From: Pelomyxa schiedti
Lineage: Eukaryota; Protista; Evosea
DNA length: 64,000 nt
Direction: 5' to 3'
Assembly (NCBI GenBank): GCA_020536535.1
Contig: JAHLWZ010000590.1
Location: forward strand, 1 to 64,000
A program made the position numbers and the translations under genes. The notes beneath the pieces are model-generated. The model saw only the letters and a list, made by a program, of their open reading frames with translations, searched no databases and had not been told where the DNA came from. Each line of letters starts with the position of its first letter. Position 1 is the first letter of the stretch. Shown here one piece after another: positions 1 through 64,000 of the stretch.

Positions 1-245
1 ACCAGCAAGGGAACGGCTAACGGAGCGGCTCCTGGGGCTTCAAAGAACAGAACGAAGTTGGTAACTGGTAACTTCGTGTGAGTTCTATCGGCAACACGAA
101 AAGCAATTACTTTTTTTTTTTGAAAGCACCCAGTCGGAGAAGGTGCCGTGACTAGCTGTTCTATTCTTTCTTCTCTCGGCGGTTGGCAGTCGATTCTGTC
201 GCGCTACGCTAGTTAGTGTGAAATAGTGAAACAATCAAGTAAGCA

Positions 246-248
<3 letters not shown>

Positions 249-324
<76 letters not shown>
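249..324. repeat. Poly-T homopolymer (about 76 nt)
   Basis: Directly visible T run; it generates the spurious poly-Phe and poly-Lys ORFs in the track. Confidence 0.9.
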
Positions 325-325
<1 letters not shown>

Positions 326-699
326 TTACCGTCACGTTGCGTCGGACCTACTCCAATCGAACCGCACGGCCACCCAAAAGCAGGGCACTTGCACTCGCAC
401 TCGCACTCGGCAGGCTGCATGCAGGAACCAGGACGCGGGCCGAAGCTGGCTGACTCCACAGAATGCAGCACAGCAGCCCACACGACGGTCTCAGATGAAG
501 AGGCAGAGGGGGGAGGAGAGGAGGAGGAGGAGGTGATGGTGGACAGTGAAGAAGAAGAAAACCAGGAGCCTGACAACAAAGATATCCCCCAACCCGACTG
601 CTCTAACACGACTCAAGCAACAACAGCGGCGAAAAACGCACCTCAGGCAACAATCACCTCCTCTTCCAACATTGTTGTTGAAAGACGTTACCAACCAAG
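325..699 (+). CDS. Partial exon of an acidic low-complexity hypothetical protein, interrupted by the assembly gap
   Basis: Open frame encoding EEAEGGGEEEEEVMVDSEEEENQEPDNKDI... runs into the N gap; no recognisable domain. Confidence 0.35.
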
Positions 700-800
700 N
701 NNNNNNNNNNNNNNNNNNNNNNNNNNNNNNNNNNNNNNNNNNNNNNNNNNNNNNNNNNNNNNNNNNNNNNNNNNNNNNNNNNNNNNNNNNNNNNNNNNNT
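700..800. other. Assembly gap (about 100 N)
   Basis: Run of N. Confidence 0.99.
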
Positions 801-927
801 GCTGCCTGCTCTCTCATCACAACCAAAGTGAATGCTGAAGCCAAAACAACTTTTTTTTGACTGTAGAAAGCCAAACTTTTTTCTGTTGTTGGGTGTAATC
901 GAGGTTGTATTTGGGTTTGTAATTTAA

Positions 928-1185
928 TTGGGATGGCCAATGTAGTTAACTACAAAAAACTGTAGTTAACTACAAAACCAAGTTGGTTTGGTGTGTTTTT
1001 CTGTGAGTAATCCAGTTGAAAAAGTGGGAATAGGAAGAACATCATTGGTACATCGAAACTTACTACGACTTATTCTTGGGAGAGCATTCATTGGTCTATA
1101 AACAAGTCGTGATTGGTATTACTCGACTTAGAAAATGAATTTCACAGAATTTGTAGTTAACTACACTTCTGATTGGCCGTCCCAA
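928..1185. mobile_element. MITE-like non-autonomous element (about 260 bp) with terminal inverted repeats
   Basis: TTGGGATGGCCAAT (928-941) matches the reverse complement of ATTGGCCGTCCCAA (1172-1185) at 13/14. It is flanked by direct repeat ATTTAA (922-927 and 1186-1191). Three copies of palindrome TGTAGTTAACTACA lie inside (941-954, 961-974, 1152-1165). No coding capacity. Confidence 0.6.
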
Positions 1186-3649
1186 ATTTAACTTGTCTTG
1201 AGGACTCGCTCGAGTATCTTAAAAGCACACACACGGCCAGTGGGAAGAACCCAGCAGCTGCTGCCTTCGGTAGAACTCCTCTGAGTCTGGCAACGGACAA
1301 GCATTCACAGGAAGAGTTTTTCTTCTCCAAGATGGGCTGTGCACCCCTACCCCCACTACGGTAGTTCTTACATTTGTTTTGGTTGGTAGGTTGAGATATT
1401 CTGTGCGGTGTTAGGGCAGTGAGAATGAGTTAACTAGCTTACCGGCGGAGGACGAGGAAGCCAACGTGAGGAGTGCGGTCTTGTGGAATAGTGCACAAGG
1501 TCTTTTGACCCGGCCGGGTCTTTGATTTATGGAGAGTAGTAGAAGAAGTGTCTCGAAGAGCAAGTTGTTGCAAACTACTGGAGAGATATTTAAGAGTGGA
1601 AGGAAATGATGGTAAGGGAACGCACATTGGGCAAGAATTTTGATGTAATTAGGAGGAGCTTGAAGCTGCATCTCTTGCAAAAGTTCTAGGAGAGCACTCC
1701 CCTGTCATATGGCTTGGAATGTGCAGTTGCTTAGTATAAAGGGGTGCCACCTTTTCATAAGTACGGGGGCAGTGTTTGAACTGTCGAAGTCGTTCGTTGT
1801 ACACCCGAGTTGAATCTTGTGTTGTAAGACATTGGTGAATGTAGACCGAAATTAGCTTGGTTGAGTGCTCGACAGCTGGGGGAAAAAAATGGGCCAAAGC
1901 AACTGACTGAAGACTGAAGGGAATAGACCACAGATGCTTCTTGGTCTATTTTGTCGAATAGTTTTATTCAGCAGCACTATTGCTTTGAAAATCCTGGGAC
2001 AGTGTCAGGAGTGACATAGTAGGAAGCTAAACAAATACACATTAGTTTCTTGCACTTCTCAACCTGCCGTTTATTGTCATTGGGTTCGACTCACACAGCA
2101 GAGAATCCTCCGATAAAGGTCTATTTGATTCCTACTTGTTTTTCCGGGGAAAATTTTACCGTTTCATAATACTTGGCATAAAAAGGGGCGTATCCTGCAA
2201 ACATATATACTTGTATCTTAGCGCTTAAAAACCAAGAGTTTTTCTGTACCTTAAACAGAATAACTCCAAAAATCCACATTTTTCAGTGTAAGATTTTCGG
2301 TTCGGGTTAAAAGGGGTTACAGTATTTCAAGAGATACCTAAATTCAACAATTAGAACAGGAAAATGGGGGAGGGTCTAGGATTACCTTCGGAGCCAGAAA
2401 ATAGGAGACCCACAGCATATCAGACGAGACTCTGTGGACCCTCCAAAGGATTTTGGATTTGCACGCTTTAAGGAAGTTAGAAAATCAAAAACCTACACCA
2501 CATAATCATACCGCCGCAACTTTCAATACCAACACTTTATCTTCCAAATTGAGCAATAGATTGTGGGGCTTGGTTATAACAGTAAAAGTAATGAGGAGCC
2601 AGAACAACCTTCAGATCAAAATAAGAAGGAAAAGTAATGGCAGAGGTAATTTGTGCAGAATGTTTTTATTGTGAAGTTCGAGGACACCCCATGCTATATC
2701 GGTATGGTTTATTGATAAAGACCTTGGAAATTCGACTGTTGCACCAAGTTGTTCCATGAAGAATTTAGCCTCGTTCTCACACTCTTTCTTTATGTGGGTG
2801 TCCATATCATCATTGTTGCAGTACTCAAAATTACACATATTGCTCAGTTCACCTGAGTGCAACACTTTCTATCTTGTTCTTAAGACAAGACCTTTGATGG
2901 TTACGGGCACGCCTTGTACCTGAAGTAAACCATAAAACCACAGCGTTGGTTGGACAAGTGGGATTCGTACACTCGTCATTTATCGTGAAAAAACCATCTC
3001 CTCCTTCGTGCATTGCATGGCAAATGTGGTGCCAGGGACTACTGTGCTCACACACAAAAATAAGTTTCTCCAAAGGTATGATGACGACGTGGGGTAACTG
3101 CCTGGCACCCAGACAGTCCCTCCCGTGCCTAACGCATAATCAAATACAAGTTTCGAATCACAAATCTAAAACACACACTGACGCCCTTTCTGTCATGTCT
3201 ACCACAACAACACCCACAACAGAGAGCAGCGCCGAAAACTCGACGACACAAACAGCGGGTGCGAGGAGCCGCTTGTTTTCGCCTCACTCTCAATTCTCCT
3301 ACTAGTGCCAGCACCGGCTGAAGCAAAGGCGGAGAAATTGGAGCGTCTTTGCAAGCACGCCAAAACTCGTGGGGTGGACGATGCATACAAAGTAACTTAC
3401 TTCCCCGTTCTATCCCCAAGTTTTAGGGTTAATTTTTTTTTTTTTTGCCCAGGATAAAGTGCGTGGTGCTACGTTTGTGTGTGGAAAGTGCGGAAGGTGC
3501 ACAAACAATCCAAAGTTTGTCTGTGTGCCAAAGAAGCTGTGACTGCTGCCGACGGATTGATGTATTGAGTTGATTGGGAGTGATGTTGTTTGTGATTGGT
3601 GATGAGTTGATTTGGAGTGGGATACCATTTGGTCCCCAATATTCTTTGC

Positions 3650-6600
3650 TTTTTGAGGGTGGTTAAAACTTGGTGAAGTCTTGAAGTGTCCTGTGCCGGT
3701 GCAAATAAACCCATAGCTTTTGGTCTGGATCAAAGCGAACACACGGGTCTCGTTCCGCATGCAGCCGATCCAATGCACCACTGACAATTGTGTTGATCTG
3801 AGTTTTCTGGATATTCTCTACCACGAACCTGAAGAAAAGGTAAGGGTGGGTTTCGCTGGAAAAAGCTGGGAGAAATACTGAGAGTCACTAAGTAGCATTG
3901 CAACGTCAGGGCGGGTTCCAACTCCCCCAGGGAGTCTAGCAGCCGCATCGCGTACTAAAGGAAGTATGTTGACAAAAGAGGGTCTATTAGACTTGAGCAT
4001 GAAGTGTTCTCGAGGCTTAAGAGAGGGATTTCCTGCACGATTCACTTGTTTGATTAGGTTTTCCGAAATGTGGTTGTTTTTTGGCATGTGAGATTACAAA
4101 AAAAAAAAAAAGTGTATGCACTCACCTGCCACTCTTTTCAAAGGTGCAACGACACTTTTGACCAATGGTAAGTTATACTGAAAAGCTTGCTCTGGAATTC
4201 GGTATCTCTCGGCTTCTTGGCGTCGGAACTCTTGAACAACATCTCCTGGAGTTGCCTCAATTGTCGGGCCACTTTTGCTCATGCGGGAAGATGAAATTTT
4301 GAGTTCCCTGAACTCACATTAAAATAACCAATGGCAGAGTCTTTTTGTACGATTTGTCTTCATTGAACATGTTTCTTGACAAAGCAAACCAGAACAGCTG
4401 TTCTAAAGACTGCAATTGTTCTTCTTTTTCCTTAGTCATCTGCGGTTGATATCGTCTCGTATCATTAAATGGAAAACGAGAATCGGGTGTTGCTAAACAA
4501 GCTTGAGAGGCCACAAACTGGAGAAAAGTAAAACCTTTTTCCAACCACTGCCAGTACCCAGTGTCCGAGTCATACCGCACGGCGGGCTGGAAGTGGCTCC
4601 CAGGAGTGATGGTGATGGATGGTGGATGTGCCAAAAATCCAAGTGCATATCGCAGAAAGAGACCTACATGGAGACTTGGCGGTATGTCACGTAGGATGAT
4701 ATCGTGTTTTTCAATACGTTGAGTGAGAGCTAAACAGAACTCAGAAACATTAAAAACGAGGCAAGGTACTCTCAAGTGTAACACTGAGACCCTGGGAAAA
4801 AAAGAGTGCTCGGAGTGTAGTAAATAGTACAAAAGCGGGTATATACTGTTGGTGTTATAATTTTGAAGAAAGCAAGTAATTACTTACATCTTAAAGGCAA
4901 CCAAAGGAAAAAGGAATGTATGGTTAATGAGATAAACTCTAATAAGACAGAAGTACCTCTCTTTCTGATATACCTTGAAAAGTGGTGTAAGTCATGTTTA
5001 TATTACCCCATAAGAATCTTACCCCGATAAATGTTGGTGATGTCTTTTGTGTTTTTTGTGGAACTCTTCCTCTATCTCACCGTCCTCGCCACCACTACTG
5101 GAACCAGTGTCCTCATTGTGTGTAGTGGGAAGCAGTGCCGTGTCCGTGAGGTTGTTTGGAATTCCCAATGATGAACGATAAAGAAGAATTTTGCCTGTTC
5201 TTTATGAGATTTTTTCCAGAAGGAAACGAAACGTTACTGATTAAATTAGCATTGTATTCTTTCATGGAGTGAATGTAACATTTGAACTTCAGTAGTCTAT
5301 ACTGCTTGCGGTATCTTTGGACCTCTGGTGCCAAGAAACCATCTATTATACAGTGAGCAGGGTGAAATTTTAATTCGTCTCGACTTCTTAAGTCACGTGT
5401 GAACTGGTGAACTGGGTTATTGAAGTGAAAAACTTCCCCAGCAAAAAGATTCTCCAATATCGTTGTCTGTGAAGTACTAACTTTTGGCAGGAGTTCCTGT
5501 TACAAAACCTTTACATAAAAAAAGAACAGTTGAACAAAATACTTGCAGAGAAGCACGTTGCTCTTCAGAAAGAATCGAGTTCCAGGTGTGCATGTTGAGA
5601 ACAGAGCTTAGATCTGCTAGTTTACAAAGGGCAAGAGGCAAAACTACAGTAATACCACATGCCTCAACTTCCTCCCATTTAGGAGCAGCATCTTTACTGA
5701 TTGCCTAGAGGTACTCAATGACTATGTAGTGCACCTGAGACCAATAGATACCTGTACAGGGAGTTCATCATCAGACAAGTCCTTGAGGTACCGGGAACGC
5801 AATGTCGCCGCTCTGTCAATGGTGAGTGCAAGAATAGCAAGAGAGTATGCATTACAACCTTCTGCAACGTTGTTCTGCTCTTTCTTCGTCTGCAGCTTCT
5901 TGTTGCTGTTTTCGTAATTGCTTAGCTTCTTCTTCTGCTAGGTGATGCTGCCTCAAAAGAAGTTGTTGCTGTTGCTGTTCTGCATTGACTTGTGGTGGGG
6001 GTGGAAGGGGTTGTGCTGCTTGTTGTGTATGAGATGCACCATGCCGACGCTTAGGAGCAGGTGCACAAGCATTTGAAGGTGTTGGGGGCTGTTGAATTTG
6101 TGGCGATGACTGTGTGATGGGTGATGGTTGAGCATACGAAGTCTGAATGGGTGAGTTAGGTCCGGAATGGCGTGATCTGTTTGCTGCAGACTGCGAGGAA
6201 ACTGGAGGGGGTGAATATGCTGGCGGGGGTGACGACAACTGAGTGGGTGAAGAGTAAACCTGCTGTGACTGCTGCATCACGGGGTACTGTTGGAATGCAC
6301 GTGTGTCGACGCTGGTATGCTGTGGCTGTTGCTGCTGTTGCTGGGATTGTAGCTGTAGTTGCAGAGGCGGAAGCTGCTGCACCGGTTGCCCATAGCCCGT
6401 CTGTTGCTGTTGCTGTTGAGGTTGTTGCTGCTGTGGTTGCTGTTGCCTCCTCTTTTTCTTCTTTTCCGTTGGAACGACCCCAGCGTACTGCTGCTGGTAC
6501 GCCGTAGCCGACGAGCACAAAGAAGCGGAATTAACAACCACAACGTTCCCGTGTGTGCTCTGCTGCCTCCCTCCGCCGCTGACGCCGCCGCTAATATCCG

Positions 6601-7423
6601 CACAGCCGCCGCCACCACCACCAAAAGAGGTATCAACCGAGTACGAAGCAGCACTCTGATTTGTCACATTCCCTCCTCCAGAGTTGCTGTTGATGTTGGT
6701 GATGGTGTTGGTACCACCCGCGCTCACATTCGTCATTTCCGTGAGGCTCCCTCCGCCGCCGTGGCCTGATGCCGCGTCCGCCGACGCGCCGTAGCTCGGC
6801 GTCGTGGTGGGAGGAGCGGCGAACGACGACGGGGACGACGAGACAGCGGCCGGGGGCGGCAGCGTGGCCGGCGGCATCATCGGTAGCCCCCCGCTCTGCG
6901 AGAGGGAGGACGGCGGGGGGAGGTAGTTGTAGGCAAACGCGCCGCCGCCCCCGCCGCCGCTGCTCGCGGGGCCGCCGCCGAGGTTCCCGAGGTACGGGGC
7001 GCTGCCGGCTCCTGGATGGGGCGGGGGGACGAGGTGCGGGTGCTCCTGGTCTCGGTACTGGTACTGCGGCTGCGGCTGGAGCTGGGCCTGCGGCTGAGAT
7101 CGGCGCGAGGAGGCGGACGCGGAGGGGGAGGAGGCCGACGACGAGGGGTTGCGGGACCGCTTGCGCTGCTGCTGCTGCTGCTGCGGCTGCTGCGCGACAG
7201 CGGGCGGGAAGGCAGATTGAGGCTGCTGCGTGGCTGGGGGATCGACGCGAGGTGTGTGTGGGTTTGCGGCGCTCGGGGTGTGGGTTGGTGTTGCTTTTGG
7301 CGCGGCCGGTTGAGGTGTTTGTTGTTGCTTTTTGTGGATTTGATTTCTCCTTTTGATCTCAACCGATGGACAAACCTCAGGAGCTCTCGAGTTCGAAAGA
7401 TAACTAGGGCCACGGTATAAGGG
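3650..7423 (-). CDS. NFRKB: NFRKB/INO80G-like protein: long Q/P/S-rich N-terminus, DEUBAD domain, winged-helix region (multi-exon; 3' end may extend toward about 2600)
   Basis: LFAGEVFHFNNPVHQF...DGFLAPEVQRYRKQY (DEUBAD-like); FRRQEAERY...REHFMLKSNRPSFVNILPLVRDAAARLPGGVGTRPDVAMLLSDSQY and GALDRLHAERDPCVRFDPDQKLWVYLHR match the conserved NFRKB segment. Confidence 0.85.
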
Positions 7424-7482
7424 CTAAAGGGAGTTTTTTCCTGCAGCGGCGCCCTCCATAATTTCCAAGAGTGATTGCAGAA

Positions 7483-9083
7483 ATGGCTGGTGATGGTGAA
7501 GAGTACAACAACGGACTGGACCCAACCGACGAGGATGACGCCGTAGGCATTTCACCCACCTCAAGTCAGTCTCCGCACGCAGCCAGGCTCAGGTCCCTCG
7601 TCGCCGAATTGGCCACTCTCGTTGCATCCTACCGAGAGCAGCGCGCCAGGGCACGTCAACAATTGCAAATGACGTCGCATCCAACTGCACCCTCCTCCGC
7701 ATCCACAACAACACCCGCACCTCCTCCAGCTGTCACTCAGAGCAGCGACACCGACAACGCAACCAACACCCTACCACAGCAACAAGATCCCAATCACACC
7801 AGACACGGGGCAGATCTCGTGGGCGGCGACATGGACCTGGAGGCAGAAGATTCCGAGGACGACGAAGACGACGAAGACGGAGACGACGTGGACCGAGTCG
7901 TCGGGGAGACCATGGGGACGATGAGGCAGTGCATGCAGTTCGTCGCGTTCGGGGCGGTGAGGCACTCGGACGCCGTGGAGCTGATGGAGAGGCTGGTGGA
8001 GACCGCGAGGCGGGCGGCGGGCTGGCCGCGGGTGCCCACGCGCGGCGGGCCCCCCGCCGGCTGCGTGCTCTACTTCAGGCACCCCGGGCAGGGCCGCCTG
8101 CGGACCAAGTGGGCGGACCCCGTCGAGTTCACGCAGGGCGGCATCCGCTGCGACGTCTGCAGCCGCGACTGGATACAGTGCTCCTACAGGGTGGTGCAGG
8201 GGGGCTCGGCGGGGCCCGAGGGGGGCAAGGGGGGAGGGGCGGGCGGGGCCCAGGAGAGGCAGCAGGAACAGGGGCAGGAGCAGGAGGAGGAGGAGGTGGA
8301 CACATCGAGCTACCATGTGGACAGGATTGGGTGGGATGTGTGCGCTGAGTGTGCTGTTGTGCACTGCTCTGGGTGGTTTGATGAGATTAGGTCGTGTGCA
8401 CAGTCTGCTGTTCTGGGGCCGGGAGGTTGTGTGCGTGCGATACCGTCGTACGCTGAGGAATACCAGCTCAGAGTTTCCGGTACAACATGTTGTGAGCTCG
8501 GAGTCACTTTGGTTGTGGAAGTATCGCAAGTGTGCATGCTGTTTTATTTTATTCCTTACGAAAGGAGTTAACCCAAACTCACAGACAGGCGAAAAGCTCA
8601 AGTGCATTGCAGTTCCTGAAGCCGAAGTCAGCTCCCCGAACACATGGCAATTTCAGAGGGCCTGTACAGTTCCTCTCGATGTTCCAACCTGCGGTAAAGA
8701 GGAGCGATGCCCGATATGCCTAGAACCGGTAGTTGGAGCGTCACTTAAAGTTGTTTTGACCGCATGTGGCCATTGGTTCCACGACCAGTGCGTCAGAAGG
8801 TATTTATCCGTATCAATTTAAGTAATTGATTATCCTCACACAAAACTTCAGGCATTTGCGCTCGCAGCGAAGTGCTTCCTGCCCAATGTGCCGATGTGAA
8901 AACGTGCTTCCACCCCGCAAGCACCCAACAGGGCAAGTAACACTGAACCTATCACACAGTCACACTGGCTGCCCATTGGATCCCGGAACCAAATACATTG
9001 CTGTTGTTGTGGTGTACACTGATGATTCACTTCCACTGCAGTCTGCTGCTGTGATTCTGTGCACACGAATATGTAAGCACTAA
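7483..9083 (+). CDS. RING-finger protein with acidic region and degenerate ZZ-like zinc finger (3' end approximate)
   Basis: ATG at 7483; CDVC...WDVCAEC; RING CPICLEP...ACGHWFHDQC and, after an intron, CPMC. Confidence 0.75.
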
Positions 9084-9264
9084 ATGTACATGGATTCTTA
9101 AAACAAATTCATTTTCACTCTCCCAAGCAAATCTTCCTGTCGGGGCCTTTTGCATTTTTGTTCATCACCAATTGGGAATTTTTTTTCAATCGAAGTGAAG
9201 TCCGTTCCCTGCGGCTGCGTTCTTCGGTTTTTGATTTCCCGTTTCATTTCTTTCTCAAAAAACA

Positions 9265-11563
9265 ATGCTTGTTCTGCTGCTGTTGACGGGGTGCCTGTGC
9301 ACTTCAGCACAGACGGTTTGCTTTGCAAGAGCTCTAAACACCCTCTAATTTTTTGCGTAGTACATATGGCCAGCTCCGCAAGTCGTGACTAGCGGCAGCA
9401 CCACGTTGTTATTGCAACCTACTTTTGTCTTTTATTCGGCTAGCACTTCTGGTATCCTTAGCAGGGCCATTTCGAGATACGAAAACCTTATTTTTAACCA
9501 CGAACCGTGGGAGGCCAGCACATCTGCTGTGCAGGGAACAATTCCTTTGAATCAGCTCACCATGTTTGTTTACTTCCCTCTTTGTCACCTTTAATACCTT
9601 CCCAACCATTTTTCAGAACTATACTTAATTCTGATGAAACCTTGCAATTATACATGGACGAGACCTACAAGTTGACCATACCGTCTAATGGCAACATTGC
9701 TACACTTTCTGCTCAGACCGTATGGGGTGCTCTTCGCGGCCTTGAGACATTCTCGCAGTTGGTAATGGAAAACTTCATTTTATTAGTGCCATAACGAGAT
9801 GAAAGATTATTTATGACTTCGCAAATCATGTTTATCTTCTGAAAAATGCTCCTTGGACTATCACTGATTTCCCCTCTTTCACACACAGAGGATTACTTGT
9901 AGACTCTTCCCGCCATTTTCAGGTACCCAATGCCCATTTTGGCAACTGTCCAACTTTTGTGTCTGCAAGCCTGTGTCAGTCATAAAACGAGTGATTGATA
10001 GTATGGCGTATGCTAAACTGAACGTTCTTCATTGGCACGTTGTTGACTCACAGTCATTCCCATTTGAGTCCTTTTCTGAACCAAATCTATGGGAGGGGTC
10101 GTGGTCTGTTAATGTACGTGCTCCTGCTTCATTTTATTCCTTTCTTAATTGAGTGAAGGAAAGGTACACCCAGCAAGATATCCGCAATATTGTAGGGTAT
10201 GCCCGCGACAATGGGATACGTGTAATGGCATGTATACCTGAGACTGAAAAAAGCTATTATTAATGCACAAGATGAATAGATTGAATTCGATATTCCTGGC
10301 CATGCTGCTTCCTGGTGCACTGGGTACCCTGAAGTATGGCTACTGTTTGATTTCGAAGTTGTCTTACATTCTATCAGATTTGCCCAAGGCCACGTTGCTT
10401 GTAATTATTACGCATTACATTGTTATAAGTAACAAAAGCAGGGAGCCACTTGATCCTAGCGTTAACGCCACATATGATCTCCTCACCAGCTTATTTGGTG
10501 AGATAACTGGTGGAGAACAGGGAGCTGGGTTGTTCCCTGAGAACCTCTTCCATGTGTGTTTTACTCACTGTTTTCTGAAAAGCTCATCTTGTGCAGCTTG
10601 GTGGTGACGAAGTTGATACAACATGCTGGGTTACCACATCCCGTAATTTCCTTCTCTTCGAAAATAACGAAACACCGATGATGTTTTAGACATTGATCAA
10701 TGGATGGTGGACAATCGCTACACACCGGTACCACTATATTCATGTAGTGGTTTTAATTTTTTGTTTCTTTTTTTTAAAAGGATGATGCATATATGTACAT
10801 TGTAGAGAAGGCTCACAGCATTGTTTCTTCATTTGGAAGAGAGCCAGTAAATTGGGAAGAAGTTTTCGATCACTTCGGTAACACGTTGGATGCTCAATCA
10901 ATCATTCACGTGTGGCTTGACCATTCAAAACTTGCCGTATGTACCGTTTTCCAGACGAATGAAAACTTAGCCTCCTCAAGGAAATTGTTGCTGCTGGCTA
11001 TCGGGGCATTCTGTCCAATAATGATGTGTGGTACTTGGACCATCTGGAAACTTCATGGCAGCAGTTTTATCTCAATGACTTACTTGAAGTTTTTTCCCCT
11101 CCTTTAATCGTACTGCATATTGAACCATGTACTAGGGAATAACTGATCCCGACCAACAATCATTGGTATTGGGTGGTGAAGTATGCATGTGGGGTGAAAC
11201 AGTTGATGCTTCAGATATATTCAATACAATCTGGCCTCGCGCTGCCGCTGCTTCTGTGAGGGAACCCATAACAAGTATTCATACTAATACATTTCAATAG
11301 GAGCGAATGTGGAGTGCGGCATCAGCAGTCACAGATACTGACGCTGCCCTTCCTAGGCTTCAGGTCCGAGTTTCATGTAATATGAAAATTCCTAAAAGAA
11401 ATTCTAGTGGTTCAGATGCTTCCTTAATAGCCGTGGCATTGGAGCAGCTCCAGTAAGCAACAGGTTTTTCCACCCCATTAAGTTCTATCCATATCTTATA
11501 ATTTTACACTTCAGTGTTGCCCGCCAAGCACCTCCCGCTCCCTCTGGTTGTTATCTCAGTTAA
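9265..11563 (+). CDS. Beta-N-acetylhexosaminidase (GH20), secreted or lysosomal, multi-exon
   Basis: Signal-peptide-like [12 protein letters not shown]; IWPAPQ; [16 protein letters not shown]; [12 protein letters not shown]; [16 protein letters not shown]; [11 protein letters not shown]; ends [14 protein letters not shown]. Confidence 0.93.
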
Positions 11564-11969
11564 ACAGGTCTAAAATAAACAGAAATACATGTCCACTTTT
11601 TTTTTTTCCTTAAGTTAACCTTTACATAGTTTTCTGCCAGCCCATTGGGAAAATGTGACAAGTTACCCCGGTTGCTTGTGGGTGTAGAGATAACAGTCGA
11701 CTGATTGTTGTGCCGAGTGCATTTTCCACTTCCGTCGCCCCAGTTGTCGCTCCAAGTTGGTGTTGATACTGTTCGCATAATTCCCAATCCAATTTTCGCA
11801 AAAATTTTGGTTTTGCGCCAACCTTTTTAAGGACCAAAAAGGTGCGATTATTAAAAAAAATAAAAAAAGAAACCGGATGCGGAAGAAGTACCAGCTACAC
11901 CAGAAGGTGCGACACAGAAACTCAGAAACTCAGAATCACACGTGGCAAACAGGGTGCATCTGGATCAGC

Positions 11970-12075
11970 AAGGAGCATTTGGAGCAGTGCTTGGGAGTGC
12001 ATTTGAGAGCGGGTGGTGTGCATTTTTGGGAGCATTTGGAGCGGAGCGGAGCGGCGCATTTGGGAGCTGGGGGAG
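11970..12075. repeat. Imperfect short tandem repeats of a GCATTT(G/T)GGAGC-like unit
   Basis: Several visible copies of gcatttggagc, gcatttgagagc and gcatttgggagc. Confidence 0.5.
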
Positions 12076-12432
12076 TTTGGGTGGGTCTGGCAGCATCAGT
12101 CATTTTGGGGATAGCCAGCAGCAAAGCAAGCAAGCAGCATTTTGGGGGCATATAGAGTACAACAGAGGCTATTGTTACATTTGCAGCAAAAACACCCAAT
12201 ACAGGCGGGGGGTAGTTCCCTTCATCCCGTTGCGGCTGTAGTTGCTGGGGCAAAAAAACGGTTTTTGGTTCCTTTAAAATCAAAAACCAAGTAGGAACCC
12301 CGTTGCTGCCGAAGTTCGGCTCCCACAATTCATAAAGAGGAAAACGGTTGGAGGAAAAAGCCTGAAAGTAGAGATTTCCCTTCTGAGGGAAGCTCCCATG
12401 GTTCGCAAAACAACCAAACAGGGCTCCTAGTT

Positions 12433-12544
12433 CTAGACAGCCAATCTGGAGGTCAGGGTTCGATTCCCTGCCTGGGGAGAGATTGACGGTGGAAACTTCA
12501 ATGTCACACAACAGCAACCCCAGGTGGTGTAATGGTAGCACTCT
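12433..12544 (+). tRNA. trnG-GCC: Circularly permuted tRNA gene, Gly(GCC)-type; 3' half at 12433-12478 precedes 5' half at 12518-12544
   Basis: 5' half CCCCAGG-TG-GTGT-AATGGTA-GCAC-T (A box). 3' half CTAGA-CAGCCAA-TCTGG-AGGT-CAGGG-TTCGATT-CCCTG-CCTGGGG-A (B box). Acceptor 7/7, D 4/4, anticodon 5/5 and T 5/5 stems pair (G-U allowed); A15-U48 and U26-A44 are consistent; total 71 nt. Confidence 0.85.
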
Positions 12545-12594
12545 TCTAGGAGCACTTGGCTGCGCTTTCCCCCAACCTTCCCTCCTGCACGTCA

Positions 12595-12604
12595 TTTTTT
12601 TTTT
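12595..12604 (+). terminator. RNA polymerase III terminator (T10) downstream of the permuted tRNA
   Basis: First run of 4 or more T after the 5' half, about 50 nt downstream. Confidence 0.65.
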
Positions 12605-13327
12605 CCTCTCCAGAGAACCGGTTCTTAGAAATCAGCAACGCAACGCAATGCAATAACAACGAAACGAAAGAGCACAATAACTGCTACATCAACTAGTACA
12701 GCCAACACTAGCAGAACGCGAAGGACGGGAGTGGGTGGTTGCTTCACTGAAGCAACTCTTCGACCATCATTGGAGGGCACAAGCCACGCACCTAGGGCGA
12801 GTGCTTGATGATGGGTTCTCAGATCAAGAGTCAATAATTATTGGACAAAACAACCTAGAAGATCTAAAGAAAAGAAACCACAGTAAGCCGCGAATCCAAA
12901 AACATATAGACGCACGGCAATAAGGGGATTTCATTTATGGTGTAGCTTGAAGATAAATGCAAACCTTTACTGCCACCGAATGACTTGCCACGTTCCTTTT
13001 TTTTGTTAATGACCACGTTGCGTTTGATTTTGAGGTTCCTTGACAACTTGTAGCGCGCAACTTGTTGTTGTTGTGTAACTCTTGTGCGCGTTTCACAGTG
13101 GATTTCTTTTGATTTGTCGAGTTCCAATAAATCCTTGTTCGTTCTCAGAACCTCGTTGTGGAAAAAGAACAGAAAGGCCCGAGGAAGGTTCAAGGAACTT
13201 TCAGAAATACGCGTCATCTGTACTCCAAGGCCTTTTTAAGTGTCCTCGGCGTTTTGCACAACTTGTTGAAAAAACACTTCTGTCTAGGAACGCAACAAAA
13301 ATAAAAGCAAACAGAACATTCTATTCC

Positions 13328-14997
13328 ATGGCAACACAGATGTATGGAGACGTCGCAGCCATTACAGGAGAGGCACGCTTTGAGTGCGCAGACGCTGTGA
13401 CCGTGCGCATTGCTGCTGGTGAAGGACGCTGGTTGAACGTGGGTGTTCCAACTCTCCTTCTTTCGTTTTTGTTCTGTCAGTGCCGTGCTGTTGATTGATG
13501 TTTGTTGTTTTGTGTGCACACCCCACCCTTTGCCTTTTTTTTTCCCTTGTGTGTTGTAGTCTCTTCTGGAATTTAATCGTTGTCAACAATAACAGATTAT
13601 CAGTGCCACTTACGGAGGGGCAAATCCAAATAGGGATGTAACTGAAGCCATACGTAACCTCGTCGTCGACGAATCTTGGATCCATGTGGAAGGCGGAATT
13701 CACACCCGCATTGGAGACCCTGAACCAGGAGTTCCAAAGAGATTGGTCATTAATTACAAGTTCCTGCCCATTGAAAGTGAGATGAAAGTCTTCAGGTGCC
13801 ACGACGGTGAGACTGTAGACATTACTCCACCAGAAAACTATATCCTCCATGTACAAAGTTTCCAAAGAAACTCTCTTGAACTAACATGAACACCTCAGAT
13901 TCTCCATGCTACATATGGCGGGGGGTTTCCAAAGCGCCAAGTCACATCCAAAGTAGCTGCTCTGGTCACTGGTACTGGCATCCACGTCACTGGCGGCATA
14001 CATACACGCATTGGAGACCCTGAGCCAGGCGTTCCCAAGACTCTGGTAATTTTCTACAAGTTCGTGGTATCAAGGAAGAAGTTCTTGTTCTTCGGATGCG
14101 CAGATGCCGAGCCTGTTTGCATTGTTGCTCCATCTGGATATACACTCAATGTTAGCTGTTCCCTCCGTTTTTGTTTTTCCAATGTGCGATTCACTCACTC
14201 TGTCACAGGTCGTTGAGTCCACTTATGGAGGTGATGAACCAAATCGTGACGTTACGGCCTCAGTCCGAGCTTTGGTACACAATAGCACCGAGATTCGCGC
14301 CGAGCACGGGGGCATTCACCTTCTAATTGGAGACCCCGAGTTCGGCGTTCCCAAGACCTTCAACGTCACTTATAAATTCCTTCCTGATGGACGCTCCCAC
14401 GAGGAAATGGAATTCCACTGCGTCGACGGCGAACCAGTGCACATCCACGCGCCTCAAGGGAAGGGCCTCCAGGTACATTCATTCCTCGTTCTTCGTTTGG
14501 TGTCTCCAACAAACAACATGTACAGATCACCAACGCCACATATGGCGGAAACAATCCATCCCACGACGTCACTGACCTGGTATACGCCATCGTCCAGCAC
14601 AACGACTCCATTGATGTTGATGGTGGAATTCACACCCAAATTGGTGACCCAGAGCCCGGCGTTCCTAAGAAGTTCGTACTCCATTACAAGTTTGTAGCAC
14701 TGCCGCTAGAAGCAGCATTCACTTGCGGTGACTTTGAACCTGTTCACATTGCTGCCCCGCATGGCTATTCCCTTCAGGTTCACTTCCTTTGTTTCCTTTC
14801 CCTACGGTGACCCAAATCAGATTGCACGGGCAACCTATGGTGGGCACAATCCCCAGCGTGATGTCACTGATAAAGTGTCTGCACTGGTTTCTTCGGGGGC
14901 AATCAATGTTGATGGTGGAATTCATACCCAAATTGGGGACCCTGAGCCAGGAGTAGGCAAGAGGCTCGAAATTCTTTACGCATTCGTTCACTTATGA
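13328..14997 (+). CDS. Protein with five tandem cysteine-poor SUEL/Gal-lectin-like (DUF3395-like) repeats
   Basis: Five copies of ATYGG...DVT..V..LV....I.V.GGIH..IGDPEPGV.K...I.YKF, each preceded by F.C.DGEPV.I.AP.G..L. Introns lie at equivalent positions; stop TGA at 14995-14997. Start may lie further upstream. Confidence 0.75.
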
Positions 14998-15129
14998 AAA
15001 CACTATTGAAAGCACAACAAAAAGGATTTGTGTTGTCCCAACTCGTGCATTTATTTTCAGAGGCGTGGGTTTTAAATGGAAAGAGCAAAAAAAAATCTCC
15101 TACGTTTGAATCAAAATTTTTCTGTTTAC

Positions 15130-16783
15130 TATTACACAAAATAACGGGCACTCCAGTCCGGCTCTCTGAATATTGACCTCTCAGTTACCTTGCGGCACAC
15201 GCTGTCAAACACCGTCTCAGGGCTTGGAACATGCCTAATGATGTCATTCAGCAAGCCGAACTTGATTAGCTGGTGGGGATCAATGTTTTGTGCTCGAAAT
15301 ACACTCGTATCTCGTGAGAAATTAACACCAGGTCTCAGTCTAGCATACCTTAGATTGTTGGTTAGATTTGTATTTTGTATTTTGTATTTTACTGTGCGAA
15401 TATGGCACTAAATCTTGGAGGGCTGTCGGGCACTGCCGCAACGTAACGGACACATTCTTCCTGCAGTTCAGTATTTGTTGCTAAGATGTGTATACGTGGA
15501 GTAACACAGAAGTGATGTGCAAAGTGATAGACCTCTTTTGTCAAAAGAGATATTAGAGGGAAAAAGTTTTTGAATTGTGAGTGGAAATGATAGGGCTACC
15601 AGTTATTCCTACATGGTTTTCGGCGATAAGTTCATCAAGGTATTTCTGCACAGTAGGCAAATCTAAACCAGACATTGCAGAAATTTTTTTCACATGGTTC
15701 AGTCCGTCTGTAATGTAGGGAAGTAGTTGACGGACTGGCAGGGAAAAGGATTGAATGCTTTCCATAAGTTCCGTAGGTTTGAAACAAAATGGAATCTATT
15801 ACAGAAAAGAAGTGAGCGAAATCAAAAGAAAAGCAATCATGTAAAAGTAAAGCACACTTGTTCAAGGTACTGTGGCTGTATTTGAACTGGTTGAGCAAGT
15901 TTCAGTGTTGTTGGTGGTATTCCCCCAAGCTGCAGTGTACACACTCCGTTATTATTTAGTTCTTCTAAGACTTGATTTAGCAATCTACTCGTTTTGTTGG
16001 TTATCAAGGAGAGAACAATTCATTACTTGGGTAGTGTGGCCTTGGTATCTGCTTTCGACAAGAAGCTTGCATCCTGCTCAGCTTGGAGCAAGTAATTATT
16101 CAAAGTCTTCACAATGTCATCATATTGAACAGACTTGTCCCAAGGAACACAATCCGGCAGTACAAATATTACATTGAACAACAAAGCATTCCTTCCAAGA
16201 ATTAAAAACTGGAACAACTTCTCACACTACCCAAAAACCAAATAACTGGAACCAAAAAAAAAAAAAAAGTAAACAGTATATTACATAAGCAGGCCTACCA
16301 TCATGAATACATACGTATTTCAAGTAACAAACAAATGCGCCCCAAAACCAACCTGGAATACTTTGACTTGGCGATTAGAATAGGGAACCCAGTGAGCTTC
16401 CTGCCCCTCGTGTCGACGATGCCCACGTTGGTCCCGCACAGCGCGTCCTTGGGTATCACGTACTTTGACACGGCCATGAACTCGTCGCGGCTCATGAAGC
16501 CCTCGGGAGCCTGGTGCACAACCAGGGGCCCCAGTGCGTTGTCGAACTCGCAGTAGGCCACGCACGACAGCGTCCCGTAATACATGCCGCCCCCGCCGCC
16601 GCCGACGCCGACGCCCCCGCTGCCGCTGCGGCTCGCGCTCGCGCTCCCGCCACCCCCGCTCCCGTTGCTGTTACTGCGGCCGATGGCGGATGCCGGGCTG
16701 TTGCGGCTGCTGTTGGTGCTGGGAGACCGTGTCGTGGTGGTGGCTGTTGGTGTTGTGCTGGTTGAAAGGTCGGCGTCGTCCAT
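15130..16783 (-). CDS. NPRL2: GATOR1 subunit NPRL2/NPR2 (3' end approximate)
   Basis: YCEFDNALGPLVVHQAPEGF...SKYVIPKDALC...GFPILIAKSKYSRNALLFNVIFV; later LPYITDGLNHVKKIS and FGLLNDIIRHV. Confidence 0.9.
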
Positions 16784-16928
16784 CCGGATCGATTAATTCG
16801 AGGTTTGCACCGAAAAGTATCACGGACTGAACTGACTTGTGTGCTGCTGGCCGAAGAAAAACTCCAGACCACACAATGAAGTCATAGCTCTTAATGCCTC
16901 CCAGCATCTGAGAAGCAGGCGCACAGAA

Positions 16929-19751
16929 ATGGACTCCTCGGAATCAGGAGAAGGGTATCGGTGATTTTTCCCAACTTCTTCTGAAACATCAAGTGGCACC
17001 ACTAAAAAGGGGTGGATGGCGTCCACAACGAACTTGCCAGGCACTACGACGACACCTACTTCTGCGATCCACACTGGTGGCCGCCCACCGGTTTGTTCTG
17101 AACATCTTCTTATGCTCTCTTCTTTGGCTCATGTCGATTCACTGTGAATGTATCACAGACTTTTGTGTGCCACATCTGCGGGGGCGTACTCGTTGATCCC
17201 GTGACGTTTCCCGTGTGCCTCCACAGTGTGTGCCTCGTTTGTGCCGAGAAAAAGTTGGCCGGTGACCCTTCGCTCGGGGTAACTGGATGTTTGGTTTCTC
17301 CCTCCAAAAAAAACACATGTTCAGGAGATCGAGTGTGGATTCGGGTGTGGAACGGCACTCAAGTCGACGTCGCTGACTGTCAACGTGGACCTGAGATCGG
17401 TCATTGGTGGCGCAAGGCTCTTGTCGGATCATAGAACACAAACTCCAACGAACGGTGAGGGTGCACGTGGCACCAGAGAGGGGGACCTCTGCAGTCTGTG
17501 TAAAGTTAGGCCTGCATCATTCAAGTGTGAAACTTGTGGATTGGTTTGTATCTCTCTCTCTCTCTTTTTTTTTTTTTTTTTTTTCAGATTTTTAAAAGTC
17601 ATTTGTGTCCAGCTGTGCTCGAAACATTTGAACAAATTGCATTCAATGCCAGCATTCAAGGCACATGTAGTTGTTGACTTGGGAATAAGTTCTGTAGATA
17701 TCGGAGCCATCTCCCCCTCAAGGCACTGCATCCTCCACAAGAAAGAAATGGAACTGTTTTGCAAACAGTGCAATGAAATCATTTGTGAAAACTGTTGGGC
17801 TATTGGTGCTGTATGTTCCCCTCTTCTTCATTCTATGCAAATGATTGAATTGAGGATTAATTTAATAACCTGTAACTCACCCTTTTGTCACTCAGCATAG
17901 GAAACACGAGTGCATTGACATTTTTGAGGCGAGAAAGCTGCTTGTTCCACAAATTGGTTCGAAAAATGAAGCACTTCTTTCCAGTAGGAGGGCTGAATTG
18001 ATGGTCCGCATTGTTATTTGTTGTATTCCAGGCTCTAACCACTCTCAAAACTTTTTTTTTTTTGTTAGACTTTCAGGTCACAGCTGGAAACAATCAAGGG
18101 GGAAACAGAGTCAGAAGAAAGGAATAGATGCAATGTGATCAAAGATACTGTTTGTTACCGTTCTTGTCCCCATTTTTTTAACGTCTCAATCAAGATCACC
18201 CACTTGCACCAGTTATTGGAAGCAAAGCAGAAGGAACTATGCGACTTCGTTGAAAGGGAGCAACAAGTGAAAGTTCACAAATTAGAGGCGCAACGTAAAT
18301 CCATTAATGACCATATTTCAGTAGTTGAATGTGGCGTGTGTTATCCACCTGTCCTTCTTCCATTCTAAATATGATTGCAGATTTCATTTACTAATATGGC
18401 CAACCAAAGAGTGAGTGACAAAGATCCGTTTAGCTTTGTGAGTCTTGGAACTGTTGCCATACATGCAACGACCTTAGTGTCACAGTTCCCGAGTGGGAGT
18501 GCACTGGTTCCGAGTGCATCAGCGCGACTTGAAGAAGCGCCGCTTGACGGCAGTCACCTCGCGACAGCCATTAGGGACTTGACTCTTCTTCCGCCAGGTA
18601 TCTCCTAAAAACAGATACAGGCAATGTAACATAACCACAAATTAAATTAACAGCTGATGCATCACAAAGTAAGCTTGTGGAAGCTGATACAGGACCAATA
18701 TTCATCCGCAAAGATACGACTGTTGTCGCAACAATACAAACTTGTGACAAAACAGGGAAGCCTTCTGCGTACACGTCAGAACTCACCTGTTCTTGTAAGG
18801 TATTTTCCTTTTTTCCAATTTTGCCCCCTGCCCACTCTTAATATACAAACGCACTGCCAAATGAGTAAACAGGCTTTTTTAGGGACCTGGGAATGAAGTG
18901 CCAGCGAAAATTTGGGTTGTGGAGAATCCAGAGAATAAGGGATCAGGCCACCTGATAGTGAGAATGACCCCGTGTGAGCATGGTGACTACACACTCACGG
19001 CACAAATCAATAACACCCACATCGTTGGGTCGCCTCTGACCATTTTCGTTGCTGATACTAAATCGTGTGTTCCTTCCAATCCTCCAAAACACTAACAATG
19101 GTTCTCTTCCCTTCTTATAGAGCCTTCCCAGGCAGCAAGATACTCACAACACTCGAACTTGACAACAAGTTGCACGAGATGGTTGTTGATGCGGAGGGTG
19201 CCATGGGCCACAGGATGATAAATGCGAAGTGGCGGCTACTGTGGCGTGGATCAGACCACGGTTTCGCTGCTGCAAAGTTCCATGAACGGTGTGACAACGT
19301 AGCTCCAACAATCTCCATTATCACTGTATCACCAAATTGTATGTTTTCCTCACATAATGATTGATCCCAAGTACTAAAACACACAGATATATTTGGAGGA
19401 TACACAAACATTCCATATTGTAGCAGAGAGGGTGACATAGGAGGGTGTGGAGGACACACGTTTGTATACAGCCTTGTGTATTCCGGCACCAAAACAGGCA
19501 CAATCCAGAAATGCACCAACCACCGCTCATGCATCTACTTCCGCCCCGATTGGGGACCAACATATAATTGCAACGGCATCGACCTGGTCATTCATGACAA
19601 CTGCAACATACGTCCATTCAGCACCTCCGGCCTAGCGCTCAACAGTTGGGCTCAGCCGCCACCACCAAACGGCATTGACAAGTACGTTGCTGGCCTTCAC
19701 CGCTTCCTGGTATCTAACATAGAGGTCTGGACTCCTACTCAGAGAAGTTGA
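16929..19751 (+). CDS. TRIM-like protein: RING, B-box, B-box, coiled coil, filamin repeat, TLDc
   Basis: CHIC...CLHSVCLVC; CSLC...CETC..LCSKHLNKLH; CILHKKEMELFCKQCNEIICENC; GDYTLTAQINNTHIVGSPLTI (filamin); WRLLWRGSDHGFAAAKFHERCDNVAPT...WGPTY (TLDc). Confidence 0.82.
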
Positions 19752-20076
19752 GGGCACTACTCAAAAAAAAAAAAACAGAAAATGTTTGGCATTTTTTTTA
19801 TTATTGCTCAATACTAGAACTTTTTCTGATGAAGAAGCCAGGATCGTGCCACACGGAGACTGCTTGTAGATAATGTTCCTATAGCATGTTTTCCAAATCA
19901 AGAGAGAGCATCAGTCCACGATTGTGTGAGGGAAAAATGAAGCTAATCATTGCATAGTTGGCTTCCGCACCAGAGTCATTGGCAATGTAATAGTGGGATG
20001 TCAATGATAATACTTCACACACAGCAAAAAAGAGCATTGGCTGGCCCATGATGTTATTGGTTTGGCGCACCAAAAA

Positions 20077-20520
20077 TCAGAAGTCATTGTACAGCAGGTC
20101 GTACTTTGGAATCTTTGACGGGTCAATTGGGCACGTGACGACGACTTTGCCACGAGAAGCTCCCCTGTACACGACTTCGACGAGGTCGATGAAGTCCTGC
20201 TTCTCGCGGAACGCGCCGATGAACTTGGTGTGGTCGTGGGTCCCATAATCGCACTTGATGTGCCTGCCGTCGAAGAAGAAGATCGTCGCGGGGTGCAGCG
20301 TGATGTCGAAGTAGCGCGTGTACACGGGCACGGCGTCGACGTCGACGGCGTACAAGCACGCCATGCGCTGCAGCGGCCGCACGCAGCGCAGGAGGACGTC
20401 GTCGAGCATCATGCACGTCGCGTCGTCGGACTTGCCGAACCGAAGCACCACTACTTTGCCCGCGGTCCCCCGTATCACTTGGTCTATCTCCCTCTTGGTG
20501 GTCAAGGCCGGTAGCTCCAT
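20077..20520 (-). CDS. TXNL4B: Thioredoxin-like U5 snRNP Dim1-family protein, Dim2 type (single exon)
   Basis: Full-length 147 aa: [27 protein letters not shown]...[35 protein letters not shown]...[10 protein letters not shown]; the DHTKF and KYDLLY signatures are TXNL4B-type. Confidence 0.95.
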
Positions 20521-20857
20521 GTTGCTTTAACTTCAGATCAAAACTGATGAATCCCGGATTTGCTCCCTTGGGAGCAAGCAAAAAAAACGTCCCTCGCATT
20601 GCGTTCCTCGGCTCTAACAAAGATAAACCCGGAGTTGGACTAAGCTTCCATTTCCTCCCAAAGGCGAGGGATCCTCAGAAGAGCGTCAACCCTCTGTGAT
20701 GGCGGCATATTATTATACTCGGATCCAGCAAGCTTGCGTCTGCATTCTTGTTACGTCGCGGGTGCGACGCCATGTCTACTCGTAGCCATCTGTCTTTTCT
20801 TTAGAAGAAAACCGATTGTAAATTCCAAGTAGGGAAAACAAGGAATTTCTTTTGTAA

Positions 20858-22182
20858 TTAGTGCCTTAGTGCGTCCGTTACGGCCCTGGCTCGTGCTGTC
20901 AGTTGTATCATCGCATTCAATAAAAGGTGTGAGTCCTCTTCACCCAGCTGCTGAAGTAAATTACTCTCCTGCTGAGCCACAGCTCTGACCTCTTTGGTTG
21001 CAACTTTCAACCTATTCAGGTCGGTTTGCATGCTGGATAGCAGACAGTAGCTCGCGGCGTTAGTCACACAGGCTGCCCCGCAACCAGCAGTTCCTCCCCA
21101 TGCAAGAACTAGGGCCCAGGCTGGGGGGTTGCATCCACAGGTCAGTACCAGCGATGTCGCTAGGAAAACAGCAGACAGAGTGGCGGTGATCTTGAGTGCG
21201 GCTTTTCTATCTGCAGTTTTCTTGTTAACAAGCTCAATCATAAGCCGAATTTTTTCAAGAAATTGGGTGAGGCTCTCTGCAATGGCATTGCATGTATTCA
21301 TAGTGACAGTGCGGAGTAGTCGATATCTCTCCCAGTCAGCATGCCGAATTGCTTGTATGATGCTTTCATTCTCCCTGCAGAGAAGTAGCCCCTTTTACTG
21401 ACATAAATAACAGATAAAACCATTAAGTTTGCTCATTTTACCTTTCCCCTAATAATGGCCTTTGCCTCGTCGTATAGATCTGGTGACTTTGCCAAGGCAA
21501 TACGGAGAAATTCTGATATGGCCTCATAAAGGACGGTAACTCCCACTACAGCTATTAAGATAGGTACCAGATGAGTGAAGACTCTTGAAAGTAGCTGTTC
21601 ACTAACATGAAAAGGCAATTGGAGGAAATCTAATATACATTGATAACTTCGTGGAGCATTTGTTGGTTACAGTGCGTTTTGCATAAGTCAAAGAGTTTTT
21701 GAAGTTTAAGCATGTCTTCTTTACTTAAACCATCCAACTCATGCAACGAAAACGCTTTGCGAAATGCTTCTTCAAATGCCCTCATCTCCTCAGTGGTTGC
21801 ATCTAGGACCATATAAATAAGAAAGATAGAATGGATGCTAGAACTTACTTTCACTGGGGACTCTCAAGCCTATCCGAGATAAAGTTGAACTTGCATTCTT
21901 TTCATTCAGAAGCTCGGCTCTCAGCTGTGGCGTGGTGACCTCAGAAAAACTCGATGCTATAGTAATGACAGTCGTGAGTCCAGTGACTAATATTTCTTGC
22001 TTCTCTGCATCAGAGAGACTCTTCCACCAGCAAGACACTTTTGCAGCTACCTTCTGGGAGGTGCTGAACACATAAGCATAGAAAGTTTGGGACAATTCAA
22101 CAAGCTTGCTGGGCTGAAAAGCCTCTGAGTTGCGCAGATATTCAACAAAGAAGTTCTGTTCCCCTTCATTTGCTGCCGCCAT
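20858..22182 (-). CDS. Hypothetical alpha-helical protein with hydrophobic hairpin segments (multi-exon)
   Basis: ATG at 22182; four ORF segments separated by GT-AG-bounded gaps; hydrophobic stretches LVPILIAVVGVTVLY and ITATLSAVFLATSLVLT...WALVLAWGG. Confidence 0.6.
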
Positions 22183-22337
22183 TTAAGTCAATTTTGAGGG
22201 AAATGAAAGGAAAACCTCAATTTTGAAATGACAGGGATCCAACTTGGTAGGAGGTAGAGAGTAACTTGGGCAACTTGTGAACCAATTTGGTACATTTTCG
22301 CTATTTATCCGGGATAAATCACAGCAATTTGTACAAG

Positions 22338-23085
22338 ATGCTAACTGGGCTACTTGTTATTTTATGTTGGATTCTAAGCCTCATTATCATCGTTCTCTAT
22401 ATGGGTCCTGTGCGTGTTGTTGACAACCGTGACCCAATAGAGCGAATGATGGAACTATTGGATTCGATGTATGCAACGCAGGGGAGGCTAGCAGCTGCCA
22501 AGGGAGTTGCACTGAGAAAAACCCTTGCACTTTTATCATTAGATGTTGACACCTTTCTAATTCCTAGAAGTTTGTAAATGTGTGTTGTACTATTACTGTT
22601 AAATGTAACACACCACAGGTTGGAAAGAGTGCGTCACAGATATATTCTCTGCTGAGAGACAAAATGAGAAAAGAAGAATCCTTGCGCAGGCAATACAAAG
22701 AACAGATCTAGCACTCCAAGCGACGTACCTTACGTTGTCCCTTCAAAACACGGAAGTTGCTCAGAATCTTGCCAGCCGTAGGCTCCATGACCATCCAATT
22801 GTGATCTTCAAGATTAATCGCCAAAGAGAGCTTCATGAGGAATCCCGGCAAATAGAGGCGCTGGCCTTTGAATTCCACGAGTTTACATCTGGACTAGTAG
22901 CTGATCACCACAGAGGGGACGCGGAGGTGCGACAAATCAAACAAGACCTCGACAGGTACTTGGAGCGCACCACGGCAAGTATTAATACCCTTCACGATCG
23001 GATACATCAGCATGGCTGCGAAGACATAATTTACGTGGGTCAGGGGCACCACTTGGCCTATCCTCGTCCTCTTCTGGTGCAATAA
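22338..23085 (+). CDS. Hypothetical protein with N-terminal hydrophobic segment and helical body
   Basis: MLTGLLVILCWILSLIIIVLYMG followed by exon-like helical ORFs; no recognisable domain. Confidence 0.45.
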
Positions 23086-23299
23086 AATACTGAACTGCAT
23101 TATTTTCTCTTTCAAATTAAAATTGTCGTCGTCCCTTCTTCGATGAGGGGTGTCGTTTCAAAGCGGTCACTTTGCACTTTTCCTGAAAATAATCAAAAAT
23201 GGACTGGACAACAACATCAACTTCAACGAAGTCATCGCCATTTGATTATTTTATGCAGCCATTTTGATAAGAATACATACGCAAGGGGTGAAACTGGCC

Positions 23300-25463
23300 T
23301 TAGAGAGCCTTCAGGGAAATATCCAGAGTGAAGTGGGGAGGGAGTTTCTTTTTTGGGTTAGAAGAGCAGAAGAACAGTGGCAATACCTTGTTTTTATCAC
23401 CCTTGTCAAGCTGTATCTTGCTGAAAGAGATGTGACCAACACCACTTCCGGGAACTATTATGAACATGGTGTTGAACCACAGTGCAAACAGCTGCTTCCG
23501 GCGGCTGCACCTCAGTACCTCCAGTTTGACATCGCCGGACACTTCAACTCCAGAACCTAATTGAACTTGATAGGGATGTTCAGGGGCTCCAGAGCCAGGA
23601 AGGCTACAAATGTTGTGTGCATCGTGTACTTTCTATTTCGAAGTGAGTTAATGCGTCGTAGATACCATTACAGCAACCTTTTTTAGCCTCTCTTTCTTAT
23701 AGTGGATAACAGAAGCCAAGTCATCGGTCAATGGTTTACTGGAATAAACCAGCTTACCGCAAGAAATCACCTTGATACACAAGTCTGATACCAAATTCAT
23801 GGGAATCAATAAGAAGAAAACTTGAAAATGTACCATTTTCATCTACGAATGGCTTGGGCGACATTGTTGCGCTTGTCAACACCAAAGTCACCTTCCTGTA
23901 GGCAAGATTTCTGGAGAGGAAATCAGCGTAATAGCCGACATATCGTATTTGGCTAGGAATTGTTACACCCTGTAATTACTAAGGAAGAAAAGACAGTTGG
24001 GGAGAATCGAACCTTGCTATCATATGTACGTTTTGCTGCAAAATAGGTCAGCGCTTCTTCTGCAGTGCTGCAGGTACCCGAGTGTAGGAGATATGCTGAA
24101 ACCATTAAGCCTGTCCGCCCCTTTGAAAATGAGCACTGTAGAATATGGGGAAGGAAAACCTTTCCAGCTTTACAGTGCACAACTGACACATTTTTTGGTG
24201 CTTTTTTAATCCAAATATCCTGAATAAATTAGATTTATACAAGGTAACACGGTTTTCGCAATATAAATTAAAATATGGGTGTATACACAAGATTGGCAGA
24301 ATTGATGTATTAACTCGAAACTGGGGCAATTGTGGTCATCAAAAGGGAAAACCTCCACTGAGGTAAATTAGGATCCTTATTTAACAGTATGCATGAACGC
24401 ACCACGATAGTTAAACTTCACAGGCTCATAACTTCGTTCTGAGCATCTGTATGATACTTGTAAATTCAATTCAAAAGTGAGAAGCTGGAGGCGGTACAAA
24501 TTATAAACTCTGTAGCTCGCTGGGTGCCTAGTTTCCAAAAATCTTAACCAGTGGTCAGGCACAGCATCAGTAAAAAGGATACAACTTGTATACTTCGCGG
24601 TAAGGGTTCCGGAAAGCTGCTTCAACAGACTCTGATGGAAATCCCATGGCAATTACTTTAGGGGTAATATCTGGAGAATAATTGAGATAAAACCGATGTG
24701 AATCCTTGATACATGACAAATCGAGATCAAAGCCGTCTTCTTGAAACCGCTTTTTCTTTTTTGAAACGGCTATGCGCAGCGCATTACTTGGAGAAGACAT
24801 GCAATTGTACTATGTGCACTCAGTATTGTAAGTTAAGGAGAGGACTACCATTGGTGTTCCCAATATTTCTAGTGCATTTGAAGTGCTTAGCTGACCAGAC
24901 AGCAAATCAGAAATCGCCCCAGTGCCAAAGCCAGTTGTTTTAGAATGTGCAGATGCACTAGACCCACTTGTGCTTATGGGTTCACCGCCACTGTTAGAAT
25001 TCTGGGGGCTACTTGTTCGTGGTAAGTAGTAAGTAGGTGTTCCACTAGCACCTCCATAAGGCGCCGACTGTGATGACGAAGTGTCACCTGTGTTATTGAC
25101 TGGAGGTGGAGAAGTCTGAGATAGTGGTGGTGTTAATATCGCCTGTTGTTGCGTTGCAAATGACTGAGGTGGTGCATTGTGTGATTGAATCCCAGTCGAA
25201 TTCGGGGGTTGTGAGTAGACAAAATGTTGTTGCTGCTGCTGGCAGTTTGGGGGCGCCTGTGTGCCAGTAAAGGTTGTTGCAGTAGTGGTGGGATAGAGTT
25301 GTGGGTAGAGTTGTGGCCTGGGTTGTTGCGAATTCAAAGAGTTCGGTTGAACTTGCAGCTGATAGGAGTTGTAGGACATAGCAAGAGTTTGTTGTTGTGG
25401 GGCTGTGAACATTGGTGATTGCTGCCCGTACCAGTACGTTGGCTGCTGGGTGTTGTTGGACAT
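23300..25463 (-). CDS. PTEN: PTEN lipid/protein phosphatase with C2 domain and an inferred Q/S/T-rich N-terminal extension
   Basis: [61 protein letters not shown]; C2 region VSGDVKLEV...LWFNTMFI...[10 protein letters not shown] 39-nt GT-AG intron (24848-24810) joins the upstream low-complexity exon in frame. Confidence 0.9.
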
Positions 25464-25873
25464 TTTGTGGGCGGATTGATTGTTACCCGAAAAGCCAGAG
25501 TGCAGTGCACAACTCGGAACGAAAAAGACAAGGAGCAACCTTTTAGATTGTTGAAAATTGTTTCTTTTTTTTCCTTTAACCTCCCACAAACCAAAAAAAT
25601 AATAACGAAATAAAGAAAGAGCTCTATACAGGGCAAGGAGTCAGTCAGTTAAAGGAAAAAAAAGAAACAATTTTCAACAATCTAAACACATGCTAACCTG
25701 TGGATCAGGGATCCGCTGAGAGGTGACACGTGTTTGCACAACAGACCCCCAACATCCAACAGAAGATCTACGGCGTTCGTGCAGCGAGAGTCTCTGCTAT
25801 ATTTGAACACCCGCTGCAGTTCGTCCCCTCTCCTTGTTGTGTTAATCTTCGCTGTGGCGAAGTTTTTATCTTC

Positions 25874-28800
25874 ATGAAGGGAAACAAACCAAATACCAAG
25901 GCGAAACAAACCAGGCCTGGTGACGTACCCTCCCCGTCAATGTCAGCAGTCACCTCGACAACACAAGCACCTTCAACAGTAGCAACCACATCTACTGCGG
26001 CGAGCATAAGGAACAAGAGGAAAACTGTTGATGGGGGAGGTGGTGAGGGTGTTGGCAGCGCAACAAACAAACCGACGGTACGAACACAACATCCTCTTTT
26101 GACTCCTCTTGCAAGAGAAACACGAAGTCAACAGGGAAGTGACGGCTCCACAAAGCCAATAAACGCCTTGTCTGTGGCCAAGACTCCTTTAGGAACACCC
26201 CCTTCTCCCAACAGTGGCACCAAAACATCACCCCCCAGCAGCAAGAGATCGCGGGTTTCTGTAGGATCCCCCCCCGTGGGGAAAGGACATCTTCTGCCTG
26301 AAGAACAACAGAGAACTCTCTTGGACAGGTGGAGGACCCTTGCCAGGATTCATTCAGTTGGTGCATCACTGGAAGTACGGCAAATTTTGAACCAAGTCTC
26401 CCAAAAGCTGGAATCCACCTACTATCATGACATCCATTCCTTTCTGTTGGGAATTGATGAAACAATGCAACAAGACCCGCAAAGTATCGAGAAAGTACTA
26501 CAGTTAGTTGCCCATCACCAGGTTCTTCCCTCTTATCCAATTACCTGACCTCACAATATTTTAGATGGAGGAGGCTCTGGGGCTTAATTTGAACTTCATA
26601 CACTGTCTTTCTCTCTTTCCACTTCAACATGTTATGTCTTTGATGACAGAGCTGAAGTCAAATACGCATGGAGCTGCCTTGGAACTTGTAAAAGTCAAGG
26701 TATGTATATTCACAGCCCCAAAGCACTCGATAAATAATCAACACCAAAAACAAGATGCAAATCTGTGTTGGCTCTGTTGTTGGTATTACGTATCTCAAAA
26801 GTTTGGACTTCAACTCTCTTGTGTCACTTGTTGCCGACCTTGTGTCATCAGATAATGCACATGAGTTAACTCTGGCTCTTGCTATTCATAAGGTAACAGT
26901 CTTTGTTTTGCTCATCACTCACCCTTTTTTTTCTTTGTGGTGTTTGGTTTTTCCATTCATAGCTAAAAGCTTTGAAACGTGGTGACTTTGAATACACTGT
27001 AACACACATTTGGCGCTTCCATAGAGATGATGTTAAGACCCTTATCTCTTTGGTTGAAGGTGTGCTCACATCATGCTCATCAGATGAGGTTGTTGTCCGT
27101 CTCTTCCAAGCAGAGGTGCTTTTTGATCTGTAAATTGGTACTTGTTTATCTCAGTAATAGAAAGCCCGATTATGCACTCTCATTGCGCTTGAAAACTCCC
27201 CAGACAAGATCCTCCTTGAAACTCAAGTCCGGGAATTGAAGGCATCAGAAGAGCTTTTGAACAAGATTATATGGATAAATTCTTGTTCTGACCTCCTTCC
27301 AATCATCAAAACTAAAGGTGTGCCCTCTGCCTGTCGGTGTTTTGGAAACAAAAAAAACCAAAAAATAGATGTAACCAAACAAACCCTTGATGGCTTGATT
27401 CAACCTTTTGAGAAGGTCCCCACCTTCTCTGAAGTTAAAACTTATGTTTTGGATACTAAATTGACTGGGAAAATACGCGTTTCACATGACAACCAGCAAT
27501 TGGCCTGTGATCACCCAGACATTTTTGTCTATGACCCTCCAAGGTGCTGCAAGGGTCTTGCTCTCAGTTTTTTGGCAATGCAACAGCCAAGAAAAAGTAT
27601 GACAGATGAGTTCCAGCCATCAGAGAATAGCCTTGGCCGCTGGGTTGCGACCCACTTTGGAGAAATATTTCACGCATGGTGGAGCTATGACACCCAGATC
27701 CGTCAAAGAAGTCCACCCCCCAAGAGAGATCAGCATCCAGAAGCTGGGATATCGGGGAAAGCCCGCCCAGACTGGTGGTTTTCCTTGGATGGCCATGTGA
27801 TGACAAGAGGTGCGGATTGTCTCTCAACTGTTTGTTCACTCAAAAGGAGAAGAAAAATCCAGTTTGCATTCAGTGAGTGTACCACAAAAGGAACTAAGTG
27901 AAAAGACATCAACAGATGCCTGGTTTGTGGCTTCTGTCGGGTATATTGTGACATATGTGTCTGTTGGCCAGTACTTTCAACCTTGTGTGACTTTCCAAGA
28001 GGAGGGGGAGTACCACACACGTCCCTTAGGTCCCCCTCTTAACTTACAGCTTGAGGAAGTGTGTTAACTTTGCCCTTACTTTTCTTTTCTTTGACAAATA
28101 ATATAGGATAAAGTGAAGATTTTCATTTTTTCTGTGAATGTATGCCGACTGATAAAAACATTTGATGTGTTCCATAGGGTAACAAACAAAAAATAAGGGG
28201 TAGCTAGTAATGATGATCTTCTTAGATCCCTTTGCTCCAACCAATTGAGCTGAAGAACTCACCAAATTGTGTAGTCACATTGACCATAGACAGGCAAATA
28301 CAAAAAAAAATTCTCACCACTTGGTATATTTCTCTTTTTATTAGTGGGAAGGACTAAGTTTATTTCCTCTCTTTCCTTCTCTCACAAGTGGTACGTTCTC
28401 TGTTGAAACCTTCTACTCAATATATGAAAAAGTTCTGAGTATTGAGGCGAATTTACAGCCCTTCATAATACATGCCATTGAGTGCCCAAGCAAACCTCCT
28501 CCTACAAGCACCAATCCAAAGAAGGGTGCTTCTTCCACAGCAAATGGAAGTGCTGCGGCTGCTGATAATATAGTATGCCCAGAGTGGGTGACAGTCACAC
28601 TAGCTCCAATTGGGGATCAGCGTTATGCAACAGATGAACTGGAGCTTTTTGTTGCTGCTGTGAGCACCTTGTTTGCCCTTGCAGGACTCCATGGTCTTGG
28701 GATAGCCCACCGCGACGTGCGGTGGGCAAATGTTGTGTTTAACCCACAAACAAATGCATGGCTGCTTATTGACTTGGAATTTGCAGCTGAGTTCGGCACA

Positions 28801-29571
28801 CCATACCCCCACAGAGTGGTCCTCACTGAAGCACCTGTTGATGAAACGTGCAGTGCCAAATCGGATGTGTTCATGGTGGGAACCATGCTGCTGAAGACTC
28901 CTTTCTGCAAAGTCCACCCAGAAATGTTTCCCCGAGTTGCAACCTGGGCCAAGACCCTCGCGGAAAGGGACCAAAACAAGCGCCCGGCAACAACCGAAGC
29001 TCTTCAGTTTATCCTGGAGAACCCACCACCAACTGCCAACAAGGAGTCTGTTCTTGATGCAAGCCCAGTTTTGGCTGCACTTCTTGACTTTGATGCTGAC
29101 AATGATACATTCCACCTGAAGAGACCACTTGGGAATGGTACTCATGATGTCCCAGTGAACAACATGTCTGAGGATGAAGAAGACAGTGACACAGGTGCAG
29201 AAAATGAAACCAGGAGGACAACTGATGATGTGGAGGAGGAAGAAAATGAAAAAGACAAAGATGAAGATGTGGAAGCTGATGACGAGCATGAGGAGGATGA
29301 TGAAGTGGAGGATGAAGTTGTTTTATCGGCATCAAGAAAGGGGAACAAAAAGCGCACAGGAAAACAACATGTACCCCCCTCTAAGACAAAGAAGAAGACA
29401 GCTGCTTCCTCTTCCTCTTCCTCCTCACCAAAGCTGAGCACACGCAACGACAGGAAAAAGATTACCACGAAGAAGACAAAGAACACGTCGGGCCCTTCCC
29501 CCTTGTCTTCGTCATCCTCATCCTCGTTCAAGCCCAACACGGGCAAGAAGAACAAGAAGGGGAAAAGGTGA
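25874..29571 (+). CDS. Crinkler (CR)-type effector-like protein: helical N-terminus, PD-(D/E)xK REase domain, kinase-like domain, acidic/basic tail
   Basis: ARPDWWFSLDGHVMTR spliced to GEEK...PQKELSEK; YIVTYVSVG; VTLAPIG...LHGLGIAHRDVRWANVV...WLLIDLEFA...KSDVFMVG. Continuity of the 5' exons is inferred. Confidence 0.72.
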
Positions 29572-29683
29572 CCTGAAACAAATCCCAGAACTCGTTTCTC
29601 AAAAGAAAACCGTTTTTTTGAAAATTGCGGAATAAACGGAAACCGTAGCATTCTGGCCCGTTGATTATTTTATTCCGTGCCAA

Positions 29684-30245
29684 ATGAGCACAGGGGCCGT
29701 GTCACCGGTAACTCCCACCAGGGCTACAACTATGGAATTGGTGCCTATGTTACGAGGGCTTTATTTGAAGTCTCATCATGTGTTCCCACCCACCTACCTA
29801 CCTCTCTGCCCCTTTTTCCTGTGGGGACATTCTGTGTGGTGTTTGCAGGGACTTTGCCGACTCGCTGTATGAATCATATGGCCTAGACAAAAACCGAGTT
29901 GTGGCTTTGTCACAGCGGTCACCCCTGATGGGCGCCACTCGCTGGTACCGGGCGCATACCACCATGAGGCGCTTTGTGGTCAATGCCGAGGCCCCGCAGT
30001 ACCACATCACACAGAGGTTGCTCACTCTCAGGAAAGAGGAAATATGCCTGGACAATACGGCAACTTTGGCTGATGTGTGGGAATGGAACCAACACCATCT
30101 AGGGCTGCCAGTACACACCTACAGACTAGTATGGATTCACCCCCTTGCCGAGCTTTTCACCTCTGATAAAGTTGCGGACTCCACTCCTCTACGGAAGTGC
30201 TGCCTGATCAATGGCGCCCTTATGCACACTGTATTGAAATTGTAA
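29684..30245 (+). CDS. Small protein with a C-terminal ubiquitin-like domain
   Basis: TLADV...LGLPVHTYRLVW...DSTPLRKCCLINGALMHTVLKL resembles the C-terminal half of ubiquitin; 5' exon uncertain. Confidence 0.55.
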
Positions 30246-30463
30246 AAATCAGAGAACTCTCAATTCGGTTGTTGCATTCCAGTGCATTTCGCCAAGAACA
30301 GTAAACGTAGCTTGAAAACAACTCACTAACCTCGGTAGTGCACGAAGTTGCAGAAACCCGAGCTTGCAGAAATAGGACAATCATACAAGATGTCTCCTCT
30401 TAAAAAATTAAAGCCGCAACTGGTTTTGATTTTAGGTCTACAAACACATGTGCCAATTGGATA

Positions 30464-33400
30464 TCAGTTCTCAGTGTGTAGATTGTGTGCCCAGAATCCA
30501 GTTCCATACCTACAGTTCATTAGAATGTTGATGTTTTTTGGTTCAGGGAGGTACTTGAAGTCCATGATGGGGAACTTGGAGCGAAGATCCTCTCCACAAT
30601 CATTGCCTAGAGTGCAAACAGTGAGCCCATTTATAATGACACTGTGGTCTGATTCCTTTAGCAAGGTAAAACAATGAGAACAGAGTTATGTCTGACATAC
30701 AGCGGGTCCCCCGTCTAGAACAAAGTCGTACATGGTCCCCACAAATAGCGATGTTGGTTGCTTGACATCTATAGGTCGGGTCCACTTTCCATCAACTAAA
30801 ATGGGGTGCCCTGTGGTCAGGCCCACGTTTTTGATGAACACCAGATTGTATTGGCTATTGATCGCCCGTGCTCGAACTTCAATTACGGTGCGCGGTTTCA
30901 TCTTGATTCCAGACATAACAGAGTCACCTGGCTGAATATCTTCCACTGACCTGTTGATTGTTTGGTTGGTTGGTTGCTGTTAGGGCGTGCTTTGAGTTTG
31001 AAAGGTGTTGCGAACTTGGTAGACGAATCAGCTAGAAGCACTTGTCCATTCCCTAAAAAGCAACCGGATGATTCTGGTTTCTTGATGAAAGATTGTAAGG
31101 AACAAGCAAGGAATTGGCATGGGAACTTTACTTCATAACGGGGAATCCTATATTTGATAACTCCCGGAGTTGGATTTATCCATAGAGAAGGTCTCCCATA
31201 CATTTTTATCCCTTATTGCATTAAAAAGTAACACTAAGTACCACATATTTACATAAAAGCTTCAATTTTCCGTGGTCTTTTGGTGGAGGACTAGAGTAAT
31301 TAGTTGAAGTTTAACAAAATGGAAGTGCTCTCAACTTATCAGCAGGGAAGTATGACAGCCAAGCATCATTTAGGCTTGTCAATCTATAGAACTCTTTGGA
31401 GACCTTGCGTGGAGGTGGGTTCGAGTTCTATTACTTATGGTTATAAACCCTGCCAAGTTTGCATAACTCCTCAGGGCGAAGGTAGGCGAAAACGAAGAGC
31501 CAACAAAAATCGGACAACTTTGAAACTGGACTAGTAGAAAGAAGAGTGACACAAAAGCCGTCTCCCAGAACGTCACTCTCGAGTCTCCGGCGCATTCCAC
31601 ATGCTACGGCCACAGTAACAGAGCCGTCATATATTGGAGCAACAGAGTGGAACTGGACAGGGGAAAAAAGTTAATACATACCAACTCTGGGAGTGGATAA
31701 CCTCTCTAGCAAATGGAGTATCTTGGGTGACAACCACAGTCCAAGAAAGGTTTTTCAAATCAAGTCTAAAAAGTAGTTTAGGCGCATCCCACTATGGCAG
31801 AGAACACACATAAAAAACTCACACAGGGGATTGCTATTTGTGGACGCCACAAGGACAAATTTCTCGTGCTCAGGGAAGAAGCACCCTACATTCCCTCTCT
31901 GTGGTGTTGGGTGTAGCCCAGCCGGTGTAATTGATTCCCATTTTCGTTTGGGTGGAGAAGAATCGAGGTCGTGAAGATTAAGTGACCAAATATCATCAAG
32001 TTTGGTATTGTCGGCAGCTATTCCTCCGTACACAATCAACATGCCGTTCCTGGACTCGGGTTTGTGTGAAGTGCTGGGGAAGGAAAAAAACCTTGTTACA
32101 AACGAGTTATGGTGATACCGCGGTGTGGGTGCCATCTCCGTTGAAATCTCGTGCCATTCGTTGCTTGAGGTATTGTAGGCTGATAGACGAAAGAATTCTT
32201 TGGTTTTTCATATTTTTGGGGGATCACATACCATGCAGGGTATTACATGCACCCGAAATAAAGGAATTTCCTCCAAACAGGTAAAGAATGCCACGGAAAC
32301 TGCGAGGGTGTAAGTCACCCTTAGGATAATAAATTATTATACATACTATACAAGGGAAGCACCATGCTTTGCTGGGGGTATAGCAGTGGTACAACTAGTG
32401 TTCAGAGATGTCCATTGCAATGTTGCCATGTCGAATTGGAAAAAATCATTTGTGTCATCATTCACAGTTCCACCGAAAAGGTATACGGCAGTTCTGAAGT
32501 TACAACTTGCTGGAAAACAGGAAGGCATCCATTGTGAAGACTCATACTCTCGGATAGCTGCCCAGGTTGGTTGTTGTGTGGTGGGCGTTGTAGAGAGTCC
32601 CGGGGGCCCAGCTAGTGCCTCGCCAAGAGGCTCACAAACAGTTGTCACTTCTTGCTGCGAGGTAGCAGGGGGTTGGTCTACTTGCACAGGAAACTCAGCA
32701 TGTGCAATTTCGTGTCCTCCCACATTATTTTCCATAGGTTTTCTCACGCATTCTATTGGCGTAAGCCACTGCTTTAATTTTATATCAAATCGTTCCACAC
32801 AGTGACGTGAACTTGTACTCCTACCACCAAACAGGAAAAGGTTGCCATCAAAATGATGGCAAACGTGTCCAAAACTACAGAAATTTAGTGAATTGATAGC
32901 GACCACTGCTTACCATAGAAAATCTGGATTACTTGATTTGTCTCCAAAGAGAGGAATACAACGTGGACCTTCAATTGGTATACAAGGTTTCACAGTAATA
33001 ACTGTCGATGGAATTTGGGGTGCCGGAGGTTGCGGCGATGCAGAGGGTAGAAGACTACTCAAAAAGCCTAATTTTATTTGGTACAGGAAAAAGGGGCAGT
33101 AGGACAAGCACCAAAAAGACCACTAGACTGAGTAGGCTTTTGTTGAACAGGTTTTTGTTCCACTATTTGCCCTATGACTCGAGGCCCCAGAAGAGAAGTT
33201 TGTGCCGCGCCATCAAAATCGAGATTTAGAACAGTATCAGGGCCTTGCCTCTTTTCGTGAATGTTGTACAAAGATTCCTGGATGTGTGACACCAGAAGCT
33301 CAATATTAATTTTCTTCAAGGCACTAACTTCAATATAGCTATCAGCCCCAAAGTCTTCTGCATACTATTGCATTTCATTATGCTTTGAATTTGGTGTGGT

Positions 33401-34089
33401 AGAAACAATATTGTCGGGAAGTTACTTACTCTTCTGCAGGTTGCTGGCGGTATAGACGAGTTGGAACTCAAATCTCGTTGTAGGCCCACGAGGATGTATG
33501 CTTTTGGCTTTCTGTGTGTCATTTCCGCAAGTTTCAAGGCAGGGAAGGTCTAATGAAGACAATTGAATGAAGACATACTTGAATGGTTTGATGTACATTA
33601 TTTGCAATTTGAAGTAGGGAATCAGGCGAATTGATATCAAAGCACAGGAGACAAAGTTCACACCACCGATAAGAACTCCACTGTTGAACTCGATGAGAAA
33701 ATAGGCACGAGCATGACACTAATATTGTTGGTAAACCAAATAAAATCCTCCTTCAATAAAGAATCACCACAAATATGAGCCTCGGTCACTTGACCATGAG
33801 CTATATAAAATTGTGTTTTGGAAAAAAGAATTAAAGATAACAGTAACGAGCAATTGCATGCCAGTAAAGTGATAGGTAATCGGAGAAACATAGTGCCGGG
33901 AATTGTAAGGACGAAACCGAGGATCTTCCCTTTCACATTCCACAATACTTGCAATGGCGGCTAGCAACGTGCCCTAAACATAATAGACGTTTTGTTTGTG
34001 GTTTGATTCGTTTTTTCGCTGTGTAGCGCAGTACTTACTTTGCCAAGTTGACACTCACCACAAATATGCACGTTGGGGAACCACGACAT
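30464..34089 (-). CDS. Multidomain protein: degenerate Ras/Rho-like GTPase, Kelch repeats, F-box, Hint (Vint-type) domain
   Basis: MSWFPNVHICGECQLGK spliced to GTLLAAI (P-loop-like); LCFDINSPDSL, ILVGLQRDL, IEVSALKKINIE; Kelch FLFGG, YLFGG, IVYGG; F-box SKLSDFCWLFVFAYLRPEELCKLGRV; Hint GCFLGNGQVLLADSSTK...IQPGD...LTTGHPILVDGKWTRP...YDFVL...HSVIINGLTVCTLG. Confidence 0.75.
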
Positions 34090-34273
34090 AGCAGTTGAAA
34101 TCGGTTGATTAAAACGGTTTTATCTTACCATCGATCAAATCTGGTAGGTTTTTGTGAAAGTGATGACTTCCCGAAAAAGGGAATCACGGAGTCATGTATC
34201 AAACCACGGCGCCTGTTCTATTCTAATCTTAAGTTCTGGTAGCAGATAGGAGATACAAGGTAACAAGAAGCGA

Positions 34274-36472
34274 ATGGTGGACGTGGCTGTGACCACGCCA
34301 TGCCGCCGAACCAGGACGCCGTGCAACTCCTCGGCCACGCCGATGGCGTCGTCGTCCCCCACGTCGCCGTCTGCCCCCGGCTCGCTGGCGTCCCGGTCGC
34401 CCCCACCGCTCTCCTCCCTGCGCACGCCTTCCCCAGGGGGCGTCGCTGCCCGCGGCGGCGGCGCCGCCCCTGTCCCCATCGATGCCTCCTCCCCTTCCTC
34501 GTCGTCCCCGCCCCGCCGGCGCCAGCAGCAGCAGCCGCAACAAACAAGCGGCGGCTCGAGGTCCCAGACACAGACACAGCCGCAATCTCGGCCACTGCTG
34601 CAGCAGCAGCACAACCAACTCGGCGCCACCACGACGACGGCTGGGCGCTTTGGGCGCGGCGGAGGGGGAGGAGCGAGCGCGAGCCCTCCCTCTTCTTCTT
34701 CTTCTGCTTCGTCGACGCCTCCTCCTCGCGCGAGTGGTCTGACTCAGAGTGGTCAGTCTTAGTTTATATCCCCCATATATATATCCCCCATATATATATA
34801 TATATCCCCCCACAGTGTTTTTTTTTGAATGTCTTGATAATTGAATTGAATCAAATCATTTATAATGAATGCACCGTGGGCTTGGCTTGTATCTAAAGTC
34901 TGGCTACCCCCCTTTGTCAAATACAGATCAATTCATAATACCAAGGGGATTGAGGACGACTGTCAGTGCAAACACTTGGTCACCTATCTTGCGAAATGCA
35001 AAAGCGACCCACTCTACTCACGACTCATGTGAGATGGACAATGTAGAGTAATCTTTTATGCTTAGACTTTCAGTGACATAGTACCATCTTTTTTCCCTCC
35101 CCATTTGTTACAGGAACCCTTTAGGTAAAGTCCTAGATGATTCTGTTATTGCACTTAGGTGTTAATGTAGTGGTGACTCTGATGATGACATTCCATTTCA
35201 ACTCAGAGAGAGTACATACAATACCCATACAACTACAGAGCCCGCATCTAGCATACCCGCTACTAACTCTCTGGAGTCAGCTATGCTGGTTCTTTCAATG
35301 AGATTGCAGGTATAATTATTTCACTGATACAAATCCGTTAATAATAGGAGCAGGAACAAAAAGATAGAATGGAATCAACTGAAGAAAAAATGCGATTGTT
35401 GTCTTTGGAGAAGCAGAGACTGCTGTCTGCAAATGCAAGTTACTTTCAAAGGAACTGTGGAAGTTGTACCAACCACACCACAGGAATCCCTTCAAGAGTC
35501 CATATCCTTACTTGAGAAGGATCGCAACATGGCCAACAGTAAAAGACGTAGTGCTGAAGAGAATTTACACAGATGTCAAGCGTCATGGGATATTGAAAGA
35601 GACGTGCTCAATAAGCACGCCTCTGATCTCTCCTTAAAAGTTACACAACTAAAGGTACATTTACATCAAATACTATTTAGTCTCATTTGCACTGATATCA
35701 GCATGAACTAAAGAAGAAAGATATCGAGCTTGAACATGCGAAGGTTTAGTCTATTCTTTTACACACGCGGCATAACAATTGAAGGAACAACTCCATAAAT
35801 TGATAATGGATAGGAACACCAAATCGGCAAGATATTGTGAGGTACATCCACTACAAGTGGCACAGGGTGTAACGGTAAGATTGCAAATGTAGGAGAGATT
35901 TCAAGATAATGAATCCGTAATATCCACTGAAATTACTCTTCTGCGAGAGGCAAATCAGTAATTGACAAACAAAACACGTTTCCCTCTAATATTTCACTAG
36001 TCGACTTCATTCTGATCTCCAGGTAGCCCTGAAAAAAATTGAAGGTAACTGTTCACATTTCATTGGTAATGATAACATGCATAAGAGCTAAATGCAGCAC
36101 GAAATCCAGAACACACAGTAAGGTCTCCAAATAAAGAGACACAAAGGTGGTGAAACAGTTATTACCAAGTTAAAACCAACATCGCGCAAAGTACTAGGTA
36201 CATCTCTGAAAGAGAGCGCCAACTACAAGAAGGATTTTCACAACTGGAAGAACAAAGATTACTCATGAAGGACGCCTTTGACGCCTTGGCAGACCAAAGA
36301 GCTGCTTTGCAGGTACTTTCTGGCTTCCAACTCGTGTTGTTCTGACCATTCGCAAATGCAGAAAGAAAAAGAAAGACTGTGCCTTCTACGCCTGCAATAC
36401 TCTCCAGCCCTTCAATTATCACAAGAACAACAAGAGGAAGATTTTGCTGTAACCACACCAGACGACTCGTGA
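34274..36472 (+). CDS. Coiled-coil protein with S/P/Q-rich N-terminus (multi-exon)
   Basis: GC-rich first exon with Q runs and donor GTCAGT; downstream heptad-rich exons such as LQESISLLEKDRNMANSKRRSAEENLHRCQ. Confidence 0.55.
34766..34812. repeat. Intronic (TA)n-ATCCCCCA microsatellite
   Basis: tatatccccca tatatatatccccca tatatatatatatcccccca. Confidence 0.7.
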
Positions 36473-36540
36473 ACCAAGTAATAATAGAAGAACAAAATTT
36501 AAAAATGTAAAATTTGCAACAAACTTGTTTTTTTGAGTTT

Positions 36541-39203
36541 TTACAAGCCCAACACACGTGTTACAACAACACAGGTATCACTACTGCAGGTGGCAATAAG
36601 CCCAGTCCTTGGGTCCCAGGCCAGTCCCTCAATTGAACCCAAGTGCAGCCTGAAAGGCCCTAGTTTTCGCTTTGTGACTAAGTCCCAGAGGAACAACCAG
36701 CCGTTTTGGGTCACACAGCTCACGTAGTGGTTGTTGTCTGTAGCCGGTCCTGCTTGTTGTATACAAAGATATGTCACAGTGTGCCATGCTAGAACCTGAT
36801 TCGATGGTTGGTTTGGTGGGAATTTGGAGGGAGTTTTACTTCGGAGGTGTTGAATACGTGGTGCAGTGTGAATTCTGGAGTAGCGGAAGAATTCCGGACT
36901 ACCCAAATCATGACGGTCTGTGGACTTTATGTTAATTTTGTTGTAGCAGTTTGGAAATATCCAAACTTTATCATCGGCACATGTGGCAAGAAATTCACCA
37001 GCTGGAGTTCGCACCCACTTCACGGAAGTGACAGCTGTTTTGTGACCTGTTTTTAAAATTGAGAGAAAGAAGGTAGGTCATCAAGAAGCACCAGAGAGCA
37101 CTGCTATTTTTTCCATGTTCATGTCCCAGATACAAGTCTGTTGATCTTCAGAGGAGCTGGCAATAAAGTTGTTATTGGGGCTCCATGCAATGCTCCAAAT
37201 CTTGGTAAGGTTAAGTGAAGTCTCTGAGAGTAAAAGCAACGTTTCCGTACTTCAGCATATTTCGTGAGACTCCCAAACTGGAGGTCTTGGGGTTTTGTAG
37301 ATGGTTTATGTGCTTTAAAGGCCACTCTTATTCTTTAGAATGGTTAAGAAGGAAAACTATCTCACTGTGTACATACTTAAAGAAGCCCTCAGAGAAATAC
37401 AATATGGCCAGTGTTCCGTCTGAACATGCTACTCCAAGTTGTTTTGGAGAATCCCCATTTTCCCAGGAAAGAGCTGTAATTGCGTCCATGAAACGAGCAA
37501 CTGGCTTGGGTTCATCCCCCCTGCAATATGTTGGTTTGAATTTCACTATGATGAACAAACTCTTGAAACGGGTTTTCCCAGTGCCACACAACTCCATCCA
37601 TGGTAGCACACTGTATACTCCCGTCGATGCTCCAGGACAGGGCTCGTATAGGCAACAACATATTGGATACAACTCTTAGGCATTCATGAGCTGCATTGGA
37701 AATTAGATTTAGGGCAAACATTCATCATGTTACCTGATTTATCTTCAGAGAAAGCCCATATCCATATACTGCCCCCAAAGTCCCCTACTGCAACACAATT
37801 ACGCTGTGGGTGAAACGCAATTCCTGAAAGAGCTTAAGACATATAAACTTAAGTTCTTTGGAATTTACCGCAGCACACTGTATCATGGTAGGACATAGAG
37901 TATTCCACTGGTTTGGCTCCTTTCAGTCGTGCAGCAATATCAATAGACCACAGGTTGGAATCTGTCAAGTACCACATCCGACTATAAGGAACTGACCAAG
38001 TGGCTGAGTAAAGATCCCCACTGGGAAGTTTTAGGGACCATTCTGTGCTCGGACCTCTGTTGCACCGCATTGTTCCATCACTTGAAGGGTATATAAAAGT
38101 GTCACCGTCAAGAATCATCCCCTTTGGGATTCCCGAACCAGGGAGATCGAACATGTGAGTAACATCACATGAGTCTCGGTTGATGAGGACAACACTGCGG
38201 TTTTGCAGTGCAGCAATTGTTCCCCCGCCAGATACAATTGATGTCCACCCAGACTTACCTAAAAATGGTGTATCCTTGACGACGCTGTACGGTGTGGTTG
38301 ATGCCAGTGATGGGTGTAATACTCTCATTACGCAAAAATCACCTGTTCACAGAGTTAGTTGTTTTTTTGAACGATTTTGAGATACCCTCCGGGATGGAGG
38401 CTAGTTGTGGGGCCACAGCCGGGACATAGTATTGCTTATCCATAAAGCATATTATATCATTGCTTGAGTTCAATTCTGCGTATTCATACCTTCCCCTTAT
38501 AGTGCAGAGAGAAGAAAGGGAGGCACCATCTTTGCCAAGAGCAAAAATTTCCAGGGCTTCTCCTGGTTCACACAATACCAAGAAGTGTGAACCAGATGGA
38601 TTCCTGAAGATGACGTTAAGAAACTAAAAGAAAGGAAAACGAGGTACCATGATGAGTGCATTATACCATCAAATTGTGAAGTTGTCTTGAATAAAGGTTG
38701 CCAATCAGTTGTCCAGAGACCAATTTCATTTGCACACGAAGTGGTAGACACAATTCTGTTGTATTTTTAATTTATGTGAAAAAAGAGAAGTAAGAGAAAT
38801 GGCTGTTTGAAGTCACAAGAAAGACAAAGAGTTCGAATTACAGTGGAGGAGACTGTAGAATAATAATCATAATGAATAATAAAAACAGATCGAAGATGAC
38901 AAACTCTCACTCTCTCTTTCCAATCGCAGGGTCATCAGAGCCCTTTCCAGATACAGCTGATGATGGCACAGATACAGAGTTATCAGGCGCCCCACGGGTG
39001 GGACAGACAGGGGCGGGGCAGCGCAGGACTGACGTCACGGCGTTCATGTGAGCCTGCACCAGGAACACCCGGCGCCGCGCCCTGACGTCCCACCTCGCCA
39101 CGCACGGCCCCATGGACACGTCGACCTCGAACGGCCGATCTGCCACACACAGCCCAGTGTTGTACCTTGGAGTGCCAATCCCAAACGCCCCAATGACTTC
39201 CAT
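36541..39203 (-). CDS. WD40-repeat protein
   Basis: VARWDVRARRRVFLVQAHMNAVTSV; IRALSWSIDGS; FLATCADD; LFLWDLVT...LHLGSIEGLAWDPRTGLIATCSSDTCVVV. Confidence 0.85.
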
Positions 39204-39506
39204 TTGTTGCCGTGTGGCTGGGCTACTGGGGTGAGAGAGAAATCAGGAGGTTTTTTTTTGTTTGTTCTTCTTGTTTTTTGCCGTTTAGCGGAAGTCTAGT
39301 GGGGAAAGCACTTGGGATAGCAATTGGTACGAAGCGGCGCACTTGGGTTGTTGGCCGATTGGTGCGAGTGAGGGAATTGGCGGGGCAGGGACCACCGGCG
39401 GGGTGGGCGCGCCAGTTTTCAGTGTAATTTCAGCATGGAGAGGAGGCTGCCACCTAGGAATGAGGTGCCTAGTAAGGCAACGCTGCTTTGGTGGCAGTGA
39501 TTCATG

Positions 39507-40347
39507 TCAAACCCAAAAAGGCCATAGTCCCATGCCTGTGTATGTGGGTTTCAAGTGAACGAACCACTGCGCGTCCGCGAATTGATAGTGAGAGTGCATG
39601 GTGTGTGCCGGGTTGTTTCGCTTGTTATTTAGATACTTTCCAGTAGGGTGGTGTAGGGAAACACACCAGGTGGCGCAGGCCGGCAAGCATGTGATATAAC
39701 ATCGGGAAAGCCACACACCATCGGATTACGTAGCCCGCCCAGCCCCCGCCATACCTTTTTACATACTGTCTCATGGCAGGATGAAAATGTGAAGAAAGTC
39801 CGCCTAACATAATGCCACCAAAACCTATTTGGTCATTGTAACCAGGATTACCGAGTTAATCACAGATAGAACAAAACCAACTTACGCACAAACCAGGGAT
39901 GCAGCATATATAGAGGGAAGACAAAAAGCTCAAAAAAAAAAAAAAGGTACCAATAACGAGGGCAACGCCAGTGGCTCTGTGAGTCCCAGAGCACAGTGCA
40001 TTGAGCGGCCATCTGTATGAAAATAAAGCGGGGCTCAGCATCCTCCTGCCACACAACTCACCGTGATTTTGCGGTTGCATGAATTTCCACGTCACCACAT
40101 TGGTTGTCTCGCTCTTGCCCTCGTGCTTGTCGTCGTCTTGCGGGGTCGAGCCGGGCTGCGCGTGCAACTGCTCGGTCAACGAATTTACGACACCTACTGC
40201 ATTGCGGGGTTGTTTCTCGTGCTGCAGTTGGTCCACCTGCACGTGCGCGCGGCGCGAGGCCCCGCAGGGGTTACGGCGGCCCATAACGGCGGGCGCTGCG
40301 CCAACGGCCCGTGTGAGGTACCCACCCCATGCTACAAAAGACACCAT
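39507..40347 (-). CDS. SDHC: Succinate dehydrogenase cytochrome b subunit (complex II membrane anchor); start uncertain
   Basis: RMLSPALFSYRWPLNALCSGTHRATGVAL...VAFPMLYHMLAGLRHL matches SdhC; the heme-ligand His is retained; Arg-rich presequence-like N-terminus from ATG 40347. Confidence 0.82.
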
Positions 40348-42034
40348 ACACGTCGTTCTCCCAACACCAGCAGCTACACAACTACACAACATCTACACCT
40401 CGATTGTTTGATTTAGAAATTTACGCTAAAAGTACAAGCCTTGCTGGAATTCTCGTCAAAGGCAGGCTCGAAGTCGAAAATTCTTCATTCCACCACTCCA
40501 CAAAGAAGACCACCATTATGGGTCTCGTTTGTGGAGGTGTAAGTGGTGCTGCATAGTTCCCCTGCAGTAGAAAAGCAGTTAGTGATACCCAAGTCAAATA
40601 TGCCATACCTTGGCTTCCGCCGTGCTTTGCTTTCCCAAGTCGATTCCCTCATAAAAGCGAGTGGTGTATTTACGGTTATGTTAGGCTTTAATAGGTACTG
40701 GGTCCACTTGTGTTAATTTGCGTTTTTATGGTGGGAGTATTGTGTCTTAAATTTCGTGTGGTATGTGTGACAAAAACTGCACTAGGGGGGGAAAGAAAAA
40801 CGCAAACAGGGAAGAACACACACGCTGTTAAGGTTGGTTTGGCTTTGCTATTTTTCGTGGTAGATCTCTAGTCGTAGTTGTCGCGTGCGATTTTGGTTGG
40901 GTTTGTTTTTTTTTTTGTGATTTATGTTTAAGTGGCCTTTTTTTTCTTTTTAAAGGGAAGCCAGGGGAAACATTTAACATTTGCAACTCCGGCGAGGCTA
41001 CATCTAACATTTCCAACAATGGATCTAGATGAGATTTAGATGAGATTTGCCGAGATCCGCACAACGCAGTGTGGTGCGGTTTTTGCTGTTGCTGTTGCTG
41101 TTGCTGTTGTGACGCACCCCCAGTCAAATGACGTGCATCGTAGTGAGATCGTTCGCGGTGGTCGCGTGTGCGATTACGCCATTGGCTGGTTGTGGTTGTT
41201 GTTGTTGGACATCACACTCTGTTGCGCGTGGAGGGAGATTCGCGGTGGGTTTGGGTTTCCGCCGCCCGAACTGGGGATTTGGTTGGTTGGTGGTGGGCAC
41301 TCATCGTTGTGGTGGTCACGTAGCATGATTGCAGATTGTTTGTGTGATGGGGAATTGGCCTAATTTTGCCGGGACTCCATTCCAACAACGTGGGCATTGC
41401 GGTGACGGAGCTGAGGCACGCGAGTGGAGAAAATATCCCGGGGCTGGGGCTGTGTTTGTGAGGCATTCCCATTCTGTTGGGATTCCATGGTAATTTCATT
41501 CTCTTGCGGCCATTCTTTTTTTATGGTCACCTGTTGCAGTTGTTTTGTTGGTGAGTGTCACTCCCGCTGACGATACCAACCGAAACCGTTGTGTTTTTGA
41601 TTGAACTCATCAGAACAACAAAACAGAAGAAAGAAGCTGATATCTGCACAGGCCACCAACTGAGGGTTTGAAACCAACTGGGCCCATCAATCTCAGGTAA
41701 TGCCTACCACTGCAAACACTACTTGCATCATAAATCGTGGAAGCGGACTTGGCAATTGTTTCTACAAACATGCTATGTGTTGTAGGCGAGGAGACAGTGG
41801 CCATGTGTTATTGACTGTAGGAGGTTTTGTGCCATCTCTTGTCTTTTACACAAAAAATTCATTTCCACCAGAAAAAAGCTCCTCGGAGGCAAATGTGACT
41901 TGTAGAATTTGGGTATTAAAGCTGCTCTTTAATTAATAACATTACCAACACAAAATAAAAATAAAATAAAAAACGAACCAACAAAGCGACAGCGAGAATC
42001 TTCTCATCAACAACAATCATTTCCTCTCGCAATA

Positions 42035-42275
42035 ATGCCTGTCACTGTGTCTCCACTATAGTCTCACTCACTTTCTTAGTTTGGGCTATGCCACGAAGTT
42101 GAATGACCTGACTCGCTACAAGCCCGAGACTTTGGCTCCTTCGCCGAGTTCAAGAGAAAGTTCTCTGAGACATGTGATTGATGTCTGGGAGCATGCCTAT
42201 TATTCATTGACTACCGCGGCAGGCGCGCTGCGTATGTCGAAAAGTGTGGTGGAACCTTGGCAAGGCCTCTTGGAC
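42035..42275 (+). pseudogene. Fe/Mn superoxide dismutase pseudogene with multiple internal deletions and frameshifts
   Basis: Patches in different frames: MPVTVSPL*, GYATKLNDL, DFGSFAEFKRKFSE (42128-42169), VIDVWEHAYY (DVWEH from 42180), IDYRGRRAAYVEK, WWNL. Confidence 0.8.
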
Positions 42276-42878
42276 TGCTGTGCAAAGCAGCCCGAGAGCA
42301 CTGAGGGTCTCAGTAACACCCAATGTGCTCCAATAGAGGGAATGATGAACAACATGTCAATTCTGTGGCTTCCCCAGCTCTAGGACAAGAAACGTTGCTT
42401 GACATCTGCATTTATTCCTAAAGAGCTGTGGCGAATCGGAAAGCCATTCTAGCTTATTAGAAGCAGAAAAATCGGTTTCCCCAATTTTTTATGTGACCTA
42501 AATCAAACAAAAGAAAAATGAGCGCCAGTTCCATGCTCTGATCTCCAAACCACTCGATTTCCTTGCCACTTTGTTGGTTCCTTTTTTGCTGGAATAATTG
42601 TTATACCTGTTTGTTGGGATTGATTTTGTTTGGTCTGGGTGAGCCTGAAGTTGCCCGATTTGATGTTGAGCGTGTGAAACCATGCTGTGCAGCGAGAGTG
42701 GAGATCTGATCAATCTCAACTGGTGTGACAACGTGGTCATGGACGCTCGTTCTACGGTTAATTGAACTTTTTTCGCGTTTTTCCAATTCAAGCGAAAACG
42801 CCGGTGTTCTTAACCTCTTCCCATCAACGTTCGAGCCTCAACAAAACATCAGAAAAAAAAACCAAACAAGACAACAAG

Positions 42879-44734
42879 ATGGGGTGTTGCTGCTGTACAT
42901 CAGGACGAGATCGCCGTAACTTCAGGGGGAGTTACTACCACAAGAACGTTTGCTGCGGAAAACGTACCGTGAAGAGGGGCGAGTGTTGCGCTACGTGGAA
43001 TTTGTCCGGCGAGTACTCGGTCCATGAAGGCCCTGTTCGTATCTGGATGTTCTGCAGGTTTGCAACAACCACCATAATATTAAACAAAACAAAAAATGCC
43101 AAAAAAAAAAAAAGACTGTTTTCTTAAATTCTTAAGTGAGGTGGCATTTTTGGATCGAGCCACTGCTGGTCCTAATCAGTACTTGGTGGTAAAGAGGAGA
43201 GATGGAGTCCAAGAAAATATACCTGGCCCCTATTCAATGTTCAAGTAAGCTTTTATCCAATAATAATTTTCCATGCTTACACTCGATGAAGGGACCCCGT
43301 AATCCATGTTTCTGTTGACGTGTGTGATTCTATAGGTATGACCTTTGTCTGGCACCTTATTTCTCCTTACAAATTTAAGCTCTTGATGCTTCCGAACTCT
43401 GCGTCATTTACTCTCAGCCCACAGCAGGAGAAGCTGCAACTGCAGCCGCAGCTTCCTCACATTCACATTCGTCCTCATCCGACGAGGTGGAAATGACAAC
43501 GACAACTTCTACTCACAAACAGAAACATAAGCACAAGGGCAAGGACAAGGACAACTTGCCTCCTGCGGGTATGTTTCCCGTTGTTAATGACACAATTTAT
43601 AGCTTTGGGTAAAAAGGAACTGGAGTCCGTCGGTTACTGAGAGGGCCAGACAATTTCATTCCAACCAGTACTGAACGTGCTCATCAATTTGAGTGGTCAC
43701 CTGCAGATCCCAATGCAAAAACCAAAGTCACGTTCCAGAAGCTTAAATTGATTGTACAGAGCCTTAAGTGTGTTGTTGAGGGAGTACGAACTACTGATAA
43801 AATCTTACTGGCTGTATGTTGGAGCACTTTTTTTTTTTTCTTTGCCTCTGATCTTTTTTAGGTTGAAGTAATGATTTTCTGGGATATTGTTGATGTAGAA
43901 CGGATGCTTGATAACACTAGTGATCCTGTAGGAGAGATAAGAGCAGCAACAGCTGCTGACATTGTGTCCTTTGGCTCAAATCACAGGTTTTTTTACCCCT
44001 TATGGCTTATTATGTCTAACCCAGCACCCTACAGTTACGAGAGTTTACTTTCAAATACCCCTCAGTTGAGTGAATTAGACCCCTACAGGATGTTGGTAAC
44101 ACGTGCTACTGCTTTTGGGGTTGCAATCCGCAAAGGCAAGTTTCTTTCGAAAACGTAGGGTTTCACCTAATCTACCTGTAGTTATTTACAACGGATATCG
44201 CGCTGAGGCCGGAGTTCAGCGAGTTCACGACCACGCACTTGAAACGCGAGCCAAGTTGAAGGCAGAGCACGAGCAAAATGAGCACGAGCAAGCCCAGATT
44301 GATCTCAAGCTGAAACATGAATTTGAAAGGACCAAGAGGGAAGGTGAACACAACGCTTTAATGAGGGAGCAAGCAGAAATACAAGAAAGGGTTTGTAGTT
44401 CATAATACACTGTGTCATACTTATACTTAAACAGTTCAATTTGGAAATGGAGAAAGTCAAGCACGCCGCGGCACTGCAACGGAAACAACAAGAGGAAGAA
44501 CTGGAACAAATGGCACGGCGCAGGGCACATGAAACAGACGTCGCGTTCTACAAAGAATTGGCTAACATTGGTGTGAATGTGACTCAGTATCTCGTAGCCG
44601 CAAACCAGAAGCCTGCCAATCAAGTGGTGAAAATTGATCAAGGAACAGGAGAAGTTCAAGGAATCACACCCACACACGTGCACCTTCATGAAGCACCAAG
44701 TGCAAATGAAATGCCACCAAACAAACGGAGCTAA
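42879..44734 (+). CDS. SPFH / major-vault-protein-like protein with MGCCCC lipidation-type N-terminus and C-terminal coiled coil
   Basis: YLVVKRRDGVQENIPGP (MVP-repeat-like); FQKLKLI...VEGVRTTD...MIFWDIVDVERMLDNTSDPVGEI (shoulder/band-7-like); coiled coil ending GVNVTQYLVA. Confidence 0.6.
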
Positions 44735-44828
44735 CCTATACATACCCTACAATCAGTAAACACTTTGTAAAAACAAAATCGAAGAACCAAAAAGTAATGT
44801 AACTAGACTTCTACTCTATTGTTTTTAC

Positions 44829-45956
44829 TTAATCACCCTTGTGTGCTGCTGCTGTAAGCTCTTCCTTGCTAAGGGGAGTTTCATTTAGAGTGCTGCTTGT
44901 GCTACTGGTGCTTGCTGGTTCAAGGAATTGGCCTGTGCAAAACTTGTAAAGTGAGGCGATTTCGGTGTTGGAGTTGCAGTGATTGATCCACTCCTGTTCA
45001 CTCAATACGCCATCGTTGTTATCGTCTGCATCAAATATCTTGTGTAGGAAAAGTAAGAATGGTATATGGGAGGTACAAACGTACCCGCGAAACGGCAGTG
45101 TTTATGGTCTCCTGTAGTTCAGTTTTTGTTGCTTCCCATGCCCTCTCTGAGTATGTTTAGCAAAGAGTAGCTGCCCATGAATTCCTGTAACCTGACTCGT
45201 CACGGGAGAGACCACTTTTCAAGCACACCAGAAGTTGCCCATTATAGACTGAAGACGTCATAACTTCCACCAATTCGGCTTTAGTGAGGTTGCCATCCCC
45301 TGAAGAACCACTTAAAATCTTGATGGCAATACTATAACAAACCATTCTTATCAGCAATATGAAACACAAGTCTCGCTTTTTCAATATCCGTCCCCTTGGA
45401 CAGTATAGCGAGCTATAAGAAACCAAGATAATAATAGAAATAATAAAATTCATAAAGCACAGTGAGTAGGGCGAAAAGAAAAAAAAGGGACCCACCCCTC
45501 CAAGAAGCTCACTATGGCTGATAGAATTACTATGGTCTACATCAAGCACGCCGAAAAGCTGTGTGACGAATGCTGGTTCGTTTAAAGCCAATAGCTCAGG
45601 AAAGATATGAGCCGCTTCAGAGGCCAAAGTCTGGAACTGACCCAGGTCCACCTGTGCAACAGAAAGAGAATGAGAAACCATAAAAAGAACCTCTAGGTTA
45701 GGTCTAAAATAATTTCAGTAACGGTGTCATGCCTCACACCTTGTCTGTAGCCGGACCAACTCTTTCAGCCCATAATTTATTTAGTTGCTCCAACTCCGTT
45801 GGTGACAACTTGACTCGGAACTTGCTTATTGCCTGGTCACTCTCGGAACCTTCTGCCAGTGGTTGTGCTTCTGGTCTTTTGTAGCAAAAGATAATAGATT
45901 GTGAGGAAAAAGGAAAAAGTCCCCTCTAACACACACGTTTCTATGGTGTTGCCCAT
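44829..45956 (-). CDS. EF-hand calcium sensor (NCS/recoverin or calcineurin-B-like), likely myristoylated
   Basis: MGNT start; LFGVLDVDHSNSISHSEL; DGNLTKAEL; IFDADDNNDGVLSEQEW. Confidence 0.8.
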
Positions 45957-46079
45957 GTTTTTGGTTTTTTTCACCAAGGATGAATTACCGTAAAGATGGA
46001 AAAAATTATTACGAGAAAGACTAATCAAAAACAGAACGTCAGTGGCCAGTGTTTGGCCACAAGATGCTAAGATTAACCT

Positions 46080-46997
46080 CAGGTGTGGTGGTTATGTGAG
46101 TGATCTCTTCCAACGGAATGCGGTGTGCAAAGTTTACTGAAGGAGGCTGGTCACGTGCACCAGGGCCACCAGCTCCCTCATCCCAAGTAATCGCCTATGA
46201 AATAGAGTAAGGATCAAACATAGGTTTTAACGCCGCGTTTAGACACAAGCTGCAGTACATTTATTAATGAGTGCATTTGATGTAAAGTAAGTGGGAGCAA
46301 ATATACACACAGATAGATAGATGGAAAGACAGAAAAGGAACCGTACCTGGACATCATTAGACTGCCTCTTCCCATTTAAGAACAGCTGCCACCCCAGTTG
46401 AGTGCACACTATCTTAGCCCTGTGAGGCAGGCCCTCCGCCGGTTCGTGCGCGAACGGCCACAGCGACCGGGGAACGGCCGGCGTCGTGACCTCCTTGCCC
46501 CACCGGCCGTCGGCGTTGGTGTGGTTCTGGACCACCAGGTTCACGCCCAGCACGTTGGTCCTCACGTTCATGTGGTACGCGATCCTTTGGGAGGCGCAGC
46601 CAACGCCCCCATAATGGAAGTTCACGGCCACGTGTCCGTCCCTGACGAACCACCACCACGCATGAATCACGGTCCCAGGGGTCAGGAATCTCTTCGTCGC
46701 CGTCGCCGAGGCTTCTGTTGCTGGTGGCGCGGGCTGTGCTATCGCCGTTGATCTTCTGGTCGCTGTTGTTGTTCTTGTGGATGACGTAGATGGAGGTGCG
46801 ATTTCGTTGGGCACGAGTACCAGTATGGTGGAGGACGGCGGCATCTTGGTGACAAGGTGGTTCAGTCCCACAATTCCGTCGGCGATGGTGTGCCACGCCC
46901 TACACACTCGGCTGCACGCAACGAGAAGAACTCGACTCTCAACGTACGGAAGTACAAGCACAGCAACACCATCAGGCATGCCGGTCGGTTGCCCCAT
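46080..46997 (-). CDS. F-box plus galectin-domain protein (3' end approximate)
   Basis: MPDGVAVLVLPYVESRVLLVACSRVCRAWHTIA (F-box); VAVNF...IAYHMNVR...LVVQNH...GRWGKE...WPF...WQLFLNG (galectin). Confidence 0.75.
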
Positions 46998-47070
46998 TTC
47001 TTTCAACGAAATCACCTTTTCGTCAGTTAAAACAACAGCTAAGACGAAAAGTTTTTTTTTTTGTAATCGA

Positions 47071-49133
47071 TTACAAAGCGAGCTGGGTTGTGGCTGCGCT
47101 TTCTCCTTCGCTGTCAAAGGTGAGCTCGTGCTTGCCGGTGATGACGCGGGAGCCGTGGGCTGGCTTGAGCTGCACGCGGACGCCGACTTTGAACGTGCCC
47201 CACCCGATCCGCTTGAGGCAGAAGGGTGGCTTGTCTATGGTGATGGATGGAGGCTCGAAGGTAGGATGGAGCTCCCATGTGACGGACTGCACGAAGGGGC
47301 AGGAGGCCGCGTCCAGCTTGAGGTCCCAGGAGTGGTCGTCGGTCTTGCGGGTTTTGTGCCCCTGAATCACTGTGATTGCAGCCGGTAGCACTGCTGATGT
47401 GGTGGTGGTGGAGGTAGTTGGAGGCTTAGAGGCTGCAGTGGGTGACGTTGATGTGGCCGTTGATGACGATGTCAAGGTTGAAGTCTCAGCCGGCGGCTTT
47501 GGGGGTGCCGGGGTGGTTGATGGCTTCGAAGGTGTAGTAGAGGTGGATGAAGAAGTTGCGGAGGATGATGGCGATGTTGTTGTTGCTGCAGATGGTGGTT
47601 CAACGGACGTGGGTGGAGCGGGTACTGCCCTGGCCCCGACATTGACCATGGGAATCCAGTCAAAGGTACCTTTGAGTGCTCCGGAAACCCACCATGTCCC
47701 CAAGGTGTTGCGGTACCGGTCTCCTTCCAATTTTATATCCCAATGGCCTTCTCGGTCTTTCTTGGTCACAACACCAACCCTGCCCAAGTTGCGTGCCTGA
47801 GGGTGGCACACCTTCAATTTTGCGCCAGGGGCGAGGTAGAGAGTCGTACGCACAGACCAGTCACGCTTACCCTCAGCATTGTACGGAATAACAAACGAAT
47901 CTGTCCCAAAGACTGGTCGAGCAAACGGGGATATTTCCAGGCTCAGTAATTGGAGCAACTTTTTGAATGCATCATCCAGTCGAGCCCATATACGCACGGT
48001 GCACTGCACAAGATTGAATAGATTAAATTAGAAATTGGATAGTTACTTTGGCGTCGAGTGCAGTCTGCTGAAGGTTAATAAGAATTGTACCAAGAGCTTT
48101 TGGTGGTTCTTTGCACGCTTTTTTTGCTGGTGTTTTGGCAACCCTATCCGCATTCCTGCAAAGGGGTGAGTTGACCTTAAACCATAAAGATGTGGAGAGA
48201 CTACATTCCAGAAAGGGAACTTCCAAGGCAAAGACATAAATCTATTCTTCTTAGTGGAATTCTTGCAACATGCTCTTCTTACCGGTCTTTTCTTCAATCT
48301 CAAGCATATCATTAAATAAATCATGGCGGAGACTTTCGTCAAATTGTACAACAGGATTGGATGGGTCATACCTGCATATGGTAAAACGAAAGAAAGGTTA
48401 TTTAGGTGGAACCCAACCATGCCCCATGAATCTCGTTGAGTTTTTCTTGTGGAAAGCCTGCCTGAAATTGGAAAATCAGAACGCATCGAGGAAAAGAATG
48501 GAAGTTACTTTTTGAGGAAGACCATCATGATTCTGATTTACCTGAAAGTAGTGTTTAAATGTTATTCTATAACAAGTTTGGCTGAAGTACCCACGAATGC
48601 AACAGGCCCCCTCTTTCTAGTGCCACCAAAGACAGGTGGGCGAAAGTTGGCTGTGCATCAGTTACACTAGCTAATTTCGGTGCATCGACTATTGTTTCAG
48701 AAGACTGCCAAACAATCAACAAAATGGTAATTTGTGCAAGAATACAGCACACCTTAGTGGCGTAATCGGGGATGCCTGACGACTTGCTTAGACCTGCACC
48801 ACTGTAAGCACAGGTGTGCTTGCTTTTTGCCAAAAGTGCCGCTACAATGGCGAGCTTCGCGTCAAGTACGAATTCTTCATCGAGGTACTCATTCGCCTGG
48901 AGGGGAAAATACGTATTAAAACGTGCTACTCCCCTACACTCTCAACGAACTTTGATAGAGTTGTCTTGATCGGGCCTGTTTGATTTGTCTGATCTGGCCA
49001 CAAGCCTTGGTGCGGGCCAGTCACTGTTGTGCCGCAAACCGTGCATTGCAGATCTAGATCCACTCATGCGCTGTACCACCGCAGATGCCGTGGACGCCGT
49101 AGAGGGAGTCGACTTGCTTGTTGTCTTTGACAT
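47071..49133 (-). CDS. Sirtuin (SIR2-family deacylase) fused to a C-terminal YEATS domain
   Basis: GAGLSKSSGIPDY, PTFAH, QNHDGLPQK, EIHGAW, LCLGSSL, LINLQQTALD, VRIWARLDD; then an S/T/P linker and HSWDL...VQSVTWELHPTFEPPSITIDKPPFCLKRIGWGTFKV...HELTF in one open exon. Confidence 0.85.
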
Positions 49134-49395
49134 GTCACGTGTCGGTTTTTTTTTTTTTTTAGGTTCAAAAACGAAGGAAACGGCCTTAAGAACGGAGATT
49201 CAATTGGTCGGCATTTCCACTCCAATTGCCGAAGTGGGGGTGAGACCTCTTTCACCCACTCTCCTCCGTTCGACGTGAGTCCCCCCTCATCAGTTCACAG
49301 TGGGCGAAACTCTGCTGCTTTCTGGGAACTTCGAAAAGGAGAAAAAGACAAAAAGGTCCTTGAGTTAATACACCCGTTGCTGCTCGGAACTTCAG

Positions 49396-51166
49396 ATGAA
49401 ACCGGCGCGCAATAAGCCAGTGTCGGCAACGTCGTCAGCCGGCAACACCCCGCTGTCGTCCCAACGCGGCCCAACTTCGTCGGCCACAGGCAGGCCCCAT
49501 CACCAGCAGCAGCAGCGTGCGCGGAAGCCCACCAACCAACAGCAGCCAGGGGGCGGGGGCACGGGCACGCCACACTCCGTGGCCCAGTCCACGCCGTCGT
49601 CCCACAACTCCAGCAGGCAGAACCTCCTCCGGCACTCCCAGGCCCGCACCAAACCACACGAAGACGACGCGGTCCACGCTCACGGCAGCAGCAGCTACGA
49701 CGGCGGCGGCGACGACGACGACGCCGACGCGGAGCGGGCCGGCCGGCGGTCGCCGTCGCCCTCCTCCTCCGGCGGGCGGCGTGGCGCCGAGGCCGACGAC
49801 AGGGTCCGCCCAATGGGGGCTTCCATCCGCTCCAAGCCCCGCTCGCGTTCGCCCTCCCCATCCGACGGGGACGGGGACGAGGACGACGACCGCCGGCGCG
49901 ACGACGGCGACTCATCGGGGTCGCCCGAGACTCTGCAAGTAAAGCCCGTGAGTAGTAGCACGAGACGACCACAAGCCCGCGAGAACAGCAACGCAAACAA
50001 CACCACCAACAACAACAACAACAGCAACACCACAGCCAACATGCCCGAAATTCGCGGAAGCAAGGTCAGGCTGCCCCCTATTCGAGACAAACGTGGGCGC
50101 CCGCCCCCTCCTTCTGGGAATGTGGCTGCTGCTACTACTGCTACTGCCACCACTACCACAACCACGACCACATCATCGTCTGCGAATCTCGGGAGCAGCC
50201 CTTTGGCGCAGTCGGCCTCGGTGTCTGCCACTACCGCCGCGACTATTGAGAACTTGCGTAAGACCAATGTGCAGTCCACCACCGCGCAGCAGATGCTCTC
50301 CGTGCCAACTGGAATGCAGTCTGGTGTCAACTTCCAGCTCATGGTAACAGGGCAAATAGAGTCTTGTCAGGTATACACTCGTTCTTGTGCTTCGTGGGTG
50401 TTGTGTTGGTCTACCTGGTCGTTTTGGATTTCATGCCCACACATCAGATAGCAGGATCCAGTTCTCTTCTCGCGAGGTATGAATTCGTCCATGGGAATGA
50501 TTGGACCATTATATCTGTATGTACTTCTTGGAAACACAAAAATTCGCATCACTCCATTTCATCGACTTTTCAGGGAGTGGAAAAAGGAATCACCCAAACC
50601 AGTCTACAAACTTCCTCTGACATGGAACACACCAACGGCCCTGTGGCCGTGTGGAACCATCCACTTGAAATAGCTTTTAGCTCCAATAATCCGTACGTAA
50701 CTCCTTAATATTACCTTGCTCACTTGTCTAGATACGGGTGGCCACAGCTAGTTGTATGTGTATATGGCCCCGATTTTCTGGGACGGGAGGTTATTCAAGG
50801 CTATGGGGTTATGCATTTACCCATAAGCTCTGGCAGGTAGTTGTACAGTCAATAAATTCAAATGAAACTCAACCAACTACTTAAGCAAGTCGAACTAACT
50901 GTGGGTGCAGATTTGTAAAGTACATGACATTATGGACTCCACTATCACCTTCATCAATGGAACAAATGACCACGTTTTTCATTGGTCAAAGACCAGAATA
51001 TATAAATCCCATATTCATAAGCCAAGGCGCCGGCAGAGAAGGTATTTCCTCTTTTTTCCACAATATTCTAAAATGTCCCTTCAGTAACAAAGGTTCGATC
51101 ATATGGGAAACTGAAAGTTTCCCTCGATGTAATTACAAAGGGAATGACAGCTATGGGCTATTCTAA
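49396..51166 (+). CDS. B9D1: B9 domain-containing protein 1 (ciliary transition zone) with about 300-aa low-complexity N-terminal extension
   Basis: FQLMVTGQIESCQ, YEFVHGNDW, VWNHPLEIAFSSNNP, YGWPQLVVCVYGPDFLGREVIQGYG, FFIGQRPEYINP...QGAGRE, VTKVRSYG...MGYS-TAA. Confidence 0.88.
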
Positions 51167-51232
51167 GCCCTCAACAAACCCCTCCCAACTTCTGTAAAGT
51201 GTAACCAAAAACAAAAAAAAATGTGTTTAAAT

Positions 51233-52237
51233 TCAACACAGTGTTGTGTATTCACCAGGAACAAGGGGTGCCAAACCAAGTTCCCTTACATAAGCAACAT
51301 CACTCACACCATAGCCGGTAACAAATACATTTCCCGCATAACCCCTAGCATTGAGCTTGGCAAGGTAATTCTTAATGTCCGCAAGGGAAGCGTGTTCCTC
51401 ACTCCCATTCCTGCGAGCATCCAGCACAACAGTACTTGCAACAGAGAGTGCATCATAAAGTGGCTCACAGAACCCTGAATCAGCACCATATCCCAGAATG
51501 GCCTTCCCGGCATAATACCTGCAAAAAAGGTATTACACAGCTGTTTTGAAAAGGGGGCAAAGAATGAGTAGAACATACAATATGAAACCATATGTAGGTG
51601 TTGAAGAGTGCCTGCACAACAAAGTCTCAATTTGGACCCTCACAGAGGGTGACAATTCCACATCAGACTTGGATCCCACAATCCCAAAGGGCGGTGACGT
51701 CGAGACCGGGGTGGCCGCGGGCAAGTCCAACCAATGTTTGGCCCAGTATCCCTCTAGTGGCAGTCCAGTCTCAAACAAATTGCTAAATTCGGCCATCCTG
51801 TGGAGCCTGAGCTCGACACCAACCGGCTGGGCTGCGATAACTATCTTGCGACGATCTGCCACAGGGGCAGATGTCGCCAGGACGAAGGGAAGCTCGGCAG
51901 CGTGGTCACTGTGATTATGGGTGACAAGAATGTGGCTGGGAAGGCTCTAGTGTATATGGTCAGAGAGTGATTAGTGTGATGCCCTGTAAGTAAGGGAAGT
52001 AACAGGGCGAGGGCGATGGCGGCGGAGTGTTGCATTATTATGGGATAGTGACTGACAAACGGTGTAATGGGACAAGAAGCAACGAGTGACACCGTAGCCG
52101 ACGTCGACCACCATCAGAGGCGACGGCGAGGCAGTTTCAGAGGGAGGCCGTGCGCATTCAAGGGCAAACGAGGAGCAAACCTCGCCTGTGTATATGCTGT
52201 CACCTCCCTTGCCGACTCCACAGCACCAGAGCTTCAT
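51233..52237 (-). CDS. Metallo-beta-lactamase-fold hydrolase (RNase Z/PqqB-like)
   Basis: MKLWCCGVGKGG...SSFAL...MVVDVGYGV; ILVTHNHSDHAAELP (HxHxDH); CRHSSTPTYGF; EEHASLADI. Confidence 0.75.
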
Positions 52238-52661
52238 CCCCAAACAGAAAAAAAACGAGGGGAAACAGGGTTGATGTCAACAGAACAACGAACAGCTAGT
52301 GGGCAGAAGCAGCCCTCTTTGATTCGAGATGGGCGTCCAGAGTTGGTTGGTACATTATACAGTTAAGGGTGAGAGATGGTGGGCGGTTAGAGAACCAGCT
52401 ATTCAACTAAGATCAGGTGGTCCAAAACGAGTTGCAGATTTTCTAATGATAGTAGGCCGAGGCCATTTTTATCCTGTGATGTTTCTGTCAGTTTTGGTTC
52501 CATAAAAACCCACGTGGACATTTTTTTCCATCAGCCATTTTTTTAACATTGGATCTGGTGCGAATTACGAAGCGCAAGCCGCGGTACTAACGACAAACAC
52601 GCCAACCGAAACGAAACGAACATCTATAAATGACCTTCGTTTTAACATCGCGCGTCCCATA

Positions 52662-54609
<1,948 letters not shown>

Positions 54610-54717
54610 CTATAAATGGAAGGGCACCACACATGTACAAGGATCAGATAGAGAATCAATCATTCAAGCAAGCGCACTCACTCTGTGGCACCAAATTTTG
54701 GTTTTCGGTTTTTTTTT

Positions 54718-55798
54718 CTAGGTTATTTGTTGTTCTTGTTTTTGTAATAAAACCGCTTTATTTTTCTGGTACTCTGTTTCCCACAACTTTAGTGCTTGCA
54801 CCTGATAAGAAGCCAGTGAGACTTGGCTTCGTGCTGCTCGAAGGTGCGTGATGGAGTCCTCAACAGTGGCACAAACCCCACATTTTATCAGAACTGCACA
54901 GGCCACTGTGGCACTGCGCCCAATGCCATAACTGTGGTTTGTTGTTAGAGAGGAAGTATTTAGGGTGACTTTTCGCTTGCCAGCAGTGAATCAAAACTGG
55001 TTTGTTGGCCTTTCTCTCTGCCAGGACCCAGGATGTTGCTTTCTCAATATTTTGAGGGGACAGCGGTTCCATCCCAGGTTGGTATATTCAAGTAATTTCC
55101 AAAACGGTGTATCTATTGGCCTAAGATCACTTTAATTCTGTGGTACCTTACAGAAGGGAGTTCGCAAGTGAGGTCAAGAACGCTCTCAAAGGGGGGTCCT
55201 TGTGGGGATGTTAGGTTTGTCTCGGAAAAAGTACTTGCTTGCAGAAGCCCACGACGCGTCAAATTTAACGAATGCAGGGAAGCCGCCAAGGTATATACCA
55301 TCGTGAATTTTACTTTAACAGTTAATATCTTAGCAAGAAATGCTAATATTAAAAGAGTACCTAATAACAGGCAACCCCTTACGCGGCAAAATGATTCTTT
55401 TGAAGTGGATATACCACAACTGAGCCAAAATCCACGGACCAAAGATAATCAACACAATCACAGGAATGGCACCAGTGTCTTCGCTCTTCCTGCAGGTTTT
55501 TTTTTGTAAAAAAAGATTCACCGTAAATATGAATAGCTCCTATTTGAAGGTAATCATCATGGCCATACATAGTGATCGTGTTACAATTAGTAGCCATTGA
55601 CCATGCCACGATACCCAACGTGAAACCGACGTGGGCCAAAAACGCCCCCAACACGCACGCCCACCCGAAACTCCCATAATCGCGCAACGAGGCAGCGGGC
55701 GGGGAACATAGAGTGCGTAAAACGACTGCTGCCGAAGCGGCACAGGAAGCAACCGACAGCGACGACAGAAACACCACACGACGCACGCTGAACGACAT
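54718..55798 (-). CDS. Membrane-anchored dual-specificity (CX5R) phosphatase
   Basis: Several hydrophobic helices, then VLDLTCELP, KPVLIHC-CYGIGRSATVACAVL...HLRAARSQV; the active-site motif is rebuilt across a GC-AG intron. Confidence 0.75.
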
Positions 55799-56136
55799 TC
55801 CGCGAAGCACAGGTGGTAGTTGTGATTGGAACCAACTTAAGGGTTTCTCAGAGATGGGATGCTTCCTGGCATAAACACGCGCACCAACAGGAATGCGGGA
55901 ACAATATCAAGTGCCGAATGATTCGATTTCTGATCAATTTGCTCACGACTTGGTGTCAGATCCATGTTCGTTTGTCAACAGCTTGTATTTCGGAACTTAA
56001 AAAAAAAAAAAAAAGAAAAAACAGTAGCCGAACGTGCCGTTACAGCTCAACACAGTGTTCTTTGTGCGTCTTTAATCGTTCATTTGCGTGTTTCAACTCA
56101 CTGCTGCAGTACCAACAAACCCGCAGATCTCCGTAA

Positions 56137-57931
56137 ATGCAGTGGTTATCCAGTTGGTGGGGCTCCGGATCTAATGCTCCTATTCCTACCGGCGATGACT
56201 TTCACGGCGAGGTTCCTGTTTCTTCGTACATTCCTACGACCTCGTATGCTCTGGCAAGGAAGCCTCGTGTGTTGAGATTTTCACCGGACCAGTTTTTTAG
56301 ACTCAACATACCGCCTTCTGGTTCTCCGAGTGTTAGGGCTGCTTATGATGTATGTACTCCTACCTTTCGCTTTCGGTTTGACTCAAACTATACAAGTACC
56401 CTCTTGTATCAAATGTCGATATCGCAGACGAGCAGACTCTGAAAATTTCGTTTGCTAAAGATGGAGTGCCTCCACTTGTTTTCAGATCCAAGAATGGAAC
56501 CGAAGCACAAACTGTCGTTACTACATTGCGCAACAAATGTAACTTAACGGCGGCATCACCGCGTTATGGCTTTGTGTCCTCCTACTGCCGTGCAAATGAC
56601 AGCGCTCGCGCTCACAACATATCTCCCGATCTGCAGGAAAGTGCACATAACATTATATCCTCACATAGAACACCGAGTGGACCCCATTCTTCAACACTAC
56701 CAACTGCTTATGTTCCTGGCACTATGCGTGAGGGGCCTCTTGCAGTAGTTATTGATACTGGTAGCCATATGTGTAAACTCGGTTATGCTGGTTATGAGGC
56801 ACCTTTCGTCTGCGTTCCAACAGTTGTTGGTGCCCCCCGCACTTCAACGGGCATGGGGCAACAAGAATTGATTGTAGGGGCTGAGGCAAAAGCCTTACAC
56901 AGCAAGCTGGCTCTGAGAAACCCAGTCACTCGCGGAGTTATCCAAAATTGGGAAGATATTGTCCACATTTGGACGCAGGGTTATCGAGTAAGCAACGCTT
57001 TTCCTCAAATTCTTTACTCACCCAATCAGATTTTAGGTGCTAAACCACATGAGCACCCTGTCTTGTTGACCGAGTCTATAAACAATCCCCGACAATGCCG
57101 TGCCAACATGGCTTCTATCATGTTTGAATCCTTCAAAGTACCGTCTTTGTATTTTGTTGTTCAGCCAGTTCTTTCTCTGCTCGCACAAGGACTAAGCTTT
57201 GGTATGGCGGTTGATGTTGGAGATGGCGTTATACAGTGCGTTCCAGTCTCCAATGGCGCGCCAGTACCTCGTTGCAGCAGGGTACTGGATTTTGCCGGCC
57301 AAGATATTACAAACTACTTAATGTCTTTGTCAAATGATGAAATGGGGAGGTAATACTCGTCGTGCAGTGTCCTTCCACTTACCTGTCTTTTAGGTCTACA
57401 TGTCCTGGTTTAACTGGTGATTTCCTGGGAGCAGAAAAGCTGAAAGAAGAAAATGCAAGAATACTACTTAATCCCACCTGGGGAACCTCAAGGGTAGTGA
57501 CCAGTACTTCCACAACAACGACGTCTTCGTCAAGTGCTTTCACTCAGTGCATGGAGTTGTTATTTAACCCATCCTTACTGTTCGGAGCTAAGACCGCTAA
57601 TGTGGGTTTGCACACCGCCGTCTGGGAGGCTATCAAAGCTTGCACTGACCCAGAGCTACAAACCCAAATGCTGGCCTCTATTGTACCAAGTGGTGGTACA
57701 ACCAATGCCAGTGGATTTGATGAAAGACTTAGGCAAGAGCTTACTGTTCTAGCACCTCCCCAAATGAACGTGCAAGTACTCCAACCACACCCCAAACGTA
57801 ACCGGGCCTATTCTGCGTGGATTGGTGGCTCCACTCTGTGCTCTCTGCCCATGTTTGACCAAATGCTCATCAGCAAAGCACAGTATGATGAATACGGAGC
57901 TTCTGTGCTCAACAACTGCTGGATGTCTTGA
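56137..57931 (+). CDS. Divergent actin-related protein with N-terminal extension
   Basis: VVIDTGSHMCKLGYAG..P..VPTVVG.P; PVTRGVIQNWED; HPVLLTES; MFESFKVPSLY; VDVGDGV; AGQDITNYL; SGGTT...GFDERL; YSAWIGGS.L.SL..F.QM.ISKAQYDEYG. Confidence 0.88.
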
Positions 57932-58067
57932 CCCACTCCCTTTCCTTTTGTTTTTTTTTGGCTTTGCGCCTGGCACAACAACAAACAACACAACATGTAG
58001 ATTTTTTCTTTGTCAAATTTCTATTGTTCCTCCAAAGGTGACTTGTTTCTCAGTCCGGGCCCCCAGA

Positions 58068-60777
58068 CTAGAAGCCCAGAGCCCTGCGCCGCGCCGCAGC
58101 GTCCTGGTACCCAAGGGACTCCGCCTTGCCATACAAACTAGCAGCTTCCTTGGGGTTCTTGGGCACCCCGGTGCCGGACTCGTAGCACAGTCCCAAGTGG
58201 TAGAGAGCCCGGCCGCTCGAGGGGTGTGCCAGCGTGGCCTTGCTCAGCAGGGCGTAGCACTGGCCGGGGTCCGCGACGGTGCCGACGCCGGTCTTGAAGC
58301 ACAGCGCGACGTTGATCTCGCCGTCGGGGTTGCCGATCGCCTTGGACTTGACGTAGAGCTGCAGGGCGCGCTTGCCGTCCTTGGGGATGGTGGCGGTCCC
58401 GCCCTCGTAGATGGCGCCGAGGGCGTTGGCGGCCGCGGCGCTGCCGGCCGCGCAGGCGCGCTCGTACCACTCCACGGCGGACTCGACGCTGGCGGGCCGC
58501 GAGTACTTGCCATAGTGGCTCCACGTGGCCACCTCGTACAGCGCCTCGCAGTCCCCCGACTCGGCCGCCTTGGCGACGAGCCTGACGCCGCGCTCCGTGT
58601 CCTGCGGCGTCGCCGGCGTCTTGGCCAGGAGCTCCGCGCCGAGGATGTAGCCGGCGCCGGTGTGGCCCAGCGCCACCGCCTTCTCGAAGGCTGCCGTGGC
58701 CGCCGCGGCGTCCTGCGCCACTCCGACGCCGTCGCGGAGCGACACGCCCCAGAGCGAGAGTGCGCCGAGGAATCCGGTCTGCATCGACTTGCGGTACAGG
58801 GATGCCGACTTGCCTTTGTTCACAGGGGTCCCCCAGCCGAACTCGTGCTGCCTGGCCAGTAGGTACATGGCTCCGCCGTGGTTTTGGCGCGCGAGGTGGT
58901 GGAAGGCCCGGAACGAAACGGCGTAGTCCTCGAGCACGTAGAACGCCCACATGCCGATAAAGAAGGAGACGGCCGAGTTGGTGAAGCCAGGAAACTGTGC
59001 CTGCAGGTCATTGTAAAGTTCAGTGCCGTCGTCAATTGCTTCAGAATTCTGGAACTGGTGGATGTTGATGCTGTTTTTCAGAGCCGTCTCTCGCAGCGGG
59101 CAAACCCCAATCATGCACTCAGGTGGAGGGGCAGGAAGTGCTGCCGTTCCATATGTTAAGACCAAGGCCCTGTACACAATAATAGCTGGGAAGTAGAATG
59201 TGCCCATCTTGCGTGCTGCGTGCATTGCTTTCTTAAGTGTGCGTACACAATCTTTCAGGTTGCCACACTCCCATTGTTGCAGTGATTCCGTTACCCACTG
59301 CTTGGCATTGCGCTTTTTCTTCTTTGGTTTGGTAGGTTCGCCTCCTGAAGACAGTAGAGGAGAAGGCGAGGGTTGAGTTGTTGGGTTTGGGGGTTGGACA
59401 GGGTTTGGAGTAGGTGTGACTGGTTCTGGTTTCGTCACTAATGTAATGAGAGGTGACTGGAACATTGCAGCAGCTTGTACGGCAGCCATTGCTGCTTTTT
59501 CGTGCCGGTGTTTGTGGCGTCTGGGCTGGGAGACATCTGGAGATGAAACGGTAGTTTCTGATGAACTGGTTGTTGATTCTGAAGATGATACTTGGGGAGT
59601 TGTAGCAATCACAGGGTTTGGTGTTACCACAGGATTTGGTGTTACTACAGGGTTTGGCGTTACTGTTGGTTGTGCAACCGGGGGACTGGCAAGTGTCACA
59701 TCTAAAATAAGGTGACAAGATAGACTGACAAAAAAAAAGAGAAACTTGATGTCTTGACCAGATCTCCTAGAAGCAATGGGGAGTTTTGCATTGCTAAGTC
59801 AACTACAATCAGAGATGGGGTGTCCACAACTGATGTTACCATTAATTCTGTTTCCGGTTCTAAAAGAACCTCTGTTTAATGTGAGTGCTGCACTGTTTTC
59901 CAGTGAATGGAAACAACCTTTCTCTGCGGGAATACAAGAAAAAGGTGACACGTCATAGCCCCAGCAATCACCTCGAATTATGAAAAGAGTTCCTTGACAT
60001 TGTCCAGTTTTCTTATCTTTTATAAAGCCTTTGGTGACTTCCATGTCAACAGAAGTGGAGCTCATCGTGTGCCATACAACCTTATTGCCTGTTTGAAAGG
60101 GTTGGGGAAAATTTTAAACCCCAAGAAGGCTTTGGCATTTACCAGGAAAATAATGTGCACTGTCAGTGTTGACTCGTGATGTTATCCCCCTAAAGAGTGC
60201 TGCGCCTGGGGGGTAAAACTTCGGCAGTGACCTCAACGCCTGAAGGAGAAGGAAAATGTATCCCCTCCAACGTCTCAGTTGAAGCATATTGCGTTGGAAC
60301 AGAGCTCTGTTTAAAATACAGTAGGGGTTGTTATCCCCAAGGTCACCAAAGTCAAAAGTGTACAAGGCAATTGCAGCAGCTAGGAAACCCAAAGTCAGCC
60401 AAAAGAACTATAACTTGTGCCACATTCCCTAAATAGAAAAACATACCATGTTCGAGAGATATAGGAGGGCATTTTCCCGCCACGGATTTTGCCACTTCCA
60501 TGCACACTTCTGTCACCTATTGGAGGAAAGAAAACCCATAAGTAGTCTATCATATAAAAAAACAAACAAACAAACACGCAGGGAAGTGGTGTCTAAAGCC
60601 TACATTTTCCACATTGGCTATCTTTGTGTCATTGCACGCCTCCCTCAAAGTAGCAGGGGGCACAAAATCCGCGGGGTAAAGCCTCACCAAGTCCCCAAGT
60701 GATTTTATCGCCGCATCAGCATCCAACATGGAAGTCTTGCGTGAAAAACCCGGCGTGCCCGTTGTCGTTGCCGTCAT
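58068..60777 (-). CDS. Mono-ADP-ribosyltransferase (R-S-E class) domain fused to a linker and SEL1-like repeats
   Basis: AIALYTFDFG...NPYCILNRAL...LFRGI; WHTMSSTS; GTLFII...GYDVSPFS..PAEK spliced to EVLLEP; an in-frame splice into the 543-aa ORF with repeated A...LG..Y..G.G...D...A...Y..AA..G motifs. Confidence 0.8.
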
Positions 60778-60997
60778 TCCTTTTATTGATTGTACAAAGC
60801 CACTCTGGTTGGTTTGTTTTTGTCTGATTCCAGGAAGAATGGGTTGAAAAATAAAACTAACAACAGCCAAAGAGCTGTTCGTTTTTCGTTGTGGTTTCCT
60901 TTCCATAAAAACATTCGTAAGAATCGTTTATTATGGCAAGAGAAACCATCTTTTGATGCGCCGGCTGAGTCTTTCGCTTATGATTACTGCTGCGTGT

Positions 60998-62069
60998 TTA
61001 ATTTCTGCATGTATTGTAGCTCCCACAGTGTTGACACTTGAGGCCAAGTACATGAAAAGGGCATGAGCTGACAGTGTGACACTGTTTACACAGGATTGAT
61101 ATTGTGAGGTTCCGGTATTCTTCTGGCATGGGTGTTTCCGCAATCTCCTGATCAAGGGCTTCGGTTGCATCTCGTGTATCAACGCATTCACGGCCACACG
61201 TTGGGCAGCAGGAGAGTCCTTTTTTCAGCATTTTCTTTAAGCATGCACAATGAAGACTTTTTTCTTAAGTTAGTAGGCAGTTTCAGGTGTTTTCGTTTTA
61301 TTACCTGTGTCCGCATGCCAATGTACTGCATGGACTCGTAGATGTAAACATTAACTCGAAGCATATAGGGCAAGCACTATGTAATAAATTTTCAGTGCAC
61401 TTATGTTCACCCCTTGGTAGACATGTATTGCACTTGCTGCAGTGCTGGTAATCCGTTGGAGACAAACCCTTTCCTGCCACTCTACATAAGCCACATGCGG
61501 TGCAGTGCCAAATCTTCTTTTCGGGGGTGTCATCATAAAATATACACACAGGGCACCAGTAACACGCAAAATCATTGGAACAAGATTGACATGTGCGAGT
61601 TGGAGGCTGTTCCTAACAGATATATGTTGTGAATAACGGACAAAGCCAATCGGTTTTTGGCGCGAGTATCTTACCGTTCTGCATAACAAACATCTAACAC
61701 GCTTTACTGCACGTCTGTCCATTTCCTCCACACCGCACGATCTACCTTAATAGAGGAATTAAATGGTTATGGAAAAGAAAAGGGTAACGTCATAAAAGCA
61801 CCATTTTTGTAATACCTGCTCTGGTCATCATAGTTCCATCTGCGACTCCTTCGTTATGGCAAAACCTTTAACAAACGTAACCGCGCGGAACCGCTACACA
61901 AAAAGGTACAAAACCCTTATGAGAGAAAACCTCGCCAACAACAAAGAAAAAGGGGGGGGGAACCAAAAAAAAAAAAAAACCTGCAAGAGACCCAATTTCC
62001 ACAACACGGCGCCAACAATTCGCAATTTCTTCGGTAGTGTCGACATCCCCTTGGCTCCGCGGCACTCAT
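60998..62069 (-). CDS. RCHY1: CHY zinc finger / RING E3 ligase (Pirh2-like)
   Basis: GCRHYRRNCELLAPCCGNWVSCR; WHCTACGLCRV; HKCTENLLHSACPICFE; CGH; DQEIAETPMPEEY...ILCKQC...FHVLGLKCQHCGSYNT. Confidence 0.92.
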
Positions 62070-62458
62070 CGCTCACCACGGATTATGAGTTGATTATCTG
62101 ATCCTCAGGACCCGATCACGCCGGCGAGACAGGTCTCTGATCATCCCCCGAGTTCCGAACTACTGATTTCATTTCCCTTAGCGCCCAAAGAACCTTGTGA
62201 TATCTACAGCTGGAGCTCCGAACCTCGCCGGAAGGTGAGGATCTTCCGGACTGGTACGAAGGGAGTTCTTGCTTATTTCGTCCACGAGACCCATACCAGG
62301 AAGGCACAACCACACTCCGACAGTCAAAATCAGGTGATTATGCTTCGCCGATTGAACATATCTCGCTGTGCTGTGAGTTTGAAACATTCGCGAAACCAGC
62401 CTTTATAAGCTCCTCGAAAACCTGCAAACCAACCAAACAAACTTTGCAATAAACAGCT

Positions 62459-64000
62459 ATGAAAGCACTACTAGGGTCACACAACAAGATATCCGACTCG
62501 AGCGTCAGCCTCGGCATGAGCCCGAGTGCGAGCAGTATACACTTGGTAGGAATTGGGACGCCAATTGACTATGCTCGTGTAATGAATAAAAGGTTGGTTC
62601 CGTAGTCTTCGTTGGGTCAGTTTGTTCTAATTTAGCGCCAGTAAAACTGCAGGAGTATGCTCCTTGATGGTTGTCGTGCCAGTAGTCGCAGTAAGTGTAG
62701 TGACATTAATTGTATTAAGTACTTTGGCTCCTATGACGGCATTATGGGTCAAATCCCTTGATTCGCTGTCTGGAACATGTACCACAAGCATTTACAAGGT
62801 TTCTGTGGAATTTTTTCTTCCGGTGGTAGTAGAACTAATCGCAGCGACAGGAGATTGACGTGTACAGAACGCTTCTTGTTGAGAAGAGTGTAACAGCATT
62901 GGCCAACAAGATGAACGTACCTCCAATCGTAGCCGCATCGGCCAAGATTGCCATACCAGAGTCTGTATATCTGAATCCGCTCCCTCTAGGAGTTGATCCG
63001 ACTGGTTCAATGATGATTATCAGAGGCTTGGCCAGCCAATACCCCACTATAAACAACATGGTGTGCTTTCGCCGAAAACCTTTAAATTGTCAAGTTAGCT
63101 AACTTCTTTGAAGTGCGCAGGTTGGGTCAACGCACAAGGGGCTCACCTGTACACTGACAGTCAGACTTATTGGGGCTGGTATGATAGCAATATTAACGCC
63201 ACCCCAACGTTCTGCTACATTGATGACGGAATCCCCACCTTTTGCAGACGCAAACCAAACGCCCTCACAAATTACAATCTCACCATCAGAGCTTGGTGGT
63301 GAGTACACCTTAGTTTCTAACAATTCCTAACACCCACAAGGCAAATGGGGCTCACAGCGTGGGAGGGAGCCTGGACTTCTGTCTATTCATCGTCAAACCC
63401 CCTCGATGGAAGAGTGATTGCATACACTCTGAGGGCGAGCGCCACGCAAATTGCAGTAATTCAGGTGGCCTACAGCATCAAATTCCTGGAGACATTTTTT
63501 ACCTCTCTCAACTTGACTGAGCATGGAGTGGCTTTCTTGGTCGAAACAGGGACTTTGAAGTTAATTGCAGGATCTGTTGGTGTGCAGATTTTGACACCCA
63601 CTAATGGAGATATCTATGCCCCGAATTCGCCCGACCTTTTTGTTGCTGCAGCTACTCAACAGGTTCGGTTCTCAAACTTTGTGTTTAAAACGTGTACCTA
63701 AACTTCGGATAAAAAACAAAAACTCAGTGGGTTAATGACACTGGTGGAACGCCTGCTGAAAGGCATATGGAAGTAGTGTTGAATGGGACTCACTCTTTTA
63801 TCGATGTCGCTCCAATTCGGGCAAATGGGGGGCTTGTTCTGTGGCTATTTTTGATCACACCTGAAGAGGTTTCTTACTTGCATACAGTCCATACGAAGTG
63901 ACAAAAAACCAGGATTTCTTGCAAGATATTGACGACGAGCAAGACAAGGCTGTTGATCACGCTTACTTCCTTCTGTGGGTGCTGTTAGGTGTAGAATTGG
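62459..64000 (+). CDS. Transmembrane receptor-like protein with probable Cache sensor domain (3' truncated by window end)
   Basis: TM segment VVVPVVAVSVVTLIVLSTL followed by AWTSVYSSSNPLDGRVIAYT...IAVIQVAYSIKFLETFFTSLNLTEHGVAFLVETGTLKLIAGS (Cache-like pattern). Confidence 0.55.

Follow-up and report, generated by a model that had tools for sequence, protein, structure and literature searches.

A candidate circularly permuted tRNA-like gene with a GCC anticodon in the amoebozoan Pelomyxa schiedti

In Pelomyxa schiedti, a heterotrophic anaerobic archamoeba (Archamoebae, Amoebozoa) with no algal ancestry, we found a tRNA-like unit whose 3' part lies upstream of its 5' part. It occurs in two diverged copies on one scaffold, each with the same arrangement, and a single terminator stands downstream. 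We read it as a genuine circularly permuted tRNA-like gene that is matured by a predicted precursor-to-circle route, and we give this reading, taken as a whole, about even credence.

Architecture of the permuted unit

The window, i.e., the whole stretch of 64,000 nt that was analyzed, corresponds to positions 1-64000 of scaffold JAHLWZ010000590.1 (assembly GCA_020536535.1), and it was identical to the record over 9879-30520 (20.6 kb compared). The initial annotation, made from the letters of the window, had placed the unit in a non-algal, amoeba-like genome; the identity with the scaffold record and the Dim1 ORF name that host as P. schiedti. This Dim1/TXNL4B ORF is complete (20077-20520, minus strand) and 98% identical to thioredoxin 4B of P. 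schiedti, the next match being at most 65% identical. The organism could not be named from a search with the Sel1-repeat ORF. Pfam matches in the window, including a homeodomain, YEATS, Sel1, and a protein kinase, indicate eukaryotic nuclear DNA.

Reading positions 12200-12850 of the plus strand confirmed the permuted order, with tRNA positions 27-73 followed by a 39-nt spacer and then by positions 1-26. Every element that had been quoted by the initial annotation was present in its place, among them the acceptor 5' strand and D arm that lie 39 nt downstream of the T arm and the complementary acceptor 3' strand. The parts of the locus are as follows.

12385-12418 (+): distal leader, 34 nt, in which promoter elements may also lie; GAGGGAAG at 12385-12392 is able to pair with CTTCCCTC at 12577-12584 in the trailer
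12400-12401 and 12404-12407 (+): further pairs of the distal leader, from folds of both copies and from duplexfold
12419-12430 (+): proximal leader strand of a 12-bp helix, CAGG-GCTCCTAG, found in MFE folds
12431-12432 (+): TT, leader side of a 2x3-nt internal loop at the junction, in the model structure
12433-12478 (+): 3' part, tRNA positions 27-73, 46 nt, from sequence, ARAGORN, and the permuted-core scan
12433-12449 (+): anticodon arm CTAGA/CAGCCAA/TCTGG, with loop CAGCCAA
12439 (+): A33, in the anticodon loop C-A-GCC-A-A
12440-12442 (+): anticodon GCC, within the same loop
12450-12453 (+): variable loop AGGT, upstream of the T arm
12454-12470 (+): T arm with B box, CAGGG/TTCGATT/CCCTG, from sequence
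12471-12477 (+): acceptor 3' strand CCTGGGG, from sequence
12478 (+): discriminator A (A73), from sequence
12479-12517 (+): spacer (intervening sequence), 39 nt, which closes the acceptor stem in the modeled precursor
12518-12542 (+): 5' part, tRNA positions 1-26, 25 nt, from sequence, ARAGORN, and the permuted-core scan
12518-12524 (+): acceptor 5' strand CCCCAGG, with U8 G9 (TG) next
after U8 G9, ending at 12542 (+): D arm with A box, GTGT/AATGGTA/GCAC, and then T26
12543-12545 (+): CTT, trailer side of the junction internal loop, in the model structure
12546-12558 (+): proximal trailer strand of the 12-bp helix, CTAGGAGC-A-CTTG, with A12554 bulged
12559-12594 (+): distal trailer, containing CTTCCCTC at 12577-12584
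12595-12604 (+): T10 run, predicted Pol III-type terminator, kept in copy 2

The terminator that had been claimed to follow the permuted unit is this T10 run, which begins after a gap of 52 nt from the 5' part. It is the sole run of at least four T within 12385-12604, and the spacer has none. CCA is not encoded, A73 being followed by GAG in the window and by CAG in copy 2. The internal boxes stand in inverted order, the B box ahead of the A box, and there is no clear TATA element near the upstream side: against a criterion of about 50 bp, the nearest TATA-like candidate is CATAAAG (12331-12337), which is kept in copy 2 and precedes the leader helix by about 88 nt.

The specificity of this arrangement was evaluated with a permuted-core scan, which required a T arm with the pair G53:C61 and a TTCRANN loop, then, at a distance of 1-100 nt downstream, an acceptor strand of full complementarity, and lastly U8 and a D arm that carries both A14 and GG. 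The scan returned one site in the window, the present one, and none in 300 dinucleotide-preserving shuffles, in which T-arm-like sites alone occurred at a mean of 0.24 per shuffle. The permuted arrangement is not a chance match.

Copy 2 lies 71 kb away at approximately 83.36-83.58 kb, with its permuted unit at 83406-83515 on the same strand and in the same arrangement, inside a duplicated 8.6-kb block (record 81-101 kb region). In the approximately 85 kb of the scaffold that were examined, no conventional tRNA gene was found. A tRNA-Val with a 1959-nt intron, called in copy 2 by the intron mode of ARAGORN, was rejected as a false positive made from the T arm of the permuted gene.

We also looked for the unit in public collections. 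The exact 5' half had no metagenome match, the 3' half had none in 185,579 prokaryote genomes, and independent assemblies, sought via unspliced ORFs, were not on record. A search for the pattern of B box, gap, and D arm returned 120 loci. Those with two ARAGORN genes were ordinary adjacent bacterial tRNAs, mostly Thr>Gln and Gln>Gln, and true tandem tRNA pairs in metagenomes were called as two complete genes; the remaining loci had one ARAGORN call or none, and none of them looked permuted on inspection.

Cloverleaf and amino acid identity

When 12518-12542 is joined ahead of 12433-12478, the resulting 71 nt are called by ARAGORN as tRNA-Gly(GCC) with four intact stems, and the swapped halves of copy 2 receive the same call, so that the 71-nt cloverleaf predicted at the outset was reproduced in both copies. 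All 21 stem pairs are Watson-Crick or G-U. The swapped cloverleaf contains U8, A14, R15:Y48, G18 G19, A21, G53, T54 T55 C56, A58, and C61, and its sequence directly shows the proposed tertiary pairs A15-U48, U26-A44, G18-U55, and G19-C56. In native order, neither ARAGORN nor Rfam found a tRNA anywhere in the 64-kb window, and a permissive Rfam search of the locus gave a bare T hairpin only; these scanners do miss this gene, as had been expected of standard ones.

Eleven of the 12 universal nucleotides are intact. The exception is position 33, which is A in both copies. U33 is almost universally conserved, and A33 or G33 is found mainly in rare natural mistranslating tRNAs (PMC11415595). The identity set of tRNA-Gly comprises G1-C72, C2-G71, G3-C70, A73, C35, C36, and the (G10-Y25):G45 triple (PMC9976931), and the 2-71 and 3-70 pairs matter for tRNA-Gly in yeast. 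Here C2-G71, A73, C35, C36, and G10-C25:G45 are present; G1-C72 and G3-C70 are absent and are replaced by C1-G72 and C3-G70. The D arm is of the type of tRNA-Gln and bacterial tRNA-Gly(UCC). The anticodon points to glycine in sequence, but the charging identity is uncertain, because the first and third acceptor pairs, C1-G72 and C3-G70, do not agree with the consensus of tRNA-Gly. A similar combination of a rare non-U33 nucleotide and a tRNA body that departs from the usual identity set of its anticodon is seen in tRNA-ProX and Candida tRNA-Ser(CAG) (PMC11415595), whose genes are, however, in normal order, whereas the P. schiedti unit is permuted.

Leader–trailer helix, junction, and predicted maturation

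GCTCCTAG at 12423-12430 and CTAGGAGC at 12546-12553 are perfect reverse complements of each other and form an 8-nt inverted repeat 2-3 nt from the junction. Together with CAGG:CTTG, this repeat makes a 12-bp helix with one bulged A, which appears in every MFE fold. In a longer precursor fold, the pairing of GAGGGAAG with CTTCCCTC and the intermediate pairs are added, giving 26 intermolecular pairs and -34.6 kcal/mol, a value matched by 9 of 2000 shuffles and by 17 of 632 genomic controls of the same geometry; the outer leader–trailer pairing by itself is marginal (p ~0.045). All 33 pairs of the five-helix precursor model are canonical. In this model, a 2x3-nt internal loop (TT / CTT) separates the leader–trailer helix from the tRNA body, and the 12-bp helix brings positions 26 and 27 together.

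The junction is ambiguous in position, as TCT is found at both ends and cuts at 25/26, 26/27, 27/28, and 28/29 would leave an identical mature sequence. Permuted junctions are known at 15/16, 20/21, 37/38, 50/51, and 59/60 (PMC3978253), and the 26/27 junction fits none of these reported types. The BHB motif has been described as the dominant recognition element of the splicing endonuclease. By its published definition, it has bulges of 3 nt, a central helix of 4 bp, and flanking helices longer than 2 bp, and its relaxed forms are hBH and HBh'. An exhaustive two-strand search at the junction found no such motif, strict or relaxed, whose bulges fall on the required cut sites, and the modeled junction loop would belong at best to the “no H” class. 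A partial parallel is tRNA-Ser(TGA) of Ostreococcus lucimarinus, whose non-canonical intron sits at 27/28 and has a motif of the “no H” class (Table 1, PMC3978253). It shares nearly the same processing place in the cloverleaf and the lack of a central 4-bp helix; the 27/28 site there belongs to an intron and the gene is permuted at 37/38, whereas the 26-28 site in P. schiedti is the permutation junction itself.

The claim that this is a permuted tRNA gene stands with respect to order, cloverleaf, and terminator, while the missing BHB motif, A33 in place of U33, and the acceptor stem off the glycine consensus speak against a working tRNA matured via a circular intermediate. The initial annotation had mentioned none of these three features, nor the 52 nt between the 5' part and T10.

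By analogy with Cyanidioschyzon and Ostreococcus, from which we infer transcription, cutting, ligation, circularization, and aminoacylation, the unit is probably matured by end joining. A single Pol III-type precursor would run from the leader through the 3' part, the 39-nt spacer, the 5' part, and the trailer, and would end at the T10 run. Leader and trailer would zip into the 12-bp helix, extendable to ~26 bp, which would set nucleotide 26 beside nucleotide 27 across the 2x3-nt loop. Both flanks would then be removed at the junction, the last leader nucleotides being cut away at TT 12431-12432, and the ends would be ligated into a 110-nt circle. With no BHB motif at hand, this cutting presupposes that the splicing endonuclease accepts a relaxed (“no H”) substrate or that another nuclease does the work. 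The circle would next be opened by RNase P and tRNase Z, which would cut the spacer out of the acceptor stem, and the addition of CCA would follow; this course has been demonstrated in Cyanidioschyzon and green algae. The outcome would be a tRNA of 71 nt whose anticodon is GCC.

A stronger form of this proposal is that the unit is a functional, expressed permuted tRNA, joined in a BHB-free manner under the guidance of the long leader–trailer duplex; it would be the first in a non-photosynthetic eukaryote and also the first whose junction lies at the hinge between D stem and anticodon stem. We put this forward tentatively, as a possibility that falls short of our preferred reading in probability. 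With A33 and a non-glycine acceptor stem, such a functional tRNA might be a specialized or mis-assigning decoder of GGY codons and not a standard tRNA-Gly.

Copy divergence, origin, and relation to known permuted genes

The duplicated block is a mosaic. Positions 13300-20300 are 100% identical between the duplicates, and 11951-13250, which holds the unit, shows 4.9% substitutions and many indels. The substitutions are distributed over the unit and its upstream flank as follows.

Region upstream of 12385, 55 nt: 10 substitutions
Distal leader (12385-12418), 34 nt: 0 substitutions
Leader helix and loop, 14 nt: 0 substitutions
3' part, 46 nt: 1 substitution at 12464, which is T-loop position 59 (T to A); either nucleotide leaves a canonical B box
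Spacer, 39 nt: 5 substitutions, with no compensatory pattern
5' part, 25 nt: 0 substitutions
Trailer, 52 nt: 0 substitutions
T10, 10 nt: 0 substitutions

Taking halves, leader, trailer, and T10 together and leaving out the spacer, one of 147 nt is substituted in the unit vs 60 of 1109 elsewhere in the block (Fisher p = 0.004; p = 0.002 vs the spacer). Leader (48 nt) and trailer (52 nt) carry no substitution where ~5 were expected; the 71 tRNA nucleotides alone carry one where ~3.5 were expected, which is not significant. The identical runs start at 12385, where the outer helix begins, and extend as far as 12604, the last position of T10. The block as a whole, however, shows clustered differences; its unrelated identical runs include ones of 116, 106, and 85 nt, so that those covering the unit, 103 and 79 nt long, take only the third and fifth places. 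Given such clustering, the long unrelated runs, and a 7-kb stretch of complete identity, gene conversion is evidently active and could mimic constraint. Conservation as proof of selection was accordingly down-weighted after the run-length analysis; the substitution pattern is suggestive and fits purifying selection, without proving it.

In the favored model for the origin of permuted tRNA genes, a gene with an intron is duplicated in tandem and the outer exons are then lost, which predicts decayed halves in the flanks. We compared the flanks with the missing halves by local and semi-global alignments, against shuffles and genomic controls, and found them no better than shuffles (p = 0.09, 0.54, 0.76, and 0.96). 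A stretch of the trailer, TTCCCTCCTG, has a T-arm/acceptor likeness at the right spacing, yet its alignments were no better than those of shuffles or genomic controls. A decayed tandem duplicate or remnant of two genes was therefore rejected, and the possibility, raised at the outset as one that would overturn the reading, that the halves come from two separate degenerate copies did not materialize, the flanks holding no recognizable decayed halves. The absence of detectable decayed halves implies either their complete decay, and with it a long selective maintenance of the inner halves, or a one-step origin.

A one-step origin is also the starting point of the explanation by a neutral relic, in which the unit arose from a normal tRNA gene, was copied with the segmental duplication, and is not processed to a functional tRNA. 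It could have formed by reverse transcription and integration of a circularized or read-through intron-containing precursor, or a single unit of a tandem tRNA array could have been cut out and integrated anew. Under this explanation, A33 and the deviations of the acceptor stem from that of tRNA-Gly could be decay mutations, and the missing BHB motif and the weakness of the constraint signal, given the clustering of differences, fit it as well; in addition, the published reverse-transcription model predicts a leader–trailer helix from the intron stem, and a direct repeat, TTCTAG, found at both boundaries (12431-12436 and 12544-12549), is a possible junction or target-site signature. The repeat may alternatively be a by-product of the palindromic CTAG, which takes part in the helix and in the anticodon stem alike. 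A relic is harder to reconcile with the intactness of all stems and of 11 of the 12 universal nucleotides, with inter-copy substitutions that spare halves, leader, and trailer and fall in the spacer, and with identical runs bounded by the predicted unit edges at 12385 and 12604. Moreover, a one-step origin from an intron-containing gene requires an intron near 26/27, and we know of no tRNA intron near this position in Amoebozoa. On balance, we regard a relic as less probable than our preferred reading, yet as a serious alternative. A unit that functions with its ends left unligated is, in our view, improbable. In that case, cuts by RNase P and tRNase Z at the acceptor stem would leave two pieces, one of leader and 3' part and one of 5' part and trailer, held together by this stem and the leader–trailer duplex, as a tRNA-like RNA that might have a non-translational role. 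Such a product would account for a leader and trailer free of substitutions, beyond the needs of a discarded flank, for the length and stability of the duplex (26 bp, -34.6 kcal/mol), and for the lack of a BHB motif for cutting and joining, and there are permuted genes, those of rRNA and tmRNA, whose products are known to work in two pieces. However, no translating tRNA is known to carry an extra helix at 26/27, the outer duplex is only marginally above chance, and the conservation possibly stems from gene conversion. To our knowledge, there is no two-piece cytosolic tRNA.

That whole-genome amplification or the single-cell SPAdes assembly produced the unit as an artefact, through a chimera formed in MDA or through the collapse of a tandem tRNA array, is very improbable in our judgment. 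The genome does derive from MDA-amplified single cells, and some assembly duplication is possible because the scaffold has a 100-N gap and the duplicates share the 7-kb stretch that is 100% identical. Against an artefact, the two copies are ~5% different locally, also inside the unit, and have the same arrangement; furthermore, random chimeras would produce neither a 12-bp helix on the two sides of the unit nor a terminator in the right place. Assembly k ranged up to 121-127 and exceeds the 110-nt unit, so that, by inference, one permuted unit between unique flanks needs spanning reads and a collapsed array is excluded. Misassembly of a normal tRNA, by which the initial annotation would have been refuted, is thus largely countered by the diverged second copy in the same order and by the k-mer length. 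We retain the genuine permuted tRNA-like gene as our preferred reading.

Permuted tRNA genes were reported in 2007 (Soma), 2010 (Maruyama), and 2011 (Chan). They are known from Cyanidioschyzon merolae, Ostreococcus, Micromonas, the Bigelowiella natans nucleomorph, Auxenochlorella, and Thermofilum pendens (PMC3978253). Our full-text literature searches found them only in algae, the nucleomorph, and Thermofilum, in agreement with the initial annotation, to which no amoebozoan case was known; a 2026 review still treats them as rare exceptions in certain unicellular algae, and the P. schiedti genome paper nowhere mentions tRNAs. The P. schiedti unit resembles the known permuted genes in that the 3' part stands upstream of the 5' part on one strand, a cloverleaf results on swapping, and leader and trailer sequences are complementary, and its spacer of 39 nt is within their range of 1-74 nt. 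With the eukaryotic members it further shares a CCA that is not encoded and a T stretch downstream with none in the spacer. It differs from the known genes in its amoebozoan host, the 26/27 junction, the lack of BHB, A33, and a 2x3-nt loop that adjoins an unusually long leader–trailer duplex, and it is a case known from sequence only. If the unit is functional, the host, the junction, and the missing motif would be new within the known permuted genes.

Two other kinds of fragmented RNA genes bear comparison. In the split tRNA genes of Nanoarchaeum equitans and Caldivirga, the halves are on separate transcripts and are joined at a BHB via complementary leader and trailer sequences. A long duplex outside the tRNA body likewise unites the two parts in P. 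schiedti, whereas here one transcript is predicted, the order is permuted, and no BHB is present. The products of permuted rRNA and tmRNA genes function as RNAs in two-piece form; the likeness is that the present RNA might also work without ligation, and the difference is that they belong to other RNA families.

So far, permuted tRNA genes have passed for an oddity found in a few algae, one nucleomorph, and a single crenarchaeon, and their existence has been linked to BHB motifs and to splicing endonucleases of relaxed specificity. Even as a relic, the P. schiedti unit would offer models of the origin of permuted RNA genes a clean intermediate from nature. If it is functional, the permuted arrangement would arise independently of algal ancestry, the cloverleaf could be opened at a new position, and the ends would possibly be joined without a BHB; in that case, tRNA genes in protist genomes would also be under-counted by standard scanners.

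Segmental or haplotig duplication on the scaffold

Part of the scaffold is duplicated in direct orientation, as a segmental duplication or else a haplotig duplication, and the two copies lie about 71 kb apart. The second permuted tRNA-like unit (record 83406-83515, same strand) is located in the distal copy.

Duplicated blocks, forward strand
Window 11951-20524: block duplicated at record 81-101 kb, same scaffold (loci L001 and L123)
Window 23262-25569: block duplicated at record 81-101 kb, same scaffold (loci L001 and L123)

Over a 7-kb core (13300-20300), the copies share 100% identity, while the flanks differ by about 5% and contain numerous indels; an additional block of the duplication has 94% identity. 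These identity levels speak for either a recent gene conversion or a duplication introduced during assembly.

Leader and junction elements of the permuted unit

A hairpin, TTCCCT-TCTG-AGGGAA (12377-12392), is found immediately 5' of the permuted unit. Its stem is identical in the second copy, where three of the four loop bases are changed (GACG). The 3' strand of the hairpin shares bases with a segment able to pair alternatively with the trailer at 12577-12584, and the hairpin and this outer leader-trailer pairing therefore compete. The B-box-like sequence GGTTCGCAAAAC (12400-12411) lies 57 nt 5' of the real B box in the T arm and is completely conserved in the second copy; it may represent either a promoter element or a relic.

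The 6-nt direct repeat TTCTAG (12431-12436 and 12544-12549) flanks a 113-nt unit, and CTAG occurs three times near the junction (12427, 12433, and 12546). Since CTAG is self-complementary, alternative pairings of the trailer are possible, either with the leader or with the 5' strand of the anticodon stem.

Other features of the window

Two very long T homopolymers are present, of 76 nt (249-324) and 112 nt (53386-53497), the latter within long mechanical ORFs adjoining a homeodomain ORF (53278-54609). They may be genuine low-complexity DNA, or artefacts of amplification or assembly.

Scaffold gap, forward strand
Window 700-799: 100 N

A GC-rich island spans 6000-8600 (61% GC vs 47% on average), where long ORFs overlap in several frames and their translations are of low complexity and rich in Q, P, S, and T.

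Pattern-search loci and intron-mode calls

At four metagenome loci (L014, L020, L070, and L113), the D-arm sequence TGGTGTAATGGTAGCAC is located 3' of a B box. ARAGORN made no tRNA calls on these four segments; possibly they represent tRNA genes of unrelated organisms that are unusual, degenerate or interrupted by an intron.

In L001 (record 81398-83452), the intron mode of ARAGORN yielded a tRNA-Val(CAC) whose intron would measure 1959 nt. The call is spurious and combines the T arm and acceptor of the permuted gene with an unrelated upstream fragment; it serves as an example of the possible mis-annotation of permuted genes.

What the first reader, a model, noticed from the sequence alone, without database searches (positions are those of the whole stretch)
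12423..12553. Leader/trailer complementarity forming a relaxed BHB-like splice junction at about position 28/29
Seen: the leader GCTCCTAG (12423-12430) is the exact reverse complement of the trailer CTAGGAGC (12546-12553). Both halves share TCT at the junction, so the break lies between 25/26 and 28/29. Inference: one fold gives a central helix CACT/AGTT (3 of 4 pairs), a 3-nt bulge CT|A on the leader strand, a CT|TCT loop on the trailer strand and a 6-bp AGGAGC/GCTCCT helix. Cutting after the second unpaired base on each strand, as tRNA splicing endonucleases do, yields exactly the canonical T26-C27-T28-A29 product. The break is in the anticodon stem, not at the usual 37/38 site.
Basis: inference. 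Interest (0 to 1): 0.75.

Follow-up and report, generated by a model that had tools for sequence, protein, structure and literature searches.

The report
Permuted tRNA-Gly junction without BHB
A glycine tRNA gene is written back half first, and a short RNA helix holds its two outer ends together; the proposed splicing signal at the join is no better than chance, so how or whether the halves are joined remains open.

Summary
GCTCCTAG (12423-12430) is the exact reverse complement of CTAGGAGC (12546-12553). It flanks a circularly permuted tRNA-Gly(GCC) gene: positions 26/27-73 at 12432-12478, a 39-nt spacer, then positions 1-28 at 12518-12544, with TCT present in both parts.

The helix is the most stable feature of the predicted precursor (pair probability 0.96-0.99). 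It extends to 12 bp past a bulged A, and it is unlikely to be chance (p about 0.01-0.05).

The BHB reading fails:
- Strict BHB geometry fails for all four possible junctions.

The 3' part encodes the whole anticodon arm. The accessible cut sites are therefore the unpaired linkers at the hinge between the D stem and the anticodon stem (25/26 or 26/27), not 28/29.

Best reading: a closing stem clamps a permuted pre-tRNA, and removal and ligation do not use a BHB.

Limits:
- I could show only that the genome is eukaryotic.
- The scan has already noted about eight other permuted tRNA loci elsewhere in this genome, which it attributes to Pelomyxa schiedti.

The parts
12419..12430 (+). Leader strand of the closing stem. 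12423-12430 is the perfect 8-bp part; 12419-12422 is a 4-bp extension.
   Evidence: pair probability is 0.96-0.99 for the 8 bp and 0.71-0.83 for the extension.
12431..12432 (+). UU linker between the closing stem and the anticodon stem. U12432 is the leader-side copy of U26. The two bases can pair weakly with A44 and G45, which would stack the two helices.
   Evidence: pair probability 0.18-0.28.
12433..12449 (+). Complete anticodon arm (27-43): stem CTAGA/TCTGG and loop CAGCCAA. The anticodon is GCC, and position 33 is A instead of U.
   Evidence: (ARAGORN cloverleaf).
12450..12478 (+). 4-nt variable loop, T arm (12454-12470, with a B-box-like GGTTCGATTCC at 12457-12467), acceptor 3' strand 12471-12477 and discriminator A at 12478. 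CCA is not encoded.
12479..12517 (+). 39-nt intervening sequence that closes the acceptor stem. It folds into a hairpin (about 12479-12505) and contains no run of 4 or more T.
12518..12544 (+). 5' part of the tRNA: acceptor 5' strand 12518-12524, U8 and G9, D arm 12527-12541 (A-box-like TGGTGTAATGG at 12525-12535), then U26, C27 and U28 at 12542-12544, the copy shared with the leader side.
   Evidence: D stem probability about 0.9, acceptor 0.97-0.99.
12545..12558 (+). U linker at 12545, then the trailer strand of the closing stem: 12546-12553 perfect, A12554 bulged, 12555-12558 the extension.
12595..12604 (+). T10 run, a likely RNA polymerase III terminator. It is the first T run of 4 or more after T5 at 12262-12266.

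Best explanation
The stretch is the junction of a circularly permuted tRNA-Gly(GCC) gene in a eukaryotic nuclear genome. One transcript, ending at the T10 run, would read: leader, tRNA 26/27-73, 39-nt spacer, tRNA 1-26/28, trailer. Leader 12419-12430 and trailer 12546-12558 pair into a closing stem of 8 perfect bp plus 4 bp beyond a bulged A. This stem sits on the hinge between the D stem and the anticodon stem and can stack on the anticodon stem, which the 3' part encodes in full. Shown here: the pairing, its dominance in the predicted ensemble, its compatibility with a complete cloverleaf, and the absence of a bulge-helix-bulge. Inferred: the stem clamps the two outer ends so that the body folds like a tRNA, which RNase P, tRNase Z and the CCA-adding enzyme need in order to open the spacer-closed acceptor stem. 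It would also bring the two ends to be joined next to each other. The stem would then be cut off in the unpaired linkers (UU at 12431-12432; UCUU at 12542-12545) and the ends ligated. That puts the real junction at 25/26 or 26/27, at the position-26 hinge, not inside the anticodon stem at 28/29. The nuclease is unknown. It would have to be a splicing endonuclease that works without a BHB, or another enzyme.
For: The permuted tRNA is real. The acceptor strands are 7/7 complementary, the T loop and D loop match consensus, and ARAGORN calls Gly(GCC) on the joined halves. The spacer has no terminator and a T10 run lies downstream. The closing stem has probability 0.96-0.99 plus an extension at 0.7-0.8, and cloverleaf plus stem lies within 0.7 kcal/mol of the MFE. 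The helix is improbable by chance (p 0.008-0.056). The 3' part carries all of 27-43, so cuts at 27/28 or 28/29 would fall inside a paired stem, whereas cuts at 25/26 or 26/27 fall in linkers. BHB tests fail or are at chance level. Published permuted tRNAs use leader and trailer pairing next to the junction (PMC3978253).
Against: No second copy could be fetched, so the stem has no covariation support. A33 replaces the near-universal U33, and C1-G72 is unusual, which is compatible with a non-decoding or decaying gene. No TATA-like element lies within 50 bp upstream; the nearest are at 12331 and 12273. Standard eukaryotic endonuclease is reported to need a canonical BHB, or a BHL at 37/38 together with the mature domain (PMC6379350), so no known enzyme fits the proposed cuts. 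The helix p-value is only about 0.01-0.05.
Confidence: 0.5

Rival explanations
1. The precursor refolds so that the leader bases AGUU pair with the D-stem bases CACU. A relaxed BHB-like motif forms, and a tRNA splicing endonuclease with algal-like loose specificity cuts after the second unpaired base on each strand, giving a 28/29 junction.
For: The arithmetic gives the right product. Motifs lacking the central helix ('no H') or otherwise relaxed are accepted in the literature for C. merolae, O. lucimarinus and T. pendens (PMC3978253). No other cut-and-join pathway for tRNA exons is known in eukaryotes.
Against: The fold is 8.2 kcal/mol worse than the MFE and breaks the D stem, and its central helix has probability 0.000. 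One bulge has 5 nt instead of 3, the central helix has 3 of 4 pairs, and there is no exon-side helix. 99% of flank shuffles give a motif at least as good. The same quality of motif is available for every junction from 25/26 to 28/29.
Confidence: 0.1
2. A two-piece tRNA or tRNA-like RNA. RNase P and tRNase Z remove the spacer and CCA is added, but the halves are never ligated. The closing stem permanently replaces the covalent link at the position-26 hinge and projects like an extra arm.
For: The stem and the 7-bp acceptor helix would hold two pieces together. Permuted rRNA and tmRNA genes are known to work as two-piece molecules (PMC3978253). A bacterial YrlA with a 7-bp acceptor stem is cut by RNase P and receives CCA without being re-joined (bioRxiv 10.1101/312249). 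Unchecked scan notes on other loci report CCA-tailed 3' parts with the leader still attached and no re-joined RNA.
Against: No natural two-piece cytoplasmic tRNA is known. An extra helix at position 26 may clash with the ribosome or the synthetase. CCA addition before splicing is also the normal order in yeast (my own knowledge), so the reported intermediates do not discriminate. Nothing was tested here.
Confidence: 0.15
3. An inactive relic. A rearranged or decaying tRNA-Gly gene makes no working tRNA, and the 8-bp complementarity is fortuitous.
For: A33 instead of U33. A helix p-value of only 0.01-0.05. No BHB. No nearby TATA-like element. The trailer's match to the anticodon loop and the AGCACT repeat are at chance level.
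Against: All four stems and the T and D loop consensus are intact. The acceptor strands are 7/7 complementary across a 39-nt spacer. A clean T10 run lies downstream and no terminator lies inside. Leader and trailer show no similarity to the supposedly lost halves, so this is not a fresh rearrangement. The scan notes several similar loci in the genome, which I did not check.
Confidence: 0.15
4. A tRNA-mimic regulatory RNA of the YrlA / Y-RNA type rather than a tRNA precursor. It would have a closed acceptor stem, a T arm before the D arm, and its ends paired into a protein-binding stem.
For: The order of elements is the same as in YrlA (10.1101/312249). A33 would not matter for a mimic. A scan note reads another locus of this genome this way.
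Against: A complete anticodon hairpin with a Gly anticodon is kept in addition to the closing stem, whereas YrlA has none. The acceptor stem has 7 bp with discriminator A, like a real tRNA. Rfam gives no Y_RNA or YrlA hit up to E=10. The Pfam scans of 21 window ORFs returned no Ro60/TROVE family.
Confidence: 0.07

Closest known systems
Circularly permuted tRNA genes of Cyanidioschyzon merolae (Soma 2007, 2013; review PMC3978253)
   Same: The 3' part lies upstream of the 5' part on one strand. A short intervening sequence (7-74 nt there, 39 nt here) closes the acceptor stem. CCA is not encoded and a T-stretch lies downstream. Leader and trailer pair beside the junction, and junctions can lie outside 37/38.
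   Different: The published junctions are 20/21, 37/38, 50/51 and 59/60, each with a BHB-type motif and a TATA-like box within 50 bp. Here the junction is at 25/26-28/29, there is no BHB, the nearest TATA-like element is about 100 bp upstream, position 33 is A, and the host shows no sign here of being an alga (its identity was not verified).
Type II permuted tRNA genes of prasinophytes and the Bigelowiella nucleomorph (Maruyama 2010, cited in PMC3978253)
   Same: Permuted order, and a circular intermediate as the presumed route.
   Different: [quoted passage not shown] That is not the case here.
Trans-spliced split tRNAs of Nanoarchaeum equitans and Caldivirga (PMC4033280)
   Same: Complementary leader and trailer sequences anneal into a helix that brings two tRNA pieces together. 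From memory (not verified here), archaeal split or intron sites include 25/26 and 29/30.
   Different: Those are separate transcription units in archaea, with a relaxed BHB at the boundary between helix and exon, and with an endonuclease of broad specificity.
Bacterial YrlA tRNA-mimic Y RNAs (bioRxiv 10.1101/312249)
   Same: The T arm, a loop-closed acceptor stem and the D arm come in that order. The RNA's ends pair into a stem that leaves the tRNA core at the anticodon side. Some are cut by RNase P and receive CCA.
   Different: YrlA has no anticodon hairpin and is bacterial and linked to Rsr (the bacterial Ro60 homologue). This element keeps a full anticodon arm and a 7-bp acceptor stem.

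Membership tests
Circularly permuted tRNA gene | The 3' part is encoded upstream of the 5' part on the same strand, separated by a short intervening sequence at the acceptor ends. | tested here: met
   12432-12478, a 39-nt spacer, then 12518-12544, with acceptor strands 7/7 complementary.
Circularly permuted tRNA gene | The joined halves give a canonical cloverleaf with the eukaryotic consensus elements (U8, G18G19, U33, T54T55C56). | tested here: inconclusive
   ARAGORN calls tRNA-Gly(GCC) of 71 nt. U8, GG and TTCGATT are present, but position 33 is A, not U, and pair 1-72 is C-G.
Circularly permuted tRNA gene | A single transcription unit: no terminator in the intervening sequence, a T-stretch downstream and a TATA-like box within about 50 bp upstream. 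| tested here: inconclusive
   no T4 run in the spacer and T10 at 12595-12604, but the nearest TATA-like strings are at 12331 and 12273, about 100 and 160 bp upstream.
Circularly permuted tRNA gene | A BHB or BHL motif at the junction of leader and trailer. | tested here: not met
Circularly permuted tRNA gene | A circular intermediate and a mature, aminoacylated tRNA. | not testable with these tools
Bulge-helix-bulge (hBHBh', hBH, HBh') splicing motif | A central helix of exactly 4 bp between the two cleavage sites. | tested here: not met
   at most 3 of 4 pairs in any register. The real sequence does worse than 51% of shuffles, which reach 4 of 4.
Bulge-helix-bulge (hBHBh', hBH, HBh') splicing motif | 3-nt bulges with the cut after the second base, in two-fold symmetric register with flanking helices of more than 2 bp. 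| tested here: not met
in strict geometry the outer helix is out of register for all four junctions.
Bulge-helix-bulge (hBHBh', hBH, HBh') splicing motif | The motif-forming fold is energetically accessible in the precursor. | tested here: not met
   +8.2 kcal/mol relative to the MFE, and central-helix pair probability 0.000.
YrlA / Y RNA tRNA mimic | The paired ends replace the anticodon arm, so there is no anticodon hairpin. | tested here: not met
   a full 5-bp stem and 7-nt loop with anticodon GCC at 12433-12449.
YrlA / Y RNA tRNA mimic | A match to the curated RNA family models. | tested here: not met
   no Y_RNA or YrlA hit up to E=10 in 12300-12700.

The most novel reading that the evidence does not exclude
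A eukaryote that shows no algal features here either matures permuted tRNAs by a pathway that does not use a bulge-helix-bulge, cutting a plain closing stem at the position-26 hinge, or uses them as two-piece tRNAs held together by that stem. Either case would be a new route from gene to tRNA.
Probability: 0.2. Interest if true: 0.85.

Novelty: new variant of a known kind. Interest (0 to 1): 0.55.

Why it matters
In the papers read here, every published permuted tRNA gene comes from a few algae and one archaeon. All of them are explained by the splicing endonuclease acting on a BHB-type motif at 15/16, 20/21, 37/38, 50/51 or 59/60 (PMC3978253; a 2026 review, PMC13578239, still lists only algae among eukaryotes). 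A permuted gene with a junction at the hinge between the D stem and the anticodon stem, and with no BHB, would mean one of two things. Either the endonuclease of this lineage recognises something else, or another cut-and-join (or no-join) route exists. Both can be tested directly with tRNA-seq and end mapping. For this finding specifically, the value of the work is negative: the BHB-like fold should not be carried forward as the mechanism or used to fix the junction at 28/29.

Tried and rejected
- **Fetching the other permuted copies of this genome for covariation.**
  - The look-up of encoding contigs on a window ORF found nothing.
  - Two protein searches returned no hit to the window's own proteins, so the genome is not in that collection and walking along the contig was impossible.
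  - The first metagenome pattern scan found nothing.
  - The second gave 62 loci, none related to this gene.
- **Identifying the organism.** The protein hits are uninformative: actin-like at 40% identity and Sel1 at 27-31%. Only 'eukaryote' can be stated (homeodomain, YEATS, F-box, actin). 'Pelomyxa schiedti' comes from scan notes only. The P. schiedti genome paper does not mention tRNA.
- **Tandem-duplication relics.** Leader against the 5' part and trailer against the 3' part are not significant (p 0.09-0.7).
- **Trailer TTGGCTG pairing with the anticodon loop.** This is at chance level (p about 0.12), has pair probability 0.001, and would form a pseudoknot with the closing stem.
- **Minus-strand ORF 11936-12595 (219 aa) across the gene.** It has no Pfam family and a low-complexity translation, and I judged it spurious.
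- **Other permuted tRNAs in the window.** None were found.
- **Assembly gap as an artefact source.** The only N run is at 700-799.
- **Archaeal split sites at 25/26 and 29/30.** The tri-split tRNA paper is not held, so this stays as memory.

Full report
**What is there.** 12423-12430 reads GCTCCTAG and 12546-12553 reads CTAGGAGC, exact reverse complements.

Between them lies a tRNA written in permuted order:
- anticodon arm at 12433-12449 (stem CTAGA/TCTGG, loop CAGCCAA);
- a 4-nt variable loop;
- T arm at 12454-12470;
- acceptor 3' strand at 12471-12477 and discriminator A at 12478;
- a 39-nt spacer;
- acceptor 5' strand at 12518-12524;
- D arm at 12527-12541, then U26, C27 and U28 at 12542-12544.

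The native order gives no hit in ARAGORN or Rfam, even at E=10. Joining 12518-12544 to 12435-12480 gives a 71-nt tRNA-Gly(GCC) in ARAGORN. My own scans for a T arm followed by a complementary acceptor strand find this locus and no other in the 64 kb.

The spacer has no T run of 4 or more. A T10 run at 12595-12604 is the first such run after T5 at 12262-12266, so one polymerase III-type transcript is plausible. The nearest TATA-like strings are about 100 and 160 bp upstream, not within 50 bp as in C. merolae (PMC3978253).

Two features are atypical for a decoding tRNA: A33 in place of U33, and a C1-G72 pair.

**Is the helix more than chance?** A perfect Watson-Crick match of 8 or more between the flanks arises in 0.8%, 1.9% and 5.6% of dinucleotide shuffles, for 15-, 30- and 50-nt flanks. 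It arises in 13 of 1676 equally spaced genomic 30-nt pairs. This is suggestive rather than overwhelming, and I could fetch no second copy to look for covariation.

In the predicted ensemble of 12400-12604 the eight pairs have probability 0.96-0.99. Four more pairs (12419-12422 with 12555-12558, past a bulged A12554) have 0.71-0.83. The acceptor stem (0.97-0.99), the D stem (about 0.9) and the inner four pairs of the T stem (0.85-0.92) form alongside it. A full cloverleaf plus the helix is only 0.7 kcal/mol above the MFE. In that fold U12431 and U12432 can pair with G45 and A44, so the closing stem stacks directly on the anticodon stem.

**The BHB claim.** I took the definition from PMC3978253: 3-nt bulges, a 4-bp central helix and flanking helices of more than 2 bp. 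The relaxed forms are hBH, HBh' and 'no H'.

- In the two-fold symmetric register, all four cut pairs that yield the right product fail. The central helix has 0-3 of 4 pairs, and the outer helix is out of register.
It has a 5-nt loop and no exon-side helix, it gives up 2 bp of the 8-bp helix, and it breaks the D stem.
- When that fold is forced, the best energy is -49.6 kcal/mol against -57.8 for the MFE. Its central helix has ensemble probability 0.000.
- Fifteen configurations of the same quality exist, spread over junctions 25/26 to 28/29.
- With the 8-bp helix kept and the adjoining bases shuffled, 1987 of 2000 shuffles give a motif at least as good. 1012 of 2000 give a better one with 4 of 4 pairs.

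The BHB-like fold therefore carries no information and cannot place the cut at 28/29. According to PMC6379350, eukaryotic endonuclease needs either a canonical BHB or a BHL at 37/38 together with the mature domain. Neither applies here. 'No H' junctions are accepted in the literature for some organisms, so an unusual endonuclease cannot be excluded.

**Where is the junction?** Sequence alone leaves 25/26 to 28/29 open, because TCT is present on both sides. The 3' part encodes the whole anticodon arm. In the favoured fold the only unpaired bases next to the closing stem are UU at 12431-12432 and UCUU at 12542-12545. Cuts giving 25/26 or 26/27 fall in these linkers. Cuts giving 27/28 or 28/29 would fall inside the paired anticodon stem on the leader side. 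I therefore favour the position-26 hinge. This is an inference, not a measurement.

None of these positions is among the published permuted junctions: 15/16, 20/21, 37/38, 50/51 and 59/60.

**Mechanism.** The best reading is that the closing stem clamps the outer ends so that the body folds as a tRNA. The spacer-closed acceptor stem is opened by RNase P, tRNase Z and the CCA-adding enzyme. The stem is removed in the linkers and the ends are ligated by an enzyme that does not rely on a BHB.

Rivals:
- a two-piece tRNA that is never ligated. Two-piece permuted tmRNA and rRNA offer a precedent, as does a YrlA that is cut by RNase P and receives CCA;
- an inactive relic with a fortuitous helix;
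- a YrlA-like mimic, which the retained anticodon hairpin and the lack of Rfam hits argue against.

**Context and limits.** The window is eukaryotic and intron-rich in appearance. It encodes homeodomain, YEATS, F-box, Sel1 and actin-family pieces, and its G+C content is 47%.

I could not identify the organism, because its proteins are not in the searchable collection. Scan notes name Pelomyxa schiedti and list about eight other permuted tRNA loci. These include two more Gly(GCC) copies, Asp, Gln, Ser, Met-i and Asn. The notes also report no canonical BHB and some read evidence for processing. I used these notes as leads only.

No paper in the library links permuted tRNAs with Pelomyxa. The P. 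schiedti genome paper does not mention tRNA. A 2026 review still lists only algae among eukaryotes.

Noticed in passing
L006:1150-1440 (+), L032 near 1721 (+), L051 near 4926-4987 (-): AT-rich metagenome contigs carry tandem permuted tRNA-like modules: T arm, acceptor 3' strand, a 17-21-nt spacer, the complementary acceptor 5' strand, then a D arm. A repeated flank element lies between the units. The modules sit beside ordinary tRNA genes, and in L006 beside an ORF (1547-3268) that matches phage family phrog_850 'RNA-binding protein' and Pfam DUF7788. This looks like phage Y-RNA-like tRNA mimics next to a possible Ro-like protein. There was no Rfam hit to the modules themselves.
   Followed up: partly
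window 12556-12562 vs 12438-12444: Trailer TTGGCTG is the exact reverse complement of the anticodon loop CAGCCAA. The pairing would form a pseudoknot with the closing stem. By shuffling it is at chance level (p about 0.12), and its pair probability is 0.001.
   Followed up: yes
window 12439 (A33); 12518 and 12477 (C1-G72): The tRNA has A at position 33, where U is nearly universal, and a C1-G72 first pair. Scan notes report a G33 in another permuted tRNA of this genome. This may point to a non-decoding role or to decay.
   Followed up: no
window 12537-12542 and 12551-12556: A direct repeat AGCACT occurs in the D-stem 3' strand plus U26, and again in the trailer inside the closing stem. It is not significant by shuffling.
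   Followed up: yes
window 12260-12299: Two interleaved inverted repeats lie about 130-160 bp upstream of the gene: GGTTTTTG with CAAAAACC, and GGTTCCT with AGGAACC. They surround a TTTAAA string and a T5 run. They could be a terminator of an upstream unit or a promoter element. Seen by eye only.
   Followed up: no
window 11936-12595 (-): A 219-aa ATG ORF on the opposite strand spans the whole tRNA locus. It has no Pfam family and a low-complexity translation, and it is probably not a gene.
   Followed up: yes
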